A stretch of 43,775 nucleotides of DNA from positions 1 through 43,775 of the forward strand of contig DATLTI010000228.1 in NCBI GenBank assembly GCA_035533675.1, written 5' to 3'. The notes under the pieces are model-generated. The model was given only the letters and a program-made list of their open reading frames with translations, did no database searches and had not been told where the DNA came from. The stretch is from Acidimicrobiales bacterium. GTDB taxonomy: Bacteria; Actinomycetota; Acidimicrobiia; Acidimicrobiales; Bog-793. Positions 1-43,775 of this stretch are shown here, piece by piece. A program made the position numbers and the translations under genes. Position 1 is the stretch's first letter, and each line of letters starts with the position of its first letter.

Positions 1-47
1 ATCCTTTGCCATTGCGCCCATCACTCAATTCGCCCAACTCCCAAAAG

Positions 48-1016
48 TCACGACGTCAGATCCTCCTCAAGGGACCGAGATTTCGCGTCCGTGTACGGCA
101 GCGGTGGCAACGGAGGTACCTCTCCAAAAGAGACTGCGGCCTCACCCCCCACGTCAGAATCTTCACTAAGGCGAGCGGCCGGTTCAACGACCAAGTTTCC
201 TGCGATTTCAGTCACTACGTCACCTCCCACTCTTTGCCAGCGGGAGAACCACCAACCCACCGTGCGGACGAGTGCATCCAAAAGCATTGCCAGGACTGAA
301 AGGACGATTAGCGCACTGAATACACCTGCTTGATCCAAGTTGAATGCTCGTTGATTTATGAGATACCCCAAGCCCTTCGAGGCTCCAGCGAACTCTCCAA
401 CAATGGCACCGACGACACTAAACACGAATGCCATTTCCAAACCGGCGAAGATCGTTGGTAGCGCTGCAGGCAGGCGAGCAGTCCAGAGCGTTTGCAACCG
501 CGTCGCTCTCAGTGCTCGCATCAGATCCAAGAGGTCAGGGTCCGTCGAATTCATCCCAGCCTCCGCATTCACGAACAATGGGAAAAAGGATATGGTGGCG
601 CAAATTACAAACTTCGACGTCAGCCCAAAACCTAAGAGGATCACAAAAAGCGGCGCCACCGCAATCTTTGGTATTGCCTGCGTGACCACGAGATAAGGAG
701 TCAAAACGGACTTGACGAAGGGCGACAGCGTCACCAAAACGGCGAGGGCAAATCCCGCCGCAGCCCCGATCAATCCCCCGAATATGATCTCCTCACTTGT
801 AGTCCAGACGTCGATCCAAAAGAGGTGACTGATCAAGTCGACCCGAAACTGTGCCCATACCTCTGTCGGTGTCGGAAGGATGTAACTGTGAACGTCCAGG
901 GCCTTGAGCAGGAACTCGGAACCCACTAGCAGTACGACGAGGACGAGAAGGGAGACGACGCTCTCGCGCCAGTGCGCTCGCAGCCACCTAGAAACTCGAC
1001 GGATAGATGAGTTCAT
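48..1016 (-). CDS. ABC transporter permease, NitT/TauT (SsuC/TauC-like) family
   Basis: 322-aa ORF with repeated hydrophobic helices and a permease core region (...DLLDLMRALRATRLQTLWTARLPAALP...). It is the last gene of an SBP-ATPase-permease string on the minus strand. It has an atypical ~65-aa hydrophilic C-terminal tail. Confidence 0.85.
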   Translation of the reverse strand: MNSSIRRVSRWLRAHWRESVVSLLVLVVLLVGSEFLLKALDVHSYILPTPTEVWAQFRVDLISHLFWIDVWTTSEEIIFGGLIGAAAGFALAVLVTLSPFVKSVLTPYLVVTQAIPKIAVAPLFVILLGFGLTSKFVICATISFFPLFVNAEAGMNSTDPDLLDLMRALRATRLQTLWTARLPAALPTIFAGLEMAFVFSVVGAIVGEFAGASKGLGYLINQRAFNLDQAGVFSALIVLSVLAMLLDALVRTVGWWFSRWQRVGGDVVTEIAGNLVVEPAARLSEDSDVGGEAAVSFGEVPPLPPLPYTDAKSRSLEEDLTS

Positions 1017-1056
1017 TTTCTAACTCCGTGCAGAACTGTCAACAGTGGCAACCATC

Positions 1057-1863
1057 TCAACTCGCCGCCATTCCAAACCCGTCAATGCCAGAGGTAGGCT
1101 GACGCTCGCCCTCAGCAACCATGGAACGTAGTTCGCCAGCAATTCTCGCGAGCTCAGGACTGCTCAGCAGTTCTGAATTACGAGGGCGGGGCAGGTCAAT
1201 CTGAATGTCGCCAATAATCTGGCCCGGGCGAGGCGACATCACCAACACTCGGTCACTCAGGAATACGGCCTCGGGAATACTATGGGTCACAAAGACCACG
1301 GTCGTGCCGATCGTCGCCCACATATTCAGCAACTCGACTCCCATTTGCTCTCGAGTTAACGCGTCAAGTGCTCCAAATGGCTCGTCCATGAGGAGCACTC
1401 CCGGGTCAAGCATCAAAGCCCTACAAATGGCGACTCTTTGTTGCATTCCACCTGACAGATGTCCGGGGAAGACCTCTCCGAACCCAGACAGTTGCACCAA
1501 ACCAAGCAGCGCCTTCGCCTTAGCCTCGGCTGTTCGCCGATCTCCGCGAGACAGTTTCACTGGAAGCAGGATGTTGTCAATTACACTTCTCCACGGAAGC
1601 AACACTGCGCGTTGAAAGACGAAACCGACTTCGCGCCGCGGTTCGGTAACGGCAACACCTCCAATTGTTATTACGCCGCTGCTCGGCCTAATCAGGCCCG
1701 CGAGGAGACGAAGCAATGTTGTCTTGCCGCAACCACTCGGACCGACGATGGATATGAAATGGCCGTTCTCCATGTGCAGGGTAGTCGGCAGGAGAGCCGG
1801 CACGACTCCAATCGGTCCCGAGTAGGACTTACTGACGTCGCGCAACTCGATTTCGTAACTCAT
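1057..1863 (-). CDS. ABC transporter ATP-binding protein, NitT/TauT (SsuB/TauB-like) family
   Basis: Walker A GPSGCGKTT, ABC signature LSGGMQQR, Walker B LLMDEPFGALD; 268 aa. Confidence 0.9.
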   Translation of the reverse strand: MSYEIELRDVSKSYSGPIGVVPALLPTTLHMENGHFISIVGPSGCGKTTLLRLLAGLIRPSSGVITIGGVAVTEPRREVGFVFQRAVLLPWRSVIDNILLPVKLSRGDRRTAEAKAKALLGLVQLSGFGEVFPGHLSGGMQQRVAICRALMLDPGVLLMDEPFGALDALTREQMGVELLNMWATIGTTVVFVTHSIPEAVFLSDRVLVMSPRPGQIIGDIQIDLPRPRNSELLSSPELARIAGELRSMVAEGERQPTSGIDGFGMAAS

Positions 1864-1985
1864 AGTGAGAACATCCCTTTTTGCAGGACTGTTTTCTGCC
1901 CTTTCGGATTGATGGAAGTCGCCTGGAATTGCATCTCTGGAACAAGTGTGTTCGTGTAGGCACTGTAGTCAGTAGGCCACTTCAT
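1860..1985 (-). pseudogene. Relic 3' end of the binding-protein gene (41-codon ORF MKWPTDYSAYTNTLVPEMQFQATSINPKGQKTVLQKGMFSL)
   Basis: Hand translation of the minus strand. Its TGA overlaps the ATG of the ATPase gene (ATGA). Nucleotides 1911-1964 are about 91 percent identical (5 mismatches in 54) to 2279-2332 inside the SBP gene, which encodes SAYTNSLVPMMQFQATSIDPS. Confidence 0.45.
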
Positions 1986-1999
1986 CAATTTGGCTCTCT

Positions 2000-3355
2000 T
2001 CAACTAACGTTGTACCTGATCTTGCGCACCTGACCTTGAGCGAAACGCATCGTCAGCGTGTGGACACCCTTGCCGGTTCCGGCTCGCGTCGTCACAAGCA
2101 GGGTCAAGACATCACTGTTGGTTCTGGCGACGCGAACTCTGGTCCCAGCCGCGCTACTTGTGACCTTAGGCGTTCCGTAAAAATTCGAGCCGAGAACGCG
2201 CATCACTACCCGCCTGCCGGGCACGGCCACACCAGTGATTTGCGACGCCACAACATGGAGTGCCGCATAACTCGGATCGATGGAAGTTGCCTGGAATTGC
2301 ATCATTGGAACAAGTGAGTTCGTATAGGCACTCTTGACGTTGGGCGCCGCTGAGAATAGTCCCAGGGTCTGGTACTCATTAGCCAGAGGCTGCATCTCAC
2401 TAATGTTCATCCATCCCCATTGATTCTTGCCCTGCGACCAAGTCCTGTATCCGACATCCGCACGAGCGCCAATGTCGGCCATCACCTGTGCGTTGGTAAG
2501 TCCACTGATGCTGTTACCTTCAGCTACGTAGTCTGAAATGGCCACCGTCGGGTCATGCACCGCAATGTATTGTCCCTCCTGAATGGCCTTGCATGTCCCC
2601 GCAACGGCCGCAGGATGTGCCTTCAAAAACGAATTATTCGCGACAACGACATTCCACTGCCACTTGAATACTCCAGTGGCTTGTAAATCATTGGTTGCAA
2701 TCCCGTGTTGGGCGTACGAAGGAAGATATGAGTCAATGTCTGCCGCGGCATCGATGGTGCCATTTGCGAGTGCATTGATCACGGCTGCCTCCGAGCCAAG
2801 AACTGCGAATGTGACCTTGCTGAGGCTCACTCCCGCGTCAGCCAACATCGCTTCTGTGTTGTAGTAAACACCCGTGGCTTCGCTTGTGAGACCAATAGTC
2901 TTCCCCGCGAGACCGGCGGCACTTGTGATACCAGAGCCATCCTTGACGACCAGCGAGTAAATGTTGTCTTCAACATATGAACACACGGCGGTGACATTAT
3001 TGACGCCTTTAGTTAGTGCAGTGTCGAGCGAGAGCGTGTCGGCCTGACCCATATCTGCTGAACCGGAGGCAACGTCCTGCATCACTGCAGCTGTACCAGG
3101 CGAAGTTACTAAATTGAATTGGACACCATCGTTCTTGAAGTAACCCTGCTTCTCGGCGGTCGAAATGTCGGTGTGGCCCAACGTCATGACTGGGTTAGCG
3201 AGCACCCACGTCACAGGCGTAAGAGACTTGCTTCGAGGTTGCTCTGATTTCGTGCCAGCACCCGCCACAGAACCAATCCCCATAACGCTCATGCACGCCA
3301 ATGCCAGGATTAGTCGAGTAGCCGATGCTCTTTTCGGCCTTGCGATTGACACCAT
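2000..3355 (-). CDS. ABC substrate-binding protein (NMT1/SsuA-like) with extra C-terminal Ig-like beta domain
   Basis: Signal-peptide-like N-terminus (MVSIARPKRASATRLILALACMSVMGIGSVAGAG) and an SBP-like core. The last ~95 aa (VVASQITGVAVPGRRVVMRVLGSNFYGTPKVTSSAAGTRVRVARTNSDVLTLLVTTRAGTGKGVHTLTMRF...) read like an IPT/Ig-type beta-sandwich. ATG at 3355 was chosen over TTG at 3373 because a GGGGG RBS lies 7 nt upstream. Confidence 0.8.
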   Translation of the reverse strand: MVSIARPKRASATRLILALACMSVMGIGSVAGAGTKSEQPRSKSLTPVTWVLANPVMTLGHTDISTAEKQGYFKNDGVQFNLVTSPGTAAVMQDVASGSADMGQADTLSLDTALTKGVNNVTAVCSYVEDNIYSLVVKDGSGITSAAGLAGKTIGLTSEATGVYYNTEAMLADAGVSLSKVTFAVLGSEAAVINALANGTIDAAADIDSYLPSYAQHGIATNDLQATGVFKWQWNVVVANNSFLKAHPAAVAGTCKAIQEGQYIAVHDPTVAISDYVAEGNSISGLTNAQVMADIGARADVGYRTWSQGKNQWGWMNISEMQPLANEYQTLGLFSAAPNVKSAYTNSLVPMMQFQATSIDPSYAALHVVASQITGVAVPGRRVVMRVLGSNFYGTPKVTSSAAGTRVRVARTNSDVLTLLVTTRAGTGKGVHTLTMRFAQGQVRKIRYNVS

Positions 3356-3480
3356 TCCATGCCCCCAATTCAATAACGGAACTTATTTAGTTCGGAAAAA
3401 GACTTGTGAATCAGAAACTGCAACTGGATACGAACTAGTCGACCAAAGAAAGTCACTCGCCCAGCGCAACCAGTGTGGCA

Positions 3481-3542
3481 GTTTTGATTACGAAACGCCA
3501 TGCAGCGTTTTCAAAACCTTAGCGGCCTAGGATAAGTTATCC
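3481..3542. promoter_or_regulatory. Palindromes in the divergent SBP / LysR intergenic region (candidate LysR operator)
   Basis: GTTTTGA...AAACGC-CATGCA-GCGTTT...TCAAAAC nested inverted repeat at 3481-3517, and GGATAA-G-TTATCC at 3530-3542 immediately before the LysR ATG. Confidence 0.3.
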
Positions 3543-3544
3543 TT

Positions 3545-4474
3545 ATGCTCAAATCGAGTCACATCAAGACATTCTTAGTGGTCCTTAAAACCTCATCCTT
3601 CGCTGATGCGGGTAGAGAACTCGGTTACACCGCTTCGGCGGTGTCACAGCAAATGCTTGCCCTAGAAAAGAGTGTGGGAGTCACGCTCTTTGAGCGACGA
3701 GCCCAGGGAATCAAACCCACGGCTGCAGCTAACACTCTTGCGACACAGGCGAAAAATGCCGCGGCTGCGATGGCTCGGCTTGAACAGCAGGCCGCGTCTA
3801 TCGCCTCTGGTGATGCTGGCACTCTATGGCTCGCCAGTTTTGCCACTGCGGGAGAAAGGCTCGTTCCACACGCAATCGTGGATCTCTTCTTAACTCGGCC
3901 CGCTATTGAAGTTCTACTTGATGAAGGTGAGCCCGATGTCCTGTTGCCACGACTCCTCAAAGGCGAGATGAACTTAGTTTTGGCATACGAGTACAGCGCC
4001 GTTCCGCGACGATGGCCGGATGAACTCGTCCGTCATCTAATTCTACGAGAGGATCTGATCCTGCTTATTCCGTCGCGGCTGACTGACAAGCCCTTCGACG
4101 CACGTTCTGGTCTTACATCGCTGGCCAAGGAAAGGTGGATTGCGACGGACGCCGGCACGGCTGGTGCCACATCTCTCAATTACGTGTGTGCGGCCAATGG
4201 TTTCTCGCCTCACGTGGCCTTTCGCAGTAACAACTACGCGACGATTACTGGGTTGGTCGCTGCAGGCCTCGGCGTTGCCATCGTTCCGGCACTTGGGTAC
4301 GACCCAACACCCAACGTAGTAGCGCGAAGGTTCGACGCCAAATTTGCTTCACGAACGGTTTATGCGTTACACACTTCTGAAGACGAACACCTTCTTCTCA
4401 CGACAGTCATCTCCTCGCTTAAAAGAGCAGCAAAGAGAATAGATACGAGCCAGCTCGAGAAACTTGGTAAGTGA
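3545..4474 (+). CDS. LysR-family transcriptional regulator
   Basis: N-terminal LysR HTH (IKTFLVVLKTSSFADAGRELGYTASAVSQQMLALEKSVGVTLFERR) plus a substrate-binding domain of the expected length; divergent from the ABC operon. Confidence 0.9.
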   Translation: MLKSSHIKTFLVVLKTSSFADAGRELGYTASAVSQQMLALEKSVGVTLFERRAQGIKPTAAANTLATQAKNAAAAMARLEQQAASIASGDAGTLWLASFATAGERLVPHAIVDLFLTRPAIEVLLDEGEPDVLLPRLLKGEMNLVLAYEYSAVPRRWPDELVRHLILREDLILLIPSRLTDKPFDARSGLTSLAKERWIATDAGTAGATSLNYVCAANGFSPHVAFRSNNYATITGLVAAGLGVAIVPALGYDPTPNVVARRFDAKFASRTVYALHTSEDEHLLLTTVISSLKRAAKRIDTSQLEKLGK

Positions 4475-4477
4475 ATC

Positions 4478-4496
4478 TCGACGCTAACAGCGTCGA
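4478..4496 (+). terminator. Candidate stem-loop terminator after the LysR gene
   Basis: TCGACGC-TAACA-GCGTCGA, a perfect 7-bp stem 4 nt after the stop codon; the trailing T-tract is weak. Confidence 0.35.
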
Positions 4497-4721
4497 CTCT
4501 TCGAAATCAGGTTGACTCGTCTCGAATGCCTGATGTCACATTTCTTTCATGCGGCCCACGGGTTGGTCCGATGCAATCCTCAGCGGTTTTGCGCTTGGGC
4601 AACCCAGCATCTAGTGACGCTCACCCTATGACCCATTCAATCCGAAGTGTTACGGGATCATCATTGATCCCGGGCCGCTCATGCACTCACGCGTCTTCGA
4701 AATCAGATCAGACCGCCCTGG

Positions 4722-5909
4722 CTAGCGGAACGCCTGGATGCCGGTGAGGGCGCCACCCACCACCAGCGCATGAACGTCCGCAGTGCCCTCGTAGGTCACC
4801 ACCGACTCGAGATTGACCATGTGGCGGATCACCGGGTACTCGAGCGAGATGCCGTTGGCACCAAGGACTTGGCGGGCCGAGCGCGCGACATCGAGCGCGT
4901 CGTTCACGTTGCCAAGTTTGCCCATGCTGACGTGCTCAGGGCGTAACAGCCCGCTATCCTTCATCCGCCCGATGTGCAGCGCCATGAGTAAGGAGCGATT
5001 TACGGCCAGGGCCATCATCGCCAGTTTCTGCTGTTGAATCTGATATGACGCGACTGGCCGTTCGAATACGAGGCGTTCTCCCGCGTAGCGCAGGGCGGTC
5101 TCGAAGCAGGATCGCGCCGCGCCTACGGCGCCCCACACGATCCCGTAGCGAGCTTCGTCGAGGCACGAAAGAGGGCCACGGAGCGACGTTGCTTCCGGCA
5201 GCATCGCGCCAGCGGGGAGTCGCACATCGCTCAAGAGCAGTTCTGAAGTGACCGACGCCCGCAGGGAGAGCTTCTTCTTGATGTCCTGGGTGCTGAAGCC
5301 TGCGGCCCCCTTCGGCACGACGAAGCCGCGAATTCCCTCGTCAGTCTGGGCCCACACCACCGCGACGTCAGCCGCAGATCCGTTGGTGATCCACATCTTC
5401 TGGCCGTTGAGGATCCAGTCGGTCCCATCCTTGCGTGCGCGTGTGCGCATGGCGCCTGGGTCAGACCCCGCGTCAGTCTCCGTCAAGCCGAAGCACCCAA
5501 TCGCTTCCCCGGCCGCCATCTTCGGCAACCACTCCTCGCGCTGCTCCTCCGAGCCCCAGCGATGGATCGCGAACATGGCCAAGGAGCCTTGCACCGAGAC
5601 CAGGCTTCGCACTCCGCTGTCACCCGCTTCGAGTTCCAGGCACGCCAATCCGTAGGCGGTGGCACTGGTGCCCGCGCAGCCGTAACCCTCGAGGTGCATG
5701 CCCAGGACCCCGATGGCTCCCAGCTCTTCCATCAGTCCTATCGGGCTGCGCCCTTCTTCGAACCACTCGGCGATGTTGGGCTCGACTCGATCCTTGACGA
5801 ACTTGCGAACCGTGTCGCGGATCGCGATCTCCTCGGGCGAAAGCTGTGCATCAACGTTGAGGAAATCCAACGGGCGCAACTCAATCTTCTTAGTGGTCGG
5901 CGATGGCAT
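4722..5909 (-). CDS. gcdH: Glutaryl-CoA dehydrogenase-like acyl-CoA dehydrogenase
   Basis: Family-typical strings SVQGSLAMFAIHRWGSEEQREEWLPKMAAGEAIGCFGLTETDAGSDPGAMRT and KMWITNGSAADVAVVWA. ATG at 5909 is preceded by a GAGGA RBS (track start is TTG at 5933). Confidence 0.85.
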   Translation of the reverse strand: MPSPTTKKIELRPLDFLNVDAQLSPEEIAIRDTVRKFVKDRVEPNIAEWFEEGRSPIGLMEELGAIGVLGMHLEGYGCAGTSATAYGLACLELEAGDSGVRSLVSVQGSLAMFAIHRWGSEEQREEWLPKMAAGEAIGCFGLTETDAGSDPGAMRTRARKDGTDWILNGQKMWITNGSAADVAVVWAQTDEGIRGFVVPKGAAGFSTQDIKKKLSLRASVTSELLLSDVRLPAGAMLPEATSLRGPLSCLDEARYGIVWGAVGAARSCFETALRYAGERLVFERPVASYQIQQQKLAMMALAVNRSLLMALHIGRMKDSGLLRPEHVSMGKLGNVNDALDVARSARQVLGANGISLEYPVIRHMVNLESVVTYEGTADVHALVVGGALTGIQAFR

Positions 5910-6023
5910 AGTGGTCCTCGGATCTTGCAACAACTATTTTTAGAGCTTCACCTTATAAAGCACCGGACGGTTCTGGACCACCCGGAAACTCAGCAGCGCG
6001 GCTTCCGAACGAATCAGAACTCA

Positions 6024-6040
6024 CTCATGATTAACATGAG
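6024..6040. promoter_or_regulatory. Perfect palindrome CTCATG-ATTAA-CATGAG in the gcdH / aldehyde dehydrogenase divergent region
   Basis: Read directly; lies between the divergent starts at 5909 (-) and 6141 (+). Confidence 0.3.
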
Positions 6041-6140
6041 ATGCGCGCGACAGTGTGGTGCGCCTTGGACGACGCAGACGGCAATGCCTCGTGAAAGGTG
6101 TACAGTCCGTTCGGCCGTGTAGCAGAGCAGAGGGAGTCGT

Positions 6141-7580
6141 ATGACTACTGTCCATCAGAACTTTGTGGGGGGAGAGTGGATCCAGGGCGCCGAAAAATCA
6201 ATCGACCGCAACCCATCTGACGTCGCGGACGTCATCGGAGAGTACGATCGCGCCGACGTGGCCCAAGTCGCAATGGCTGTCATCGCCGCAAAGGAAGCTT
6301 CGGTATCGTGGGGTAACTCGTCCATCCAGGACCGCGCCGATATTCTCGACCGTGTCGGCTCTGCGCTGATCGAACGCTCGAGCGAGTTTGGTGAGATCCT
6401 TTCGCGCGAAGAGGGAAAGATCCTGCGAGATGGCGTCGGCGAAGTCGCGAGGGCCGGTAGAATCTTCCGGTTCTTCGCGGGCGAAGCGCTACGCACCGCG
6501 GGCCAGAAGTTGCCCTCGGTGCGCCCGGGAGTTGAGGTCGAGATTTCGCGTGAGCCCCTAGGGGTCGTCGGCATCATCACGCCGTGGAACTTCCCATTCG
6601 CCATCCCGGCATGGAAGATCGCGCCCGCGCTGGCCTATGGCAACGCCGTGGTATTCAAACCCGCCGACCTCGTGCCGGGATCGGCCTGGGAACTGGCCCA
6701 ACTCCTCGCCGGCTCCGGCCTGCCGGCGGGCGTCTTCAATCTCGTGATGGGACGAGGTTCGGTCGTGGGCGAAGCCATTATCACGAATCCCCTTGTGTCA
6801 GCAATCAGTTTCACCGGCTCAGTAGAGACGGGCCGCCACGTGGCCGAAGTCGCCGCCGGGCGCCTCGCAAAGATACAACTGGAAATGGGAGGCAAGAATC
6901 CGTTGGTGATTCTGGACGACGCGGACCTCGATGTCGCGGTCGAGTGCGCTTACCAGGGCTCGTTCGAGCAGACTGGTCAGCGCTGCACCGCGTCTTCGAG
7001 GCTGATCGTGACGCCGGGCATCCATGACAAGTTTCTCGCGGCGCTGGTCGAGCGGCTGAAGAGCGCCAGGGTCGATGACGCGCTGGCCCCCGACAGCGAC
7101 ATCGGACCTGTCATCGACGAGAGCCAGCTCGACCAGGACCTGGAATACATCCGCATCGGTCAGCAGGAGGGCGCGCGGCTGGTCTGTGGGGGCGGCCTCC
7201 TCGATCGCGAGAAGAAGGGGCACTACTTCGAACCGGCACTCTTCGCCGACGCCACCAACGACATGAGGATCTCGCGCGAGGAGATCTTCGGACCCGTCGC
7301 TTCGATCATCCGAGCTCAGGACTTCGATGAGGCGCTCGCGCTGGCCAACGACACGCCATACGGCCTCGCCGCAGGCATCGTCACGTCATCACTCAAGCAC
7401 GCGTCCGCCTTTCGCCGCGAGAGCCAAGTGGGAATGGTCATGGTCAACCTGCCCACCGCCGGGGTCGACTACCACGTGCCCTTCGGCGGGCGAAAAGGCT
7501 CGAGCTTCGGGCCCCGCGAACAAGGCAGCTACGCCGCAGAATTTTACACCACAGTGAAGACGGCGTATATCAAGCCCTGA
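6141..7580 (+). CDS. NAD(P)-dependent aldehyde dehydrogenase (semialdehyde dehydrogenase type)
   Basis: 479 aa with catalytic Glu motif LEMGGKNP and catalytic Cys motif GQRCTA. The N-terminus FVGGEWIQG...NPSD..VIGEY is typical of the ketoglutarate/glutarate semialdehyde dehydrogenase subgroup. A GGGAG RBS is present. Confidence 0.9.
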   Translation: MTTVHQNFVGGEWIQGAEKSIDRNPSDVADVIGEYDRADVAQVAMAVIAAKEASVSWGNSSIQDRADILDRVGSALIERSSEFGEILSREEGKILRDGVGEVARAGRIFRFFAGEALRTAGQKLPSVRPGVEVEISREPLGVVGIITPWNFPFAIPAWKIAPALAYGNAVVFKPADLVPGSAWELAQLLAGSGLPAGVFNLVMGRGSVVGEAIITNPLVSAISFTGSVETGRHVAEVAAGRLAKIQLEMGGKNPLVILDDADLDVAVECAYQGSFEQTGQRCTASSRLIVTPGIHDKFLAALVERLKSARVDDALAPDSDIGPVIDESQLDQDLEYIRIGQQEGARLVCGGGLLDREKKGHYFEPALFADATNDMRISREEIFGPVASIIRAQDFDEALALANDTPYGLAAGIVTSSLKHASAFRRESQVGMVMVNLPTAGVDYHVPFGGRKGSSFGPREQGSYAAEFYTTVKTAYIKP

Positions 7581-7856
7581 CGGATCACGAAGGCGTTGCG
7601 GGCTTGGTGCTTCCGCTTTGGGACCGAATCGCAGTTGTCCCCTTCCTGGCGACGAGCGTCACGCAACGACTAACCCGTCACGCGTGATGCTCGTCGAAGA
7701 CGGTTCCGGCGGCGTCGAGCGCCACTTCGTTTCCCAACGCCTGCATGCCCACGGGGGTAAGTACACGCTTTCGCAGTCGAACGACTTTTTTATCCGAGAG
7801 TCATCGATGAGTCCGGGCGACTCCAGTCGGTTTTGAGCCAAGATCTCACGTCGTCG

Positions 7857-9008
7857 TCATGTTCGCCCAAACGGGGGGGGAGGCCGCCAATACTTTGCAG
7901 GTGTCTCAGAAAACGAAATCGGATTGGCGACTTGGCGTACCGCATTCGTACCGTTTTCGAGTCGGGAATAGGTCGCGACAAGACCGAGTTGATGGGCGTA
8001 ATCAAAAGCCTCATCGATGCTGTTGACTTTCCCGCTCGGTACGCCAGCGGATGCAAACAGCGACAACCAGTGAGCGACCGGCATGAGCGAAAGACGTGCC
8101 TCTATCTCACGATGAAGAGCCTCTCGATTCTTGACACGAGCACCATTGCTCGAAAACTCCGGAAGTGCGGCGATGGTTTCTAGTTCCAGCACGACACAGA
8201 GCTTTTCAAACTGACGATCATTACCAACCGCAATCACAATCTCTCCGTCACGAGCACGAAGTGTTTCGTATGGCGCGATGCTCGAATGTGCGTTCCCCTG
8301 TATCCCTGGCACGACGTTCGCCACGATATACGCGGATGCATGATTCACGAGCATTGCGAGTACCGAGGACAGAAGGTTCGTCTCAACCTTCTGTCCTCGG
8401 CCGCTATTCGACCGTTCGAAGAGTGCCGCAAGTATTCCTATGGTCGAGAATAAACCGGTGGCCACATCGCCCACGGCAACGCCCGTCTTGGTCGGCTCCC
8501 CCGGCGTCAATCCGGTGATGCTCATGAGACCGCCCGCGGCCTGAGCAAGGAAGTCATATCCCGGTAAGGCTCGGCCTGCAGCTCGCCCGAATCCACTGAT
8601 GGAGCAATAGATCAGTCCCGGATTCTCTGCTACGAGCTCTTCGTACCCGAGACCGTAACGAGCCATCGTTCCTGGCTTGAAGTTCTCAACCAGTACGTCG
8701 GCTCTTCGTGCCAGCTCACGAGCCAACCGGATATCTTCAGAGTCCTGCAAGTCGAGACGCACACTTCGTTTGTTTCGATTCACCGATACGTAATAGGTGC
8801 TCGTCCCGTCATCGACGAAGGGTGGACCCCATGCGCGCGTGTCATCGCCGCCATCCGGCCTCTCCACTTTCACTACGGTCGCACCTAGGTCTCCCAGCAA
8901 CATCGTCGCGAGCGGACCAGCCAATACTCTCGAAAAGTCGGCAACGATCAGTCCATGAAACGGTCCCTTTCGTTCGGACTCACCACTGCTCACTTCGAAG
9001 TTACTCAC
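7857..9008 (-). CDS. Family III CoA-transferase (CaiB/BaiF type; candidate glutarate CoA-transferase)
   Basis: GPFHGLIVADFSRVLAGPLATMLLGDLGATVVKVERPDGGDDTRAWGPPF is the family signature. GTG at 9008 (AAGGA RBS) gives 383 aa. The track ORF extends to 9155, but that N-terminus is not family-like. Confidence 0.8.
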   Translation of the reverse strand: MSNFEVSSGESERKGPFHGLIVADFSRVLAGPLATMLLGDLGATVVKVERPDGGDDTRAWGPPFVDDGTSTYYVSVNRNKRSVRLDLQDSEDIRLARELARRADVLVENFKPGTMARYGLGYEELVAENPGLIYCSISGFGRAAGRALPGYDFLAQAAGGLMSITGLTPGEPTKTGVAVGDVATGLFSTIGILAALFERSNSGRGQKVETNLLSSVLAMLVNHASAYIVANVVPGIQGNAHSSIAPYETLRARDGEIVIAVGNDRQFEKLCVVLELETIAALPEFSSNGARVKNREALHREIEARLSLMPVAHWLSLFASAGVPSGKVNSIDEAFDYAHQLGLVATYSRLENGTNAVRQVANPISFSETPAKYWRPPPPFGRT

Positions 9009-9430
9009 GGGATCCTTTTGCGAACGCTGTTCCGATACGGAGACTTTTCCGCGTGGAACGTCACTATAGCGACCAGCAAGTTTTGATCGCGCTGAACCTA
9101 GAGTGTGAGGTACTACAAACTGGACTCGGTCGCATCTCCGATTGCAAATGCTCACACGCCGCCCGGGGGGCGTGGGCTTCCGGGTGAAACGACCTCCGCT
9201 AAAAACTGCGATCCAATTTCGAAAGGAAAGCCTGCAGTCCGAACTCGCCGTACAATTTCTGGCGCAGCGTTCCGATCAAGGACAAATGTGGTCGGCTGTT
9301 CAGGACTTCAACCTGCGACCCCTGCGTGTCATAGGCCCTTGGTTCGTCAGAGTTCACAATTGTTCGATTTCGCATCATTTGCTGACAATTTGATTCGTCA
9401 ACGTTCGCCTGAATACGTGCCAATTCATGG

Positions 9431-9455
9431 CCGTTGCTGACAGCGTTGTTGACGG
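9431..9455. repeat. 25-nt element CCGTTGCTGACAGCGTTGTTGACGG (two 11-bp-phased units)
   Basis: Differs at 2 positions from the copy at 28388-28412. Related half-sites are TTGCTGAC at 9379-9386 and inverted CGTCAACG at 9396-9403. Confidence 0.6.
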
Positions 9456-9487
9456 CTAACTAATTAGACAGCGGCATCCTTTGACGC

Positions 9488-10498
9488 TCACAGGTTCTCG
9501 CTAACGGAACGCACGGTTACGTGGCACGCCGCCGCATGTCCCTCACTCACGGGGAGCAGAGGGGGTGTGACAACGGAGCATATTTCCATGGCCAGAGGGC
9601 AACGCCAACGAAAACGACATCCTTCGCCGGGATCAATGACACGCGGCGGGTCACCAATGTCGCCAGCCGTTGCCTTAATAGCGACCATCGGATCAGGGAC
9701 GGCCGAAAGCAAGAGACGGGTGTACGGGTGGGTCGGATTTCCCAGCACCGATTCGGTCGGTCCGGTTTCTACAATGTTGCCGGCGTACATGACCACGAGT
9801 CGATCAGCGACGTAGCGGGCAGAAGCGATGTCGTGAGTGATGTAAAGCATTGATATTCCCGAATTTCGTAGATCGGTCATCAAGTTGAGTAGTCCGATGC
9901 GAACCGACACGTCCAACATCGAAACGGGTTCGTCGGCCAGAATCAGTCTGGGGTTACACGAAATCGCCTGCGCGAAGCCAATACGTTGACGTTGTCCACC
10001 GCTCAGCTCATAGGGATAACAGTTCAGGACCTCTGAGGCTGGACTCAGACCTACGGACTCAAGTGTGGCGATCGCGGTGTCTCGCCGCTCTTCACGACTC
10101 AACTCCGGCCGATGCAATTTAAGCGTCCGGAGCAACCCGTGACCAACGCTATGAACGGGATTCAGCGAGCTAAAGGGATCCTGAAAGATCAGGGGTATCT
10201 TGCTCCGATACGACAAGAGATCACGACGAGATCGAATTCTCGCGATGTTGCGGCCCTCGAAAAGGATCTCGCCGCTGGTTGGTCGGTATACGCGCGCGAG
10301 GAGTCGGGCCAACGTACTCTTGCCGCTACCGCTCTCGCCGACGAGTGCCACGATCTCGCCCTGGTAGAGATCGAGGTTGATGTCGTCGACTGCGTGCAAC
10401 TGCGCTCGACGAATCTTTCGGCCGATCGGAAAGTGGTGTGAGAGATTTCTGATCGAAAGAATAGGTTCGCTCGCGGATTCGGTTTCAATCTGATCCAA
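9488..10498 (-). CDS. Peptide/nickel ABC transporter ATP-binding protein (OppF/DppF-like)
   Basis: Walker A GESGSGKST, signature LSGGQRQR, and an oligopeptide C-terminal extension with a Cys cluster. TTG at 10498 is preceded by a GGAGGTG RBS; the track start is 10519. Confidence 0.85.
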   Translation of the reverse strand: MDQIETESASEPILSIRNLSHHFPIGRKIRRAQLHAVDDINLDLYQGEIVALVGESGSGKSTLARLLARVYRPTSGEILFEGRNIARIRSRRDLLSYRSKIPLIFQDPFSSLNPVHSVGHGLLRTLKLHRPELSREERRDTAIATLESVGLSPASEVLNCYPYELSGGQRQRIGFAQAISCNPRLILADEPVSMLDVSVRIGLLNLMTDLRNSGISMLYITHDIASARYVADRLVVMYAGNIVETGPTESVLGNPTHPYTRLLLSAVPDPMVAIKATAGDIGDPPRVIDPGEGCRFRWRCPLAMEICSVVTPPLLPVSEGHAAACHVTVRSVSENL

Positions 10499-11459
10499 CG
10501 TGCACCTCCGCATTCTCAAAAAGCAAGCACCGCACTTTCACGTCACCAACGGGCGTGACGGGCGGTCGAACCGTGGAGCACGATTCCATTGCATAGGCGC
10601 AACGTGGGTGAAAGGGACAGCCCGCCGGCAGTTGCGTGAGCGAGGGAGGCGAACCTGGGATGCCCTTCAGTCGAACTTTCGGACCGCGGATGGAAGGGAA
10701 CGCGCTCAGGAGCCCTTGAGTGTACGGATGCGACGGGTGCTCGAAGATTTCCCTGGTTGGACCGTCCTCCACCACGGAGCCGGCATACATCACGATCAAC
10801 TTGTCCGAGAAGTTACTCACCAGCGAAATGTCGTGCGTCACGAAGATCACCGCAAACCCGAGTTTCTCCTGCAGTTCCTTTATTTGGACCATCAACGATC
10901 GTTGCGCCACGACATCGAGGGCCGACGTGGGCTCATCCATGATGATGAGGTCCGGTGAAAGTAAGAGAGCCATTGCGATCATGACGCGCTGACGCATTCC
11001 ACCGGAAAGCTGGTGCGCGTAACTTCGCAGATGCACAGCATCAATACCGACGAGCCGTAACACCTCAGCGAACCGCTTGTCAGACTCCTCATCATCTTTT
11101 TGGCCGTGAGCGTGCATAACGTCGACGAACTGAGCTCGTATCGTCAACACCGGATTGAGCGCGTTCATGGCGCTCTGCATGACGACCGAGAGGTCCCTCC
11201 ATCGCACGGCGCGCAGCGAGTTCTTGTCAAGGGTGACGAGGTTTTCTCCCTTAAAGATCACCGATCCACCGACGAGTTCGGCCGGCGGCGAGAGAAGCTG
11301 GGCGATGGAGAAGAGCAGCGTCGATTTACCGCAACCCGACTCGCCAACGATGCTCAGAAACTCCCCCGCGTCCAACGAAAAATTGACCGTGTCCACCGCT
11401 CGCGCAGTTCCCTGGGGTGAGACGTAGTCCACACAGAGGTCGTTCACTTCAAGTATCAA
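10485..11459 (-). CDS. Peptide/nickel ABC transporter ATP-binding protein (OppD/DppD-like)
   Basis: Walker A GESGCGKST, signature LSGGMRQR, Walker B IIMDEPTSALD. The start overlaps the stop of the upstream permease gene. Confidence 0.9.
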   Translation of the reverse strand: MILEVNDLCVDYVSPQGTARAVDTVNFSLDAGEFLSIVGESGCGKSTLLFSIAQLLSPPAELVGGSVIFKGENLVTLDKNSLRAVRWRDLSVVMQSAMNALNPVLTIRAQFVDVMHAHGQKDDEESDKRFAEVLRLVGIDAVHLRSYAHQLSGGMRQRVMIAMALLLSPDLIIMDEPTSALDVVAQRSLMVQIKELQEKLGFAVIFVTHDISLVSNFSDKLIVMYAGSVVEDGPTREIFEHPSHPYTQGLLSAFPSIRGPKVRLKGIPGSPPSLTQLPAGCPFHPRCAYAMESCSTVRPPVTPVGDVKVRCLLFENAEVHVGSD

Positions 11460-12388
11460 GATGACACCGCCTTGCGTCGAACGGGTCGAAGAGCGGGATT
11501 GTTCACTTCATCAAAGGCGTAGTTCAACAGAGCGAAGGCACCACCCATAAGGCCGATGCCGAGGCCCGGCACGATCGCCCAGAGGGGGCTGCCGGTCAGT
11601 AAGGCGTCGTTGTTCTGGGCCCAGTACAGCATTGTTCCCCAACTGTCCGTATTCACACTGCCCAGGCCGATGAACTGCAAACCAGCCGCGGCGAGGACCG
11701 CATACACGGCGGCGCCCAGGAAACTCGCCACAATCAGTGACGTCATGTTGGGAAGAATCTCCGTCACGATGATTCTCCACTTTCGCTCTCCTCGGAGCTG
11801 GGCGGCGAGTAAGAAATCTCGATTCCTGAGCGAGAGCGCCTGCGATCTCAACTGTCGCGCCCCGTAGGACCAACCGGTCACCACCAGTACAGCGATGATG
11901 ATCGTAAATCCGCCGTTCTTCGAGTAAGCGGCGATGACGATCATGAGAGGAAACGCGGGCAACACCAGAAAGATGTCGGTGATGGTTGACAACACTCCGT
12001 CGGCGAAGCCACCCAGATACGCCGCTGATACCCCGATGATTACCGAGAGCGCCGTCGTCAGTAACCCGGCGACGATGGCGATGATGAGGCTGACGCGAGT
12101 GCCGTAAATGACCTGCGCGTAGATGTCCTGGCCGTACGAGGTCGTCCCCAGCAAGTGCGCCGAGGAGGTACCCAGACTGGGAAGGTAGGTCTCTGCGCTC
12201 GGGTTGTCGTGTGCGATGAGACCTGGAAACAGCGAGAGAAAAGTGAATACCACCAAGATGCCCGAGCCAACGATTGCCTTCTTGCTGGATCGCAGTGCCC
12301 GCCAGAAGTTGCTCAGGGATCCTCGGCGGATCTGTCGGACGTGGTCCGGTTTTTCCGGGACCCCGTTGACTTCAAGGACGGCTGTCAC
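11456..12388 (-). CDS. Peptide ABC transporter permease (OppC/DppC-like)
   Basis: 310 aa polytopic protein with a permease core; operon context. Confidence 0.9.
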   Translation of the reverse strand: MTAVLEVNGVPEKPDHVRQIRRGSLSNFWRALRSSKKAIVGSGILVVFTFLSLFPGLIAHDNPSAETYLPSLGTSSAHLLGTTSYGQDIYAQVIYGTRVSLIIAIVAGLLTTALSVIIGVSAAYLGGFADGVLSTITDIFLVLPAFPLMIVIAAYSKNGGFTIIIAVLVVTGWSYGARQLRSQALSLRNRDFLLAAQLRGERKWRIIVTEILPNMTSLIVASFLGAAVYAVLAAAGLQFIGLGSVNTDSWGTMLYWAQNNDALLTGSPLWAIVPGLGIGLMGGAFALLNYAFDEVNNPALRPVRRKAVSS

Positions 12389-12395
12389 GACCGCC

Positions 12396-13379
12396 TCACT
12401 TCGTGGACCGCGCGCGCGGATCGAGCAGTGATACGACGCCGTCGGCGATCAGCACAGCGAGCAGCACGGCGACGGTGACGAAGAGAAACAGCGTCTGCAT
12501 CAGCGGATAGTCCTCGTTGACCACTGCCTGCAGCAGCATGTATCCGACTCCCGGGTAGGCGAACACGTACTCGACGAGAATGGCGCCGCTCACCACGAAT
12601 CCCAGAGACATCCCGAAGCCGGTCAGGTTAGGGAGAATTGCGTTTCTCGCCGCGTAGTTGAACATGACGAGTCGCGAGGACAGACCCTTTGCGCGCGCCA
12701 TACGGATGTAATCCTCGGAAAGCGTACCGATCATGTTATTGCGCATCGTAAGAATCCAGCCGCCGATAGACGTCACGAGGATGGTCAACCCTGGGAGCAC
12801 GGCGTGTTGCAGCACATCAGATATATAGGACCAGTTAAAGGCCGGGGTTACTCCGTTGGTGTAAGCCCCCGACGTGGGGAACCAACCGAGTTTGACCGAG
12901 AAGAGCAAAATTGCCATGAGTCCGAGGAAGAAGTACGGGAAGGCGGAGAGCACGATGAATATCGGCGGGAGCACGCTGTCGAACAACTTGCCGCGATTCC
13001 AGGCTCCGATGATACCGATCAACGTTCCCAGTACGAAGGCGAGGACGGTGGTCACGCCGACGAGAGCAATCGTCCAGGGCAACGCGGCTAACACCACGCT
13101 CGAGACCGAACTCGGGAAGAAGGTCAGCGATATGCCCCAGTGTCCGGTGAAGCAGTTACCGAGGTAGGTGAAGTACTGCGACAGCAGGCTCGCCTTGGTA
13201 TTGACGCCAAAGGCGATCTCCATGGCCCGTATCGCTCCGCCGTTGAGATGGCCGTGGAACCTCGCCATCATCGCGACGGCGGGGTTCCCCGGCATAAGTC
13301 TCGGGAGCAGGAAGTTAATCGTCAGCGCCGCCCAAAGAGTGACGAGAAAAAACCCTGTTCTCCTTATGAAGTGACGCAC
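12396..13379 (-). CDS. Peptide ABC transporter permease (OppB/DppB-like)
   Basis: N-terminus MRHFIRRTGFFLVTLWAALTINFLLPRLMPGNP is the classic OppB/DppB start; 327 aa. Confidence 0.9.
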   Translation of the reverse strand: MRHFIRRTGFFLVTLWAALTINFLLPRLMPGNPAVAMMARFHGHLNGGAIRAMEIAFGVNTKASLLSQYFTYLGNCFTGHWGISLTFFPSSVSSVVLAALPWTIALVGVTTVLAFVLGTLIGIIGAWNRGKLFDSVLPPIFIVLSAFPYFFLGLMAILLFSVKLGWFPTSGAYTNGVTPAFNWSYISDVLQHAVLPGLTILVTSIGGWILTMRNNMIGTLSEDYIRMARAKGLSSRLVMFNYAARNAILPNLTGFGMSLGFVVSGAILVEYVFAYPGVGYMLLQAVVNEDYPLMQTLFLFVTVAVLLAVLIADGVVSLLDPRARSTK

Positions 13380-13440
13380 GCGTCACTCCAGAGTGTCACA
13401 TTCCCCAAGTCGATTTCCCTTCAATCCTCCGTGGGACTAG

Positions 13441-15093
13441 CTATTTGACCCGAAGATGCAGGAGGACGATGCCCCAGTCCGGAAACACGTTCGCGTACCC
13501 CTGAGCGTAGGGATGCGACGCAGTCGGCCAGCCCGTGTACTTAGCCGTCGAGTACTCGTCCCAGTCGGACTGCTCTGTCACCGGGATCACCGGCACGTCC
13601 TTCAAGATGATGTTCTGCAGTTGGTTTATGAGCGAATGCTGCTCAGCAGATGTGGAGGCCGTGTTGTACTCAGCGATTAGATGGTCAGCGATCGGGTTGT
13701 TGAATCGCTCCCAGTTCGTGGTCGCAGCCTTTCCGATCGGCGCTGTCTTGGCGCTGCTAAGCATCTGACTCAACTCGTAGTACGGCGTCGGTCCGCCCGC
13801 TTCGTACGCGTAGGCCAGCTGGAACTTTCCATCGTAGAGGCTGGAGCTGTAGTCGCCACCTGACAGATTGTCAACCGTGATGTCGATTCCTACAGCGGCC
13901 AACTCCGTCTTCATTACCTGAGTAGCTGCGACCCAGTCGCTGTAGCCACCCTCATTCAACAGACTGAATGACAGCTTCTGGCCAGACTTCGATTGGAACA
14001 CGCCCTTGACCATCTTGAAACCGGCGGCCTTGAGAATTGAGATTGCTTTGGCCGGGTCATAGGTGTATCCCGACTTGGTGAGCTGCGCCTTGTCGAGCCA
14101 CGATGAGAACGTGGGCGTGATGATCCCCGCCTGATTCGCAACATCCTCCTGATTGTGCTCGCCAATCGCGTCCACTTTGCTCTTGTTTATGCCGTAGACC
14201 ATCGCCTTGCGCACGGCAACGTTGCTGAGCAGCGGGTCGGTCTGATTGATGAAGATCGCGACATTCTGAGCCGGGGCCAGCCAGACCTTGTTTGCCGGGC
14301 TCTTGTCGAGCCACTCGGCCTTGATGTTCGCCATGCCCTGCCCGCCCCACTGGGCTCCTCCGGTACTGAGCAGCACGTCGGCCGGGGTGTTCGAGGTGTA
14401 CGCCGGATACTCGATCTTGTCGATCTTGGGCAATCCGGGCTGCCAGTAGTGCGGATTCTTCACGTAACTGACGTTCTCTGAAGTGCACGAGGAGACTTTG
14501 TACGCCCCCGTACCAACCGGATTGGTGTCCTTGAACGTAACGGGATTCTTGACCTTGGACCAGATGTGCTCGGGAACAATACCGATCTGGTCGGCGATGT
14601 AATAGAAATACGGAATCGCCTCAGTCTTGAAGTTCATCACCACCTTGTTGGCACGACGCTGCGTCACACTCTGAAGTACCGACCACACGGAGTTCAGATC
14701 GAGGGCCGGATTCTTCTTCAACATGTTGAACGTGAAGGCCACGTCGGCCGCAGTGAGTGGCTGACCGTCGTTCCACTTCACACCGCTGTGAATGGTGAAG
14801 GTGAGAGTCTTGTTGCCGTTGCTCCACGCGTACGCGGTGGCAAGCCACGGGGTGATCGCGCCGCTCTTCATCTCATTGACAAACATCAAGGGTTCGTACA
14901 CGGTGCCCACGCCGAGGAACTGGTCGATCGGGTTAAACGGACTGAACCCGCAGGTGTAGAGCCACTCTGAGTTCGCGATGGTAAGTGACGTTTGAGTCCC
15001 AGCCGAGGCAGGGCCCGAAAGTGGCACCACGAGGATGCCGGCAAAGAGAGCGACACTTACTATTGGAGCGAGAATCCGACGATGAATCTTCAT
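13441..15093 (-). CDS. ABC substrate-binding protein, family 5 (OppA/DppA-like)
   Basis: 550 aa with a Sec signal peptide ending PASAG; size and composition fit family 5 SBPs; first gene of the operon. Confidence 0.9.
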   Translation of the reverse strand: MKIHRRILAPIVSVALFAGILVVPLSGPASAGTQTSLTIANSEWLYTCGFSPFNPIDQFLGVGTVYEPLMFVNEMKSGAITPWLATAYAWSNGNKTLTFTIHSGVKWNDGQPLTAADVAFTFNMLKKNPALDLNSVWSVLQSVTQRRANKVVMNFKTEAIPYFYYIADQIGIVPEHIWSKVKNPVTFKDTNPVGTGAYKVSSCTSENVSYVKNPHYWQPGLPKIDKIEYPAYTSNTPADVLLSTGGAQWGGQGMANIKAEWLDKSPANKVWLAPAQNVAIFINQTDPLLSNVAVRKAMVYGINKSKVDAIGEHNQEDVANQAGIITPTFSSWLDKAQLTKSGYTYDPAKAISILKAAGFKMVKGVFQSKSGQKLSFSLLNEGGYSDWVAATQVMKTELAAVGIDITVDNLSGGDYSSSLYDGKFQLAYAYEAGGPTPYYELSQMLSSAKTAPIGKAATTNWERFNNPIADHLIAEYNTASTSAEQHSLINQLQNIILKDVPVIPVTEQSDWDEYSTAKYTGWPTASHPYAQGYANVFPDWGIVLLHLRVK

Positions 15094-15180
15094 TTACAAT
15101 CCCCCTTGGTTCGTATGAGCGACATTCGTTAATGTGAAGGCTGTTCCCATGTGCGATGGAAGCGGTCTTTCCATTTGTTG

Positions 15181-15212
15181 TTAATTTACACTAGACGTGT
15201 GAGATAGTAACA
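15181..15212 (+). promoter_or_regulatory. Promoter/operator-like motif TTAATTTACACTAGACGTGTGAGATAGTAACA upstream of the DeoR gene
   Basis: Contains TTTACA, a 17-nt spacer and TAACAT. It shares the blocks TTAAnTTACA, TAGA, TGTGA and AGTAAC with 20334-20367. Confidence 0.4.
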
Positions 15213-15269
15213 TCTTCTCAGGGTCCACGCTCACCGGATTCAGTAAACAATCCTTCTAGGTTTGAAATT

Positions 15270-16076
15270 GTGATATCTGCTCAGAAACGTCGTCAGGCAA
15301 TCATCGAAAAACTGCAAACCACGAGTGATGTGGCCTTTGCCGACCTCGCAGAGGAGTTCGGCGTCTCGGTAATGACCGTTCGCCGCGATGTTGACTACCT
15401 GGAGCGCGATGGTCTAGTTCGAAAGGTCTTGGGTGGGGCGATGAAGCTCGCCACCCGCGAGTTTGAGCCGGCTTTTGCGACTCGGGTGGCTGTGGCGGCC
15501 GCCGAGAAGGTATTCCTCGCTGATGCGCTTGTCAACATGCTCCTGCCGGGTCAGACGGTCATCCTGGACTGTGGTAGTACCGTGCTGGCGGTCGCTAAGT
15601 CGATTCGCGGACGCAACTTAGGTCTCACGATCATTACCTCCAGTCTGCTCGCGGCGCTTGAACTCGTCGATGAACCAGACACCGACGTCATCCTTGCCGG
15701 CGGTCATCTTCGCGCGGGAGAGGTGAGCCTTGTCGGTCCCGAGGCCGAACTAATGCTCTCGTGGTACAAGGCTGACATATTTATCATGGGCGTCGCCGGC
15801 GTCGACGCCATACGAGGCGTCACCGACTATCACCCCGGTGAAGCTGCGGTAAAGCGGGCTGCGATGGCTGCCGCTCAAAGGACGATCATTGTGGCAGACC
15901 ACTCCAAGTTGAGCACGACCCACCTTGCGAGCATTGCGCCCCTCAACAAGATCTCAGCCATTGTGACCGACGGTGACCCAGCCGAACCAACGATGGTGGC
16001 CGCTGCTGCCGCAGGGGTGGACGTGGTATGCGTTCCGATCTACGGGACCCAGTTTTCCGACGTGACTCAAAAGTGA
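15270..16076 (+). CDS. DeoR-family transcriptional regulator
   Basis: N-terminal DeoR HTH (RRQAIIEKLQTTSDVAFADLAEEFGVSVMTVRRDVDYLERDGLVRKV) plus a sugar-phosphate-binding C-terminal domain; GTG start. Confidence 0.9.
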   Translation: MISAQKRRQAIIEKLQTTSDVAFADLAEEFGVSVMTVRRDVDYLERDGLVRKVLGGAMKLATREFEPAFATRVAVAAAEKVFLADALVNMLLPGQTVILDCGSTVLAVAKSIRGRNLGLTIITSSLLAALELVDEPDTDVILAGGHLRAGEVSLVGPEAELMLSWYKADIFIMGVAGVDAIRGVTDYHPGEAAVKRAAMAAAQRTIIVADHSKLSTTHLASIAPLNKISAIVTDGDPAEPTMVAAAAAGVDVVCVPIYGTQFSDVTQK

Positions 16077-17563
16077 GTCGATTTACGGTTGGAATCGACC
16101 TCGGAACCACCGGCACCAAAGCGATCTTGTTCTCCCCCGAAAGGGGGGTCGTCGCGGAGACGACACGGGCCGTAGACCTATTCTCCCCTGGTCCCGGTTT
16201 TGCTGAGGCAGATCCCAATCAGTGGAAGACCAACGCCGTCGACTCGATTCGAGAACTGATGGCTACGAGCGAGGTGAGCTCAAGCGAAATAATGGCAGTG
16301 TCGGCCACTGGCATGGTTCCCGCCATCGTGTTGACCGACGAGAATTGCACCCCTCTTTATCGAGCGATGCTCCAAAATGACGCGCGCGCAACCCAAGAGA
16401 TTGGCGAGCTCGCACTCGAACTGCGTGATCTCGACTTAGTGACGATCACTGGGTCACCGCTCAGTCAGCAGTCGCTGGCGCCGACGCTTTCGTGGCTGCG
16501 ACGTCACGCGGCGCTCCCGATGAAATCCCTGCGCTACGTCACCGGCTCATACGACTGGCTCCTGATGGCTTTCGGTGCAGACGCTCACGTCGAGGCGAAT
16601 TGGGCCCTGGAATCCGGACTGTTTTCCATCGACGGCGAACCCGTTCTAGAAGTCTTCAATGCATGTGGAGTGTCACCCGACGTCATTCCTCCTGTTCGCC
16701 GCTCGTCGGACATCGTCGGTAACCTCAGCGTTGAGATCGCCGAAATGACGGGCCTCGCCGCGGGCACACCCCTGGTGGTCGGTGGTGCAGATCACGTGCT
16801 CTCGGCCTTCGGAGCGGGTGTGACCAATCCAGGAGACTGCCTCATCAAATTGGGAGGAGCGGGCGACATCCTCGCGGCCAGCGACAAGATTGTTGTCGAC
16901 GAGCGGCTCTACCTGGACGCCCATCCCGTGCCCGGACAGTGGCTACCGAACGGTTGCATGGCGACCAGCGGAAGCCTCATTCGCTGGTTCCAAAACCTCA
17001 CCGGGGCGCCCAATCTGGCACAACTCGACGATGCCGCTGCACAGGCCCCTCCCGGGGAGATTCTTTGCCTTCCCTATTTCTTGGGCGAAAAGAGCCCTGT
17101 TCACGATCCGCGTTTGCGCGGCGCCTTCCTCGGGCTCCACCTGGGCCACAGACAGGAACACCTCTTTCGTTCGATTCTTGAAGCGATCGCCTTCGGCTTT
17201 CGCCAACACATCGAGATATTCAATTCGATAGGCATTGACATAAGAAAGGTTGTCGTCACCAACGGCGGCAGCAAGTCCAAGCTTTGGAAGCAGATTCACG
17301 CCGACGTACTGCAAATGCCGCTGAGTCCTGTGGTCAATCATCCAGGAGGCGCCCTCGGCGCGGCCTTCGCGGGAGCGCTGGGAGTGGGCTTATTGCAAGA
17401 TTGGTCCGAGATTGAGCGCTACATACAGCTCGACGCTCTCGTGATCCCAAACTCGCAGCACGCAGACGTCTACAACGATGCGTACGAAGAATGGCGCAAG
17501 TTTGGAAGCATCACTACCGACCTCGCTCATCGTTTGAGCGATCGGTCAATCGGAAACGCGTAG
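16073..17563 (+). CDS. FGGY-family carbohydrate kinase (xylulokinase-like)
   Basis: VGIDLGTTGTKAILF phosphate-1 motif with FGGY N- and C-terminal domains. GTG at 16073 overlaps the DeoR stop (GTGA). The 15 codons upstream in the track ORF lie inside the DeoR gene. Confidence 0.85.
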   Translation: MSRFTVGIDLGTTGTKAILFSPERGVVAETTRAVDLFSPGPGFAEADPNQWKTNAVDSIRELMATSEVSSSEIMAVSATGMVPAIVLTDENCTPLYRAMLQNDARATQEIGELALELRDLDLVTITGSPLSQQSLAPTLSWLRRHAALPMKSLRYVTGSYDWLLMAFGADAHVEANWALESGLFSIDGEPVLEVFNACGVSPDVIPPVRRSSDIVGNLSVEIAEMTGLAAGTPLVVGGADHVLSAFGAGVTNPGDCLIKLGGAGDILAASDKIVVDERLYLDAHPVPGQWLPNGCMATSGSLIRWFQNLTGAPNLAQLDDAAAQAPPGEILCLPYFLGEKSPVHDPRLRGAFLGLHLGHRQEHLFRSILEAIAFGFRQHIEIFNSIGIDIRKVVVTNGGSKSKLWKQIHADVLQMPLSPVVNHPGGALGAAFAGALGVGLLQDWSEIERYIQLDALVIPNSQHADVYNDAYEEWRKFGSITTDLAHRLSDRSIGNA

Positions 17564-17609
17564 TGACGCTCCCAAGATTTGAACAGATTTCAGTTGAGAG
17601 GAACATTCG

Positions 17610-18374
17610 ATGGACATGCTGATGAAGGGAAACGTGGCTTTTGTCACGGGAGGAGGTAACGGGATCGGAAAGGCAACGGCACATGCCCTGAGCGCAGAAG
17701 GCGTCTCCGTTGCCGTGGCTGACCTTGATAGCGGATGGGCCAACTCGGTCGCCGAAGAAGTGACGCGGGCGGGCGGCGACGCGCTTGCGGTGACGGTCGA
17801 TGTGACCGACGAGGAGTCTGTGCAGCGCGCCATCGATGAAACCGCCTCACACTTTGGCCGGCTTGACCACCTCGTGCTGTGCGCCGGTGTCTCTGGTCTT
17901 TTCGGTCGCACCATCGACGACATTGCCGCGCGGGAGTGGGACCAACTCTTCGCCGTCAATGTTCGAGGTCAGTGGTTACCCGTCAAGTGGGCCCTGCCGC
18001 TACTGCGTGAAAGCCCCAACCCTTCGGTCGTCATCGTCGCTTCTGACTCTGCAGTCGTAGCATCGCCTCTTCACGTCCCTTACTGCACATCGAAGGGGGC
18101 GTTGATCATGCTGGTGCGATCGATGGCGGTTGATCTGAGGGCTGACAACATTCGCGTCAATTGCGTCTGCCCCAGTGTCGTCAACACGCGCATGCCCAAG
18201 AACGACATCGGTCTTGGCGACGACGCCGTCTTCGATGACTCGTTTCCTGTCCACGAACCCGAGGACATCGCCAACTATTTGCTATGGCTCTCGTCGCCGA
18301 AGACCAAGACCATCAGCGGTCACGCACTACTGGCCGACTTCGGGTACAGCGGCCAATCAAGTTTCCCGTTTTAG
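17610..18374 (+). CDS. SDR-family oxidoreductase
   Basis: TGGGNGIG cofactor motif and YCTSK active-site motif; GAGAGGA RBS. Confidence 0.9.
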   Translation: MDMLMKGNVAFVTGGGNGIGKATAHALSAEGVSVAVADLDSGWANSVAEEVTRAGGDALAVTVDVTDEESVQRAIDETASHFGRLDHLVLCAGVSGLFGRTIDDIAAREWDQLFAVNVRGQWLPVKWALPLLRESPNPSVVIVASDSAVVASPLHVPYCTSKGALIMLVRSMAVDLRADNIRVNCVCPSVVNTRMPKNDIGLGDDAVFDDSFPVHEPEDIANYLLWLSSPKTKTISGHALLADFGYSGQSSFPF

Positions 18375-18418
18375 AGACGCGCCAATCCCCCAAGAAAGTG
18401 GTCGGAGAAGCACTGGCG

Positions 18419-19234
18419 TCAGGCGATCCCATCGCGCACTTCGTTGACGACGGCCATGAGCTCTTTGACGCGTTCAATATCGACCGCGTTCTGAAACTCT
18501 CCATCGAATTTGAACGACGTTCCGACAATGGCGCCATCGGCAATGGCGAGTTGCGCGGCCGCGGAAGCCGGTGTCACGCCCGTATTGACGAAGACCGGTA
18601 CGGAACCGGCGTTGTCCTTGACTTGACGTAGGTCGGCTGACTCCGTGGGCGCGCCCGCAGTGAGGCCGGACACGACGATGCCCTCGGGCAACGTATTGAA
18701 GATTGTCGAACGAGTTAGATCGCCAAGATTCCGATTGGCCAGGTAATTGGCAGCTTCCGGTACCAAATTGAAGAGGAGCTTGACGTCAGAGATCCCGAGT
18801 CGAGCTCGGTGGCGCGCCGCGGCTCCGACGTTGGTATTCCAAAGTCCAAAGTCGCTGGCGTAGACGCCGGTGAAGACTTCGCGCACGAACATCGCTCCTG
18901 TAGCCGCAGCCAGATCCAAGGAAGCGATCCCATCCCACAGGACGTTGACACCAAAAGGTACGGAGATGTCGGACCGGATTTCTCCGATGATGCGAGCCAT
19001 GCTCATACCAGTCACGGGCTCGGTGGAAGTGAGGTACGGGAGACTGAATTCATTCGAAATCAGGACCCCGTCCACCCCCCCGTTCTGAAGATTTGCTAGG
19101 TCGGTCCGGGCGTGATCCACTGCGAAGCGCATTCCCTTGGCACTGTCAAAGTTGGGGTCACCCGGAAGTGCTGCCAAATGCAGCATTCCAATAACGGGCT
19201 TGGGATTCACGAACATCTCTCGCAACCAACTCAT
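18419..19234 (-). CDS. BtpA/SgcQ-family TIM-barrel protein
   Basis: KPVIGMLHLAALPGDP...NGGVDGVLISNEF pattern is typical of BtpA/SgcQ. ATG at 19234 has a GAGAGGA RBS; the track start at 19288 is also possible. Confidence 0.75.
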   Translation of the reverse strand: MSWLREMFVNPKPVIGMLHLAALPGDPNFDSAKGMRFAVDHARTDLANLQNGGVDGVLISNEFSLPYLTSTEPVTGMSMARIIGEIRSDISVPFGVNVLWDGIASLDLAAATGAMFVREVFTGVYASDFGLWNTNVGAAARHRARLGISDVKLLFNLVPEAANYLANRNLGDLTRSTIFNTLPEGIVVSGLTAGAPTESADLRQVKDNAGSVPVFVNTGVTPASAAAQLAIADGAIVGTSFKFDGEFQNAVDIERVKELMAVVNEVRDGIA

Positions 19235-19328
19235 TGAAACATCCTCTCTGGTTCTCCAATAATCTCCGACGCTTCCTCCAAAATCCATTGGTGAAGCCGA
19301 TGATGGTCATCTCGAATTGTCAATCGAG

Positions 19329-20255
19329 TCATACGGGCTCGAATCTATGCTGCGCGATTCCGTCACGCCAAAACTCGACGCTTGCCGCGAGTTCCTCGAC
19401 GACTAGATCATCGTCGCCCTCATGATGAGGAATAAATTCCAAAAACAGGTAGATATCGTCCGAAGTCCACGACTCTAGATATGTCAAGACCCGGTCACGA
19501 TCAACGCCCCCTGCCTGATTCGTGCGCGGTGTGAATGGGCCATGTTGATCCGAACCGAAAGTCGTCTGTTGAAGCTGAATGACGGGGGTGTTACGCCATT
19601 TCCTTTCCAGCCATGGGTCGAGAACGTCCGGTGCGTCATTCTGAGCCAATGCCACCGGATGTCCAAGGTCAAGGCAGAGCACCCAGGGTATGTCGCACGC
19701 ACTGAGTTGCTCTTCAAACCAAATGGCCTCGTCGAGTGAGTGTCCAGGTTCTCGCGCCACAGCCAGATTCTCAAACTGAAGATGATCGAGGCCGACGCTT
19801 GACGCGAACTCCGCGAGCCGTTTCATCGCTTCAATTTCGCCGGAAAGAAGTTCCTGACGCAAAGCCTCATCACCGAAGGCTCGGACGCTGAATGCACCGA
19901 TATGCCCTCCGGCCCCTCTCGCGCCGGATCTCGCAGCCAAACTGATCAAGTCCCGGTACCAGGTGTAGGCCGCCGACCGACCTCGCTCACTCTCGGCCAA
20001 CAGCAGATTTGATGCATAGGCACCAAGACCGGTGAACATGCTGTGGATCTGGACGCCTTTCGACTCCGCCACTCTTTTAACCTCATCCGCGTAGTCTTCG
20101 GCCGCATAGCTGCCCAGCGAGAGCGGAAGTAGATCGGCGCTGACTTGAGCAACCCCGAGGTGAAGGTCCTCGCTAATCAATCGCATCCAGTCCTCAGGTT
20201 CGGGCCAACGTTTAACCGCAAAGCACACGTTGATACCCAGGTGAACCTTTGGCAT
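19329..20255 (-). CDS. Sugar phosphate isomerase/epimerase (xylose-isomerase-like TIM barrel)
   Basis: 308 aa. Family-like strings LGINVCFAVKRW, ...HIGAFS..., LCLDLGH. ATG at 20255 has a GGAAGGGA RBS. Confidence 0.75.
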   Translation of the reverse strand: MPKVHLGINVCFAVKRWPEPEDWMRLISEDLHLGVAQVSADLLPLSLGSYAAEDYADEVKRVAESKGVQIHSMFTGLGAYASNLLLAESERGRSAAYTWYRDLISLAARSGARGAGGHIGAFSVRAFGDEALRQELLSGEIEAMKRLAEFASSVGLDHLQFENLAVAREPGHSLDEAIWFEEQLSACDIPWVLCLDLGHPVALAQNDAPDVLDPWLERKWRNTPVIQLQQTTFGSDQHGPFTPRTNQAGGVDRDRVLTYLESWTSDDIYLFLEFIPHHEGDDDLVVEELAASVEFWRDGIAQHRFEPV

Positions 20256-20333
20256 CAGCAAATTTCCCTTCCTGCTCTTTGGCGCGCCGCACGTTCGTCG
20301 GCCGCCCCGCCTGTTCGACTGAACGAAATGTTC

Positions 20334-20367
20334 TTAAATTACATTTAGATTGTGATAAAGTAACGCA
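20334..20367 (+). promoter_or_regulatory. Second copy of the DeoR-cluster operator-like motif (TTAAATTACATTTAGATTGTGATAAAGTAACGCA)
   Basis: Lies in the divergent isomerase / SDR intergenic region. An adjacent GAAC-GAAAT-GTTC palindrome sits at about 20320-20332. Confidence 0.4.
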
Positions 20368-20584
20368 ACTGTACCATTAATTTGCCGTGCCTCCCGCTTA
20401 AAACGTTGGGAAGAAATGAATTTGTAGCACTTGGTCAGGTCATCGGCGTGAGGTTCAGCGTTCGGGATCGGACATCGCGATACTGGTGGCGCCGGCAACG
20501 AGCAAGGGCTCGAGTAAGGGATTTCACCCAGAATTCGCAGCGGCTGTTGGCGAAGTTTTCATAACTATCGACGAGGAGATATTG

Positions 20585-21349
20585 ATGACCAGACCCATTG
20601 CGTGCGTGACGGGAGCCGGATCGGGCATTGGTGCCGCAATCGCGAGTGAGTTGGGCAAGCGGGGCAATCACGTCGTCGTTGCCGATATCGACATCGACGC
20701 CGCTCGCTCGGTCGCCACGTCACTCGAGAGTGCCCAAGCTGAGCGTCTCGACGTGACCGATCCGGTGGCCTGTGACGCGCTCGTAAAGGCAATCGTTTCG
20801 CAGCACCAGCGTCTTGATGTGTGGGTGTCAAACGCGGGGATCTCCAAGATGCAATTATTCGTCGATACCTCGCCAGAAGACCTTCGGCGAACTTTCGAGG
20901 TCAATGTCTATGGCGTGTTCTACGGGGGGCAGGCAGCGGCGCGAGCCATGATGTCGCTCGAGACGCCAGGGTGCATCATCAATACCGCGTCGATGGCCGC
21001 CAAGCAGGGTAACGTTCCCTTTCTTTCGGACTACGTTGCCAGCAAGTTCGCGGTTCTTGGCCTTACCCAGGCGATGGCTCACGAGCTCGCGCCTTATCGC
21101 ATCCGGGTAAACAGCGTTTGTCCCGGTTTCGTTGCGACGCCTATGCAGACTCGCGAGCTCACCTGGGAAGCACAGTTGCGCGGAACGAAGCCCGACTTCG
21201 TGAAACAGATGTGGATCGATGCCACGCCGCTACGACGCCTTGAGACTCCTGAAGACGTGGCCAAGGTGGTTGCGTTTTTGGCTTCCGACGACGCAACATT
21301 TCTCACCGGTGAATCAATCTCGGTAAATGGCGGCGCCTACATGGACTGA
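20585..21349 (+). CDS. SDR-family oxidoreductase (polyol/sugar dehydrogenase-like)
   Basis: TGAGSGIG cofactor motif, NAG, and YVASK active site. ATG at 20585 is preceded by a GAGGAG RBS. The track ORF from 20486 adds a non-SDR leader. Confidence 0.9.
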   Translation: MTRPIACVTGAGSGIGAAIASELGKRGNHVVVADIDIDAARSVATSLESAQAERLDVTDPVACDALVKAIVSQHQRLDVWVSNAGISKMQLFVDTSPEDLRRTFEVNVYGVFYGGQAAARAMMSLETPGCIINTASMAAKQGNVPFLSDYVASKFAVLGLTQAMAHELAPYRIRVNSVCPGFVATPMQTRELTWEAQLRGTKPDFVKQMWIDATPLRRLETPEDVAKVVAFLASDDATFLTGESISVNGGAYMD

Positions 21350-21451
21350 GTGGAGTTGATCTTCGCTCCGGCGAAGACACCTGTCTTCATTGAGCAGCTG
21401 AGACACCGTCTTCGTCGTATCGGGAATAGGCAGTCCGTCGTTGAAACTTCT

Positions 21452-21631
21452 TCAATTTGAGAATGCTGTCGCGCCGATTGTGAGTACTCCGAGCGAGCGT
21501 CGATCAGACGTCCGCTGATAAGTTAAACCGTCGCCGAAATCGCCCAGGAGCCTCATTTTCTCGTTGCTGACAGGCTTGAGGTTGACGCCAGGGTGCTGCG
21601 TAATCTTGGCGAGGATCAAACTGTTCTCCAT
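21452..21631 (-). CDS. Small hypothetical ORF (59 aa)
   Basis: ATG preceded by a GAAAGGGG RBS; no recognisable family; could be a gene fragment. Confidence 0.25.
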   Translation of the reverse strand: MENSLILAKITQHPGVNLKPVSNEKMRLLGDFGDGLTYQRTSDRRSLGVLTIGATAFSN

Positions 21632-21799
21632 CTCTACCACCCCTTTCTAGGTGGTGGCACGGCCCCCGATTCTCGTGGGTTTGGCCGCACTACCGAAACG
21701 GTGGTCGAAACAATGAAGGCGTCTAGCGCAATAGTCTCAAGATGAATAATCCGTCAGCACTTCCACCATTATTCCCCTCTACGATCGGCGGCTTTACCT

Positions 21800-23227
21800 T
21801 CATTTGCTGGTGCCTTCGGTTGCGGCCGGCATTGACCTTGAAATTGTGGTTAAGCCCATCATGCCCAGTGCCCAATAAGCGAGTGCGCAGAAGATTATGA
21901 CTGGCGCAGTCGCAGTCAAATAGGTGAAGACCTTTTCTCCAGAGTTGAAGTGGAGCCAACTCACGTACGACGTCCATCCACCGAGGAACAACCACATCAC
22001 AATGCCGACTCCCCAAACTCCAAATGCAACGGGGTTGAAACCTCTCTTGAACCAGTAGGGGCCCCCTTCGCCCTGGTACAGGCCCACCAAGTCAACACGC
22101 TGTCGACGCAGTAAGAAGTAGTCCCCCAGAGCCACGCCCCAATACGGTGCGATGAGTGCACCGACCACCGTAAGGATTGTGTCAAAGTTGCTCTGCAAGG
22201 TTCCCAAATAGATGAAGAAAATTGACGGAAGCGCGACCAGCCCAACGATCCAATGGTAATTCGCTTTCGGGAACGCCGTTTTGATTCCCATTGCGGAGCA
22301 ATAAAGGAGCATGGCGTTGTTGATCAAGGTTGAAAGGATGATGATCAACAGTGCCGGTATGCCCAAACCTGACTTGGTTGCCCAGACTGACGGATCACCT
22401 GATCCAGTGGTCAGTGTTGCTATTCCACCCACTATCGCAAAAAGAATGGCGATAAAACTTAGGCCTAACCAGGCACCCCAGAATGCCCCCCTTTCCGATT
22501 TCGCGAATCTATTCCACGCTCCCATGTACGGGAACCATGAGACCGCGTAGGCAACATTTGCCTCAATCGCATATTGCCAACTGACCGAGTGGTTTGCCTT
22601 GATCGACGAAATTTCATGCCACCCGTAGTGCGACAACTGCTTCCAGAGAAGTAGTAGTGCAAAGAGAATGAGGAGCGGCACTGTGAATTTGACCAAGGCG
22701 AAGACGGTCTTTGGCGAGATGTAGAGCATTCCTACCGGAAGCACAATTCCGCAACCAAGCGCGAAGATGGTGTACCAATGAAAGTTAGAGAAGTTGTACG
22801 CGTGCAACGCAGCGGCACCCGAATGTCCTGCAATCGAGGAAAGGATTCCGACCCAACCAAAATTGATTACAACGAGCATAATGATGCCTACGTACGCGCC
22901 AAAAGTTCCAAAAGATGATCGCATGCCTACGTATTCATCTACGCCATACCTTGCTGAGCGCAGCCCAGACATTGATGGGAAAAGGTTGCCAATGAGGCCG
23001 CCGGCGAAAGTGACCACAATCATCCCCACAGCTCCTAAGGCTGCGGCGTAGTACCCACCCAAAACGAAAGTAGTGAGCAGAATATTTCCACCACACCACA
23101 GCCAGAACATAAGGCCCGTGCCGGCGTAACGATCAACAGCCGGTATAGGAAGGAGGCCCTCCCCGTAATCGCTTGAACTGGGAATTATCTCGCCCGAACT
23201 CGTACCCATTGCGTCATCAATGGCCAT
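21800..23227 (-). CDS. NCS1-family (cytosine/purine/hydantoin-type) permease
   Basis: 475 aa with about 12 hydrophobic helices and an N-terminal region typical of NCS1/CodB-like permeases (LLPIPAVDRYAGTGLMFWLWCGGNILLTTFVLGG). Confidence 0.75.
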   Translation of the reverse strand: MAIDDAMGTSSGEIIPSSSDYGEGLLPIPAVDRYAGTGLMFWLWCGGNILLTTFVLGGYYAAALGAVGMIVVTFAGGLIGNLFPSMSGLRSARYGVDEYVGMRSSFGTFGAYVGIIMLVVINFGWVGILSSIAGHSGAAALHAYNFSNFHWYTIFALGCGIVLPVGMLYISPKTVFALVKFTVPLLILFALLLLWKQLSHYGWHEISSIKANHSVSWQYAIEANVAYAVSWFPYMGAWNRFAKSERGAFWGAWLGLSFIAILFAIVGGIATLTTGSGDPSVWATKSGLGIPALLIIILSTLINNAMLLYCSAMGIKTAFPKANYHWIVGLVALPSIFFIYLGTLQSNFDTILTVVGALIAPYWGVALGDYFLLRRQRVDLVGLYQGEGGPYWFKRGFNPVAFGVWGVGIVMWLFLGGWTSYVSWLHFNSGEKVFTYLTATAPVIIFCALAYWALGMMGLTTISRSMPAATEGTSK

Positions 23228-23248
23228 AATCTCTCCCCCCGAGAACTG

Positions 23249-23440
23249 TTAGTGAAGCATCCACCAAGTGGTAGTACCAAATACAACAAGCAAACTGAAT
23301 GCAAATGTTCCGAGCACCGTCGCGAGATTTACTTCGCCTCCGGGCTCGACCTTTCCAACGAACTGAGCAATTACGACCTGATGAACGAGGTCTTCTCGTC
23401 CCGTTGAATTACCTTCACCAGCGTCATTCTGTGACATCAT
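23249..23440 (-). CDS. Small single-pass membrane protein (63 aa), probably co-transcribed with the permease
   Basis: MMSQNDAGEG...VNLATVLGTFAFSLLVVFGTTTWWMLH has a C-terminal TM helix. A GAAGGGGGG RBS is present, and the stop is 21 nt before the permease start. Confidence 0.45.
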   Translation of the reverse strand: MMSQNDAGEGNSTGREDLVHQVVIAQFVGKVEPGGEVNLATVLGTFAFSLLVVFGTTTWWMLH

Positions 23441-23681
23441 CGCCCCCCTTCTGAGCAACATCGGAATTTCATTTACGTCCAATGAAAGCCTCTGACTATC
23501 TCAGTTGACTTGCACCGTACCATAGGTGTCTTTAGCATTGCAATAGATATAAATGCTGTCAGGGTGCCATGATTTAACTTCTCAAGGGCAGGCGAGTTCA
23601 GTGAGTCACACATTGCCCCACTCGGTTAGCCCAACTCGTTGGAGTTGCCACGCCGGTCGTTGCGCTGGCTTCCTGAACCAC

Positions 23682-23711
23682 TCAAGAATCGTCTCGTCAA
23701 GAATCATCTCG
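23682..23711 (+). repeat. Tandem 15-bp direct repeat TCAAGAATCGTCTCG / TCAAGAATCATCTCG
   Basis: Read directly; 1 mismatch; ends about 28 nt before the PNPOx-like ATG. Confidence 0.6.
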
Positions 23712-23739
23712 GAAATTGACGCAATCTACGAGTATCGCC

Positions 23740-24231
23740 ATGGTTAAGAATGACAAAATGAAATTCATACCCAACAATTCGCCGCAAGAAGTGCTCTGGT
23801 CAGAGGTAATTGCGCTGCTCTCTCCAACACGCAACTACTGGCTCAACACCATCAATCCAGACAACTCGCCCCATGTTTCTCCCGTCTGGGGAGCCGTCTA
23901 CAGCGAACGCCTCCACTTCTATACCTCGCGAACTACGGTAAAAGCACGTAACCTAACCCGAGATAGTAGAGCGGTGCTCCATCTTGAAAGCGCAGAAGAT
24001 GTGGTCATCGTCCATGGATTTACCGAAGATCTTGGAGAGCCGAGTCTCTCTAGTGCGGTCATGGCCGCGCTTGATACAAAGTACGACGAACCGGGTGATG
24101 TCGACTACCTCCCACGAGGCAATCAGTCGTTTGACGTGCTCTATCGCTTCGAACCACAGACAGCACTCCTGTGGCGGCTCGCGGATTTTGAAACATCACA
24201 AAGACGCTGGGCCGCGACGAAATCCCCATAA
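23740..24231 (+). CDS. Pyridoxamine 5'-phosphate oxidase-like (FMN/F420-binding split-barrel) protein
   Basis: YWLNTINPDNSPHVSPVWGAVYSERLHFYTSRTTVKARNLTRDSRAVLHLES matches the PNPOx-like split-barrel pattern. The start is uncertain (TTG 23716 / ATG 23740 / ATG 23758). Confidence 0.75.
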   Translation: MVKNDKMKFIPNNSPQEVLWSEVIALLSPTRNYWLNTINPDNSPHVSPVWGAVYSERLHFYTSRTTVKARNLTRDSRAVLHLESAEDVVIVHGFTEDLGEPSLSSAVMAALDTKYDEPGDVDYLPRGNQSFDVLYRFEPQTALLWRLADFETSQRRWAATKSP

Positions 24232-24367
24232 CGGAAGCGCCGAACTACGTGATTCACCAACCACGTGCGATTACAGATCCATGCATTCTTCAAGGGAGCC
24301 ATGAGATTCGCTGACACCTCTTCAATCTCATTTCGCACTTCTTCACCTGGCATTTTAATTCCGCAGG

Positions 24368-25783
24368 TCACCCGACAAACGACGTTGGGTCGAGCTCAGT
24401 GATGCGCGACACCAATCGGGATGGCTTCTTCCCCTGATCCTCGGAAGACTCTTTGCTTCGCATTGCTGCACGGACCATTCGACCCCCGAGCGCTCGAAAG
24501 GGTTCAAGAGGCAGCACAGTCTTGGGGGTGCGAATCATGGGACTTGTTCCCCATTCATCGTCTCGTCCTAACGCCCTCGATGCCAGAATCTGACCCCCGA
24601 TGTACGAGGGTCCAACGCCATTCCCGGAGAATCCACCACCGAAATGAACTCGCTCACTCCCACTAAGCGTTCCGAAAAACGGCAACGAATCTGATGAGTA
24701 ATCGACGGCGCCTGACCACATATTCGTTATCGCCACATCGCTCAGGACTGGATACGTCTGTCGGAACTGGTCGATCACCTGCGGCCCGCGTAAGGCAGTC
24801 GCCCAGACCGAACGGTTCATGTGAGCTCGGAATCCGAGTCGACCTCCACCCTTGCCGAAAACCACTCGACCGTCATTGGTCGGTCGGTAGTACTGCACCA
24901 ATCGCCGTGAGTCAGAGATTGCCAGTCCGGGTGTCCAACCCACTAAAGCAAGTCGCTCGGGAACTGATTCAGTAGCGATGACGTCGCTACCCAAGACGAG
25001 AAGATGGCGTCGAATTTCCTTATATCGAGCAAGCCAAGCGTTGGTTGCCAAAACTAACTGATCTGCAGTAATTGATCCCCCAGGCACATTCACTTTGACC
25101 GTTTGGGAAGTCACGTTGAAATCGAGCATTGGGGTTTTTTCCCAAACCTTCACCCCCGAGGCGATTGCTACGGCCCGCAGACCCCGTACGAGGGCTGCGG
25201 GCTGAACTGTTGCGACGCCCGACTCAAAGACGCCGGCAAGATGGCGTTCACTTCCACCCATGTCAAGCACTTCTCTTTGTGAGAGTTCACGAAATGGTGA
25301 TGCACCAACGGAAGCTAGGTCCTTGATGGTGTCGTTCCAGCTCCCCACTTGGCTCGTGTTCGTAGCGGTCCAGAGCCAGCCTGCGGGCATGAAATCGGCA
25401 TTGATGTGGTTGTTCGAACAGAATTTGCCGATCTGGGCAACGGCCTCTTGCGAGGCCTTGGCCAATCTCAACGCATCGTCAGTACTCATCATCTTCTTTA
25501 AGGTCGCGAACTTCGGCCACCAAGTCATGGCGAACCCGCCGTTGGCTCCACTGGCTCCAGCACCGCATATATCGGACTCCAGAACACCAACACGGGCCGA
25601 CGGTTCAGATTCAATTACTTTGATTGCTGTCCATAGCCCCGTGAACCCCCCGCCCACAATGCAGATATCCAGTCTTTCATCGCCATGAAGTGAAGGCTCA
25701 TCGTTGATTCCTTCACGCTCGAGAGTTTGCTGCATCCATAGGGGGCGACTTTCGCTGGACTGAAATTTCGCATCGTCTTTCAT
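24368..25783 (-). CDS. FAD-dependent oxidoreductase (DAO family; gamma-glutamylputrescine/amine oxidase-like)
   Basis: Dinucleotide fold DICIVGGGFTGLWTAI; about 470 aa, as for PuuB/OrdL-type oxidases; downstream of the aldehyde dehydrogenase on the same strand. Confidence 0.85.
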   Translation of the reverse strand: MKDDAKFQSSESRPLWMQQTLEREGINDEPSLHGDERLDICIVGGGFTGLWTAIKVIESEPSARVGVLESDICGAGASGANGGFAMTWWPKFATLKKMMSTDDALRLAKASQEAVAQIGKFCSNNHINADFMPAGWLWTATNTSQVGSWNDTIKDLASVGASPFRELSQREVLDMGGSERHLAGVFESGVATVQPAALVRGLRAVAIASGVKVWEKTPMLDFNVTSQTVKVNVPGGSITADQLVLATNAWLARYKEIRRHLLVLGSDVIATESVPERLALVGWTPGLAISDSRRLVQYYRPTNDGRVVFGKGGGRLGFRAHMNRSVWATALRGPQVIDQFRQTYPVLSDVAITNMWSGAVDYSSDSLPFFGTLSGSERVHFGGGFSGNGVGPSYIGGQILASRALGRDDEWGTSPMIRTPKTVLPLEPFRALGGRMVRAAMRSKESSEDQGKKPSRLVSRITELDPTSFVG

Positions 25784-25832
25784 AATCAATCGCTGTCCAG
25801 GAAAATTGTCAACGTTAGTTCGACACCTTTAA

Positions 25833-27266
25833 TCACGAAATGTCGAAGACAACAGTCTTCGTCTCAGTAAATGCGCTGAGTGCCCAAGAGGAGAGTTCAC
25901 GTCCGAGACCACTCGACTTTGCTCCTCCGAACGGCGCCAACTGGTCCCAATAATTCGTCGTCTCGTTGATCAACACGGTGCCATGCTGAAGTCCATCAAC
26001 GAACCGCCACGCATCACGAAGATCGTTTGTGAATGCAGCAGCGTTCAATCCGAACTCCGTAGAGTTGGCAATCTGAAGTGCCTCGTCGATAGTTCTGTAC
26101 TTGATAATCGGAGCAACCGGACCAAAAGTTTCGTCGCTGGCAACTAGCATTTCGTCGGTAACGTTGACAAGAATCGTCGGAGGGAACAGTCGTCCTCTAA
26201 GTTCAGCCGACTGGATGACTTTGGCGCCTTTGGCACATGCGTCATCGACGTGCGACACAACCTGCTTCAATACGTTGTCGTTGCAGAGCGGACCCATGTC
26301 CGTGGCTTCGTCAAGAGGATCGCCAAGGTTCAGTTGCTCGGTTCGCTCGATCAACTTCGCGACGAAAATGTCGTGAATCTCTTCATGAACTAACACCCGC
26401 TCGGCAGCCGTGCACACTTGGCCAGCCATGTAAAAGCAACCCGTAATGGTGGCTTCCACGGCTCGATCTAGATCGGCATGACGATGAACGATGATCGGTC
26501 CGTTCCCGCCAAGTTCGAGCAGTGTCCGTTTCAGACCCGCGCCGGCAGCCGCAGCTATCTTGCGGCCCACTCGGGTGCTTCCAGTAAAGAACAGACCGCG
26601 TACGTCAGGACTTTCAACCAAAGCCTCACCCGCATCGCTGTATCCCGGGACGTAGTTAAAGACGCCTGCGGGGAATCCCGCGTTCTCGAATATCTGGGCG
26701 TAGCGACGAGTGCTGCCGGGGCAGTACTCCGACGGCTTCCAGACGACCGTATTCCCTGCGATCAAGGCGTAGGTAATGGCGATGGCAGGAATATCGACGG
26801 GAAAGTTGAACGGTGAGATCACGCCGACGACACCCAGTGGATACTGCTGGACGAACATCCGCTTCTTGTTGGAGCGAGTCTCAGAGTTCGGCAACGTCAT
26901 GCCGCGAAAACGGAGCATGTCCTCTGCCGCGCGCCTGAAGTGCCCCCAGCCGTATTGCAACATTTCCTCTCGCGACTCGTGAATAGTCTTACCCATCTCA
27001 GCGCTAATCGATTGCGCGATCTCTTCGTTCGCCTCTTTGCAGAGTTCATAGGCCGAGTACATGAGATCGACTTTGTCAAGGAGTGGCGTGGCCGCCCAAC
27101 TGCTTTGGGCACGGCGGGCCGCGGATATCGCCTTCTCGATATCACTCGCCTGGCAAACTGAAAAGGTCCCCAACACCGAACCGTCATAGGCAGAGTGATA
27201 CTCGGCAGTTCCTCCGGCTCCACACACCCATTGACCATCGATGTACGCCTGAATTGAGTCTGACAT
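25833..27266 (-). CDS. NAD(P)-dependent aldehyde dehydrogenase
   Basis: LELGGNGP (catalytic Glu) and AGQVCTAAER (catalytic Cys). ATG at 27266 has an AAAGGGG RBS. The track start at 27314 adds 16 non-family residues. Confidence 0.9.
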   Translation of the reverse strand: MSDSIQAYIDGQWVCGAGGTAEYHSAYDGSVLGTFSVCQASDIEKAISAARRAQSSWAATPLLDKVDLMYSAYELCKEANEEIAQSISAEMGKTIHESREEMLQYGWGHFRRAAEDMLRFRGMTLPNSETRSNKKRMFVQQYPLGVVGVISPFNFPVDIPAIAITYALIAGNTVVWKPSEYCPGSTRRYAQIFENAGFPAGVFNYVPGYSDAGEALVESPDVRGLFFTGSTRVGRKIAAAAGAGLKRTLLELGGNGPIIVHRHADLDRAVEATITGCFYMAGQVCTAAERVLVHEEIHDIFVAKLIERTEQLNLGDPLDEATDMGPLCNDNVLKQVVSHVDDACAKGAKVIQSAELRGRLFPPTILVNVTDEMLVASDETFGPVAPIIKYRTIDEALQIANSTEFGLNAAAFTNDLRDAWRFVDGLQHGTVLINETTNYWDQLAPFGGAKSSGLGRELSSWALSAFTETKTVVFDIS

Positions 27267-27389
27267 CAGTGCGCCCCTTTCTAGCTTCGCTACTTCAACA
27301 TGAGCTGTAACCAACTTCTCGAACTTCGGTCCCCGTCGGTCATCTGCGACCGTAGGTTCTGTGTTACCGGCGACAATTCTTCGGGACCT

Positions 27390-27983
27390 TCAAAAACTTG
27401 GCGGCGTCGCCACGAACAGCAATTTCGCGGGCTCTCCACTGATCTCTCTTGCAAGATGCGGTGTTGAGCTTCGAAAAACAACTGAGTCCCACGCGCCTAG
27501 ATGAAACACTTGATCGTCGAGATGGAACTCGATCTTTCCCGCAAGAACCAACATCAACTCCTCGGAGTCACCGTGGACATAAGGTTCGTCACCCGTCGTG
27601 CCGCGAGGATTCAATTCGGTAATAAAGGCTTCAAGATTTCGGTCAAGCGCTGGAGTCAGGAGGTACTTTGTTCCCATATCTCCGAATGACAGAACCGGCC
27701 TGTCGCGCGCGTAGAGGACAGCGTGAACTCGATCGAATGATTCGTCGAAGAGATCACGCATTTCGACACCAAGTACCCCCGCCACCGAACGAAGTGTGGC
27801 GATGCTCGCATTCCCTACACCACGTTCTATCTGACTCAAGAACCCTTCACTGATGCCCGCAGACATTGCCACTTTAGATAACGTCAGTTTCCGAGCAAGT
27901 CGAATACGTCGTAAACGCTGACCAACATCAAACTCGTTAGAGTCATCCGATGCTAATTCCAATGCTGCTTTCTCTCGAGCCAC
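27390..27983 (-). CDS. XRE-family HTH plus cupin-domain regulator (PuuR-like architecture)
   Basis: N-terminal HTH (GQRLRRIRLARKLTLSKVAMSAGISEGFLSQIERG) and a C-terminal cupin (...HGDSEELMLVLAGKIEFHL...); heads the ALDH-oxidase string. Confidence 0.85.
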   Translation of the reverse strand: MAREKAALELASDDSNEFDVGQRLRRIRLARKLTLSKVAMSAGISEGFLSQIERGVGNASIATLRSVAGVLGVEMRDLFDESFDRVHAVLYARDRPVLSFGDMGTKYLLTPALDRNLEAFITELNPRGTTGDEPYVHGDSEELMLVLAGKIEFHLDDQVFHLGAWDSVVFRSSTPHLAREISGEPAKLLFVATPPSF

Positions 27984-28279
27984 GCCACCACCCTTAACTC
28001 AGACCTTTACTGCGACTATATAATGTCCTGAAGCAGTGCTCAAGTTATCTTAACCGCGCAATGAACGGGGTTTGTCCCAGTACTAGTTGACTCCTAATCC
28101 TGCAAGTATCGCCAGCCCGCCTTCTCCAGTAGATTTGCAAACCTTCTGACGAATATCTCGTCTGGCTTTGCGTGTCACACCCATATTTCCTGTTCACCAC
28201 CGCTTTCTGACGTCCAATTCTCGCCAGACCGTAGCACCTTTAGTCCACTGAAATTTGCCACTGAGCGCACAGGTTTTTG

Positions 28280-28302
28280 ACGTTGCTGACTGCGTTGCTG
28301 AC
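28280..28302. repeat. 23-nt unit CGTTGCTGACTGCGTTGCTGACG (copy 1)
   Basis: Internally two 11-bp-phased GCGTTGCTGAC units; identical to 28389-28411. Confidence 0.7.
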
Positions 28303-28388
28303 GAAATTTTTGCCCGTGCCCTTGCACGTTGTGCAAAGGGTCATTCGAAGTACCATCTAGAACCTCCATTGCATGATGCATTCCTCAT

Positions 28389-28411
28389 CCGTTGCTGACT
28401 GCGTTGCTGAC
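28389..28411. repeat. 23-nt unit CGTTGCTGACTGCGTTGCTGACG (copy 2)
   Basis: Perfect direct repeat of copy 1, 109 nt downstream. Confidence 0.7.
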
Positions 28412-28539
28412 GGAGTGGTGGTTCACTTCTGAGACCCGCGAAAGTCATCGCGAAACGCCCACGACAGGGACGAGTACCGTGCGCACCCCGTACCTCGCTT
28501 CGCCATCGACGTCGAGACTTCGCCAATCGAACGACCAAG

Positions 28540-29469
28540 TTATTCGGCGGTCGGCGTCGTTGGCTGTCGGTGGCGAGCCGCCACCACGGCAATTCCCGTG
28601 AGACCGACCAACACCCCGATCACCTGAAGCACCGAAAGGGACTGACCAAGGATCGGAATCGCAACCACTGCCGCAACCAGCGGAGCGAGGCAACTAACAG
28701 CTGACGATACTGAGGCGTCGACGAAGCGATGCGCCCAGTTCATGAGAAGGTGCCCCGATCCGGGCACCAGCGCGAGGAGCGCAATCCAGATCCAATCGAC
28801 GGGGTGCACACGACCAAGCGTCTGATGGAAGGCGAGCACGATGACCCCTGTAGCTACCGCCGCCATGATGGTGACCCCCGCCGTGTACTCCATTGCGTCG
28901 GTCCGTCCGCGGGCGCGCTTGGAGACGAGCCAGTACGCGGAGAAACTGACGAGCGCGCCGATCGCGAGCAAATCCCCGAGCGCTCGATGATGGCCCGTGG
29001 CACCGGGCCCGAGAACGGCGATCGAGACGCCCGACATGGCAACGATCACCCAGAGCACGTCCCAGCGCCCGACGCGCTCGCCGAACATTCGTGGTGCGAC
29101 GAACAACACGAGCGCCGGTTGAAAGGCACCGATGACCGTCACGTCGACAATGCTCGTAAGGCGCACCGCACTGTAGAACATGATCATGTCGCCGGCGAGA
29201 AAGATGCCACCGAGCCACGTGACCTTGAAGGTCGACCAGCGAAGTCGTTGACCGATCGCGTAGGTGAGGATCACGAACAACACCGCCCCGAGCCAAAGAC
29301 GATAGAACGCGACGACCATCCCCGACGCGAAGGTAAGCGCCGCGAAAATGCCACCGAAACCCCACAGAGACGCGGCAAGAGCCGCGGCGCCGAGGCCTAA
29401 GGTCGAGTGGCGAGTGACGTCGCTAATGGGTATCCACGTGAGTTTGGTTGAGGACATCGAGCGCGACAC
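28540..29469 (-). CDS. EamA/DMT-superfamily transporter
   Basis: 309 aa with 10 predicted helices in two EamA-like halves; starts 6 nt after the mmsA stop. Confidence 0.85.
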   Translation of the reverse strand: MSRSMSSTKLTWIPISDVTRHSTLGLGAAALAASLWGFGGIFAALTFASGMVVAFYRLWLGAVLFVILTYAIGQRLRWSTFKVTWLGGIFLAGDMIMFYSAVRLTSIVDVTVIGAFQPALVLFVAPRMFGERVGRWDVLWVIVAMSGVSIAVLGPGATGHHRALGDLLAIGALVSFSAYWLVSKRARGRTDAMEYTAGVTIMAAVATGVIVLAFHQTLGRVHPVDWIWIALLALVPGSGHLLMNWAHRFVDASVSSAVSCLAPLVAAVVAIPILGQSLSVLQVIGVLVGLTGIAVVAARHRQPTTPTAE

Positions 29470-29474
29470 CGAGT

Positions 29475-30773
29475 TTAACGCTCTTGCGCCTTTGCTCGAT
29501 CAGTCGCCGTTGACGACGGGAAGTTTAAGGACGCGTGGTGCTGAGCGATGTTGTGCCAGCGACTCGTCACCGTCTTACCCTTCGTGTAGAACCTGACTCC
29601 GTCGGGGCCGTACACGTGCAGGTCGCCGAAGAGTGAGTTGCTCCAACCGCCAAAGGAGTAATAGGCGACCGGAACTGGAATGGCGACGTTGACGCCGACC
29701 ATGCCCGCTTTGACGTCGGTCTCGAAGCGCTGGGCGGCTGCTCCGTCACCGGTAAAGATCGCGGCACCGTTGCCGTAGCCATTTCGTTCAATGAGTCCGA
29801 TTGCGTCGTCCAATTTGTCGACGCGCACGAGTGAGAGTACGGGACCGAAAATCTCGTCGGTGTAGACCTTCATATCCTCGGTCACGTTGTCAATGAGACA
29901 CGGTCCGAGCCAGTAGCCGCCGGGGTCGCCGCTGATGTCGTGGTCGCGGCCGTCAATGGTGATCTTCGCGCCCTCAGACTCACCAATACCAAGATACGAG
30001 GCAACCTTGTCGCGGTGCTCGGAGGTGACCAGCGGACCCATCTCGGACGTCGGGTCCGTGCCGGGTCCGAGCCTCAAGCCGTTCACGCGCTCGCGAATGC
30101 GTTCCACCAGTTCGTCGCCGCAACCGCCCACGGCGACCAAGACCGACGCGGCCATGCAGCGCTCGCCCGCGGAGCCGAAACCGGCACTCACGGCGGCGGC
30201 GGCGGCCTCGGCAAGATCAGCGTCCGGAAGCACGACCATGTGGTTCTTCGCACCGCCGAGGGCCTGCACGCGTTTGCCTTCGCGCGCGGCGGTCTCGTAG
30301 ACGTGGCGCGCAATAGCTGTCGAGCCGACGAAGCTCACGGCCGCAATGTCCGGGTGGGTCAGAATTGTGTCCACCGCGACGCGGTCACCATGGACGACGT
30401 TGAATACACCGTTGGGCACGCCCGCTTTTGCGACCAATTCCGCGAGCAGCATCGAGGCCGAAGGGTCCTTCTCGGAGGGCTTCAAGACAAATGTATTGCC
30501 GGTCGCGATGGCGAGCGGGAACATCCACATCGGCACCATGACCGGGAAGTTGAATGGCGTGATGCCCGCCACGACCCCGAGGGGCTGGCGAATCGAGTGC
30601 ACGTTGACCCCGGTCGATGCGCTTTCGGTGAACTCGCCCTTCATGAGTTGGGCAATACCACAGGCGTATTCCACGACCTCGAGACCGCGCGCGACTTCCC
30701 CCGCCGCATCGCTCTTGACTTTGCCGTGTTCGCTAACAATGAGGTCGGCCAACTCGCTCGAGTGGTTGGCTAT
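29475..30773 (-). pseudogene. mmsA: CoA-acylating methylmalonate-semialdehyde dehydrogenase, 5'-truncated by IS insertion
   Basis: From ...ANHSSELADLIVSEHGKV onward the sequence is collinear with MmsA/IolA proteins (RQPLGVVAGITPFNFPVMVPMWMFPLAIATGNTFVLKPSEKDP, GSAGERCMA, FYTKGKTVTSRW). About 75 N-terminal residues are missing. The upstream part of track ORF 29475-31136 is antisense IS sequence. Confidence 0.85.
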
Positions 30774-30798
30774 TAAAGACCTTTCGGTAATACACTGA
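30774..30798. repeat. IS630 left terminal inverted repeat
   Basis: See the mobile element entry. Confidence 0.9.
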
Positions 30799-30828
30799 TA
30801 TTGGTGGTAGACATGGGAAACTGTTCTC

Positions 30829-31907
30829 ATGACACCATCCACTCGTTCCAAGACGTCCGTGCCGACAACGACGAGCCGACGCGTGCGCCCGCGCCGGGAC
30901 TTCGAGGCGTTGACGCAACGACGACTCCGCGCAGGCAAGATGTTCGAGAAGGGTTCATCCCAAGCCGACGTCGCTCGTGAGTTGGGCGTGTCGCGAGAGA
31001 CCGCTTCGCAGTGGCAGGCCACGTGGCGCGAGCACGGCATCGACGGACTGCGCGGCGCACAGCGCGCCGGGCGCCTGCCTCGACTCAGCGATGAGCAGCT
31101 CGTTAAGGTCGAGTTGGCCCTCTCGAAGGGACCCACGCGTAACGGCTTTGCGACCGAGCTGTGGACGCTCGCTCGAGTCGCGACGGTGATCGAGAAGGTG
31201 ACCGGCGTCAGCTATTCGACGACCCAGACGTGGTCGATCCTGCGGACACGTCTCGGCTGGAGCCGTCAGCGTCCCGCGCGAAGGGCCCTTGAGGCTGACC
31301 AGGACGCCATCGCGGCCTGGGCCCGAGACCGGTGGCCCGTGGTAAAAAAAACGCCAGACGGCGCCGGGCGTGGATCGTCTTCGAAGACGAGTCGGGCTTC
31401 TCGCTCCTCCCCTCGGTGAGGGCCACCTGGGCGCCGCGGGGCCACACCCCCGTGCTCACCCACCATTTCAACTGGAAGCGACTCTCGATGGCGAGTGCTC
31501 TCGCCTTCGCCCCCGATGGGTCCGATGCATCCCTCGTCTTTTCTATGCGACCGGGCTCCTTCAACGACGAGGCGCTGATCGAGTTCCTCGGTGAGCTGCA
31601 CGATCTGATGAAGAGTCAGAAGGTGACGTTGATCTGGGACGGACTGACCTCTCATCGCAGCAAGAAGATGAAGGCGTATCTGAAGACCCAACGCCACTGG
31701 CTCGTCACCGAGCGACTCCCGCCCTACGGGCACGACCTCAATCCGGTCGAACAAGTCTGGGGCAATCTGAAGAACCGCGAGCTGGCCAATCTCTGTCCTG
31801 ACTCCGTGGAAGAGGCGGCGGTGTTCGCCGACGACGGGCTCCTGCGAATCGGCGAGGATACCCGCTTGTGCTTCTCATTCCTAAAGCACTGCGGTCTTTC
31901 GTTATGA
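30829..31907 (+). CDS. IS630-family transposase in two frames (orfA 30829-31419; orfB frame to 31907), joined by a -1 shift at an A-run
   Basis: orfA carries the HTH/winged-helix domains. orfB carries the DDE triad context (VFEDESGF, LIWDGLTSH, DLNPVEQVW). The frames overlap at GGTAAAAAAAACG (A-run 31344-31351). The fused reading ...RDRWPVVKK/NARRRRAWIVFEDESGF matches intact IS630 transposases. Confidence 0.8.
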
Positions 31908-31915
31908 CCAGAGTG

Positions 31916-31940
31916 TCAGTGTATTACCGAAAGGTCTTTA
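31916..31940. repeat. IS630 right terminal inverted repeat
   Basis: See the mobile element entry. Confidence 0.9.
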
Positions 31941-32018
31941 GTCGCGCTCGGAACGCCAACCGCCTCGGCGCAGCGACGGTTTCTAGGTGCGCACTGCGAT
32001 TTTCCCGGATTTCTTGGC

Positions 32019-32110
32019 GGGCGAGGGGGGACTTGAGAATCCGCTGAGGTCCTTTCGGACCCTCGTCCACTTTCCGACTAACCCCCACCCTGTTAGCGGG
32101 GTCATTGGTC
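32019..32110 (-). repeat. tRNA-Leu 3'-half-like repeat, copy A (diverged)
   Basis: The plus strand GGGCGAGGGGGGACTTGA is identical to the complement of the tRNA-Leu 3' end. It is followed by a GAGGTCC-TTTC-GGACC hairpin and a second CCCC...GGGG hairpin, collinear with copies B and C. Confidence 0.7.
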
Positions 32111-32197
32111 ATGGCGCGAGATGAAAGCGGAATGCGACGTGCGAGGATCGTGGGCGTAGCCGGGTTCGCGCGAGGGGTGGTATGCGATACTTCCTGA

Positions 32198-35100
32198 ATG
32201 TCCGCGCTCGAGCCAGGTCCCGCGTCGTTGGTGGGATCACTGCCCGAGGGTACGGTGACCGTGCTCTTTACGGACCTGGTCGCGTCGACACAACTTAACC
32301 AGAGCCTGGGCGACGACGTCGCCAACGTTGTTCGCCAGGAGGTTGAACAACTCGCGATGACCTCCATCGAGCGTCACGGGGGTGTCGTGGTCAAGGGCCT
32401 CGGCGACGGACTGATGGTCGCGTTCCAGTCCGCCCGCCGGGCGGTGGCGTGTGCGCGGGAGATTCAGTCCAGTCTGCGCGAGCGCAACCGTGAGCGGCCG
32501 TCCCGCCAAGCCGTGATGCGCATCGGCCTTCACACCGGAGAGGTCATTGAGGACGACGGCGACCTGCACGGTGAGACCGTGATCATCGCCAAGCGCATCG
32601 AGGGTCTGGCGCCACCGGGCGGCATCTTCGCCTCAGAGACGGTTCATGGAGTCTTGGGAACGGCGCGCGCCGAGCTGATCGATCGCGGCGAGTTCGAGTT
32701 GAAGGGCATCGAGGAGCCCTGGCGGCTCTTCGAGGTGCCGCTTGTCGAGGCCCCGGACCTTCGGGTGCTGAGGGACTCCGAACGCTCGCCTTACGTCGGA
32801 CGCGTCCGCGAGCAGGAGATCTTCGCCGACTTGGTGGCCCGGACTCGGGAGGGTCGCGGCGCCATGGTGCTTGTCTCGGGCGAGGCCGGCGTCGGCAAGA
32901 GCCGCTTCGTGAGCGAGGGCGCGTCGCTTGCCCGGGAGTACCAGATGTCGGTGCTCGAGGGTCACTGCATCGAGATGGACACGCCGCCGCCCTACCAGCC
33001 GCTCGTCGAGCAGCTCGACCAGGTCGCCCGGGGCCTCTCTTCGGAGGACTTCCGTGAGGTGCTGGGAGAGAACGCGGCTGAGGTGGCCCGACTCATGCCT
33101 GAGATCCTGCGCCTTTACGACGACGTCGGCGAGTCGCCCACGTTGCCGCCTGATCAAGAGCGGCGCTACCTCCTGCACGCCTTCTGTCGATTCGTCGAAC
33201 GCAACGCCCGGCGCCAGCCCCTGGTGTTGTGCTTCGAAGACCTGCACTGGGCGGATGAGTCGAGCCTGCAGCTCATCACTGAGCTCGCCCAGATCGCGAG
33301 CGAGTTGCCGCTCCTGCTCGTCGGAACGTACCGACCGGGCGACGTCGGGACCGGCCATCCCTTGTTGAGGGTCCGCGAGGACCTGGCGCGTCGGCGCCTG
33401 GCCACCGAGGTCCGCCTGGACGCGTTGAGCGCCAGCGACGTGGCTCACCTGCTGGAGGGCCGAGCGGGACAGCCCCCGCCGACCGAGCTGGTCACCCTCG
33501 TCTACGACGAAACCGAGGGCAATCCCTTCTTCGTCGAGGAGATCTTCCTGCACCTCAAGGAGAGGGGCGTCCTCTTCGACGACGCGGGTGGCTGGCGCGA
33601 GGGGGTGGCGATCGCCGACACCGAGGTGCCGGCCACCGTACGCCTGGTCATCGAGCGCCGGCTCGAGAGGGTCGGCGCCGACGCCCACCGGGCCCTTACC
33701 GCCGCGGCGGTTATCGGACGCCAGGCGAGCCTCGACCTGCTCCTGCTCGTGGCCAGCCTGGATGAGGACCCGCTCCTCGACGCTCTTGAAGAGGCCGAGC
33801 ACGCCAGCCTCGTCACTTGCCACACCCAGGGCCGCTCGATTGTCTACAACTTTGTCCATGAGCAGATTCGTCAGACCCTGCTGGCCAACCAGTCGGGTCC
33901 GCGCCGTCAGCGACTCCACGCCCGTGTCGCCGACGCGCTCGAAGAGGTCTGGGGAGCCGACGCGGGCGAGCACGCCGCCGACATCGCCCATCATCTGCTG
34001 CTTGCGGGTGCTGTGATCGCCCTCGAGAGAACCCTCGATTACCTGGAGATCGCCGCGCGTAACGCTCTGTCGGCGGTCGCGCCCGAAGAAGCTATTCGCC
34101 ACGTCGACGCGGCGCTCGACCTCCTGGCGGGCGGCGACCCCGGACATCGGGCCACCCTGTTGGCGCTGCGGGCGCGCGCCCACCGGGCTATTCCTCGTAT
34201 CGACGAGGCGCTGGCGGACCTCACCGCCGCACTGGCCCTGGCCAGCGCCGGCAAGTCCCACGACGAGATCCTTCGCCAGCGAGCCGACTTGTACTTGGAT
34301 CTCTTCAACGGACCCGCGGCCTCGGCCGACCTTTCGACCGTGCTGGAGCACGTGCGCGCCAGGGGCGACCAGGTCACTGAGCTCCAAACGCTTCTAGCCC
34401 TGGGACGCGCGAACTACGTGCGTGCCCTTGATGAACGCGAGTATGCCCTGGTGTCACGCCAGACCTACGAGGCCGCTCACACGCTCGCCGTGGAGCTGGG
34501 TGACCCTCGAGCTCAGGTCGAAGCACTCCTTCCGACTCGATGGTTCCGCGACTACTGGACGGACTACCGGGACACGGCGACCGCCAACATCAGAGAGGTG
34601 GTGCGCCTCGCCGACCAGGTCGACGACGAGCGGCTCGCCATTGAGATCGAGCTCGCCGCCGTAGAACTCGCAGATAGAGAAGACGTGACGGTTGCGTTCG
34701 AGCGTCTCGGCGAGCGGATCGCGGCGCTGCGAGATCCCGTGCGCCTCAAGGAGCACTATTTCTTGATGATGTGGCACTACTACCACCGCGGTCGATTCGA
34801 CGACTGTGTGGCAGTCTGCGACCTCGGGATCGACCTGGCCCGTCAACTGGGGTCCGCGCCGGTCCAGTACGGATCGATCAAGGCGCTGGCCTTGATCGAC
34901 GCGGGTCGCTACGACCTCGTCGAGGCCGCGTTGGACGAGGAGGTGACCGACGACGAACACCCCTTCGGCCAGGCCAGCCAGGCCTTCGCGCGGACCCACT
35001 TCCTGGCCGGACTCGAGGCGTGGGGTCCCGCGACGACCCAGGCGCTGGACGCCATGCGCCGCGCCGCGGAAGTGTCGCGGGTCTGGATGCAGCGCGGCAT

Positions 35101-35608
35101 CTTGAACGACGCGCTCGTCGTGGGCGCGCACGCCGGCGCCGCCGTGGCCGAGGAGTTGGCCGAGATCGAGAGCATCGCCGCCTTGTCGGGGGTCGTTCCT
35201 AGCGCCTGGACGTTGGCCGAGATCGATCTGGCGGCGGGCCGGGCGGACGAGGCACGGGACCGGCTCGTCGGGTATGTCGGGGCGCTCGAAACCGACGACG
35301 ACCCCCTCGAACTCGCCCACGCCTTCGAGTGCCTCGCTCGGACATTCGTCGATCTCGCCGACTGGGCCAGCGTGCTCGCCGTGGCCGATCGGGGACTGGC
35401 GCTCGTCGAGGTGACGGGCCAACGACCGGTGCAGTGGCGCCTGCGCCGATGTCGCGCTGAGGCCCTCGAACACGTGGGGCGGGTCGACGACGCGCGAGTC
35501 GAACGGGACCGAGCGGCTGACGAGTTTGCGGCCCTGTCGCGGCTCATCGGCGATGACTCGCTGCGGGCGTGGTTTCTTTCTCAGCCGTGGGCTGTCGCTT
35601 CTGGGTAG
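32198..35608 (+). CDS. Class III adenylate/guanylate cyclase domain fused to a STAND/AAA_16 ATPase and TPR-like C-terminal region (1136 aa)
   Basis: Cyclase motifs VTVLFTDLVAST and VVKGLGDGLMVAF, P-loop SGEAGVGKSRF, Walker B LVLCFEDLHWADESS, and a long helical-repeat tail. No LuxR HTH is visible at the C-terminus. Confidence 0.85.
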   Translation: MSALEPGPASLVGSLPEGTVTVLFTDLVASTQLNQSLGDDVANVVRQEVEQLAMTSIERHGGVVVKGLGDGLMVAFQSARRAVACAREIQSSLRERNRERPSRQAVMRIGLHTGEVIEDDGDLHGETVIIAKRIEGLAPPGGIFASETVHGVLGTARAELIDRGEFELKGIEEPWRLFEVPLVEAPDLRVLRDSERSPYVGRVREQEIFADLVARTREGRGAMVLVSGEAGVGKSRFVSEGASLAREYQMSVLEGHCIEMDTPPPYQPLVEQLDQVARGLSSEDFREVLGENAAEVARLMPEILRLYDDVGESPTLPPDQERRYLLHAFCRFVERNARRQPLVLCFEDLHWADESSLQLITELAQIASELPLLLVGTYRPGDVGTGHPLLRVREDLARRRLATEVRLDALSASDVAHLLEGRAGQPPPTELVTLVYDETEGNPFFVEEIFLHLKERGVLFDDAGGWREGVAIADTEVPATVRLVIERRLERVGADAHRALTAAAVIGRQASLDLLLLVASLDEDPLLDALEEAEHASLVTCHTQGRSIVYNFVHEQIRQTLLANQSGPRRQRLHARVADALEEVWGADAGEHAADIAHHLLLAGAVIALERTLDYLEIAARNALSAVAPEEAIRHVDAALDLLAGGDPGHRATLLALRARAHRAIPRIDEALADLTAALALASAGKSHDEILRQRADLYLDLFNGPAASADLSTVLEHVRARGDQVTELQTLLALGRANYVRALDEREYALVSRQTYEAAHTLAVELGDPRAQVEALLPTRWFRDYWTDYRDTATANIREVVRLADQVDDERLAIEIELAAVELADREDVTVAFERLGERIAALRDPVRLKEHYFLMMWHYYHRGRFDDCVAVCDLGIDLARQLGSAPVQYGSIKALALIDAGRYDLVEAALDEEVTDDEHPFGQASQAFARTHFLAGLEAWGPATTQALDAMRRAAEVSRVWMQRGILNDALVVGAHAGAAVAEELAEIESIAALSGVVPSAWTLAEIDLAAGRADEARDRLVGYVGALETDDDPLELAHAFECLARTFVDLADWASVLAVADRGLALVEVTGQRPVQWRLRRCRAEALEHVGRVDDARVERDRAADEFAALSRLIGDDSLRAWFLSQPWAVASG

Positions 35609-35640
35609 TCTGGGGCGACCAGAGCGAGCCGGGGGGCGTG

Positions 35641-36840
35641 ATGATGGACTCCGTGGTTCTGTGCGAGGGTGATCCCTCTCAGGTCGCGATGAACACCGTG
35701 CGGGTCCAACGTGCTCGCGAGCTCCTCCATTCGCACGTCGAGGGCGGGAATACGCCGACGCTCGTGGCCGTGGTGGCCCGCCACGGCGTGATCGTGCTCG
35801 CCGAGGCCATCGGTCAGCGAGGTCCGGGACTGGGGCCAGTAGAGCTCGATGACCCGTTCAACGTGTTCTCGGTGACCAAGCCCTTCACCGCGACCATGGT
35901 GATGATGCTCGCCGAGGACGGACTGCTCAGCATCAATCGGCCGGTCGTGGACTACCTGCCCGAGATGACGAGGGAGGGTAACGACCGGATCCTGCTCTCG
36001 CACCTGCTCACGCACACGTCGGGCTTCGACGGCGAGACCATCTACCCCGTCATTGTTGAGCGGTTCAAGAGGGGCGAAGTGTCCGTACCTCCTGCGGGTA
36101 TCGACTTCTACTCGCACGCGATGCTCGACGCCGCGTGGGATGCGCAGCGTTCTTATGACGTCGGGAGCCGGATGGTTTACAGCGGCCACAACTACAGCCT
36201 GCTGGGCGAGGTCGTGCGCCGCGTCAGCGGCGAGACCCTCGATGCCTTCTCGCGTCGACGCATCTTCGAGCCCCTCGGCATGGCCAGCACGAGCTTCTGC
36301 CTCAGTACGGACCAGGCCGCCCGCCGGGTTCGCCGCGCGCCGGACCTTCCGGGCGGCCAGCCCTACGACGAGGATGGGTGGCCCCACTCCGAGGCTCCCG
36401 AGTGGGAGTGCCTGCAAGGCGGAAGCAACGGGCTCAAGACGAGCACCCGCGACCTGGCGGTCTTCGCTCAGATGTTCCTTAACGGGGGTCGTTACGGTGA
36501 CGCGCGCGTCCTCAGCCGCGCGGCGGTGGCCGCGATGACGCGCAACCAGACGTCCGGCGTCCCCGTGGACATCTTTGGCCAGCGTCACCTCGAATCGGGC
36601 TGGGGCTACGGCTGGAGCGTCAACGTCGGCGAGAAATGGGCCTACCATGGACTTGACCTCGCGCCCCATGGCACGTTCGGCCACGGTGGGTGGGGTGGCA
36701 GTTACTTCGGCGTCGACCCGACGCACGGGCTCGTCTTCGCGACGAACGAACTCGCCACCGGCGTGAACGACTATGGCGAGGCCGCTTCGGTGGTCTTGGA
36801 CCGTTTCATGAACGTGATGTACTCGAGCCTCGAGGACTGA
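35641..36840 (+). CDS. Beta-lactamase-fold serine hydrolase (class C / EstB / D-aminopeptidase-like), paralog 1
   Basis: S-x-x-K motif SVTK, Y-x-N-like YSGHNYS, and HGG in place of KTG (GHGGWGGS). ATG at 35641 aligns with the paralog 2 N-terminus. It starts 33 nt after the cyclase stop. Confidence 0.85.
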   Translation: MMDSVVLCEGDPSQVAMNTVRVQRARELLHSHVEGGNTPTLVAVVARHGVIVLAEAIGQRGPGLGPVELDDPFNVFSVTKPFTATMVMMLAEDGLLSINRPVVDYLPEMTREGNDRILLSHLLTHTSGFDGETIYPVIVERFKRGEVSVPPAGIDFYSHAMLDAAWDAQRSYDVGSRMVYSGHNYSLLGEVVRRVSGETLDAFSRRRIFEPLGMASTSFCLSTDQAARRVRRAPDLPGGQPYDEDGWPHSEAPEWECLQGGSNGLKTSTRDLAVFAQMFLNGGRYGDARVLSRAAVAAMTRNQTSGVPVDIFGQRHLESGWGYGWSVNVGEKWAYHGLDLAPHGTFGHGGWGGSYFGVDPTHGLVFATNELATGVNDYGEAASVVLDRFMNVMYSSLED

Positions 36841-36901
36841 TGCCGACCGGACCTACGACCTCATCAGACATTCGAGCCGAGACGGACCGGAGGGGTGAAT
36901 C

Positions 36902-38107
36902 ATGAGCGACGTCGACGTGTTGCGCGAGGGAGAACCGAGCGAGGTCGCCATGGACCCGGCCCGCGTAGAGATGGCGCGCCAACTGCTGCGCTCGCACGTC
37001 GAGGACGGGAGTACGCCGACACTCGTGGCCGTGGTGGCCCGTCACGGAGTGATCGTGCTCGCCGAAGCCCTAGGTCAGCGCGGTCCTGGGATGGGGCCGG
37101 TCCAACTTGATGACCCCACCAACGTGGCGTCGATTTCCAAATCGATCACTGCCGCACTCGTAATGATGTTTGCTGAGGACGGTGTGTTGAGCATCAACCG
37201 GCCCGTCGTCGACTATCTGCCCGACATGCCCCGTGAGGGCAACGACCGGATCCTGCTCTCGCACCTGCTCACCCACACGTCGGGTTTTGACAGCGAGGTC
37301 CTGAAGGCGGCCTCAATGGAGCGAGTCAAGAGCGGGGAGTATTCGCCGTGTCCCGAGGGCGTCGACCTCATGACGCATCTCATGTTGGTGACGAACTGGG
37401 ACACCCCGCGCAGTTGGGACGTGGGCAGCCGGATGAACTACTGCAACTTGAACTTCTCCCTGCTGGGCGAGGTGTTGCGTCGCGTCAGCGGCGCGTCGCT
37501 GGACGCACTCGCGCGACGCCGGCTCTTCGAGCCCCTCGGCATGGTGAACTCGGGATTCGTCCTCGACGACGCACAGGCCCGGCGGCGAATCCGGCGAGGG
37601 ACCGACGTTCCTGGCGGCCAGGCGCTCATCTTTGATGACTACTGGCTACCGGGATTTGAGACTCCGGAGTTCGCGGAGATGCAAGACGGCGCGGGCGGTC
37701 TCAAGACCAGCGCCAGTGACGTCGCGATCTTTGGCCAGATGCTGCTCAACGCTGGGCGTTACGGTGAGGCGAAGGTCCTTAGCGCGGCGTCCGTGGCTGC
37801 AATGATGCGCAACCAGACACCCGGTATTCCCGTGGACATCTTTGGCCAGTACCACCCCGAGTCGGGCTGGGGGTACGGCCTGAGTGTCAACGTCGGCGAG
37901 AAGTGGGCCCACTGGCGGGGTGGGCTCAACTCGATTGGCAGTGTCGGGCACGGCGGCTCGGGCGGCAGCATCTTTAGCATCGACCCGGTCACGGGCGTCA
38001 ACATCGTGGTGCTCGAGATCGCGACGCGGATGAACGAGTACGGCGAGGCGCCCTCGTGCGTGGCCGACCGCTTCGAGAGTGTGATCTACTCCTCACTCGT
38101 GGACTGA
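36902..38107 (+). CDS. Beta-lactamase-fold serine hydrolase, paralog 2
   Basis: SISK motif and GHGGSGGS; collinear with paralog 1 over its full length; GGAGGGG RBS. Confidence 0.85.
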   Translation: MSDVDVLREGEPSEVAMDPARVEMARQLLRSHVEDGSTPTLVAVVARHGVIVLAEALGQRGPGMGPVQLDDPTNVASISKSITAALVMMFAEDGVLSINRPVVDYLPDMPREGNDRILLSHLLTHTSGFDSEVLKAASMERVKSGEYSPCPEGVDLMTHLMLVTNWDTPRSWDVGSRMNYCNLNFSLLGEVLRRVSGASLDALARRRLFEPLGMVNSGFVLDDAQARRRIRRGTDVPGGQALIFDDYWLPGFETPEFAEMQDGAGGLKTSASDVAIFGQMLLNAGRYGEAKVLSAASVAAMMRNQTPGIPVDIFGQYHPESGWGYGLSVNVGEKWAHWRGGLNSIGSVGHGGSGGSIFSIDPVTGVNIVVLEIATRMNEYGEAPSCVADRFESVIYSSLVD

Positions 38108-38180
38108 CTGAGCCGTCACTCTCAATGGGTCGCTCCGGTTCGGGTTGGCGACAGGGGCGCGCAGGCGAAGGCGCCGAGTG

Positions 38181-38275
38181 GTGGGCGAGGGGGGACTGCA
38201 CCCCCTCCAGAGGTCCTTTTGGACCCCTCGACCACATCCGGACGAACACGCACCCTTTTGGGGTGTGGGTTGGTC
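38181..38275 (-). repeat. tRNA-Leu 3'-half-like repeat, copy B
   Basis: GTGGGCGAGGGGGGACTG...CCAGAGGTCCTTTTGGACCCCTCGACCACATCCGGACGAACACGCACCCTTTTGGGGTGTGGGTTGGTC; nearly identical to copy C. Confidence 0.8.
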
Positions 38276-38369
38276 ATCTGCTTAATTTAGCGAGGACGAA
38301 TTGTTGGCGCCATTCGTATGTGGGCTTCGGCTGAAACAACTCCGAGTCATTGTCTATTTGGCAGTGATC

Positions 38370-39020
38370 TCAGGAGAGTCGCTTGAGCTGATCATGGAGA
38401 TCGCGGAGCATCTCTCTAATTTCGCGAGCCGACGTCAGGTCGTTTTTGTCTAACCGGTCTCCTAGAGCGTTTACCAGATGCTGCCCCTCAAGTTCGAAAA
38501 GAGCCAGTTCGACAGAATTGGCTGACGGCGCTTCGCTGGGAGTCGCGCTCGTCTGGGATTGATGAATCGGTACGTCGTAATGCCGTCGTTCCGGACGACG
38601 ACCCTGACCTTTGAGGGCCATACGGACCAAACTCTCGAACCGGAAGATGGTGGATTTGGATCTCCCCCGATGTATGTCGGCCAGCAACCCAACCGCACAA
38701 CTACCCCCGCATTCAATGGCTGCGACCACGTCTGATCCCATTCGGCTTTCTATGACATTAAGCAGGGATGTATCGCCGGCAACTATGCGCCGAAGTACAA
38801 GAGTCCCTTGGCCGTCTTGCACCATACCGAGTGCGGTCAAAGAAGCACGGATTTGCGCCCAAGTCCGACTATCAGTTGTGGGGGGACAGACCAGTGGCTT
38901 CAAGAGGTCTTCTCGCCCGAGAGATTTGAGGTAAGACATCAATGACGCAAAGGTTGCTTGAGGTATGCGGAGCAACGGCTCTGGCGTGGGCACCCGTAGT
39001 TGATCTTCCTGCATCGACAT
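38370..39020 (-). CDS. Hypothetical protein (216 aa), no family recognised
   Basis: Clean ORF in the AT-richer islet with a charged helical C-terminus. Divergent from the DUF5678-like gene. Confidence 0.55.
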   Translation of the reverse strand: MSMQEDQLRVPTPEPLLRIPQATFASLMSYLKSLGREDLLKPLVCPPTTDSRTWAQIRASLTALGMVQDGQGTLVLRRIVAGDTSLLNVIESRMGSDVVAAIECGGSCAVGLLADIHRGRSKSTIFRFESLVRMALKGQGRRPERRHYDVPIHQSQTSATPSEAPSANSVELALFELEGQHLVNALGDRLDKNDLTSAREIREMLRDLHDQLKRLS

Positions 39021-39031
39021 GGTGCCTAATT

Positions 39032-39166
39032 CTACGTAAGTTAGGCCAATTACGGCGAGCGAAGCGTAATAATTGGCCCTGAAAGGGCTTCTAACCCGCT
39101 AAAATACATCGTCATGCCCAACTAAGCAGCATGCGAACTTACGTGAAAGAATGGTAGAATTACGTG
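39032..39166. promoter_or_regulatory. Divergent control region with three TTACGT-core sites and two hairpins
   Basis: CTACGTAAGTT (39032-39042) is the inverted partner of AACTTACGTG (39136-39145). A further AATTACGTG lies at 39158-39166, 21-22 nt further on. There is a 9-bp stem GGCCAATTA / TAATTGGCC (39044-39078) and GCCCT-GAA-AGGGC (39076-39088). Confidence 0.35.
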
Positions 39167-39190
39167 TATGTTATTTGGGAGGTTGCCGTA

Positions 39191-39457
39191 ATGCGGATTC
39201 GAATGCAGTGGACGAAGCGCCTTAGACGCCTGTACCGTGGAAAGATGTCTGCCCGCGACGAACACTTGAAGATGGAGCAGGCATTTGTTGAGTGCGCTGG
39301 GCAGTGGGTGGCTGTTGATCGAGAGACCGGGGATGTCATTGCCGCTCGCAGCACTCCTTACGATCTCTCCGCGTATATAAAGTCCGCCGGGATTCGCAGT
39401 GTGGACATAGTTAGGGCGCCATCTGAGCAAGAGCCTGAAATGGTTGGATTCGGCTGA
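39191..39457 (+). CDS. Small DUF5678-like protein (88 aa)
   Basis: The core ...FVECAGQWVAVDRETGDVIAARSTPYDLSAYIKSAGIRSVDIVRAPSE matches my recollection of the DUF5678 pattern (G-[KQ]-W-V-A-[IV] ... V-[VI]-A ... then [VI]-x-[RK]-[VA]-P). ATG at 39191 follows a GGGAGG RBS; the track start is 39164. Confidence 0.6.
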   Translation: MRIRMQWTKRLRRLYRGKMSARDEHLKMEQAFVECAGQWVAVDRETGDVIAARSTPYDLSAYIKSAGIRSVDIVRAPSEQEPEMVGFG

Positions 39458-39506
39458 AAAGTGAGTCGGCTAGGTCGATTAGACCGCTGAATGCCTTGGA
39501 TTATGC

Positions 39507-40022
39507 GTGACAATTCCTGCTCTTCCTTGGCGATATCCCTTCCAGGTAGACGCACCACGTCTGCGACCAATTCTTCGGCCGATTGTGAGCGCCCAACTTA
39601 GAGGCGCTGATTCGAGCACTCCATTTAAGGCTCTCGTTGATTCGGGTTCCGAGCACGTTTTGGCCGCCCCCTGGCTGGTCTCGGACGCTGGTGTTGATTT
39701 GCGGAATCCAAAATACAGTCTTCGGCTCGGAATTGGCGGTGAAAATCCGCTGGTGAATTTCACGGACCTTAAAATTCGACTGCTTCATCCGCAGGGGGAC
39801 GATGATCATTTCATCGAGTGGGAGACCGAGGTTGGTTTTCCTGAGCATTGGCGGGCACCTTGGCCAATGCTGCTCGGACAACATGGATTTTTTGATCAAT
39901 TTACGGTGTCAATGCATCGTGCTGCGGCACTGACGGTGATCGAAGAATGGGGTACGTTCGATCAGCGTTTTGGTATAGAAGTTCGCGAGTCCGATGATCA
40001 CACGAGGCGTAACCCACAATAA
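39507..40022 (+). CDS. Retropepsin-like (clan AA) aspartic protease domain protein
   Basis: Active-site context FKALVDSGSEHVLA (D-S-G) and a C-terminal MLLGQHGFFDQFTVSM block equivalent to the [IL]LG.d.L..f dimerisation strand of bacterial retropepsin-like proteins. GTG start lies 50 nt after the preceding stop. Confidence 0.65.
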   Translation: MTIPALPWRYPFQVDAPRLRPILRPIVSAQLRGADSSTPFKALVDSGSEHVLAAPWLVSDAGVDLRNPKYSLRLGIGGENPLVNFTDLKIRLLHPQGDDDHFIEWETEVGFPEHWRAPWPMLLGQHGFFDQFTVSMHRAAALTVIEEWGTFDQRFGIEVRESDDHTRRNPQ

Positions 40023-40066
40023 TTCATTGAAGTTAGCGCTTTAGTCGAATCCGGCAGAAGATGAAA

Positions 40067-40417
40067 TTAAACCCAATCGCCGTATTCGATTTCCCTGTTA
40101 AGAGCCGTATCCCAATCGATCGGCCATCCGTTTGTGTCGTAGCCGTTGGGTGTCGCGGTGAAATCGAACTCGTACCGAAAGTATTTTCCGTCATCGGGGC
40201 GCTGAAACCTCAATAAGCCCGTGCACATAGCGCCAGCTTGCACGTCTTTCCATGTCAAGTCGGGCATATCAGGAAGAGGAACCTCAACAGATTTACCCCC
40301 CTGCAAAATATGACTCGTCACCGTCCACGTCGTCGCCGGATCTGGACCGCGACCATTTACAGATATTGAAGCCTTTACAAGTTCAATGCGAATAGGGAAC
40401 GCCGCCGTGTTTTCCAT
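40067..40417 (-). CDS. Beta-rich hypothetical protein; the reading frame stays open upstream to 40804 and there encodes two TM helices
   Basis: The track ORF starts at ATG 40417, but the frame has no stop up to TAA at 40805-40807. The extension reads ...WAYKRTRYDHLRGVLAGFVVFPLAAAVV...AGVVAGVVTLVAVALLFGLIAFIVASKEQR.... A well-placed ATG at 40793 (AAGGGGG RBS) is one nucleotide out of frame. Confidence 0.5.
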   Translation of the reverse strand: MENTAAFPIRIELVKASISVNGRGPDPATTWTVTSHILQGGKSVEVPLPDMPDLTWKDVQAGAMCTGLLRFQRPDDGKYFRYEFDFTATPNGYDTNGWPIDWDTALNREIEYGDWV

Positions 40418-40925
40418 GACGGCATAGAACCGATAGTTGCGGTTACCTTTGACCGCCGATGGCGAATGTCCGGCCTTGGCGTGGACCAGTCCGAGGGAGT
40501 ACTTCGTCTCGTCGTCCGCCGAAGTGTCCGATGTCTTTCGCTTACTCAGTTGAAGTCTTAAGACATCTCTTTGTTCCTTTGAAGCGACAATGAAAGCGAT
40601 AAGCCCAAACAGGAGGGCGACGGCGACGAGAGTAACTACGCCTGCAACAACTCCGGCTTCGATCCGTGTGTGAAGTGGTGACCCTGTTTTGGGAGTAACC
40701 GTCGCATTAACTACAGCCGCAGCGAGGGGGAAGACTACGAAGCCCGCTAGGACTCCGCGTAGGTGGTCGTAGCGCGTGCGTTTGTACGCCCATAAAATGC
40801 CCCCTTATTGGGGTCCAGTTTTGGGCGCTCAGCCATTGAAAACACCTTAGGAGAGGCGATTGTGAAGAGTCTTGAATACAACTATTCTCGCGTTGGTGGT
40901 GTAACGGCCAATAGGCCCCTGCGTC

Positions 40926-41020
40926 GTGGGCGAGGGGGGACTGGGTCACCCCCAGAGGTCCTTTTGGACCCCTAGACCACATCCGGACGAACACGCACCC
41001 TTTTGGGCTGTGGGTTTGTC
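40926..41020 (-). repeat. tRNA-Leu 3'-half-like repeat, copy C
   Basis: Same 95-nt unit as copy B. The flanking TCGTGGGCGAGGGGGGACT (19 nt) is identical to the genuine tRNA locus. Confidence 0.8.
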
Positions 41021-41102
41021 GTGGCAGTGACGTTACATCATTCATTCGGCAAAGCGCAGCGAAAGGGGGAACGCGCAAATTCGCAACTGGGAACCGGCCG
41101 GC

Positions 41103-43097
41103 TCAGTTCGATCTCGCCGCCCCGCGGACCTTGTTGCCTCCGTGGCGTCCCAGGAAATCGAGGATGCGCCACAGGCGATCCTCATTCTGCGACGGCGGTG
41201 CACCGAAGGGGCCCACGGCCAGGTGTGAACCGCCCGGATACCGGACGTACTCCACCTTCTTGCCCATCAACTTGAGGGTGGTGTAGAACTCGTCGGACTG
41301 TGACGGTGGCGTACGCAAGTCCCCCTCGCTGACGTGAAGGAGTACCGGGGTGGTGACTTTTCGAGCGTGGGTGATCGGAGAGCGCTCCCGGTAGAGGGCC
41401 GTCGCACGCCAGGGGTCGCCGCCGACGGTCTCGGCCAGCCACGCTCCGCTGTCGCTGGTTCCGTACTCGGAAAAGAGATTGATCACCGGTGCACCGATGA
41501 TCGCGGCCTTGAACCGGTTGGTCTGGCCGACGATGAATGATGACATATAACCGCCGTAGGAGTAGCCCCCGACGAAAAGGCGCCGCTCGTCGACGCGGCC
41601 GCGCCGGAGGGCGTCGCCGACGCAGGCCATCAGATCGTGGTAATCCTCACCGCCCCAGTCGCCGTTGACCGCAAGGGCGAATTCCTCGCCGTAACTGGTC
41701 GAACCCCGGGGGTTGGGAAGGATGACCGTGTACCCCGCCGCGACCAGAGTCTGGTAGTAGGGAAAGAGCCCGGAGTGCGGGTTTATTCCGTGGGGACCGC
41801 CGTGGATTTCGAGATAGAGCGGGGTCTTGCCGTTCCTGCGTCCCGGTGAGGTGCGCTTTGGTGCCATCTCGAAATACTCGATCTCGAGGCCGTCGCGGGA
41901 CTTGACGCGCCGTCGGCGTGTCCCTGTCAGCTCCACCACGGCGAGCAACTCGTCGCTGGCTCGGCTGATCCGCGTCGGGGTGACTGACGCGTCGTCGAGC
42001 GCTCGGACGAACACTTCGTCAGGTGTGTCAACCCAGCCCGCGGTGTAGGCGAGGAGTCGTTGTCCCCGACTTCGGAAGAGCGAGAATCCGGTGACCCGCG
42101 TATCACCGTCGACGAGGGCTGATCCGCTGCGGCGCCCTATCCGGGCTCGCACGACGATTATCGACCCGCGGTCGACGATGCCAAAAAGTAGTTCGCTGGG
42201 CGAGAGCCAGGTGAAGGGAATCCTCTCGAACACGGGCCGGTCAAGGTCTGGCGCCACCCGCACCGGCTCGCCTCCCCGCTGCACGTCGAAAACGAGTAGC
42301 TGGTGGTGCCGTCCCGCCATCTGACTGACCTGGGGGACTGCGGCCACCGCGACGCGCCCTCCATCGGGGGAGAACCTAGGAGTGCAGGGCTCACCGAGCG
42401 CGCCCGAGAGCCGCTGAACCCGTCCACCCGCTGCCGGGACTATCCAGACCTTCCCGCGCCAGAAGACGTCATTGCGTCGGCGCGATCGGTCGGTCACAAA
42501 GACGATCTTCTTCCCATCAGGCGACCAACTCGGCTGTTGGTGGTCGTAGTCGCCCGAAGTGATCTGACGGACGAATCGAGTGGCGACGTGGCAAACAAAG
42601 AGATGGGTGCGCCCGTCGATCCAGCCGCGCCCGTCGAACCGGTTGAACGCGCCGCGCATGACGCGCGGCGCGTTGGTTACCTTCGGATCCTTCGTCGCCG
42701 GATCGGGCAGACCCACCGAGACCACCAGAACGATCTCTTTCCCGTCAGGCGACCATTCGTACCAGCTGACTGGCCCGGGGGTATCCACCTTCGTGGCGCT
42801 GCCGCCGCCGAGCGGAGCGAGGAAGAGGGACGGGGGTCCGTCGTCGGCGGACAGGTACGCCAGGTACCGTCCGTCGGGTGACCATCGCGGCGAGAGGTCG
42901 TGGGGACCATTGGTGAATTGGCGAGGCTCATCGGACCCGTCGCTGGCAGCGACCATGACCTTCGAGACTGGGGAGTCCTTGTCAAGATCGAAGGACATTT
43001 CGGTCCAAGCCACTCGTTCCCCGTCGGATGAGATCTGGGGGTCCGAGACCCCTCTGGTCAGCTTGAGGTCGTCAGGCCTCATTGGGCGTCGCACCAT
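41103..43097 (-). CDS. S9-family serine peptidase (prolyl oligopeptidase / acylaminoacyl-peptidase type) with N-terminal beta-propeller
   Basis: Nucleophile elbow GGYSYGGYM, and downstream Asp (SEGDLRTP) and His (GGSHL) contexts. Repeated SPDG propeller blades (WSPDGRYLAY, WSPDGKEIV, WSPDGKKIV, FSPDGGRVA). ATG at 43097 (MVRRPMRPDDL) was chosen; the track ORF extends to 43334 with a low-complexity Arg/Pro leader. Confidence 0.85.
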   Translation of the reverse strand: MVRRPMRPDDLKLTRGVSDPQISSDGERVAWTEMSFDLDKDSPVSKVMVAASDGSDEPRQFTNGPHDLSPRWSPDGRYLAYLSADDGPPSLFLAPLGGGSATKVDTPGPVSWYEWSPDGKEIVLVVSVGLPDPATKDPKVTNAPRVMRGAFNRFDGRGWIDGRTHLFVCHVATRFVRQITSGDYDHQQPSWSPDGKKIVFVTDRSRRRNDVFWRGKVWIVPAAGGRVQRLSGALGEPCTPRFSPDGGRVAVAAVPQVSQMAGRHHQLLVFDVQRGGEPVRVAPDLDRPVFERIPFTWLSPSELLFGIVDRGSIIVVRARIGRRSGSALVDGDTRVTGFSLFRSRGQRLLAYTAGWVDTPDEVFVRALDDASVTPTRISRASDELLAVVELTGTRRRRVKSRDGLEIEYFEMAPKRTSPGRRNGKTPLYLEIHGGPHGINPHSGLFPYYQTLVAAGYTVILPNPRGSTSYGEEFALAVNGDWGGEDYHDLMACVGDALRRGRVDERRLFVGGYSYGGYMSSFIVGQTNRFKAAIIGAPVINLFSEYGTSDSGAWLAETVGGDPWRATALYRERSPITHARKVTTPVLLHVSEGDLRTPPSQSDEFYTTLKLMGKKVEYVRYPGGSHLAVGPFGAPPSQNEDRLWRILDFLGRHGGNKVRGAARSN

Positions 43098-43518
43098 ACT
43101 GTCAAGTCCCTTCTCTTCGGCCGAAGTCGGCACAATAGGAAATTGTGTCACCTTCGCGCACGCTTCGCTCGGCCGACTCCGCGCAGGGGCACTGGTGTAG
43201 ACAGCGTACGAAGAAGTTGACACTTGATCCGCGCGAGGTCTACCGCCGCGACGGCGACGTCGATCGTGTTTCGGGGACGGTATTGGACGGGCGATTGAGA
43301 AGGGGGCTCTCGTCGGCGGGATCACTTCGGGCATGGACAGCGGTCAGTTGAAGAAACGCGTTCTTGGTTTCCTCGACCGGAAGGAGGTCAGGGATCTCGA
43401 CGACTGTGTGGAAAGGACTTCCGCAACTGCGAAAGGGCGCCGGCCGCCTCCGGTCAAAGTGAGGAAGGCGACCACGAAGGTTGCGACTAGTCCCGTTTGG
43501 AGAACGCCTCCGTGGTCG

Positions 43519-43602
43519 TGGGCGAGGGGGGACTTGAACCCCCACATCCTTTCGGACACAGGCACCTGAAGCCTGCGCGTCTGCCAATTTCGCCACTCGC
43601 CC
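43519..43602 (-). tRNA. tRNA-Leu (anticodon CAG), 84 nt, CCA not encoded
   Basis: Hand fold of GGGCGAG-TG-GCG-AAATTGGCAGA-CGC-G-CAGGC-TTCAGGT-GCCTG-TGTCCGAAAGGATGT-GGGGG-TTCAAGT-CCCCC-CTCGCCC-A. It has a 7-bp acceptor stem, the long variable arm typical of Leu, and a canonical T-loop. Confidence 0.9.
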
Positions 43603-43689
43603 TGAGACCACGCCACAATAGTCCAGGCGTTTCGGGACTCTTTCGACGCCCTTAACTACGAGGGACCGACCGGTACAGTTAGAGGTGCC

Positions 43690-43775
43690 ATGGTTCTTAA
43701 GAGTGTCGAAAACCGCCTTGAGCGTATCTTTGAGCGAACATTTTCGCGACCCTTCAAGAGCGCACTGCAGCCGAT
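43690..43775 (+). CDS. 5' end of an FhaA-like (DUF3662 N-terminal domain) gene, truncated by the window edge
   Basis: ATG follows a GAGGTG RBS. MVLKSVENRLERIFERTFSRPFKSALQP resembles the DUF3662 N-terminus of FhaA. tRNA-Leu next to fhaA is the arrangement recalled from Mycobacterium tuberculosis (leuT / Rv0020c). Confidence 0.5.
   Translation, partial: MVLKSVENRLERIFERTFSRPFKSALQP

Follow-up and report, generated by a model that had tools for sequence, protein, structure and literature searches.

The DNA analysed here, hereafter the window, is a 43,775-nt stretch of contig DATLTI010000228.1 from an Acidimicrobiales bacterium (Bog-793; assembly GCA_035533675.1). It contains one tRNA-Leu(CAG), called by both ARAGORN and Rfam, and this gene (43519-43602, minus strand) does not encode CCA. 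Beside it begins fhaA, its conserved neighbour, which anchors the locus in relatives; FhaA_N/FHA Pfam domains were detected at the homologous loci. Three units of about 108 nt each, named A, B and C, lie downstream of the tRNA in the same orientation and end in its last 16 nt, and the tRNA and units together delimit three cassettes. The features are as follows.

30829..31907 (+): IS630-family transposase in two overlapping frames, with an HTH_33-type N-terminus and a DDE_3 catalytic part
32018..32125 (-): unit A, the outermost and most degenerate probable relic attachment junction
32126..38181: cassette 3 (B to A), three genes, GC 66.9%
32198-35608 (+): adenylate/guanylate cyclase plus AAA_16 STAND-like gene (Pfam), in cassette 3
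35569-36840 and 36902-38107 (+): two paralogous beta-lactamase-fold hydrolase genes (Pfam), in cassette 3
38182..38289 (-): unit B, intact, the best-preserved probable relic
38290..40926: cassette 2 (C to B), orphan ORFs, GC 52.8%
38370-39020 (-), 39122-39430 (-), 39507-40022 (+) and 40067-40417 (-): ORFs of cassette 2
40927..41035 (-): unit C, degenerate, a probable relic attR-type junction
41036..43518: cassette 1 (tRNA to C), one gene, GC 64%
41103-43334 (-): S9 prolyl-oligopeptidase-family peptidase with PD40 repeats (Pfam), in cassette 1
43518 or 43519 to 43602 (-): genuine tRNA-Leu(CAG), called by ARAGORN and by Rfam (RF00005, 53.6 bits)
43690..43775 (+): start of fhaA, MVLKSVENRLERIFERTFSRPFKSALQP..., identical in sequence to the N-termini of P0015-P0021

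The tRNA-Leu(CAG) gene would be the target of integration and would also form the attL side of the cassette nearest to it. At the other end of the array the DDE_3 match corresponds to ORF 31332-31907, and the HTH_33 match found among the window ORFs probably belongs to 30829-31419. Because this IS630 transposase abuts the outer side of unit A, the original chromosomal flank is obscured.

The string GGGCGAGGGGGGACT occurs exactly at 32019, 38183, 40928 and 43520, always on the plus strand, and none of 100 shuffles gave four matches. The 3' end of the tRNA is matched at 16 of 16 nt in units B and C and at 15 of 16 in unit A, so that, as in tRNA-targeting elements, an intact tRNA lies at one boundary and its 3' end is repeated directly, in the same orientation, at the other. 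In unit B a -10 box, TAAATT (38289-38284), precedes an ATG at 38277 that opens a 51-codon frame beginning MTNPHPKRVRVRPDVVEGSKRTSGGGAVPPRPP..., and the tRNA-identical core (38197-38182) is followed by an encoded CCA. Unit C has a -10-like TAACGT (41035-41030), a start codon mutated to ACG (41022), an in-frame TAG, and a last 16 nt (40942-40927) identical to the tRNA 3' end. Unit A has no TANNNT box; its ATG lies at 32112, a 1-nt deletion shifts the frame, and its core (32033-32018) has G in place of the discriminator A. Over 98 nt, units B and C share 91% identity, with three substitutions outside a patch at the T-loop position, and A is homologous to both over the same ~95 nt, less the deleted nucleotide. 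All three contain the hairpin GGTCC-TTTY-GGACC. None was called as a tRNA by ARAGORN or Rfam, three related units from other loci had no Rfam match at E<=1, and there were no further copies elsewhere in the 43.8-kb window.

A preliminary description of this DNA had reported a genuine tRNA-Leu(CAG), recurrence of the string at the three sites besides the tRNA, copies B and C differing by three substitutions outside the T-loop-position patch, copy A as a diverged relative, a variable-arm-like hairpin in all three copies, and copies that are not tRNA genes; all of this agrees with the calls, matches and alignments above. The unit size it gave was too short, as the unit reaches as far as a -10-like box lying about 108 nt away from its tRNA-like end, and the pairing of the second GC hairpin that it described is poorly kept (68% of cells).

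An exact sequence look-up of the S9 peptidase matched no record. Cassette 1 and its unit are also present in contig L013 of a relative, from which cassette 2 is missing, the L013 sequence diverging right after unit C. Searches of the cassette 2 ORFs against Pfam and PHROG gave no family except one sub-threshold Asp_protease_2 match. The B-C block had been called AT-richer, which is true only against its neighbours (52.8% GC versus 64-67%), the block being close to the 1-31 kb background (56.7%). In tblastx comparisons with all loci, the window cassettes matched only L013 (the S9 peptidase) and a cyclase paralogue in L001. All three keep att sites on both sides and lack integration and transfer genes, as do the elements known as CIMEs. 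They are compact, with spacers of 73-184 nt and intact genes. Such compact cassettes are not an obvious product of random decay, which counts against reading them as relics.

As the preliminary description had stated, the window contains no recognisable integrase: a tyrosine-recombinase probe and tblastn with the integrases of related loci found no match, and a Pfam scan of the remaining window ORFs gave no integrase family among the best 25 of 55 families. Sequences of related loci used as queries revealed no remnant of an integrase or of orfX, the gene that precedes it in relatives, in the window cassettes, and no canonical hairpin follows the window tRNA. It is therefore the units alone that place these cassettes in the orfX-integrase family described below.

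Some 35 units turned up across 30 Acidimicrobiales contigs, always in co-oriented arrays and downstream of tRNA-Leu wherever the contig extends far enough, with tRNA-Leu(CAG) lying upstream in L002, L010, L017, L023 and L027. The tRNA-identical block of this family measures 16-22 nt. No unit copies occurred elsewhere in the fetched stretches (each at most ~21 kb long, taken from contigs as long as 187 kb), and a scan of IMG/VR viral contigs for the unit pattern gave 0 matches. Integrases were located using an XerD sequence purely as a probe and then verified by Pfam; candidates near units in L018, L023, L027 and L003, guessed from Pfam, did not prove to be integrases. A complete element is present in L030, where the tRNA-Leu 3' end is followed by orfX, a tyrosine integrase (PF00589), orf116, an AAA_14 ATPase and a full unit; this is the only contig in which an integrase and a full unit bound one insert. 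The order tRNA-Leu then orfX-integrase recurs in L031-L038, L040 and L043, with no distal unit within the 10-kb flanks of the L031, L037 and L043 elements and with a TrwB-like gene in L043 alone. Integrase-less cassettes bounded by tRNA or unit were found in L002, L010, L027 and L053-58 (one to three genes each) and in L018 (four ORFs). Searched by tblastn, the integrase had no relatives in 50,697 phage records and one weak match in 72,556 plasmid records. Together, the ~108-nt unit and the pair of orfX and integrase characterise a family of integrative elements specific to tRNA-Leu that had not been described before.

Comparison of the fhaA-tRNA-Leu locus among relatives, which had been proposed as a check, revealed empty, integrase-occupied and decayed sites. 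Identical FhaA is encoded by occupied (L043) and empty (L044, L048) contigs, and in L020 and L029 a unit stands against the same Meth_synt_2 flank as in that comparison. Contig L059 is the empty form of the L023 lineage. Both flanks are common to L002 and L027 at 92-94% identity, and the cassettes between them differ. Homology of the window with L023 and L049 (91% identity) stops exactly at 43518, the 3' end of the tRNA, and that with L013 (93% identity) runs from the S9 gene through unit C and stops at 40926. The locus is thus polymorphic for presence and absence of inserts, with breakpoints at the att core and an empty site included. Decay is seen as a truncated integrase in L041, as orfX remnants without integrase in L017, L008, L001, L023, L039 and L042, and as truncated units in L002, L010 and L053-58; the window cassettes contain no orfX or integrase remnant of this kind. 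No circular or attP form was recovered, the viral-contig scan included.

The units themselves suggest what the shared arm may be. Of 21 distinct units, 18 have a TANNNT box 5-7 nt upstream of the ATG, a position count that replaced an E. coli-type promoter/terminator scan, uninformative here since it requires a -35 box. Over the 32 codons after the conserved ATG, third positions are the most variable (0.82 versus 0.53, p=0.016), a modest signal drawn from copies that are phylogenetically related. In-frame copies have unit lengths of 96, 93 or 111 nt. At the integrase-bearing side, 9 of 9 junctions place the orfX core in the VPPRP frame, with no stop through the tRNA-derived core into orfX; the orfX linkers of 88, 89, 90 or 96 codons are stop-free, and the other two frames are stopped in 7 of 9 and 9 of 9. 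In L030 the orfX stop overlaps the integrase start (ATGA). Because these junctions run in frame and without a stop into an orfX that overlaps the integrase start, integration appears to split the gene, separating its promoter and first 32 codons from the remainder, a reading derived from integrated forms only. The ~75 nt that B and C share beyond tRNA identity, earlier listed as a misfit, likewise appears to be the element-side arm of the attachment site, comprising the promoter and 5' coding end of an element gene, with TANNNT box, ATG and a codon-periodic frame running into orfX.

An independent small-protein gene was rejected as an account of the unit: the conserved stretch stops at the tRNA-like 3' end, and both tail and stop position vary (33-99 codons). 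An SSV-type split integrase was also rejected, the split ORF being orfX and the integrase lying intact downstream. OrfX is a putative MraZ/AbrB-like DNA-binding regulator, its model resembling MraZ with a weak fold match (E 3e-3, TM 0.45-0.56). A PHROG search of OrfX returned nothing, and there were no database proteins in which a stub starting MTN... is fused to OrfX.

We consider it about 80% probable that A, B and C are relic junctions of serially inserted tRNA-Leu elements, with an arm that would represent the promoter and 5' stub of orfX. The fhaA-proximal tRNA-Leu(CAG) would be the attachment site of the element family. In the free element, the attachment site would lie inside the first gene, orfX, which would overlap the start of the integrase gene; the arm would bring the orfX promoter together with a leaderless ATG and ~27 initial codons, the codons VPPRP would come from the tRNA-identical core, and the remainder of orfX and the integrase gene would lie on the opposite side of the core. 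Each integration would restore the tRNA and put orfX(deltaN)-int behind it, leaving promoter and 5' stub cut off at the distal end, where they would persist as the unit; at the far-end junction the element arm would be followed by the 16 terminal nt displaced from the tRNA. Tandem accretion would have stacked units C, B and A, which bound three inserts without recombination genes. The anatomy of the locus, the unit family, the occupancy states and the breakpoints are observed directly. Transcription from the -10 box is predicted, OrfX may have a regulatory role, and we infer both the recombination chemistry and the route by which orfX and int were lost.

Serial integration into the tRNA 3' end had been suggested in the preliminary description, and it gains support from the occupancy states, empty sites and breakpoints in relatives. 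The missing integrase, held there to be at odds with integration, is accounted for by relatives that carry tRNA-orfX-integrase elements or integrase-less cassettes at the same fhaA-tRNA-Leu locus. A related attP arm kept after integrase loss, offered there as an alternative, is likewise supported.

It is unlikely that the array reflects movement rather than decay, with cassettes of cargo plus unit moved in and out at the tRNA-Leu 3' end by an integrase acting in trans, much as in an integron. The fhaA-proximal tRNA-Leu would then be a cassette platform served by a trans integrase/OrfX, and the unit would have a second role as a portable promoter with a leaderless start, reconnected with the regulator-integrase operon only where junctions are circular or hybrid. 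Integrase-less cassettes do recur, three in the window and others in relatives, with tight spacers and no detectable orfX or integrase debris; different cassettes stand between identical flanks, and att-flanked elements without an integrase are documented in other bacteria as undergoing cis-mobilisation of the CIME type (PMC5704250). However, no cassette was seen in two positions or genomes, orthologous loci aside, no integrase adjoins the array, cassette genes lie on both strands, and the unit is without integron attC features. Several cassettes, moreover, carry truncated units or orfX remnants, which argues for erosion.

A functional tRNA-like small RNA, with its own promoter and a 3' domain mimicking variable arm, T arm and acceptor, copied around the locus, is very improbable. 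A -10-like box does lie upstream of the conserved 5' end, conservation ends at the tRNA-like 3' end, an encoded CCA is frequent among units, pairing of the variable-arm hairpin holds in 98% of cells and includes one compensatory change, and GTGGTCGAG can pair at 8 of 9 positions with the acceptor 3' strand. Against these stand the lack of an Rfam match at the gathering threshold or at E<=1, an RNAalifold covariation term of -0.24, a named structure that is no better than shuffles on any measure (pair counts included), a T-arm region scrambled between subgroups, and codon-periodic variation, in-frame indels and a frame that continues into orfX. The structured RNA family raised in the preliminary description is not favoured by these data. 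Local duplication or unequal crossing-over of the tRNA 3' region, or a dispersed tRNA-derived repeat, without site-specific integration, would explain direct copies that carry the tRNA 3' end, but is highly improbable given that 2.6-6.1 kb of unrelated genes of differing GC separate the units, that the common arm is not tRNA sequence, that the unit occurs at the same locus in many species with empty and integrase-occupied alleles, and that every copy found lies in a co-oriented array, downstream of tRNA-Leu where the contig suffices, with none elsewhere in the 43.8-kb window or the other fetched stretches.

Taken as the mark of serially inserted elements, the ~108-nt unit is a usable marker for the family in uncultured soil and peat Acidimicrobiales. 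The tRNA-Leu hot spot lets empty, occupied, decayed and stacked states be compared within populations. Public gene calls that read through tRNA-Leu (P0007, P0010 and P0014, for example) are artefacts of the architecture.

Repeats of a tRNA 3' end occur behind E. coli tyrT. Short head-to-tail repeats of that type were rejected as a model, the units here being 2.6-6.1 kb apart with genes between them. Among known systems, the locus compares with genomic islands and other tRNA-targeting elements with tyrosine integrases, including the actinomycete elements of the pSAM2/SLP1 type named in the preliminary description. The locus is like these in the targeting of the tRNA 3' end and its restoration upon integration, in the direct repeat of that end at the distal boundary, and in the integrase beside the tRNA in complete relatives, with empty and occupied alleles. 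It is unlike them in its remote integrase lineage, in a tRNA-identical block of only 16-22 nt, in an element arm that appears to be coding, and in that the window keeps scars only.

The arrangement also resembles CIMEs and ICE/IME-type elements joined by tandem accretion (Pavlovic 2004, Bellanger 2011; reviewed in PMC5704250): each block sits between attL and attR without integration or transfer genes of its own, the blocks form a tandem stack at a single site next to the target gene, and related functional elements are present in other genomes. In contrast, the blocks here are much smaller, with one to three genes, and a TrwB-like gene is found only in L043. Integron cassettes are similar as small, often single-gene blocks with a repeated recombination-site-like unit, arrayed at one locus, but here there is no IntI beside the array and no attC-type imperfect palindrome, both strands are used, and the site is tRNA-derived. 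An integron was rejected, the neighbour of the array being fhaA/tRNA-Leu and the window having no IntI-type integrase with attI and Pc. An attC identity of the unit was rejected as well: conservation is confined to a 6-bp tRNA-variable-arm hairpin, and the remaining helices pair in 68-77% of cells without covariation.

The closest parallel to the split gene is in mycobacteriophage BPs and phages related to it, where attP falls within the repressor gene beside int, giving integration-dependent immunity, and integration strips the 3' end of the gene, removing the C-terminal 33 residues (PMC4557955). Here too, as read from integrated forms only, the attP core lies in an ORF that encodes a putative DNA-binding regulator and stands next to the integrase gene in the same orientation, so that integration would alter what the gene can encode. 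Unlike in BPs, it is the promoter and 5' end that are removed, the regulator has an MraZ/AbrB-like fold and is not a relative of BPs gp33, and the elements are not known as phages (0 IMG/VR matches). If the split-gene reading is true, these elements would offer an N-terminal counterpart of the BPs switch: by integrating, they would cut a regulator-integrase operon off from both promoter and start codon, a simple way of tying expression to the integrated or excised state.

ARAGORN and Rfam agree on a single tRNA gene in the window, and the complement of its 3' strand (GGGCGAGGGGGGACT) has four exact matches, at 32019, 38183, 40928 and, within the tRNA gene itself, 43520. All are on the plus strand, and four matches were reached in none of 100 shuffles. 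The other three matches lie in repeats of about 108 nt, units A, B and C, each ending in the last 16 nt of tRNA-Leu. Neither program calls a tRNA in any unit. Units B and C, aligned in the tRNA sense, are 91% identical over 98 nt, and unit A is homologous to them along the same length with a 1-nt deletion. The preliminary description had identified a real tRNA with three co-oriented copies that are not tRNA genes, two close and one diverged, and had listed the genes of the blocks between them; all of this was confirmed.

Features of the window around the tRNA and its repeats
43519-43602, minus strand: tRNA-Leu(CAG)
tRNA to unit C: S9 peptidase gene
unit C to unit B: orphan ORFs
unit B to unit A: cyclase/AAA_16 gene and two paralogous beta-lactamase-fold genes
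30829-31419 and 31332-31907: IS630-family transposase in two overlapping frames, directly abutting unit A on its outer side

The GC content of the three blocks is 64.1% (tRNA to C), 52.8% (C to B) and 66.9% (B to A), with 56.7% over 1-31 kb, differences consistent with separate origins. GC is heterogeneous along the window, at 51-62% in 1-30 kb and 65-68% in 32-38 kb; the stretch at 38.3-40.9 kb, earlier called an AT-rich islet, is lower in GC than the adjoining blocks but near the left-hand background and not unusual in itself. The IS630 transposase, being split, is a pseudogene or else undergoes programmed frameshifting. The tandem beta-lactamase-fold genes (35569-38107) share 72-76% DNA identity over most of their length, indicating a local duplication. 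Additionally, there is an unexplained 74-nt direct repeat (1904-1977 and 2272-2345; 84% identity, 368 nt spacing), and a 25-nt motif, CCGTTGCTGAC(A/T)GCGTTG(T/C)TGACGG, occurs at 9431-9455, 28280-28304 and 28389-28413, the latter two 109 nt apart; the three may form a family of repeats or binding sites.

A structured RNA family, offered earlier as an alternative, is not supported: a variable-arm hairpin is the only element of the units folded by RNAalifold (covariation term -0.24), Rfam has no match to them even at E<=1, and a hand-named four-helix tRNA-like structure exceeded shuffles on no measure.

Related contigs and loci (L001-L059) display the tRNA-Leu site, next to its conserved neighbour fhaA, in several states. 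L030 holds a complete element, which starts inside the tRNA-Leu 3' end and continues through orfX, a tyrosine integrase gene with its ATG overlapping the stop of orfX, an ORF of 116 aa, an AAA_14 ATPase and a full unit into chromosomal genes. OrfX homologues form 14 protein clusters and directly follow fhaA-tRNA-Leu in every contig looked up. An ORF of about 400-410 aa follows orfX in L031-L038 and L040, with a PF00589 match on record for L031-L036 and L040; that of L037/L038 is an integrase homologue (about 65% nucleotide identity to the L043 gene) with no Pfam match. The integrase is truncated in L041, an orfX remnant alone is kept in L039 and L042, such remnants lie directly behind the tRNA or a unit in L017, L023, L008 and L001, and units are truncated in L002, L010 and L053-L058. 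An identical FhaA protein accompanies an occupied site in L043, with orfX-int and a stretch of 10 kb or more that includes a TrwB-like gene, and an empty one in L044 and L048, where the tRNA is directly beside a Meth_synt_2 gene; in L020/L029 that flank (87% identity) adjoins a unit rather than the tRNA. L059 represents the L023/L049-52 lineage with its site empty, and L002 and L027 carry different inserts between common flanks (92-94% identity). The window itself aligns with L013 (93% identity) from the S9 gene to the end of unit C, diverging at 40926, and with L023 (91%) from fhaA to the end of the tRNA, diverging at 43518. Taken together, these complete, decayed, empty and replaced states and the window's breakpoints establish that insertion is site-specific, at the 3' end of the tRNA, and that the units are its distal junctions. 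The serial integration proposed in the preliminary description is thus supported, and the empty sites it suggested looking for exist.

In L017 a tRNA-Thr(GGT) gene (4183-4255) lies within the cassette, with tRNA-Leu and the orfX remnant on one side and the unit on the other. The large integrase-bearing elements of L043 (1-9790; TrwB-like coupling-protein fragment, DEAD/ResIII helicase, N6_N4 methyltransferase, HTH_3/Peptidase_M78 gene) and, at the same site, L031 (11940-20543; Eco57I, T5orf172/RAMA and DUF5677 genes) carry cargo suggestive of conjugation and defence. L016 (2411-3712) and L011 (13374-13925) each have, 4-6 kb past a unit and oppositely oriented, a second tyrosine integrase that differs from the one described above. 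Its two copies are 91% identical, and L016 showed no further unit on its far side.

Across Acidimicrobiales the units make up a conserved family. Among 185,579 species-representative genomes, a pattern from the non-tRNA part matched only four contigs, each of an Acidimicrobiales MAG and three with the full unit; a metagenome scan added 26 contigs, and a viral-contig scan gave zero matches. A profile search of all fetched DNA yielded about 35 full units, co-oriented within each contig without exception. Arrays are frequent, with three units in the window, two each in L001, L008 and L018, and two implied by L029 and L024 together. A tRNA-Leu(CAG) lies upstream of the unit in the same orientation in L002, L010, L017, L023 and L027.

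The roughly 75 nt outside the tRNA-identical core resemble a promoter and gene start. In the tRNA sense, 18 of 21 distinct copies have a TANNNT hexamer 5-7 nt before a conserved ATGACCAAC, a spacing typical of leaderless actinobacterial transcripts in mycobacterial transcription start site maps. The frame from the ATG reads MTNHTPNRVRVSREVVEGSERTSGGPQ-VPPRP, and variability is highest at third codon positions (0.82 vs 0.53 bits; one-sided Mann-Whitney p=0.016); neither of the other phases reaches significance. In-frame unit lengths are 96, 93 or 111 nt, with evidently degenerate copies as exceptions. Past the tRNA or unit, canonical element arms keep this frame open over 88-96 codons until the conserved OrfX core (MTxNGLSLKHQSD...) is reached. 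It is continuous in 9/9 distinct junctions, with linkers differing by whole codons only and no stops, and the other two frames contain stops in 7/9 and 9/9. This is evidence for a probable coding role of the frame. The stub as a gene in its own right was ruled out, because conservation ends at the tRNA-like end and the tail beyond is arbitrary. For the 178-aa OrfX core (mean pLDDT 72 in AlphaFold), the nearest structural match is MraZ, a tandem AbrB/SpoVT-type DNA-binding factor, but the similarity is weak (Foldseek E 3e-3, probability 1.0, TM 0.45-0.56).

From integrated forms we infer that attP probably lies inside orfX. Integration would then part the promoter and first ~32 codons, left in the unit, from orfX(deltaN)-int behind the tRNA, a putative split-gene switch suggested by the same integrated forms. 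No circular form was recovered. Four public 'proteins' (P0007, P0010, P0013, P0014) that read through tRNA-Leu (...AELADAQASGACIRKDVGVQVPPRP...) into OrfX are annotation artefacts, called because the frame is open across the attachment core. Right behind the 3' end of the tRNA or unit, canonical arms also contain the variable-arm hairpin in inverted form (GAGGTCC-TTTT-GGACC), which may serve as a terminator or as a binding site of the core type.

Inverted hairpin copies
L030, 32-60
L037, 2539-2560
L001, 1082-1105
L008, 6838-6860
L010 (tRNA sense), 119-145

In L006 (~1250-1320) and L008 (~3740-3800), a further copy of orfX is preceded by a degenerate stretch of another kind that resembles a tRNA 3' end (translated ...VPETMEPQTPSPTT); it may represent a second type of arm or a junction of earlier date.

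In the window, unit B is intact (TAAATT, ATG, 51-codon open frame). In C the ATG has become ACG and an in-frame TAG is present; A has no -10 box and is frameshifted. The units thus fit relics, the outermost, A, being most eroded. As reported before, no integrase is detectable anywhere in the window, and its compact cassettes contain no orfX or integrase debris. Loss of the recombination module from each cassette, for example by deletion from the core, is favoured in view of the decay series in relatives; mobilisation in trans, CIME-like or integron-like (PMC5704250), is a less likely route.

The elements are of a known kind, the tRNA-targeted tyrosine-integrase elements, and tandem accretion of att-flanked, integrase-less remnants has been described (PMC5704250). 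The integrase lineage has no close relatives in phage or plasmid collections. For the proposed attP within a gene, the closest mechanistic parallel is integration-dependent immunity in phage BPs, where the repressor gene loses its 3' end (PMC4557955), whereas here a different regulator would lose its promoter and 5' end.
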